21,263 bases of DNA, from the IMG/VR virus record IMGVR_UViG_3300035698_029829, positions 135,427 to 156,689 of that record. One strand, given 5' to 3'. A program made the translations under genes and the position numbers. Numbering within the stretch: position 1 is the first letter of the stretch; the number at the start of each line of letters is the position of its first letter. Of this stretch, positions 1-21,263 are shown one piece after another. The notes beneath the pieces were generated by a model, which worked only from the letters and a program-made list of their open reading frames with translations, was not told the DNA's origin and ran no database searches. The stretch is from a virus. Its lineage: Duplodnaviria; Heunggongvirae; Uroviricota; Caudoviricetes.

Positions 1-128
1 TCATCGCCGATCATGAAAATGGTGTCCTTGTTGTTGAACTGTATGAGAGACCCAACCGGATATTCGCTGAAGGGCCGATTCAAGATCTGATCACACTGCG
101 CATCCCGCTTAAATATCTGGTGATTCAT
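1..128 (-). CDS. Hypothetical protein, truncated by the window edge (MNHQIFKRDAQCDQILNRPF...)
   Basis: ATG at 128 overlaps the stop of the upstream gene (ATGA), is preceded by GGAGGG, and the frame is open to position 1. Confidence 0.6.
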   Translation of the reverse strand, partial: MNHQIFKRDAQCDQILNRPFSEYPVGSLIQFNNKDTIFMIGD

Positions 129-1135
129 TTTCCCTCCACTGTTGGATTCATCAGCGGATGATCGAGTATCTCTCGAAAGACCGCAATCGGCGTAGTAGCC
201 ACCGGTATGGGAGTCGCACTCTCGAATAGCCGTTCCACCAACTTATCGAAGAACTTCGGGTCCTTCGCCTCCAACACCTTGACGCGCTCTCGCAGGGGGT
301 CCCCGAGGTCCCACACGTCAGCATCGTCGCTAATCTCCTCTGGGTCGCCGCCTACCAACGTCAGCATCTCACGATAGCCCGCTGGAACTCGGCAGACTTT
401 CGCCAGATGATCTACAACCTTATCAAAGAGATCCCAGGCGTCGTCGTTCAGATCGAGTGACAGAACAAGATCCCAATCCTCTTGGGTGATCGGCGGCGCA
501 CCAAGAATAGGATACTCTGCCCACTGGCTTATGAAATTGGGTGGCGTACCAGCCTCCAACGCACCTTCGAAGCGTTCCGGTAATAGCCCCAAGTCGTAGG
601 CAATCTGAAACCGCCCAAACCGTCGGTACAAAGCCTGTGCGAAGGATTCAGCGGTCAGTGGCCCCAGACCGCCACTATCCCACACCTTTTCAGCAAGGTT
701 CCTCAGTTGAACCTTGAAAAGCGGGAAGCGTTCACACAAACCTTCAAGCTCGTCGTTCAAGTCGTTCGCCTCACAGGCGGTAGACAGATGGGTGTCCTTA
801 CGCCATTCCGGAGCCTCGTAGAGCCACAAGAACTTGGCGAGTAGCGGGTTAGGGGTTACGCTCGGAGTTTTAATACCCTCTTGAAGTCCCTTCAAAGCCT
901 CGCCTGCTTCTTGATCTCGGAAGGCGACCTCCTTTAGAAGAGTTACGAGGGCCGACCGATAGCGTTTAATGAACCGTTCGCTGATCGCAGGGACAAGACC
1001 AGCCTCCGCGCGCGAGATGTTCGCCTGCCAGACATGCGCATGGTTCGCGACGAGGACCTGCGAGAATTTGAACCTTTTTCGGATCGCGATCAAAGGGGCG
1101 AACATCTCCCATCTACGTGGCTTCAACGTCTTCAT
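125..1135 (-). CDS. XRE/Cro-CI-type HTH domain protein, 336 aa
   Basis: Start moved to the ATG at 1135 (GGAGG SD, downstream of the promoter). The N-terminus LIAIRKRFKFSQVLVANHAHVWQANISRAEAG fits the XRE HTH pattern. The C-terminal region is unrecognised. Confidence 0.7.
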   Translation of the reverse strand: MKTLKPRRWEMFAPLIAIRKRFKFSQVLVANHAHVWQANISRAEAGLVPAISERFIKRYRSALVTLLKEVAFRDQEAGEALKGLQEGIKTPSVTPNPLLAKFLWLYEAPEWRKDTHLSTACEANDLNDELEGLCERFPLFKVQLRNLAEKVWDSGGLGPLTAESFAQALYRRFGRFQIAYDLGLLPERFEGALEAGTPPNFISQWAEYPILGAPPITQEDWDLVLSLDLNDDAWDLFDKVVDHLAKVCRVPAGYREMLTLVGGDPEEISDDADVWDLGDPLRERVKVLEAKDPKFFDKLVERLFESATPIPVATTPIAVFREILDHPLMNPTVEGK

Positions 1136-1151
1136 ACAAACCTCCATCCCC

Positions 1152-1180
1152 TGCCTACCAAAGTCTAAGCGGTTTGTCAA
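1152..1180 (-). promoter_or_regulatory. sigma70-type promoter with weak -10 and no TGAACG operator
   Basis: CTC-TTGACA-AAC, 17-bp spacer, TGG-TAGGCA. Confidence 0.55.
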
Positions 1181-1401
1181 GAGTTTTCGCGTCTTAGCCA
1201 CCAGAAAAATTTTTTGGCGCATTTTTTTAACTCAAGGATTTTAAGATTTTTAACTCTCTATGCGCGCGGGAATGAGCAAGCGCGGCGTACGCGAAGCGGG
1301 TCAGCGCGATGACACCCCCCACTGGGGCGATTTTTTTCACACCGGCACGCTTTGACTCGGCGCGTCAATTTTTTCTGAGTATAGGGGAGAAAAGGTGGTT
1401 T

Positions 1402-1445
1402 GCCCTCCTCCTCCTCCCGCTGAATACGGGCACTCGGAGGAGGGC
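1402..1445 (-). terminator. GC-rich stem-loop after gene 1452..2144, possible terminator
   Basis: 10-bp stem GCCCTCCTCC/GGAGGAGGGC with an inner CCCG/CGGG hairpin. The U-tract is not directly adjacent. Confidence 0.35.
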
Positions 1446-1451
1446 GGTAGG

Positions 1452-2144
1452 CTATTGGGTGGGGCTCACTTGAAGCCGGGTGACCGGCTTGTACTCGTAT
1501 TGGGGTTGACCGTCGTCGTCGCGGCCGACGAGCGCGAAAACGCGCACCCAGTCGCGAACGAATAGCTTGGCCCGCCGTCCGGTGCCCTTGATCTCGGAGC
1601 CCAAGCGACTGAAAATGGTTCCAGTGCGCTTGGCGGTGCCGTCGGCCCGATCCACATAAATGGGGAACCGTGTTTTGCACGCGCCGTATTCTTCGAGCAG
1701 GAGGGCTCGCACCTCGGCCAAGGTTGCGCATGGAGTCACGGTCTTGTCGCCACGCCGCTGCCAATTCTTTCCTCGGCCAGGTCGCCTCACGGTGTGAACC
1801 ACCTCGACCAAGAAAGCGGGGTCGTCGACTGGATCGTCGTCGGCCTCGGGGTCCCACTCCAGGACGCCGTTGTCGTCGAAGCCGTCGGGGCCGGTCCACT
1901 CGTTTATGGGGGTGAAGCCGCCTATGACGAGACCCATGTCGTCGTGGTGCCAGACGATCTCTTGCCCATCGATCTTCTCGCGAAGATCACCGGAGCCTTC
2001 ACTCGCTCCGAAGGCACGTGCTAAGGCACGCACACCGTGTCCGCTTCCGATGTGTGCAACGCGTTCACCCTTGAAGGCCAGAGTCCACAGACCGCTCATG
2101 GGGTGACCACTCAGGCCGCTGATTATGTCTCGGTAGAACTTCAT
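1452..2144 (-). CDS. Hypothetical protein, 230 aa
   Basis: Long ORF, AAGGAG SD, ATGA overlap with the upstream gene. Confidence 0.85.
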   Translation of the reverse strand: MKFYRDIISGLSGHPMSGLWTLAFKGERVAHIGSGHGVRALARAFGASEGSGDLREKIDGQEIVWHHDDMGLVIGGFTPINEWTGPDGFDDNGVLEWDPEADDDPVDDPAFLVEVVHTVRRPGRGKNWQRRGDKTVTPCATLAEVRALLLEEYGACKTRFPIYVDRADGTAKRTGTIFSRLGSEIKGTGRRAKLFVRDWVRVFALVGRDDDGQPQYEYKPVTRLQVSPTQ

Positions 2145-2404
2145 GTTCGGCTCCTTCTTTGATGCTGCGGTTGACTGAGTTTGTGGTTGCGCTGGCTCAC
2201 GGGGCCGTGCGGTAGGTTCAAGCCGGTAGAGCGCTTGAAGGCGCGCCGCAAGGTTCTCACCTCTACGATCTTGTCGTGTTGGTGGTTACAACAACTGGTA
2301 TCGAGCTTGGGTGCCTGGGTACAGAAGTCACCGAAATCTCGGCAAACTGTGTACTTGCGAACCAGTTCGTCCAGTTGGTTGGGAGCAGGGTTTATTCGTT
2401 TCAT
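2141..2404 (-). CDS. Hypothetical protein, 87 aa
   Basis: GAGAGGA SD before the ATG at 2404; first gene after the promoter at 2434-2462. Confidence 0.65.
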   Translation of the reverse strand: MKRINPAPNQLDELVRKYTVCRDFGDFCTQAPKLDTSCCNHQHDKIVEVRTLRRAFKRSTGLNLPHGPVSQRNHKLSQPQHQRRSRT

Positions 2405-2433
2405 GCTTGATTCCTCTCTCATCTTGTAAGCCT

Positions 2434-2486
2434 ATTATATCAGAACTTGCAAGGTTTGTCAAGAGGAAATGAACGGCTTCGTTCAT
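2434..2486 (-). promoter_or_regulatory. Consensus sigma70 promoter plus upstream inverted-repeat operator
   Basis: TTGACA (2462-2457), 17 bp, TGA-TATAAT (2439-2434). IR ATGAACG-AAGC-CGTTCAT at 2469-2486. Confidence 0.9.
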
Positions 2487-3040
2487 TATTTTACGTCGAT
2501 GGTCAGAACCACGGTCGGTTTGTCGTCCACGGTCTCCAGCTTCACGTCGCCGATCTTCAGGCTCGACTGGCGGTCCTCGATGACGGCGGTTCGAGCTGCG
2601 TCGGTTAAGGCCACCTGGAGCACCGTTTCGGGGTCGCCACCTGCCACGAGTGTGAAGAGGGGTGTAACCAGGTCGAGGACCTTTTGGGTCGCCTCGGGTT
2701 TGGCTTCGGGTACAACTTTGGGCTCGATCCACTGACCACGGGAAAGGGCGGTATGCTTAATCCAATTCAGGTTGTTTGGATCGTCGGTTCGACCAAACTT
2801 TGTCTGAATGGCTTCCATGAAGCCCAGGTACTCAGCGTAAGTACAGTTGTCGTCGAGGAACTGATTCTCGATTCCGGCGGTAACGTAGCAGAATCCGCAC
2901 ATCTTCTGTCCGGAGCCGTTCTCCCCCTGGCCGGTGTCGCGGGTACTCTTGCCGCACTTGGTGCACGTATAGGCACTGTTGGGGGCCTCGGAGGAAAATG
3001 TCGTCGTAGTACCGGTGCTATCGTCTTTCATTTCGGGCAT
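2486..3040 (-). CDS. Hypothetical protein with a CxxC...CxxC Zn-finger-like motif, 184 aa
   Basis: AAAAGGAG SD before the ATG at 3040; motifs CTKC and CGFC. Confidence 0.8.
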   Translation of the reverse strand: MPEMKDDSTGTTTTFSSEAPNSAYTCTKCGKSTRDTGQGENGSGQKMCGFCYVTAGIENQFLDDNCTYAEYLGFMEAIQTKFGRTDDPNNLNWIKHTALSRGQWIEPKVVPEAKPEATQKVLDLVTPLFTLVAGGDPETVLQVALTDAARTAVIEDRQSSLKIGDVKLETVDDKPTVVLTIDVK

Positions 3041-3064
3041 GGCCACTCCTTTTACGATCTTTGA

Positions 3065-3214
3065 AGACCCGATGCGAGGCGGCTTAGGCACCCCGCCTAA
3101 ACACCTGACCGCCCGTCAACTTGCCGCGTAGCTGCTGATCTCAGTCGTAGCCCCCGGCAGGAGGTTGCACTCCTGAAGCAGCTTCCCGCTTATCGGCCTG
3201 AGCTGATTCACGGC
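3065..3214 (-). ncRNA. Candidate structured RNA or leader
   Basis: Non-coding gap downstream of a strong promoter with nested stems: GCCGTG/CGCGGC, AGCTGCT/AGCAGCT, CAGGAG-TGCAAC-CTCCTG and TTAGGC-GGGGT-GCCTAA. No family recognised. Confidence 0.3.
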
Positions 3215-3312
3215 TAAAGACGTTTTTCAGCCTCCTTCTTCTCTTCCAAACGCTGCCGCGCTTCACCCCACATCAAGTCATCAAAGATCGTGTTCTTCTC
3301 ATTTACAGCCTT

Positions 3313-3366
3313 ATTATACTAAATAATGAGAGTTTTGTCAAGAGGAAAGTGAACGCTCTTATTCAC
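3313..3366 (-). promoter_or_regulatory. sigma70 promoter plus inverted-repeat operator
   Basis: TTGACA (3341-3336), 17 bp, TATAAT (3318-3313). IR GTGAATA-AGAG-CGTTCAC at 3349-3366. Confidence 0.9.
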
Positions 3367-4028
3367 TTACCCTTGGGCTTGTCCAACTTGGCTTCTCGCT
3401 GAGCTACGGCCGCCTCACGAGCCTTCAGAACTTCATCGCGCTCGCGCATCTTCTGAGCCTGGCTGCGCTGGCTCTCAGTGTCGTAGGCCAGCATCTCGAT
3501 CCGATGATAGAGCGGCTCCTCCTTTTTAATTTTAGTCCCGACGCTTAAAATTGTCTTCCCAGCCAGATCCAAGGGAAGGTGCTGCTCGATGTACAGCATG
3601 TGACCGGCCAGTTTGTACGACACATGCCCTTCGTCCCCATGATCTGTCCAAACCTCGGCGACGAGCAGCTCGCAATTATGGTACGCACCCAGGTTGGGAC
3701 CGCTCAGCAAACCGTCATCAAGTGCCTTGCGGGCAGCCTTCGGTATCCGCATTTGCAGCTCGTGGAAAGTCATGAACTCGCCGTGGTGGTCGTAGAGACC
3801 GGTTTGATAGACACGGCCAGTCGCCAGCCGCAGGGGATTGCCGATCTTACGACTGTTCCCTTCGTCGTCGGTGGGATGTAGTACGAACTCGGTCGGCAGG
3901 TCGAAAGTGAAGAATCGCCCAGACCGTAGTAGCTCGCCCAGCCAGGGCGGCGCAGGTTCGTGCGCTCGGTACAGGACATTTAAGTCCAGCAAGGTAGGGT
4001 GTACCGGCTTCTCAGATTTCTTGGTCAT
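3363..4028 (-). CDS. Hypothetical protein with a C-terminal coiled-coil tail, 221 aa
   Basis: Long ORF with GAGGGGAG SD; the stop codon lies inside the operator IR. Confidence 0.85.
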   Translation of the reverse strand: MTKKSEKPVHPTLLDLNVLYRAHEPAPPWLGELLRSGRFFTFDLPTEFVLHPTDDEGNSRKIGNPLRLATGRVYQTGLYDHHGEFMTFHELQMRIPKAARKALDDGLLSGPNLGAYHNCELLVAEVWTDHGDEGHVSYKLAGHMLYIEQHLPLDLAGKTILSVGTKIKKEEPLYHRIEMLAYDTESQRSQAQKMRERDEVLKAREAAVAQREAKLDKPKGK

Positions 4029-4029
4029 G

Positions 4030-4398
4030 TCATCTCCCCTCACTGAGAATGGTCATACCAAGGGTACAACAACGCTCGCCGCTCCGTAGCACCACATCTG
4101 ACTGAGACTGCCCGATCACTTCCACCAGGAAACCTTCGTCATTCACGAGATGCGCCATCTTTTTCCTCGCTTGCGTCCATGTATCAGCCTCCACCGTCAA
4201 GATTGTTATCTTTTTCGGTGTTTCCTCCTCAATGTTCTTCGAGCGTCGCTCCAACTCCGCTGTCAGCGCCTCCGCCTCGGAGTGAGCCACCTCCAGGCAC
4301 TTGACAAGCCATCCTCCCCCATCGCCTTCGCGCTCCATCGCCTCGGCCAACTGCTGTTGGGCCTTCGCCTTCGCTGATTCAGTGATCTTAACCATCAT
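4030..4398 (-). CDS. Hypothetical protein, 122 aa; C-terminal module paralogous to 4434..4628
   Basis: Start moved to MMVKIT (4398). Shares the TW...QSQSxVVL..G...L.MT.LSE module with its neighbour. Confidence 0.75.
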   Translation of the reverse strand: MMVKITESAKAKAQQQLAEAMEREGDGGGWLVKCLEVAHSEAEALTAELERRSKNIEEETPKKITILTVEADTWTQARKKMAHLVNDEGFLVEVIGQSQSDVVLRSGERCCTLGMTILSEGR

Positions 4399-4433
4399 CG
4401 TCTTCTTTCTGCACACATATGTGCCAGCTTGAT

Positions 4434-4628
4434 TTACTCCGCCTCGCTGAGGACGGTCATCGTCAGGACACACCGGCATTTGCCGTTTGGCAGGACCACC
4501 TCCGACTGGGATTGAGCGAGCACCCGGACGGGTTCCTTCCTCGCCAGGAGACGCAGCATTTCGTCGCCTGCCTCCTTCCATGTTGGTTCCGTGGCCATCA
4601 ATATCCATAACTTGTCTTTCGCGCTCAT
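4434..4628 (-). CDS. Hypothetical protein, 64 aa; paralogue of the 4030..4398 C-terminus
   Basis: GAGGAGG SD, ATGA overlap, shared module. Confidence 0.75.
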   Translation of the reverse strand: MSAKDKLWILMATEPTWKEAGDEMLRLLARKEPVRVLAQSQSEVVLPNGKCRCVLTMTVLSEAE

Positions 4629-5062
4629 CGTGCCCTCCTCGCTTCCACGTCCTTGAAGGTGACATGACGTTCCACGACTCCAGCCTCCTCAGCTTTCCGG
4701 ATGCGTCCCAAAAGGGGAGCCCAGTACAAACTGGTCGAGAAGTGGTCCATCACGGTTATGGTCTCATCCGGCAAGTCTTCGATGATTGACTCCAGCATGG
4801 GAGATGGGACCAAGAACATGGCCAACATGAGGTTGCCGTAGGTCTCAAGGGCCGCCTCCCAGGTGATCGGATACGGTAGCTTTGCGGCGCGCCTGGTAGC
4901 CAACTTGGCGGCGGCGTGTAGAAACCGCGCCAACAGAGGCCGGTCTTCGGCCGCCAGCCGGACGATCTCTAATTGGGTGGCGTGCGACAAGCGCGCCGGA
5001 TCGTGATCCGTCGTACCTGGCACACGTCTCAACAGGTCCCTGGGGGTGATCCGAGTATTCAT
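4625..5062 (-). CDS. Hypothetical protein, 145 aa
   Basis: Start moved to MNTRIT (ATG 5062, GAGAGGTGG SD, ATGA overlap). Confidence 0.75.
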   Translation of the reverse strand: MNTRITPRDLLRRVPGTTDHDPARLSHATQLEIVRLAAEDRPLLARFLHAAAKLATRRAAKLPYPITWEAALETYGNLMLAMFLVPSPMLESIIEDLPDETITVMDHFSTSLYWAPLLGRIRKAEEAGVVERHVTFKDVEARRAR

Positions 5063-5517
5063 AGTCCACCTCTCTCGGCGAACTCTTTCAGGGAGATCTC
5101 CTTGTCCGGCACGAAGATCACGGCGTCCTGAACCTCGTAGTCGAACCGGTAGAACGATCCTTCGCCGTGCTTTTCCAGGGCGGCGTGGATACGCCGGGTC
5201 CCGCCATCGGTGACCTTGAGCTTCATTCCTTGATCGCCCATCCGGACGCCCACATGAAAGCGTTGTACCTCTTTGGCGGTGTAGACCTTGATCTCGGCCA
5301 GATCGGTTATGACCTTGGTCGGCTTGTTCCCTGCTTTCCACGACGGCTTCAGGTAGGGCTTCCCCTCGGGGGTCAACGCCGGGGATGACCAGGACATATC
5401 GGGGTCGGACAAGTCAACGCTCTCCCAAACGGCGACGCCGCCTCGATTCGCGATCCAATCCAGGAACTTCGCGGCATTCTCGGCCGCGCACTCGTGTCTG
5501 TATTTATTCGTTGTCAT
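5059..5517 (-). CDS. Hypothetical protein, 152 aa
   Basis: GGAGAGG SD and ATGA overlaps on both sides. Confidence 0.85.
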   Translation of the reverse strand: MTTNKYRHECAAENAAKFLDWIANRGGVAVWESVDLSDPDMSWSSPALTPEGKPYLKPSWKAGNKPTKVITDLAEIKVYTAKEVQRFHVGVRMGDQGMKLKVTDGGTRRIHAALEKHGEGSFYRFDYEVQDAVIFVPDKEISLKEFAERGGL

Positions 5518-5828
5518 GACCTCTCCTTTTTCTGCGGCTTACCATCTTTCCATTGAAAACCAAACAATTTTACGCCACCTGGTACTGCCGATAAAATCGC
5601 CAAACCACGCGCCAAATCGTTGAATGCTTTTGCTGACCGTCCCTTTTCTTTCTTTGTTTTTGGGGCGTGAAACAGGTACTCACCGAAATGCGCCAAATCT
5701 GAAGCAATTTTCCCCGTTTCGCCGGATGAAAGGAATTCACCCAACGTATCTGGCAACTTGAGTTGATTGAACCACATCGGCACAGCTACCTGAAGTAGAT
5801 CAACCAACATTGTCTGTTGCTCATTCAT
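5514..5828 (-). CDS. Hypothetical protein, 104 aa (lower GC)
   Basis: GGAGA SD, coupled to both neighbours. Confidence 0.8.
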   Translation of the reverse strand: MNEQQTMLVDLLQVAVPMWFNQLKLPDTLGEFLSSGETGKIASDLAHFGEYLFHAPKTKKEKGRSAKAFNDLARGLAILSAVPGGVKLFGFQWKDGKPQKKERS

Positions 5829-6532
5829 GATTTCTCCAGGAGACTATTTTCCTTGGCCACTTGGCCGGGGTGTCCTTCTAGGTAAGCGAGATAAGCGATC
5901 TTTTCGCTGTTGTTGGTTCGCACACACACCCCGCAGATGATCTCGGAGTTATCGTTGATGTAGTACTCGGCTTGCCAGAAACGGGAGTCCGCGCTCGTCC
6001 GTATGATCTTGGAGCATCGGTGGCACGTGTCATACCCGTCGGAGAAAACGCACTCGCCGATGGGCAGACCCAGCGGCCCGGCTACGAAGTCGGCGTCGTC
6101 GGGGGTGTCGTCGCCCAGGTTAACCGCGTCGCCCAACTCCGTGCGCGCTTCCTCCAGGAGGCAATACAGATCGGAGCACAGGCGTTCCTTTTTGTTGGCG
6201 TAGAACCACAGGGTAGCCTCGCGCAGAAGATCCAAGGCAATTTGGGTTGTCCAGTCGTGAACGATCACGAGCTGCTCGTCGTCGTGATCTTTGCCGACGA
6301 AGGCGATCCCTTCGTGATCTCCGAAATTGGGGGTCTCAGGATCGGACGGCCCTTCCACACCAAGGAGAACACCCTGCCCGGGCACACGGTGATCGGCGAC
6401 CACGGTATTCAGGTAAGCCAACGCCAGCGCCTGGCCCTCGTTGAAGTGAGAGTTGTACTCATCCTTCTCGTGGGAACCGATGCGATCCTTGAGGAATTTC
6501 AAGGTGTTAGCCTGAATCGGGTTTGTTGTCAT
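5825..6532 (-). CDS. Hypothetical protein with C-terminal CxxC...CxxC motifs, 235 aa
   Basis: Start moved downstream of the promoter (ATG 6532, GAAGGA SD); motifs CHRC and CGVC. Confidence 0.85.
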   Translation of the reverse strand: MTTNPIQANTLKFLKDRIGSHEKDEYNSHFNEGQALALAYLNTVVADHRVPGQGVLLGVEGPSDPETPNFGDHEGIAFVGKDHDDEQLVIVHDWTTQIALDLLREATLWFYANKKERLCSDLYCLLEEARTELGDAVNLGDDTPDDADFVAGPLGLPIGECVFSDGYDTCHRCSKIIRTSADSRFWQAEYYINDNSEIICGVCVRTNNSEKIAYLAYLEGHPGQVAKENSLLEKS

Positions 6533-6560
6533 TTGTTCGTTTCCTTCATCGTGTAATCCC

Positions 6561-6613
6561 ATTGTACCATAACTCACCTAGTTTGTCAAGAGGAAGTGAA
6601 CGGGGCCGTTCAT
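6561..6613 (-). promoter_or_regulatory. sigma70 promoter plus inverted-repeat operator
   Basis: TTGACA (6589-6584), 17 bp, TGG-TACAAT (6566-6561). IR ATGAACG-GCCC-CGTTCAC at 6596-6613. Confidence 0.9.
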
Positions 6614-6807
6614 TCATCAGCGCCGTCCTCCGTTACGTCCTTCATGCAAGGACACTCCTCAGCGACGATCTTGAGCTTTTCAAGCTCGACCCTCTGCGAC
6701 GAGGAAAGGCCAGTATCGACATTAACAATGTCGTCGCATGGCCCCAGGAAGAACGCTATCGCCACCGCGCACAGAGCTATGACCACTACGGCCGTCCACT
6801 TATCCAT
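6610..6807 (-). CDS. Small membrane-anchored or secreted protein, 65 aa
   Basis: AAAGGAG SD; N-terminal hydrophobic stretch WTAVVVIALCAVAIAFFLG. Confidence 0.7.
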   Translation of the reverse strand: MDKWTAVVVIALCAVAIAFFLGPCDDIVNVDTGLSSSQRVELEKLKIVAEECPCMKDVTEDGADE

Positions 6808-6827
6808 CGTCCCTCTCCTTTCAATTA

Positions 6828-7802
6828 TTACGCCTTCCGCCCGTTCGGATCAACGTACCAACCGCCCGAGACGAGGTCATCGCGGATGGCCATATCCCAG
6901 CCAACACCGCGCGCCTTCAGTTCATCGAGGGTCCCAGGTTCCTTACCCAGGATAATCTCAGTTCCGTCGACACTCGTCACGTATCGCAGCTCAGTGGTCA
7001 CCTCATCGATGAAGTTGTAAAGCCGGTCACCCTGCTGGTAGTCGAACCTCATACCGTTTTCATCCCACTCCTCGTTGGTCACGGGCACCCATCCGGGGCT
7101 TAGGTCTTTCTTCGACACCTCGGTAGGCTTCCCGTGCTCATTTTCGATGGTGATCCTGTCGGTTTGCCGGTCAAAGTCGAGGACGCGTAGCTTCCCCAAC
7201 AACTTCCACCCACACGAGGTTTTCTCTCCCCGAGATAGAATGCTATCCTTGGTCGGCACCAACGCCCGGCCGTACCAATCCGGCAGATCGAAGCGGAGGC
7301 GGTAGAGCGGAGCCCAGTACGCTTCGAAAAAGTCGAAGCCGCCTGCGTCGATGCCTAACAGATGGCCGAAGTCGCCATTGTAGACGTAGAAACCCAGGCT
7401 GGTGATCTCGCTCACGTGGTCTTTCACCCACTCATCGTCGGTTGCCTGTGCCATCCAACCCCATGCCGCCGGATAGGCGTACTCAGGATAGGCTTGGGAC
7501 AGGTCGTATTCGTCCTCAAAGTCTTCGGAGCACTCTGGACAGCGGGCGAACAGATCTTCATCCTCGGGGAGGTCCGCCTGGAACTCGTCAAGACCGGCCT
7601 TGTGACCGCAGTGCGGGCACTCGCGGTTCGGAGAACCAACCAACTCCAGCACATCCCCACAGTGCGTGCCGTCGGCCAAGCAAAGGCCCTCCTCGGCGGC
7701 GCGATGGGCTTGGGCAATCAGGCCGGTGGGGATCATGGCGAAGTCGCGGTCTACCCACCGACGAACTTTCGTGTCGAAGTCATGGTGTAATTCTCTGTAC
7801 AT
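6828..7802 (-). CDS. Hypothetical multi-domain protein with a Zn-ribbon (CPHC...CPEC), 324 aa
   Basis: AAAGGAG SD, first gene after its promoter; conserved-looking core GIDAGGFDFFEAYWAPLY. Confidence 0.9.
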   Translation of the reverse strand: MYRELHHDFDTKVRRWVDRDFAMIPTGLIAQAHRAAEEGLCLADGTHCGDVLELVGSPNRECPHCGHKAGLDEFQADLPEDEDLFARCPECSEDFEDEYDLSQAYPEYAYPAAWGWMAQATDDEWVKDHVSEITSLGFYVYNGDFGHLLGIDAGGFDFFEAYWAPLYRLRFDLPDWYGRALVPTKDSILSRGEKTSCGWKLLGKLRVLDFDRQTDRITIENEHGKPTEVSKKDLSPGWVPVTNEEWDENGMRFDYQQGDRLYNFIDEVTTELRYVTSVDGTEIILGKEPGTLDELKARGVGWDMAIRDDLVSGGWYVDPNGRKA

Positions 7803-7831
7803 GAAATCTCCTTTCGTTTATCCTCAATTGC

Positions 7832-7884
7832 ACTTTAGCAAAACGTAGGAGGTTTGTCAAGGACAAATGAACGAGGTTGTTCAT
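7832..7884 (-). promoter_or_regulatory. sigma70 promoter plus inverted-repeat operator
   Basis: TTGACA (7860-7855), 17 bp, TGC-TAAAGT. IR ATGAACA-ACCT-CGTTCAT at 7867-7884. Confidence 0.85.
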
Positions 7885-8098
7885 TTTTTTGTTCGTCCTC
7901 TGTATCCTGTACCTACGCGCGCACACGCGCACGCATCGCGTGCGAGGCAACCGCCCACCGATGTTCAACCGACGCTGGAACGTCACGGCGGCAAAAGTGA
8001 ACACAAGTGACGCTCAAACTACCATCGTAAGTATCGAGAAAATAGTGTGTTTCGAAAAAGTGAAAACTATTTTTTGAAGTCGTTGGGCTAGGTGGTAA

Positions 8099-8123
8099 GG
8101 TATAGTGGCGGAGCCACTATGCC
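8099..8123. repeat. Hairpin GGTATAGTGGC-GGA-GCCACTATGCC
   Basis: 8 perfect bp, plus 3 more with one G-T pair, and a 3-nt loop, in a non-coding gap. Confidence 0.6.
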
Positions 8124-8205
8124 TACGATCAGTAGATGGCAAACTATAGATGGGTAATCCGGTAGTTCGAAAGATGGCAGCCTGACGAAGGGGCAGCCTG
8201 GTAAC

Positions 8206-9147
8206 TCAGGACGAGGAGCACAGCAGCTTGACAATCTGAAGTGTAGTTGCCGGAAGAACACCCTGAATGTTCAGATTGGCAGTACCCCCTGTGATGGTCA
8301 CATCGCCAAACCGGAACGAGGCTGTCTTGTCGTCCACCAGGTTTATCATGGTCAGTCGGAGACGTTGTTTCTCCTCATCGGGGACGCCGTAGCCTCCAGC
8401 TTCCCTCACCAGGCTTTTCCATAGCTTGTTTCCCTCGGTGATCCACCGATCCCGCCTGATCTTGGTTAACAGCGCCTCGGTGTTGGGGATGATAAAAGCC
8501 GCTACCAGGCGACGCATCACATCGTTGGCCAGGGCTTTTGAGCTCCGCTTACCAACGCTCATCTTGATCGTGATATCGTCGGTGCCGACAGCCACGCACT
8601 CGCGACCGTTGGTGTCCTTCGGCCACACACCCCTCACCTTGATATTACCAGCCCCGCTCTCCATCGCGCAGAAACTTATCCGCATCTCCGATGACGGGGA
8701 TATGGCTTCCAGAGTCCACCATGTGCCTGGTTCATCATTCTCCTGATCAACCCACCAGCCCTTCATCTCCTTCACGATCTTGCGGAAGTAGTTACGGGCA
8801 GCGGCGGCTGTACCGAAGCGGAGGGGTTTGTCCGGAACGAGCCACGGCGTCAATTCGATCAGAGCGTGAGCCAGGCTCCTGTGATCCAAGTGGCTGAAGG
8901 TGTACTCGGTGCACACGCCTTCGGGGGGGTCGTAGCGATTAACACGTAGAATTCGTTCATCGTCCCTGTGTTCACCGTGAGCGAAAACCAACATGTCCTC
9001 GTAGGGATCATCGTGGTGAATGTAAAGCTCGGCATCCTTGGTGGGAGCACCAGGTCTCGAATTGACAGTCCATCCTTCGCCCAGTTCGGCGATGGCTCGT
9101 TCCAAGGTTTCCCTCAATGTGACTAACGCCTCGTCTCGGTACTTCAT
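8206..9147 (-). CDS. Hypothetical protein, 313 aa
   Basis: GAGGAGG SD before the ATG at 9147; ATGA overlap with the HTH gene. Confidence 0.85.
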   Translation of the reverse strand: MKYRDEALVTLRETLERAIAELGEGWTVNSRPGAPTKDAELYIHHDDPYEDMLVFAHGEHRDDERILRVNRYDPPEGVCTEYTFSHLDHRSLAHALIELTPWLVPDKPLRFGTAAAARNYFRKIVKEMKGWWVDQENDEPGTWWTLEAISPSSEMRISFCAMESGAGNIKVRGVWPKDTNGRECVAVGTDDITIKMSVGKRSSKALANDVMRRLVAAFIIPNTEALLTKIRRDRWITEGNKLWKSLVREAGGYGVPDEEKQRLRLTMINLVDDKTASFRFGDVTITGGTANLNIQGVLPATTLQIVKLLCSSS

Positions 9148-9380
9148 GCTTGCCTCCTCTGGTCCCAACCGTAACTCTTCACATTCTCCTTGTACCAGGC
9201 GATCAGGTAAGCGGGGAAGAAGTGACGGCCGTGTCGCATGGCTGTCTTACCGTGCAAAGGCCCAGGCTGGTTCTTCCGACACTTCGCTTGAAGGTGTCTT
9301 CGGATTGTGGACGGCTTTCGTCCTACCGCCTCGGCAAACTCAGCCAGGGTCAATTCGCTTTTCGGGGGCTTTGTCGTCAT
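9144..9380 (-). CDS. Small HTH DNA-binding protein (Xis/MerR-like), 78 aa
   Basis: LTLAEFAEAVGRKPSTIRRHL matches the excisionase/HTH_17-type pattern; GAAAGGA SD. Confidence 0.7.
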   Translation of the reverse strand: MTTKPPKSELTLAEFAEAVGRKPSTIRRHLQAKCRKNQPGPLHGKTAMRHGRHFFPAYLIAWYKENVKSYGWDQRRQA

Positions 9381-9403
9381 TGAGATTTCCTTTCAGATCC
9401 ACT

Positions 9404-9703
9404 TCATCGGCGTTGAGCCTGAAACCACCGAAGATCCCGACGATGATTTTCCAAGTCGGAGATATGTTTCTGGCATAGGGCCTTCACGTCGGAACGGCCT
9501 TCAGACCTAGCCTGTTCGATAGTGACACGAGCGAAATTATAGCCATAACGCCATTGCCCGATCAGAGACCCCAGGTTGCAGGTCTTCGTCTCCGGATAGG
9601 GACAGGCGTTCCAGGGCTTTTCATCCAACCGAGCTTGCGCTCCCTGCCAGTAGGCTAAAGCCCGCGAAAGACTTCCCATGGTTGGTTTTGTACTTGGTAC
9701 CAT
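9404..9703 (-). CDS. Possible RMF/CrpP-like protein, 99 aa
   Basis: AYWQGAQARLDEKPWNACPY...QWRYGY resembles the RMF pattern (G..AG..G.....CPY......W..GW); first gene after its promoter. Confidence 0.55.
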   Translation of the reverse strand: MVPSTKPTMGSLSRALAYWQGAQARLDEKPWNACPYPETKTCNLGSLIGQWRYGYNFARVTIEQARSEGRSDVKALCQKHISDLENHRRDLRWFQAQRR

Positions 9704-9730
9704 TTATCCCGTTCCTCCGTCGTTGAAGAC

Positions 9731-9784
9731 AGCTTAGCAAATCGTACGGAGTTTGTCAAGGTAAAAATGAACGGGAGGGTTCAC
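9731..9784 (-). promoter_or_regulatory. sigma70 promoter plus inverted-repeat operator
   Basis: TTGACA (9759-9754), 17 bp, TGC-TAAGCT. IR GTGAACC-CTCC-CGTTCAT at 9767-9784. Confidence 0.85.
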
Positions 9785-10209
9785 TAAACGGATGGAGTGA
9801 GGTGCAGGGCCGCTCGCGTCCAGGAGGTCAAGGCATTCCAGAAACGCCAGCGCCAAAGAGCCTGGTGCTCACACCAGGTAACGAGGTAATCACTGCGCCG
9901 AACGCGCACGTACCGGTTTAAGCTGTCGAGATGCTCAACGAACGCGCGCAGAGGAGTGAGGACTTCCTCGGTGGCACGCTCCTCGATGAAAACCTCGATC
10001 ATCTGTTTGGCACGAGGGATATTTTCCATGTATATGGAAGAAATGTCACCAACCTTCATCCGAACCACCTCGCGAGTGCCGAACTTAAAGCCGTCAAAGG
10101 TACCGACGACAACCTTGCCACGCAACTCTGCACCACTTGACAGGCGGAACTGTACCCAGGTGCCCTTTCCCTTCATGAGAGCGGAGTGTCGTATTGTGGT
10201 TGCGGTCAT
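9784..10209 (-). CDS. Hypothetical protein with a possible N-terminal Sm/Hfq-like beta-barrel, 141 aa
   Basis: Start moved downstream of the promoter (GAAGGA SD); pattern VQFRLSSGAELRGKV...DISSI. Confidence 0.65.
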   Translation of the reverse strand: MTATTIRHSALMKGKGTWVQFRLSSGAELRGKVVVGTFDGFKFGTREVVRMKVGDISSIYMENIPRAKQMIEVFIEERATEEVLTPLRAFVEHLDSLNRYVRVRRSDYLVTWCEHQALWRWRFWNALTSWTRAALHLTPSV

Positions 10210-10228
10210 TCCTTCACCTTTCGCAACC

Positions 10229-10257
10229 AGTATATCAGATGTTCGGGAGTTTGTCAA
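10229..10257 (-). promoter_or_regulatory. sigma70 promoter without the TGAACG operator
   Basis: CTC-TTGACA-AAC, 17 bp, TGA-TATACT. Confidence 0.85.
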
Positions 10258-10375
10258 GAGCTTTTTGAAGGCAGCGCGTCTTACGAAGGATCGCGCGCGA
10301 GGAGTAGGACTGTTCTCCTGGCGTAAGGGGCGCTGCATCGGACCGGACGGGACCGCCGGAGGCGGCGGGGCTATT

Positions 10376-10395
10376 AGATACCACCGGTGGTATCT
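10376..10395. repeat. Palindrome copy 1, AGATACCACCGGTGGTATCT
   Basis: 20-bp perfect palindrome, intergenic. Confidence 0.95.
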
Positions 10396-10444
10396 TAAAT
10401 GCAGAGCGTCTACAGATAGGCGTTTTCGGGAGGCTCACTAAGGA

Positions 10445-10462
10445 GATACCACCGGTGGTATC
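10445..10462. repeat. Palindrome copy 2, GATACCACCGGTGGTATC
   Basis: 18-bp perfect palindrome, 68 bp centre-to-centre from copy 1. Confidence 0.95.
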
Positions 10463-10471
10463 ATATAGGTA

Positions 10472-10499
10472 GATACCAAAAACTCGGCCACCTGGTATC
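10472..10499. repeat. Split palindrome variant GATACCA-N14-TGGTATC
   Basis: Same 7-bp arms with an expanded, non-symmetric spacer; overlaps the stop codon of 10498..11154. Confidence 0.6.
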
Positions 10500-11154
10500 A
10501 AGGCAGATCGGTTTCCACCAGCTTCTCGATCAGCTCGTAGGGCTGCAACCGCCGGAGTTTGACTGGCGTAGCGGTGTACTCGAAGTCCCGTCCCTGGTGC
10601 ACGTGGTAGGCGCTGAACACGCCCACCTTCTCGCCGTCGGGGGCCAAGGATAGCAGCGTGTCATCGCGGCCACCCATGCACAAATCATGAATCTTCGGAT
10701 CGTCCTTTGAAACCGTGGTGCCCCACCGTCTAATGAGCAACACATCCCCCTCGTCGTCCTCCAAGGCGAAGGCGTAGCGGACGGTGAGCATCTCTCGCTG
10801 GCCGAGTCCTTCGAGGGCGGCGAGATGGTTAGCCAGGTTGATCTCCAGGGCGCTCATCCTCCCTGGGTCACCAGGTACCGCCACGGCTGGTCTCCAACGG
10901 CGCGGCGTATCGTAGTCCCATTGTGGGATGGTGTAGTCCCAAGTCCGGATCATGCTCAAATCGCGCTTCACGTCGGGAAGTTCGGGCGTCGGTCGGACTA
11001 GGTAGGCGAGGTAGTGGAGCCACTTGGGCTCCGGACGACCGAAATGTTGGAACATCTCACCCTTCGTCCTGATCTGGACAGGTACCTGGGTGGGTCTACC
11101 CCCCGCCTTCCCGACGAGTCCCATGATAGCCGCACTGAGTTTATTCTTGGCCAT
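10498..11154 (-). CDS. Hypothetical protein with the C-terminal LVE tag, 218 aa
   Basis: Start MAKNKL (11154); ends KLRRLQPYELIEKLVETDLP. Confidence 0.85.
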   Translation of the reverse strand: MAKNKLSAAIMGLVGKAGGRPTQVPVQIRTKGEMFQHFGRPEPKWLHYLAYLVRPTPELPDVKRDLSMIRTWDYTIPQWDYDTPRRWRPAVAVPGDPGRMSALEINLANHLAALEGLGQREMLTVRYAFALEDDEGDVLLIRRWGTTVSKDDPKIHDLCMGGRDDTLLSLAPDGEKVGVFSAYHVHQGRDFEYTATPVKLRRLQPYELIEKLVETDLP

Positions 11155-11380
11155 CGGCTTCTTCCACCAGGCGTTCAATTGCCTCGGTTATGGTTGCTGA
11201 CCGTGACCAAGCACCACCGTAATTGTCGATCTCAATGAAAACAACTTGAGGATTGCCGGTCAAAGAGTTAGTCCTTTCGTAAAATCCGTCCTCCTTTTCT
11301 AAGTCCCACCATCGAGACCAACCATCAAGAACCCGGGCAGTAAAGGCAGCCAATTCTATTGTAGCCTGGTTGTCCCTCAT
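11141..11380 (-). CDS. Hypothetical protein with the C-terminal LVE tag, 79 aa
   Basis: ATGA overlap; ends WSRSATITEAIERLVEEADGQE. Confidence 0.8.
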   Translation of the reverse strand: MRDNQATIELAAFTARVLDGWSRWWDLEKEDGFYERTNSLTGNPQVVFIEIDNYGGAWSRSATITEAIERLVEEADGQE

Positions 11381-11778
11381 CCCAAATCCTCTTCGACCAG
11401 AAAGCCGATCAGTTCAATGGGCGTCACCGGACGAGACCATTTCCGTCCGTAATCGTCATCCTCGGAGAAGAAAACTGTCTGAAATGGCAGATGGGTGGTT
11501 TCAACCTGTTCGGTTGAAACTGGGCGATATGAACCTGTTCGGTTGAAACCGAGTGGTATAAACCTATTCGGTTGAAACCAACCGTGTTCCTCGCGCCACG
11601 TTCTTTCCAAATCTCCCATTATCTTACGGTCGATGTCCAGGGCTATCTCTTGGGCCAGTGTTTGGGTAATCTCCTTCTCACCAGGGAAATCCTCAGTCTC
11701 ATCGTCGAGGTCGAGGGATTGCTCGGAAATGGTCTTTACGATGTTTACTCCTTCGTAGATGTGCTTGTCACCCGTCAT
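11377..11778 (-). CDS. Hypothetical protein with the C-terminal LVE tag, 133 aa
   Basis: ATGA overlap; ends WSRPVTPIELIGFLVEEDLG. Confidence 0.8.
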   Translation of the reverse strand: MTGDKHIYEGVNIVKTISEQSLDLDDETEDFPGEKEITQTLAQEIALDIDRKIMGDLERTWREEHGWFQPNRFIPLGFNRTGSYRPVSTEQVETTHLPFQTVFFSEDDDYGRKWSRPVTPIELIGFLVEEDLG

Positions 11779-11996
11779 CCCATATCCTCTTTGATAAACA
11801 GATTCATCGCCTCATAAGCCGTTAACGGCCGCCACCACTTACGACTGAATCCATCCTTCTCAATAAAATGCGTGCTAGATTCAGTCAACAGCGCACCACG
11901 GCCCGCACCGAGGACGGCGTTATTCGGAGCAAGTCGAAAACCCCGTGCTCTGTAATCAGCAGCAACCAACCTAGCCAACACCGAAGACATCTTCAC
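11775..11996 (-). CDS. Hypothetical protein with the C-terminal tag, 73 aa
   Basis: GTGA overlap, GAGGAGG SD; ends WWRPLTAYEAMNLFIKEDMG. Confidence 0.8.
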   Translation of the reverse strand: MKMSSVLARLVAADYRARGFRLAPNNAVLGAGRGALLTESSTHFIEKDGFSRKWWRPLTAYEAMNLFIKEDMG

Positions 11997-12406
11997 GGCA
12001 GTTCCTCCTCGACCAGGTAATCCAAGAGGTCGGCCGGATCGACGAGGCGCATCCAGCCCACCTGATGTTCATCGCCGTTCAGCTTTGGCTCCGGTATCAG
12101 ATCGACCACCGTTTCGTCGTCAAGCGATCCCATGAGATTCCCCTCCTTGAAGCCATCGAAGGCAGGGATCTCGATCTCCAGGATAGTCGTTGGGTTCGTC
12201 GGTACCCGATACCAGGCATACGCGCCTTCGGCGTCGACTCTGACAAGCTGTACCCGGAAGCACCCTGTTGGGAAGACAGCCGGTTTTGGGAGCCTGGCGA
12301 AGGTACAGTCAGGCGGTCCATGAACGGCGAGGGTGGAGCAACTCGGCCCCTGTCTGTGGATGCGGTCGGTCATCTCGATCACCTCGTTGAGGAGGCTCTT
12401 GGTCAT
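11993..12406 (-). CDS. Hypothetical protein with the C-terminal LVE tag, 137 aa
   Basis: ATGA overlap, GGAGG SD; ends WMRLVDPADLLDYLVEEELP. Confidence 0.8.
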   Translation of the reverse strand: MTKSLLNEVIEMTDRIHRQGPSCSTLAVHGPPDCTFARLPKPAVFPTGCFRVQLVRVDAEGAYAWYRVPTNPTTILEIEIPAFDGFKEGNLMGSLDDETVVDLIPEPKLNGDEHQVGWMRLVDPADLLDYLVEEELP

Positions 12407-12984
12407 GACCGCTCCTCCGGCATTATTACCAGTTCGTCGAGGTGGAGTGTACCGGTTCGACCTTCCAAGTCGGCAGCCACCAGGCCGTCGAGCACTTCAC
12501 GAGGGCTTGGATAGTAGATGTCGCCGTGGAACACGTGGTACCGAGTTGTTCCCCAAAGGTCAGTGACGCCTGTCTCTTGAAACCGGTGTGTGTACAGCCG
12601 AAAGAGGTGTTCACTGCCCCTTGAAAAGTCATCGAAAGGAACGTTTTCTTTATCGTGCGGCCACGCTCCCTCCGACATAATTACGTAGTCGTCGGTGCCG
12701 ATTATTTGAAAACAAGTTGCCATTTCCTCCATTAAAAACTCGTGCCGTTCATCGGCTTGAGCACTTTCGGGAGGACTGGGGCTCCAGGTGATCGAGACCG
12801 AACCAACTAAAGGGGATACCTTCAACTGGTACAGGCCGGAAACCATGGCGCGGTGTTTCGTAATATGGAAAATGCTCCAAAATCGTCGGCCGTCGCGTCG
12901 TAGACTCTCTCGTATTTCGCGCTCCGCGTTCATAGTGAACGTCTTGCCGATATTGCGACCTACTTGGATGCTCTGACGAGTCAC
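12403..12984 (-). CDS. Hypothetical protein with a sub-terminal tag, 193 aa
   Basis: GTGA overlap; YPSPREVLDGLVAADL lies 20 aa from the end. Confidence 0.8.
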   Translation of the reverse strand: MTRQSIQVGRNIGKTFTMNAEREIRESLRRDGRRFWSIFHITKHRAMVSGLYQLKVSPLVGSVSITWSPSPPESAQADERHEFLMEEMATCFQIIGTDDYVIMSEGAWPHDKENVPFDDFSRGSEHLFRLYTHRFQETGVTDLWGTTRYHVFHGDIYYPSPREVLDGLVAADLEGRTGTLHLDELVIMPEERS

Positions 12985-13391
12985 GTCTCCTCCTCGACCA
13001 GGAATTCCACTACCTCACTTGGCATAGCAGCTCGCACCAGATGTAAGCGGCTACCTGGTGGCGCTCTGAAGCGGTGCGTTTTCTCAAAGGTAGCTTCAAC
13101 CTGGCTATGCGGCGGCACAAGGCCAACTGGCGTGTACATCCAGGTGGGACCGACATTGTCGACGACGATGTGCCCTTGCAATTCAGAGTAAGATTTGTCG
13201 TCTATCATCCAACTGGCAATCGCCTCACCGTGGATCGACGCATCATAGTGGATCACGTCGCAGACGGTAAGCCGGATCGTGAGCGTCTCATCGTCCAAAT
13301 CGTACGGAGCAGGCTCCGCTACCTTTATCTCGTGACCGAGAAATGTGCTGTGGACAATGAAAACTTTATTTGCCTTCGGTTGTGTTCTCAT
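12981..13391 (-). CDS. Hypothetical protein with the C-terminal LVE tag, 136 aa
   Basis: ATGA overlap; ends LVRAAMPSEVVEFLVEEET. Confidence 0.8.
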   Translation of the reverse strand: MRTQPKANKVFIVHSTFLGHEIKVAEPAPYDLDDETLTIRLTVCDVIHYDASIHGEAIASWMIDDKSYSELQGHIVVDNVGPTWMYTPVGLVPPHSQVEATFEKTHRFRAPPGSRLHLVRAAMPSEVVEFLVEEET

Positions 13392-14056
13392 CGCACCACC
13401 CCTAACGCCCGACGGAGTTTGCCTCGATTAGGCTTCGCCAATTCGGTAGCCAACTCTACCTCAGTCTCGACCAGGCGCTCCATCAACCATGCCGGAGTCA
13501 CTAAGTTGACGCGGGACTCCCAGGCGTTCTTCGCCTCCTGCGGCGGAGCCACTGGTGTACCACGTAACGCCGAACGCGTTCCGGGGGTTAAGTTGGCGAT
13601 CAGATCCTGAACCAAGCGGATGTCCTCCTCGGCCAGGTTGGCAACCAGCTTCGTGGGCACCACGTAGACGTGCTCCGTCCGTTCAACTCCCTTCCAATCG
13701 CCGATCTGTAATACTCCAGCGGTCTTTGTACCCAGCACCACTACGCCGGAATTCCCCTCGGCATCTCCAATAGTGAGAAAAGCGCGTAAGTCGATTCGCA
13801 CAATCCAGGGACCGAAGGGTGACGTAATTTGCTGAGGTAATTGAACCCGTGTGTTGAAAGGGGATGGCGGAGGTGGAACGGGTGGCCGCTGTCCGGAGAC
13901 ACGGCCTTTGGGATCATGGAGGATCAAAACGGTGCCCTCGGGCTCGAAATGCAGGTGTGCCACAGCACAGAGGCCAGTCGGAGGCTCGCCCCCGAAGGCA
14001 AGCACCAAAGTTTCGACAGTCCGAGCCGTCGGGGATATGACTCGTGGGCCTTCCAT
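13388..14056 (-). CDS. Hypothetical protein with a sub-terminal LVE tag, 222 aa
   Basis: First gene of the coupled run; LVTPAWLMERLVETEV lies 22 aa from the end. Weak SD. Confidence 0.8.
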   Translation of the reverse strand: MEGPRVISPTARTVETLVLAFGGEPPTGLCAVAHLHFEPEGTVLILHDPKGRVSGQRPPVPPPPSPFNTRVQLPQQITSPFGPWIVRIDLRAFLTIGDAEGNSGVVVLGTKTAGVLQIGDWKGVERTEHVYVVPTKLVANLAEEDIRLVQDLIANLTPGTRSALRGTPVAPPQEAKNAWESRVNLVTPAWLMERLVETEVELATELAKPNRGKLRRALGVVR

Positions 14057-14073
14057 GTGTTTATCTTACCACG

Positions 14074-14113
14074 AAAAAGCGAAACGGCGACCGATGAAGC
14101 CGGTCGCCGTTTC
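14074..14113 (-). terminator. Intrinsic terminator-like hairpin
   Basis: 13-bp perfect stem GAAACGGCGACCG/CGGTCGCCGTTTC, 7-nt loop, then GCTTTTT on the minus strand. Confidence 0.7.
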
Positions 14114-14160
14114 TAGTTCTTCAACCCTAACTGCCAAACGCCCCGTTTAGAGCGTGTCAC

Positions 14161-14189
14161 ACAATTTCAGATATTGGGTGGTTTGTCAA
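14161..14189 (-). promoter_or_regulatory. Possible sigma70 promoter with weak -10 and no operator
   Basis: TTGACA-AAC, 17 bp, TGA-AATTGT; same scaffold as the other copies. Confidence 0.5.
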
Positions 14190-14196
14190 GTGAAAA

Positions 14197-14511
14197 CTAA
14201 GGGTGGACAACCTCGTGCATAACCTTCCCTCGCTGGACGTATCCACCGGCCAACTCATCCTTACGAGTTTTGAGGGCCATTGGTTTGCCGAAGTAGGTGG
14301 TGGCGTATTCGAGGTTGACCCGGCTGACTTTGATGATCTTGCCGCTTTGGGAGGAGACGCGGCGACTGCCAACAGTCTTGAAGATGTCGCCCACCTTGAT
14401 CTCATTAAAGGTGATCGGGTCGCCCCAGGTATGGCCGGGCTTCAGCTCGGGGCGCTCGGCTTCAACGAGCATCTCGTCGACAGTGCGGAGGTCTCGCTTC
14501 AAGGCATCCAC
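14197..14511 (-). CDS. Hypothetical protein, 104 aa (start uncertain)
   Basis: GTG lies 5 nt after palindrome copy 3; acidic N-terminus ...VDEMLVEAE followed by a basic beta-rich region. Confidence 0.65.
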   Translation of the reverse strand: MDALKRDLRTVDEMLVEAERPELKPGHTWGDPITFNEIKVGDIFKTVGSRRVSSQSGKIIKVSRVNLEYATTYFGKPMALKTRKDELAGGYVQRGKVMHEVVHP

Positions 14512-14515
14512 CTAC

Positions 14516-14537
14516 GAGATACCACCGGTGGTATCTC
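14516..14537. repeat. Palindrome copy 3, GAGATACCACCGGTGGTATCTC
   Basis: 22-bp perfect palindrome filling most of a 30-bp intergenic gap. Confidence 0.95.
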
Positions 14538-14541
14538 TTTC

Positions 14542-15006
14542 TCAGCTTGGGAACATATGAGCAATGGGGTAACCCAGGTTGACGATAATACGGTCAGCGC
14601 CTCTCTTCAAGGTAACGCTGATCTTTTCAGCGTTGGTCTTAGCCTTAACGGCAGCTTCGAGCTTCGGTTTATACGCCTCCAACTCCTCCGCATCGTCGTT
14701 AATGATGACGACCTGTATCCACCAAAGTCTTTCGTCGATGAAGTTCCAGTGTTTCTCGTGGAGATGTACCTGGGCGGACGGGAAGTCGACGGCGAGGAAA
14801 TCATTGAAGGCTTTTTCTATCCGGTCACGAAGCTGCTTGTTGGCGGCTTCGACGCTCCGTTGAAGGTCCTTCACGGTACGGTCAATCCCAGCAAGGTCCT
14901 GGGAGCCTTCATCGAGCGGTGTCTCATCCGGCTCGGAGTAGGGGGTGGCCGGTACATCCTCAGCCAAGAGGTCGTTCAACGGGTGAAAGGGGTTGATGCG
15001 ACTCAT
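14542..15006 (-). CDS. Protein with the shared 26-aa N-terminal leader (candidate virion internal protein), 154 aa
   Basis: TAAGGAG SD; begins MSRINPFHPLNDLLAEDVPATPYSEP. Confidence 0.8.
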   Translation of the reverse strand: MSRINPFHPLNDLLAEDVPATPYSEPDETPLDEGSQDLAGIDRTVKDLQRSVEAANKQLRDRIEKAFNDFLAVDFPSAQVHLHEKHWNFIDERLWWIQVVIINDDAEELEAYKPKLEAAVKAKTNAEKISVTLKRGADRIIVNLGYPIAHMFPS

Positions 15007-15016
15007 GTCAATCTCC

Positions 15017-15481
15017 TTAATCAACTATGTCTTCGATTTTGCCATGGTACTTCAGCGCACGCCGAAGAATTTTATCGAGTGAGACGACTTCCTGGTAGAA
15101 GTAATCGCAGTTCTGGAGCACCTGGTCGAGCTTTGCCACGGGAATTTTCGATCCTGTTAACGGCTCCTCGAACGGCCATGCTTTGGTTTCGAGGAGCATG
15201 TCGCCGATGATCTGATCTTCGTCGTTACCGTCGACCTTGAAATAGAGTCGAATCCGCGTGGTGGCCAATTTCTCTTTCTTGATGTACTCATCTCCGAAGC
15301 GCTTGAAGCCGTGTTTGCTGAAGATTGGTCCCAGCTTGGTTTGGAGATCGAGTGCTTCCTTGCTCGGGCTAGCCGCTTCGTCGACACCCTTCCGCAGGTG
15401 CGATGGGGCCTTCGGATTCGTTGGCCCAGGGTTCTCTCGCCAGTCATTAAGCACCTGGTCTACGCTGCGTTGGTCCTTCAT
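15017..15481 (-). CDS. Hypothetical protein, 154 aa
   Basis: Start moved to MKDQRS (AAGGGA SD); the N-terminus has VLNDWRE...GVDEAA, weakly like its neighbours. Confidence 0.8.
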   Translation of the reverse strand: MKDQRSVDQVLNDWRENPGPTNPKAPSHLRKGVDEAASPSKEALDLQTKLGPIFSKHGFKRFGDEYIKKEKLATTRIRLYFKVDGNDEDQIIGDMLLETKAWPFEEPLTGSKIPVAKLDQVLQNCDYFYQEVVSLDKILRRALKYHGKIEDIVD

Positions 15482-15516
15482 GGTGGTTCCCTTCTCAGAG
15501 TGTCTTGTGAATGGCG

Positions 15517-15825
15517 TTAACCGAGCGACCGATTCAAACGCTGTCGTACTTTCTGAATCTCGCTGTTCATGCGAGCGTAAATGTCTGCGTCGCTGTTCCA
15601 TTCACCGCCGCTCTTGCGAAACTGCTTGACGGCGTTCGCTATTTTATCCGTTGCCTGGTCGAGGTGTTTCACCGCATCCTTGAGGTCGGTGTGGATATCC
15701 TTGTTCAACTGCGTCGCCTCGTCGATAGGCGGTGCTGATTCCACACCCGGCTCGGAGTAAGGAGTGGCCGGTACATCCTCAGCCAGGAGATCGTTCAGCG
15801 GGTGGAAAGGATTGATGCGGCTCAT
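15517..15825 (-). CDS. Protein with the shared 26-aa N-terminal leader (candidate virion internal protein), 102 aa
   Basis: AAGGAG SD; begins MSRINPFHPLNDLLAEDVPATPYSEP; helical C-terminus. Confidence 0.8.
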   Translation of the reverse strand: MSRINPFHPLNDLLAEDVPATPYSEPGVESAPPIDEATQLNKDIHTDLKDAVKHLDQATDKIANAVKQFRKSGGEWNSDADIYARMNSEIQKVRQRLNRSLG

Positions 15826-15852
15826 GCCGGTCTCCTTCGTCATCTACAGAGG

Positions 15853-15872
15853 AGATACCACCGGTGGTATCT
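15853..15872. repeat. Palindrome copy 4, AGATACCACCGGTGGTATCT
   Basis: 20-bp perfect palindrome overlapping the TAG stop of 15871..16206. Confidence 0.95.
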
Positions 15873-16206
15873 ATTCGTTATCCCTCTTCTTTTTGGCTTT
15901 CTTAATGACCTTCTCCGGGTCCTTGCCCTGGCCCTTCAGCAACTCTTCCAGCATGGCGTTGGTGGCGTCCTGTTTTTCCATCTGTTTTTCCTGTTCCAGA
16001 TTCGCGTTGAACTGCTCCAACTGATTGGTAAGGTTTTTCAAGTTTTGATTGGTCAGAGCGCTTTCTTTCTTCAACTCGGCGATTTCTCTGTCGTTCTCCT
16101 TGTCCTCGGCGTAGGTGTAGCTGAGATTGCCTATGAGACCACCGACGAAGGCAACGATGAGCAAGATCATCGGTATCTTGATGAAGCGCCCGTTGGTATT
16201 CGGCAC
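15871..16206 (-). CDS. Single-pass membrane protein with a coiled coil, 111 aa
   Basis: GGAGG SD and GTG start; TM segment IPMILLIVAFVGGLIGNL followed by a heptad-rich region. Confidence 0.8.
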   Translation of the reverse strand: MPNTNGRFIKIPMILLIVAFVGGLIGNLSYTYAEDKENDREIAELKKESALTNQNLKNLTNQLEQFNANLEQEKQMEKQDATNAMLEELLKGQGKDPEKVIKKAKKKRDNE

Positions 16207-16297
16207 GACCGACCTCCCGATGGTGTTCCAGCGTCACCGTTATCTTCATCGCACCCACAGAGCCAGTGCAGAGAAGATACCGGGTAGGTAGTTAGGA

Positions 16298-16314
16298 GTC
16301 CGGCGCGGCCGGAC
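16298..16314. repeat. Hairpin GTCCGGC-GCG-GCCGGAC in the divergent intergenic region
   Basis: Perfect 7-bp inverted repeat with a 3-nt spacer. Confidence 0.5.
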
Positions 16315-16354
16315 GTTGTTTAGGTCAAGGCTAGGACAGGAAAGGAGAATCACC

Positions 16355-17824
16355 ATGTCCAAGAGAAAGCCATCTCTGCCCTCTCACAAAAAAGTCGATG
16401 TCACAACCAAACCGATGCGGAAAAAGACCCGTCCTTACAAGGCCGTCTGTAAGGTCTGCTCCAGGGAATTCCAGAGCGCCAAACCGACAGAGGTGTGTCT
16501 CAATTGCCGTGCCGAGGGATCTGAAGCCGCCGAGGAACTGATCCGCCTCGAACGCCTCCAAGAAAACGTGGATGAGACAATGCGCCTCGAACGCCTCAAA
16601 GAGGAGGCGAATGCAGATCACTGGTTCCACTGCAACGATTGCGAGACGGAGTTCCGCGCCGAGGACGAGGACCCGAACTACGACGGCACCATCGAGGCGT
16701 TAGACAACCTCGTCTGTCCGGAGTGCGCCAGTGCCAACCTTTCAGGGATAGCATATTCGCCGATCAAACTTGCGAAGAAAACACTCACCTTTAACGATGT
16801 GATCGGACAATGGGAAGCCGAAGCCACCCTCAAAATCTTGCACCCGAGCTTAACCAGGGCACTCGAAGGAGGAGTGTACGGCCAATCTGATGTCGACCGG
16901 CTGCGTCTTGCTCTCGTGCACCAGGTCAACAAGCAGGTTGAACGGCACTTACCTGATTCGGCAAAGACCACGGCGAAGGGCGAGATGCGCGATCTTGCGT
17001 ACACCCTTCACCGCCTGGCAAACCTGGCAGACCCCACACCCTCGGCGTCTGTCCGCATCAATCCGGATATCCTGAAGGAGATTGCGAACCTTCACGGTCC
17101 CGGCAGTCTCAAAGAACTACGAGACATCGTTGATGAGAAGGCCCAGCGCCAAATCGACGAATTCCGGAAGGAACACGACTCGGCCAATCTAACCTCCGGC
17201 GAGCGGTATCTCAAGCAACACGGAAAGGGTGGCTACTTTTATCCCTATGGTATGGCGGGGGAGTTCTTGTTGGCCTTCATGAACCGCCTGGCGTCTTACT
17301 TCGGTTCCCAGGGACACGTGACCAACCGGCTCTACGATCTGCTAAAGGTCGCAGGCGTCGTCCCCGATCCCGGTGAGCCATGGGAGCGGTCGCGTGCCCG
17401 AGCAGTGCGGGTCGAGCTGTTCAACGTAGTGTGCTACAACACGATGATGGGCATTACAAATCGAATGCGTGACCGGCTTGTCAAGGACTGTCGATTTCAG
17501 ACCAAGGAAGAGTTGGGGCGGGACTTTGTAGACCGGAGCCAGCTGGAGCTGTGGTTTATTGATAACTGGTTTGGCTGGATGACCAAGGCCCGCGAGGAAG
17601 CGTTTTGGGTTGGTGAGTTTGCTTTGAAGACGCACCAGTTTGAAGTATGGAAGGAACGAACCGCCGTACTCTTCAATCAAGTGACGCGCGAACCAAGCGA
17701 CACTTTCACGACCGCCGAGGTGCTCGTCGACGTACTGAATTTCTGCAAGGAACGCGTGACCGAGAAGTTTCTGGCTGAAGTACCACTGCGGCCAGGAGTG
17801 GTCGAGATGGAATCGACGGAGTAG
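16355..17824 (+). CDS. Large hypothetical protein with two N-terminal Zn-ribbon-like motifs, 489 aa
   Basis: AAAGGAG SD before the ATG at 16355; motifs CKVC...CLNC and CNDC...CPEC. Confidence 0.9.
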   Translation: MSKRKPSLPSHKKVDVTTKPMRKKTRPYKAVCKVCSREFQSAKPTEVCLNCRAEGSEAAEELIRLERLQENVDETMRLERLKEEANADHWFHCNDCETEFRAEDEDPNYDGTIEALDNLVCPECASANLSGIAYSPIKLAKKTLTFNDVIGQWEAEATLKILHPSLTRALEGGVYGQSDVDRLRLALVHQVNKQVERHLPDSAKTTAKGEMRDLAYTLHRLANLADPTPSASVRINPDILKEIANLHGPGSLKELRDIVDEKAQRQIDEFRKEHDSANLTSGERYLKQHGKGGYFYPYGMAGEFLLAFMNRLASYFGSQGHVTNRLYDLLKVAGVVPDPGEPWERSRARAVRVELFNVVCYNTMMGITNRMRDRLVKDCRFQTKEELGRDFVDRSQLELWFIDNWFGWMTKAREEAFWVGEFALKTHQFEVWKERTAVLFNQVTREPSDTFTTAEVLVDVLNFCKERVTEKFLAEVPLRPGVVEMESTE

Positions 17825-17838
17825 GATAAGGCACGACA

Positions 17839-17926
17839 GGCCAGGTGCTTACGTGTAGCCGCCCCCAGGGGGATGATACCACCGGTGGTATCATGCAGGT
17901 GAGTGCCTGGCCCTTTCAATTTCTTC
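17839..17926 (+). terminator. Long stem enclosing palindrome copy 5 and followed by a T-rich tail
   Basis: GGCCAGGTGCTTAC (17839-17852) pairs with GTGAGTGCCTGGCC (17899-17912) using G-U pairs; CTTTCAATTTCTTC follows. Confidence 0.45.
17873..17894. repeat. Palindrome copy 5, ATGATACCACCGGTGGTATCAT
   Basis: 22-bp perfect palindrome. Confidence 0.95.
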
Positions 17927-17944
17927 AATGATTACAAGTGGTAG

Positions 17945-17966
17945 GAGATACCACCGGTGGTATCTC
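17945..17966. repeat. Palindrome copy 6, GAGATACCACCGGTGGTATCTC
   Basis: 22-bp perfect palindrome, 72 bp centre-to-centre from copy 5. Confidence 0.95.
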
Positions 17967-18102
17967 AGCGTCCCCTCGGCACGCGGCGCGCCGAAAAACC
18001 GAGGCGGCGGAGGTGAAGAGTCCCCGCCACCCCGTGCCACAACTCGCGGCTCTTACACGGAGATAGATCCACATGGCGTCTCTTATCTTCAGCAGCCTGG
18101 GA

Positions 18103-18156
18103 ATCGACGTGCTCGTTCACTTTTCTCTTGACAAACCTCCTATCATATGATACGAT
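18103..18156 (+). promoter_or_regulatory. sigma70 promoter plus operator with a degenerate distal half
   Basis: ATCGACG-TGCT-CGTTCAC, then TTGACA (18128), 17 bp, TGA-TACGAT (18151). Confidence 0.85.
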
Positions 18157-18180
18157 GGGTTTGTTGATTGGGAGAACAAA

Positions 18181-18564
18181 ATGCAAAAGCGAGTTTACAA
18201 TTACCTAAACGTCATCTCTCCAATGCCGTTCATAATCGTTCGAGTACCTGTAGAAGGACGCGCCCCTTGGCACTCAATCCTGAAGGCCCTGACGCCTGTT
18301 ATGCGCAGTCATGGGCTTCGCCAAAAGGATATGTCTGCTATTGAACCGCTTGTTTATTTCCATGAAATACCCCTGGGTTGTACGGGCGATGAAATTCGGA
18401 AAGGTGCGTACACGAGTCTCAATAAACTAAATGAAGAAATGGCCGAATTCGAAAGAAGGGTCAAAAAAGCCTACGAAGGCGATGAAACCTGCGTCCCCAA
18501 TTTTCATCTATACGACTGGCAAGACGGGGGATTTAAGCTGGTACGAAAGGCGACGAAGCAATGA
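18181..18564 (+). CDS. Hypothetical protein, 127 aa
   Basis: GGGAG SD; first gene after its promoter. Confidence 0.8.
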   Translation: MQKRVYNYLNVISPMPFIIVRVPVEGRAPWHSILKALTPVMRSHGLRQKDMSAIEPLVYFHEIPLGCTGDEIRKGAYTSLNKLNEEMAEFERRVKKAYEGDETCVPNFHLYDWQDGGFKLVRKATKQ

Positions 18565-18595
18565 CACGCAGTGAGAACTGCGGCCCCTCATAATA

Positions 18596-18648
18596 ATGAA
18601 CGTGCGCGTTCATCCCCTCTTGACAAACCTCCTAAGATATGAGATAAT
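18596..18648 (+). promoter_or_regulatory. sigma70 promoter plus inverted-repeat operator
   Basis: ATGAACG-TGCG-CGTTCAT, TTGACA (18620), 17 bp, TGA-GATAAT (18643). Confidence 0.9.
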
Positions 18649-18689
18649 AGCCTTAGATGAGAGAGGCAATTCTAACCAGGAGGAAAGCC

Positions 18690-18872
18690 ATGAAGGACCT
18701 GAGAGAAATCAAAAAGGCTAACGCCATCGCAGCGGCCAAAGCGCCGCGCAAACCCCAACTCCGGATCGATTTCAGAGCCGAACGGTGCTACCAGGCAGCA
18801 GCGTTGGCGGGACGCATCGCCCCCGAGAATTTCGGACGCATCGAACCCTTCCAAACCCAGGCCCAGGCATAG
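18690..18872 (+). CDS. Small hypothetical protein, 60 aa
   Basis: AGGAGG SD before the ATG at 18690. Confidence 0.7.
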   Translation: MKDLREIKKANAIAAAKAPRKPQLRIDFRAERCYQAAALAGRIAPENFGRIEPFQTQAQA

Positions 18873-18886
18873 CCAAGGAGGATGCG

Positions 18887-19078
18887 ATGAAAATGGTTGG
18901 AGTGGATCAAGCTGTTAAGAACCTGGCTGCGTGGATCATCGACAGGCACGGCTGCCAGGATTGGAAAGTCAAGGCAGAGGAGTGCTCAGAACCGGTAGCC
19001 GTCGCTTTGGGTGTTCCCTTTGACGGCTTCCGTAAAATGGTAGCCAAAGAAATCATAAGGCAAGACGAAGAGGGGTGA
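18887..19078 (+). CDS. Small hypothetical protein, 63 aa
   Basis: AAGGAGG SD before the ATG at 18887. Confidence 0.75.
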   Translation: MKMVGVDQAVKNLAAWIIDRHGCQDWKVKAEECSEPVAVALGVPFDGFRKMVAKEIIRQDEEG

Positions 19079-19082
19079 AAAG

Positions 19083-19409
19083 ATGATTGTCATTGAAATT
19101 CCGCACCGGATGATCCCAAGAGCCTACGAAACCGATGAGGCCGGACTGATCGAGGAAGCCCACAAAAAGGCCGACGAAGCTGGCCTGGCTTACGAGGCTG
19201 GAGAATTTCCAGATTCAGATTTCACGGAAGCCAATTGGGCGCGGGAGGTCCTCTTTGGAGATCTCGCCTTTGTTCAGGAATTCGACACCATCGGGGAGGC
19301 CCTCCTATGGGCGACGGAGTACGCGAAAGCTGATCACAAAGGATGCTACAACTACCAGGCGTTCGAGGTCGAGGCAGCCGTTGAAGCTCTGGCCGAGCTT
19401 TTGGCTTAG
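19083..19409 (+). CDS. Acidic hypothetical protein, 108 aa
   Basis: GAGGGG SD, closely follows the upstream stop. Confidence 0.8.
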   Translation: MIVIEIPHRMIPRAYETDEAGLIEEAHKKADEAGLAYEAGEFPDSDFTEANWAREVLFGDLAFVQEFDTIGEALLWATEYAKADHKGCYNYQAFEVEAAVEALAELLA

Positions 19410-19434
19410 AACCTTCGGGATCAACAGCATAGCA

Positions 19435-19487
19435 ATGAACGCGCACGTTCATTTTCTCTTGACAAACTCTGACAATTATGGTACAAT
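19435..19487 (+). promoter_or_regulatory. sigma70 promoter plus inverted-repeat operator
   Basis: ATGAACG-CGCA-CGTTCAT, TTGACA (19459), 17 bp, TGG-TACAAT (19482). Confidence 0.9.
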
Positions 19488-19548
19488 AGACTTACAAAAT
19501 GGGGAGAGGACAGCGTCCTCAAAATGAAACCAAAAGCGGGAGAAGACG

Positions 19549-20292
19549 ATGACCACCAAGCGCACCGACCACCGGAAAGAAACCAAGGGCCTCACGGCCA
19601 GCTTGCTTCTAACCGAACGCGGTAAGAAGGCCACCTCCTTCACCGGCGGCAGGAAGGGTAGCAAAACCCTCGGCCAGGCATACGAGGATCGCACCTCCTT
19701 TCTGAGCAGCGAGATTCAGATCGCCAACGGTGACTACTTCCACGGCATCGTCGATATCAGCCCCGACGAAAGCGGTGAACACGGTGGGACCCTCGTGATG
19801 TTCCCCGTCGAAACCGACTGTTGGGTATGTCGCGAAGCCAAAAAGCGCGTCCCCGAAAGTACTCCCAAAAAGAGCTACGCTTTCAGCAAGGGAATGGGCA
19901 AGTATTCCGTCCGTGACAAGGCGACCGTCGAGCTACGCAAGATCAAACTCAGCCCCTGCCCCCATTGTGTGGGCACCGGTAAGGAACATCTCGCTCGCGT
20001 CGTCGACTTGCACCACGAATTCGACGAGTTCGCCAAACTGACCGGCTTGACCAGGGAAGATGTGTTTCCCTATCGCTACCATTACTTTAGTCACGAAGCC
20101 ATCCAAAACAAGATCGGCTTCAGTGATTACCACGTTGACGAGGACACCGGTTGGTCTGTGGCGGGTGACGATGAGAAATGGGTGGCTCACGTCGAGAAAT
20201 ACCGCAAGCTCCAGCGGACGAAATCTCAGATCATCAAAGCCCACGCTGAGGAGAACGGTATCCCTGTTATCGACCTCGGACTGTCAAAATGA
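19549..20292 (+). CDS. Hypothetical protein with CxxC...CxxC motifs, 247 aa
   Basis: GGGAG SD; motifs CWVC and CPHC. Confidence 0.85.
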   Translation: MTTKRTDHRKETKGLTASLLLTERGKKATSFTGGRKGSKTLGQAYEDRTSFLSSEIQIANGDYFHGIVDISPDESGEHGGTLVMFPVETDCWVCREAKKRVPESTPKKSYAFSKGMGKYSVRDKATVELRKIKLSPCPHCVGTGKEHLARVVDLHHEFDEFAKLTGLTREDVFPYRYHYFSHEAIQNKIGFSDYHVDEDTGWSVAGDDEKWVAHVEKYRKLQRTKSQIIKAHAEENGIPVIDLGLSK

Positions 20293-20561
20293 GCATCGTT
20301 TACACCGATATCCAGCTTGGGTTGTGCGCCGTCTGCGGCCGAGAGATCGGAGTCACCAAGCATGGGAAGGCTGTGCGCCACGGGCAGAGGGGTTTCCAAT
20401 CAGGAGTACCAGGCTATCATTACCGATCTCTTAAAGGACCCTGCCCTGGGAGTGGTCAACCTGTTACTGAGCTAACCCGAAAGACCTTCCGAGTGCTGAC
20501 CGGCCTACGCGCGCATGTGAAACGAGGAAAGCTGTACAAAAGAGGAAAACCTGAAGAATGA
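20289..20561 (+). CDS. Small Zn-finger-like protein (CxxC...H...C), 90 aa
   Basis: ATGA overlap; CAVC...RHG...CPGS. Confidence 0.75.
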   Translation: MSIVYTDIQLGLCAVCGREIGVTKHGKAVRHGQRGFQSGVPGYHYRSLKGPCPGSGQPVTELTRKTFRVLTGLRAHVKRGKLYKRGKPEE

Positions 20562-20563
20562 AA

Positions 20564-20617
20564 GTGAACAGAACCGTTCATTTTGCTCTTGACAAACTCG
20601 GTAAGATATGATATAAT
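20564..20617 (+). promoter_or_regulatory. sigma70 promoter plus inverted-repeat operator
   Basis: GTGAACA-GAAC-CGTTCAT, TTGACA (20589), 17 bp, TGA-TATAAT (20612). Confidence 0.9.
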
Positions 20618-20707
20618 AGTCTTAGAGGATGGGGAAGGGAGAAGCCCGAACCCAAAACGAAACCGGGGAAGGAAACCCCAGGACAAAGCTCGAAAGGAGC
20701 AAACCAA

Positions 20708-21002
20708 ATGGAAGTTAAACTTCGCAAAGCATCCAACCGCAACACCCCCCTTTCATGAAGTCACGGTCGGCTCGTTGACCCTGTACTTCTCGTACCAAAC
20801 CTGCGTCGCTTTTTACCCGCCGCACGGCGAGCGCGTCATCTCCGAAAATTCGTGGGGGCCGACCACGGGTCGACACCTCAATGAACTGGACGGTGGCCGC
20901 AAGAAGGAACGCGTCCCACGCGCTGAGTTTGAAGAGAAGCTCGCCGAGGTTCTAAGCATCCTCGACGGCAATCCTCACCGGCCCGCGCCGATTCACGGGT
21001 AA
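20708..21002 (+). pseudogene. Conserved-looking phage hypothetical gene split by a +1 frameshift in a C6 run
   Basis: The SD-supported ATG (AAAGGAG, 20708) ends after 16 aa. The protein-like region (LYFSYQTCVAF...SWGPTTGRHLNEL) is in the +1 frame and has no good start of its own. Confidence 0.6.
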
Positions 21003-21011
21003 GGAGAGATC

Positions 21012-21206
21012 ATGAGATTTCGTTGGACTATGAAACAGCTTGAAGAATTCAGCGATGCCCGGGTCCTCCGTGGCCTGGTCGTCGAACGAAAATCCGAGTT
21101 GAACCCCTTCACCCCTCTCTCGAAACGGCTGAGCGCGCTTTGCGAGAAGCTGGATAAGAAGGTTCAAGCCGAGGAAATGAAAAAGCAGAGGGGAGACATC
21201 GTATGA
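21012..21206 (+). CDS. Small hypothetical protein, 64 aa
   Basis: TAAGGAG SD. Confidence 0.8.
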   Translation: MRFRWTMKQLEEFSDARVLRGLVVERKSELNPFTPLSKRLSALCEKLDKKVQAEEMKKQRGDIV

Positions 21207-21263
21207 ACAGTGACAAAAGCGGCTACTACGATTACAGCACCTTGAACCTGGAAGCCCTGAAGC
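21203..21263 (+). CDS. Hypothetical protein, truncated by the window edge (MNSDKSGYYDY...)
   Basis: GGGGAG SD, ATGA overlap, open to the end of the window. Confidence 0.6.
   Translation, partial: MNSDKSGYYDYSTLNLEALK

Follow-up and report, generated by a model that had tools for sequence, protein, structure and literature searches.

Dockerins are calcium-binding duplicated modules of ~70 aa whose partner is cohesin, and in cellulosomes a single scaffold reads the common C-terminal module. In phage T4, the capsid-targeting sequence is an N-terminal peptide on internal proteins that the gp21 prohead protease cuts off at [IL]-x-E. Encapsulin cargo-loading peptides are C-terminal and rich in Gly, Ser and Leu, and encapsulation helices address cargo to one shell. 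The clamp peptides of T4 gp43, gp33 and gp55 and the acidic tip of SSB lie at the extreme C-terminus and need terminal aromatic or hydrophobic residues. Effector-associated domains (EADs) of bacterial conflict systems are small terminal non-enzymatic modules found on diverse proteins of one operon or genome (Kaur, Burroughs, Iyer and Aravind 2020, eLife; PMC7159879). They fold independently and are mostly all-alpha, accompany a core NTPase system (vWA-MoxR, GTPase or STAND), occur as lineage-specific copies in adjacent genes and have been proposed to couple variable proteins to the core (PMC7159879).

Within a window of 21,263 nucleotides, the whole stretch of DNA analysed here, a large uncultured salt-lake phage carries an operon of eight translationally coupled minus-strand genes (10498-14056). 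Adjacent genes overlap at all seven junctions, by 4 nt (ATGA/GTGA) at six of them and by 14 nt at the other. At or near its C-terminus, each of the eight products bears a tag with the consensus R-x-h-T-P-x-E-h-h-E-x-L-V-E-E-[DE]-h, a strand plus an acidic helix of about 20-34 residues in all. A preliminary description of the window had reported eight ORFs and eight motif copies, and every one of them lies where it was placed. Like EADs, the tag is a small terminal module common to diverse proteins of one operon, but it is found in a phage and is shorter than EADs. No EAD-type core NTPase, vWA or STAND protein is encoded in or beside the operon, and one could lie in the remaining 38% of the genome. 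Like dockerins, the tag forms the common C-terminal module in which unrelated bodies each end, but it has no sequence similarity to dockerins. Neither the tag nor the operon matched a known family, fold or solved structure; searches of Pfam, NCBIfam and PADLOC returned no family for any operon gene, and no Pfam family matched the genes flanking the operon.

The first and most conserved gene, g1 (13388..14056; 222 aa), is without a clear Shine-Dalgarno sequence (SD) and carries its tag sub-terminally (13457-13519), followed by a conserved basic 22-aa tail; it is 79%, 74% and 64% identical to its homologues P0003, P0004 and h1, respectively. The body of g2 (12981..13391; 136 aa; tag 12984-13046) is predicted to be mostly beta, and its orthologues are h2, in which the tag is sub-terminal, and a gene of L002. 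In g3 (12403..12984; 193 aa), a degenerate sub-terminal tag (12466-12528) is followed by a conserved LEG...LDELV tail, and both tag and tail are kept by the three g3-type orthologues, found in L008, L011/L012 and L007. The L008 orthologue of g4 (11993..12406; 137 aa; tag 11999-12061) shares 63% identity with it over the body and 76% over the tag. Next comes g5 (11775..11996; 73 aa; tag 11781-11843), a short paralogue of g6 (11377..11778; 133 aa; tag 11383-11445; orthologue P0014); g5 matches h4 at E 2e-14, and P0012, which bears on g5, scores 78.5 bits against the family profile. Orthologues of g7 (11141..11380; 79 aa; tag 11153-11215) occur in L008 and L001. The last gene, g8 (10498..11154; 218 aa; tag 10504-10566), keeps its tag though no coupled gene lies downstream, and its homologues, h8/P0006 and a gene of L012, are all tagged and all last in their operons. 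A TTG at 11178 had at first been read as the start of g8; the ATG at 11154 is the most likely start instead, and the homologue P0006 starts at the equivalent Met.

To score the tag across the genome, we used a profile built only from L001, the relative whose genes are labelled h. Seven operon genes took ranks 1-7 among 3063 six-frame ORFs (28.3-10.5 bits); this profile failed on g3, whose copy was also missed in the leave-one-out analysis (-2.1 bits). When leave-one-out was confined to the window, several copies were weak (3.6-10.4 bits). Shuffled ORFs scored at most 5.7 bits. The genome has 76 ATGA/GTGA junctions; of those outside the operon, the top scorer reached 10.8 bits and represents a weak ninth copy, and the next scored 0.9 bits or less. 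An independent scan of the genome with a 33-position profile recovered the eight genes and one weak ninth copy (genome positions 107261-107314, E 0.007). Neither chance nor SD overlap accounts for the tag, and we found no further motif-bearing gene within the window, as the preliminary description had reported.

The same operon is present in at least five related phage lineages, across which we counted 38 non-redundant tagged proteins. The lineage is rare: searched against 1.84 billion representatives, the family profile matched just 16 proteins, so the relatives available for comparison are few and stand close to each other phylogenetically. Every complete gene within the related operons is tagged, none of the flanking genes is, and the lineages differ in gene content and order. 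Operons seen from their first gene begin with a g1-type gene (it is the earliest gene visible in L010 and L012 and directly follows the promoter in L002-L004), those seen to their end finish with a g8-type gene, and both bookends are tagged. The middle genes vary between lineages in both number (8, 8, 9 and at least 9) and identity. The tag is retained by homologues, and tagged genes have been exchanged in the operons of related phages, a pattern that had been predicted for a modular system before relatives were compared. In 17 of 18 related pairs, conservation is higher in the tag than in the body (65% versus 47%, pooled). Compared with L001, the window has flanking genes that are 48-75% identical and middle operon genes that are at most 35% identical or replaced. 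The operon evolves faster than its flanks and the tag is its slowest-evolving part, whole tagged genes being exchanged between conserved bookends with the tag retained.

Structure prediction with AF2 was limited to g6 and g2 and gave models of medium to low confidence (pLDDT 67 and 51, respectively). The g6 model has a helix at residues 32-64, strands at 103-107 and 113-117 and a helix at 120-132; the C-terminal hairpin-plus-helix module (pLDDT 82-86) lies behind a low-confidence linker, with residues 82-96 below pLDDT 50. The g2 model combines a mostly beta body with the same strand-plus-helix end. The module would comprise a three-turn amphipathic helix with a T-P-x-E cap, preceded by a short beta-strand or, in g5/g6/g7, by a beta-hairpin. 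The buried face of this helix would be formed by h12, h13, L16, V17 and h21, and its exposed face would display a conserved acidic stripe of E11, E14 and E18. Tag columns 11, 14 and 18 are 79-84% acidic; the phage host is probably halophilic, so general protein acidity is expected.

Each product pairs a variable body, drawn here from at least seven unrelated families, with one common module at the C-terminus. The conservation pattern suggests that through this module one partner, phage or host, could recognise all products. We give an even chance to the reading that the operon is a lineage-specific, fast-evolving array of accessory cassettes and that the tag is a docking or adaptor element read by one phage or host partner. 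A dockerin-type phage docking system, in which a mini-module of ~30 residues lets one hub bind 8-9 small unrelated proteins as a set whose members can be exchanged, and new bodies are recruited by fusion within a cassette operon bounded by g1 and g8, is a plausible but tentative form of it. Were such a system real, it would be a minimal tag for protein recruitment that occurs in nature, and would help to trace the targets of an entire set of orphan phage proteins; were the reader a host machine, the array would amount to a compact modular means of host takeover or counter-defence. Large phages are rich in orphan genes that offer no way in to their function, and a strongly conserved tag carried by at least eight unrelated orphan families offers one experimental handle on them all, by way of its reader.

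Alternatively, the tags might bind each other or the bookends g1 and g8, giving one variable multi-subunit complex with no external hub. The tight translational coupling of the genes and the constant, tagged g1-type first and g8-type last genes are compatible with such homotypic assembly, a principle also proposed for EADs (PMC7159879). We nevertheless consider it unlikely: middle genes that vary in number and identity would be unusual for a fixed complex, and the exposed face of the tag helix is strongly acidic, so that self-association would require a basic counterpart.

We compared the bodies by hhalign of eight family profiles built across relatives (28 pairs), both full-length and with the tag removed. 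With full-length profiles, the best alignment fell on the tag in 26 of the 28 pairs. Once the tag was removed, no similarity was detected in any of the 28 pairs: the lowest P, 0.002, came from 10 columns that immediately precede the tag, the remaining pairs had P of 0.007 or more, and 26 pairs exceeded P 0.04. Between families, the earlier claims of dissimilar N-terminal bodies and of a modular peptide on diverse domains are upheld. The first of these fails for g5 and g6, both of which match L001 h4 over 82-105 aa (E 1e-14 to 1e-15) and are true paralogues, so the eight genes hold seven body families, not eight. Furthermore, g7 and the g5/g6 family have in common a longer hairpin-plus-helix module of 34 columns (F5 versus F7, P 5e-11). 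These two relationships, the likewise paralogous h5 and h6 and weak BLAST alignments of 75-100 aa among the h3, h4, h5 and h6 groups are what one would expect if all genes were tandem duplicates of one ancestor and the motif were the best-conserved element of a common fold. This is improbable given the tag-less P values, and the proteins vary in length between 56 and 222 aa, helical (g6) and beta (g2) bodies are both predicted (in low- to medium-confidence models), and exposed acidic residues are as conserved as buried ones. Sequence profiles would still be compatible with a very remote common ancestry of the bodies.

Like the T4 capsid-targeting sequence, the tag is a short terminal peptide on unrelated phage proteins, and it holds an [IL]-x-E triplet, in which the preliminary description had seen a possible gp21-type protease site. 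That suggestion is not supported: the T4 gp21-type protease family PF03420 is absent from the 156 kb available (62% of the genome), there is no sign of virion loading, and the tag lies at the C-terminus, or just short of it where a conserved tail follows, whereas the T4 sequence is N-terminal. A virion cargo label that loads proteins into the prohead, with L-V-E as the head-protease site, is very improbable on these grounds; L-V-E spans three residues only, and a host-type promoter like those of the neighbours and fast evolution are unlike structural modules.

The other proposed analogies are not supported either. The tag is like encapsulin cargo peptides and microcompartment encapsulation helices in being a short terminal peptide or helix on diverse proteins, but it is strongly acidic and helical with a strand before it, unlike the Gly/Ser/Leu-rich encapsulin peptide. 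The encapsulin family PF04454 is absent from the 156 kb, as is the BMC shell family PF00936 (again across 62% of the genome). Clamp peptides and the SSB tip resemble the tag as one C-terminal peptide common to several different proteins, but the tags end in acidic-h-[G/P] or bear tails of 15-27 aa and contain no Q-L-x-L-F, which argues against the T4 clamp-binding peptide; nor do they show the D-D-D-I-P-F pattern of the SSB tip, and they tolerate those 15-27-residue tails.

Where non-orthologous tag copies have the same residue, its codon differs in 54% of cases, against an expected 63%. Synonymous codon use is close to random, supporting selection that acts on the tag peptide and not on the DNA. 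As noted previously, VEE[DE] has a second role as SD for the gene that follows: GAG is the usual codon for E18 and E19, placing GAGGAG 5-10 nt before the next start, and E19 is relaxed exactly in copies that serve no SD. It is the last three tag codons (E-E-[DE]) that act as this SD for the next coupled gene. The persistence of the motif in g8 and in the sub-terminal copies of g1 and g3, also remarked on earlier, indicates that it is not tied to the stop codon; sub-terminal tags lie 15-27 residues before the stop in g1-type and g3-type proteins and in h2. An element acting at the level of translation, conserved as the next gene's SD together with a nascent-peptide effect on termination or reinitiation at the overlapping stop and start, would explain the GAGGAG spacing and the relaxation of E19, but is scarcely credible when conserved positions 5-17 sit 12-50 nt upstream of the SD, the last gene retains the tag, other copies lie well before the stop, and 30 other SD-bearing coupled junctions of the genome are without it.

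Upstream of the operon, a candidate promoter was assigned by consensus (14161..14189, minus strand; TTGACA, 17 nt, TGa-AATTGT). Its CTTGACAAAC...ATCTGA scaffold is common to neighbouring promoters; it recurs at 10229-10257 and also precedes the g1 homologue in L002. The leader that runs from the promoter to the start of g1 holds a terminator-like hairpin (14071..14113, minus strand) with a 14-bp stem and a U tract (-33.3 kcal/mol, z -3.3), which is conserved in L002 at 3599-3640 apart from changes in the loop and at a G-U pair. A weak terminator-like 3' hairpin (10488..10506, minus strand) is found at the end of the operon and is followed by two copies of an 18-bp palindrome.

The window makes up the final 21 kb of a linear viral contig that measures 156.7 kb and is estimated to be 62% complete. 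Its DNA occurs in several salt-lake metagenomes; no RNA dataset was among the sequencing runs found to contain it. The operon consists of eight minus-strand open reading frames (ORFs), g1 to g8, running from 14056 down to 10498, and its junctions comprise six 4-nt ATGA/GTGA overlaps and one 14-nt overlap. A common C-terminal or sub-terminal motif of about 20 residues, hereafter the tag, had been claimed in each of the eight products, and it is present in all of them where reported. For g8 the likelier start is ATG 11154, giving 218 aa, since the homologue P0006 in the related contig L001 begins at the equivalent methionine. The 18-bp palindrome GATACCACCGGTGGTATC occurs twice, without mismatch, directly downstream of g8 (10376-10470); both copies belong to a set of six that had been pointed out before.

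When a profile built from the eight window copies was scored on those same copies, a circular test, they reached 17-31 bits against at most 7.3 bits for the remaining genome. Leave-one-out scoring gave much weaker support (g6, 24.5 bits; g7, 10.4; g8, 8.9; g1, 8.2; g4, 6.4; g2, 5.9; g5, 3.6; g3, -2.1). The decisive test used independent training: a profile made only from the eight tag copies of L001 placed seven window genes at ranks 1-7 among 3063 six-frame ORFs of the genome (28.3-10.5 bits) and missed g3. Shuffled ORFs reached at most 5.7 bits. Comparison with the ends of genes overlapping a Shine-Dalgarno sequence (SD), as proposed in the preliminary description, covered 76 ATGA/GTGA junctions genome-wide, 30 of them with an SD-like sequence; outside the operon a single junction scored 10.8 bits and the next best no more than 0.9.

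A separate genome scan with a 33-position profile returned exactly the eight genes and one weak ninth copy (genome 107261-107314, E 0.007). This copy (10.8 bits) is found towards the C-terminal end of a short ORF located some 28 kb ahead of the window (genome 107222-107644, minus strand; L013 3223-3639). The ORF is coupled to the next gene, ends D-G-R-T-G, resembling the tail of g3, and probably carries a diverged ninth tag. Another minus-strand ORF (genome 94211-94801; L014 2212-2802), flanked by genes for a CHAP-domain protein and a PP2C phosphatase, has an internal stretch that weakly resembles the tag (9.7 bits), perhaps by chance.

The family is rare: a profile built from nine sequences matched only 16 of 1.84 billion representative proteins. 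All 16 end in the tag. The loss of the motif from homologues, which the preliminary description had named as evidence against it, was not seen. From the contigs of these matches and those of g1 and g8 homologues we recovered at least five related lineages, which bring the non-redundant tagged proteins to 38. L001 is syntenic with the window and has eight tagged genes; L002 and L008, both from one sample, have at least nine; L011 and L012 have nine, L012 spanning from inside a g1-type gene to beyond the operon end; and in the fragments L007 and L010 every complete gene is tagged. Wherever operon boundaries are seen, a g1-type gene comes first and a g8-type gene last. No complete gene between these two lacks the tag, no flanking gene carries it, and lineages differ in which middle genes they have and how these are ordered. 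Between the window and L001, flanking genes share 48-75% identity, but middle genes either share no more than 35% or have been replaced. Of 18 orthologous or paralogous pairs, 17 show higher conservation in the tag than in the remainder of the protein, the body (pooled, 65% versus 47%). These comparative data confirm and considerably strengthen the observation of the tag, a modular element in an operon whose cassettes turn over.

The more distant contig L006 carries three tagged genes (19-3114) with a variant ending, ...R-P-T-x-x-E-x-x-x-x-L-A-E-E-E-L-P. Of these three bodies just one is a relative of the g6 family, and older, divergent versions of the tag may therefore exist. IMG/VR scans that used g6, g8 or the g1 family as query found no relatives, blastn against phage GenBank gave no match, and a metagenome scan yielded no contig beyond one already among the relatives.

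The consensus of the 38 tags, in numbered columns, is R5, h7, T8, P9, E11, h12, h13, E14, L16, V17, E18, E19, [DE]20 and h21. T/S/D-P-x-E is a standard helix capping box, and the T-P-x-E of the tag reads as one; we therefore rejected Thr-Pro as a phosphorylation site. An AF2 model of g6 (pLDDT 67), which used nine homologues, has a long helix at 32-64, a stretch of low confidence that begins around residue 78 (82-96 below pLDDT 50) and then strands 103-107 and 113-117 followed by helix 120-132 at pLDDT 82-86. The g2 model (pLDDT 51) has a mostly beta body and likewise ends in a strand (117-121) and a helix (124-134). Judged by helical periodicity, positions 12, 13, 16, 17 and 21 would form a buried face and 11, 14 and 18 an exposed acidic stripe. 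That this exposed face is conserved although the bodies are unrelated speaks for a binding surface.

The best-supported reading, to which we give about an even chance, is that the tag serves exchangeable bodies as a shared adaptor module, recognised by a single partner on which the tagged proteins would dock. Terminal address and adaptor tags are themselves a known kind of element, and a full-text literature search found no description of this tag or of a similar phage tag. Closest in logic are effector-associated domains (EADs; PMC7159879) and dockerins. The operon belongs to neither class: a core NTPase system was found neither in it nor beside it, and nothing matched in sequence or fold. 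None of g1-g8 matched Pfam, PHROGs, NCBIfam or PADLOC, and flanking genes gave nothing usable in Pfam or PHROGs. The tag profile had no match among PDB sequences at E up to 10, Foldseek with the g6 model found none in PDB or BFVD at E ≤0.001, and the ESM Atlas offered no usable neighbour for g1 or g8.

Homotypic assembly of the tagged proteins around g1 and g8, whose gene types occupy the constant ends of the operon, is possible though clearly less probable. A complex prediction of g1, g8, g6 and g7 scored 0.00 with low fold confidence, a result that bears on binding in neither direction. A fixed hetero-octamer was rejected, as related operons have at least nine genes.

That g1-g8 are instead extremely diverged paralogues is unlikely. 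Some kinship exists: g5 and g6 are paralogues, each matching the L001 gene h4 over 82-105 aa (E 1e-14 to 1e-15), and g7 has a 34-column hairpin-plus-helix module in common with them. Sorting of the proteins yielded eight families, which we compared profile against profile, once at full length and once with the tag trimmed off. At full length, 26 of the 28 family pairs aligned best on the tag itself (15-34 columns, P 5e-11 to 0.07). Without it, the strongest hit had P 0.002 and spanned 10 residues immediately ahead of the tag, and every other pair had P ≥0.007. Unrelated bodies, as claimed earlier, are thus confirmed for seven families in the window but not for g5 and g6. A match of g3 to g5 was not significant (E 1.6). 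We rejected a second tag at the start of g5, because the residues there align with the helix in the body of the g6/h4 family, and also the exact pentapeptide LDDET of g2, g4 and g6 (11993-13391) as a second motif; it is not retained in g2 and g6 orthologues and is probably a composition effect.

More doubtful still is a role for the tag in virion cargo loading or as a protease site. The interpretation in the preliminary description is partly supported, namely as to a shared modular tag on unrelated bodies. Compared with the T4 capsid-targeting sequence and with clamp, encapsulin and BMC peptides, the tag in every case lacks one or more of the features that define them.

Among identical residues of non-orthologous tag copies, codons differ at 54% against 63% expected from codon usage, so it is the peptide that is under selection. 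E18 and E19 are an exception: mostly encoded GAG-GAG, they form the GAGGAG SD of the following gene; E19 is replaced (by T, V, A and others) in g1-, g3- and g8-type copies, a loss that fits their lack of SD duty. That the tag as a whole is a translation-level element is highly improbable; its positions 5-17 are too distant upstream for SD function.

In three contigs of a close relative (L002-L004; g1 79% identical), type I-E Cascade genes (cse2, cas7, cas5, cas6e; in L002, 1-3519) lie just upstream of the operon promoter, with no cas1/cas2 after cas6e. Neither Cas7e nor the type I-E Cascade set was found in the 156-kb genome part (62% of the genome). A functional link was rejected, as the Cascade genes are a separate transcription unit absent from this genome part, and we treat them as neighbourhood only. 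The L002 Cas7, used as a lead to the host, had no relative among the genome contigs searched. In the window, a 502-aa plus-strand ORF (16316-17824) spans the divergent promoter region and has only weak (zinc-ribbon, HypA-like) and faint (PADLOC Cas10) matches.

The predicted operon promoter (14161-14189) is host-type and has the same scaffold as neighbouring promoters. Between it and g1, a gene lacking a clear SD, a strong terminator-like minus-strand hairpin (14071-14113; 14-bp stem and U tract) directly precedes the gene and is kept in L002 (3599-3640). By analogy with lambdoid late operons, this leader hairpin could be an attenuator requiring antitermination.
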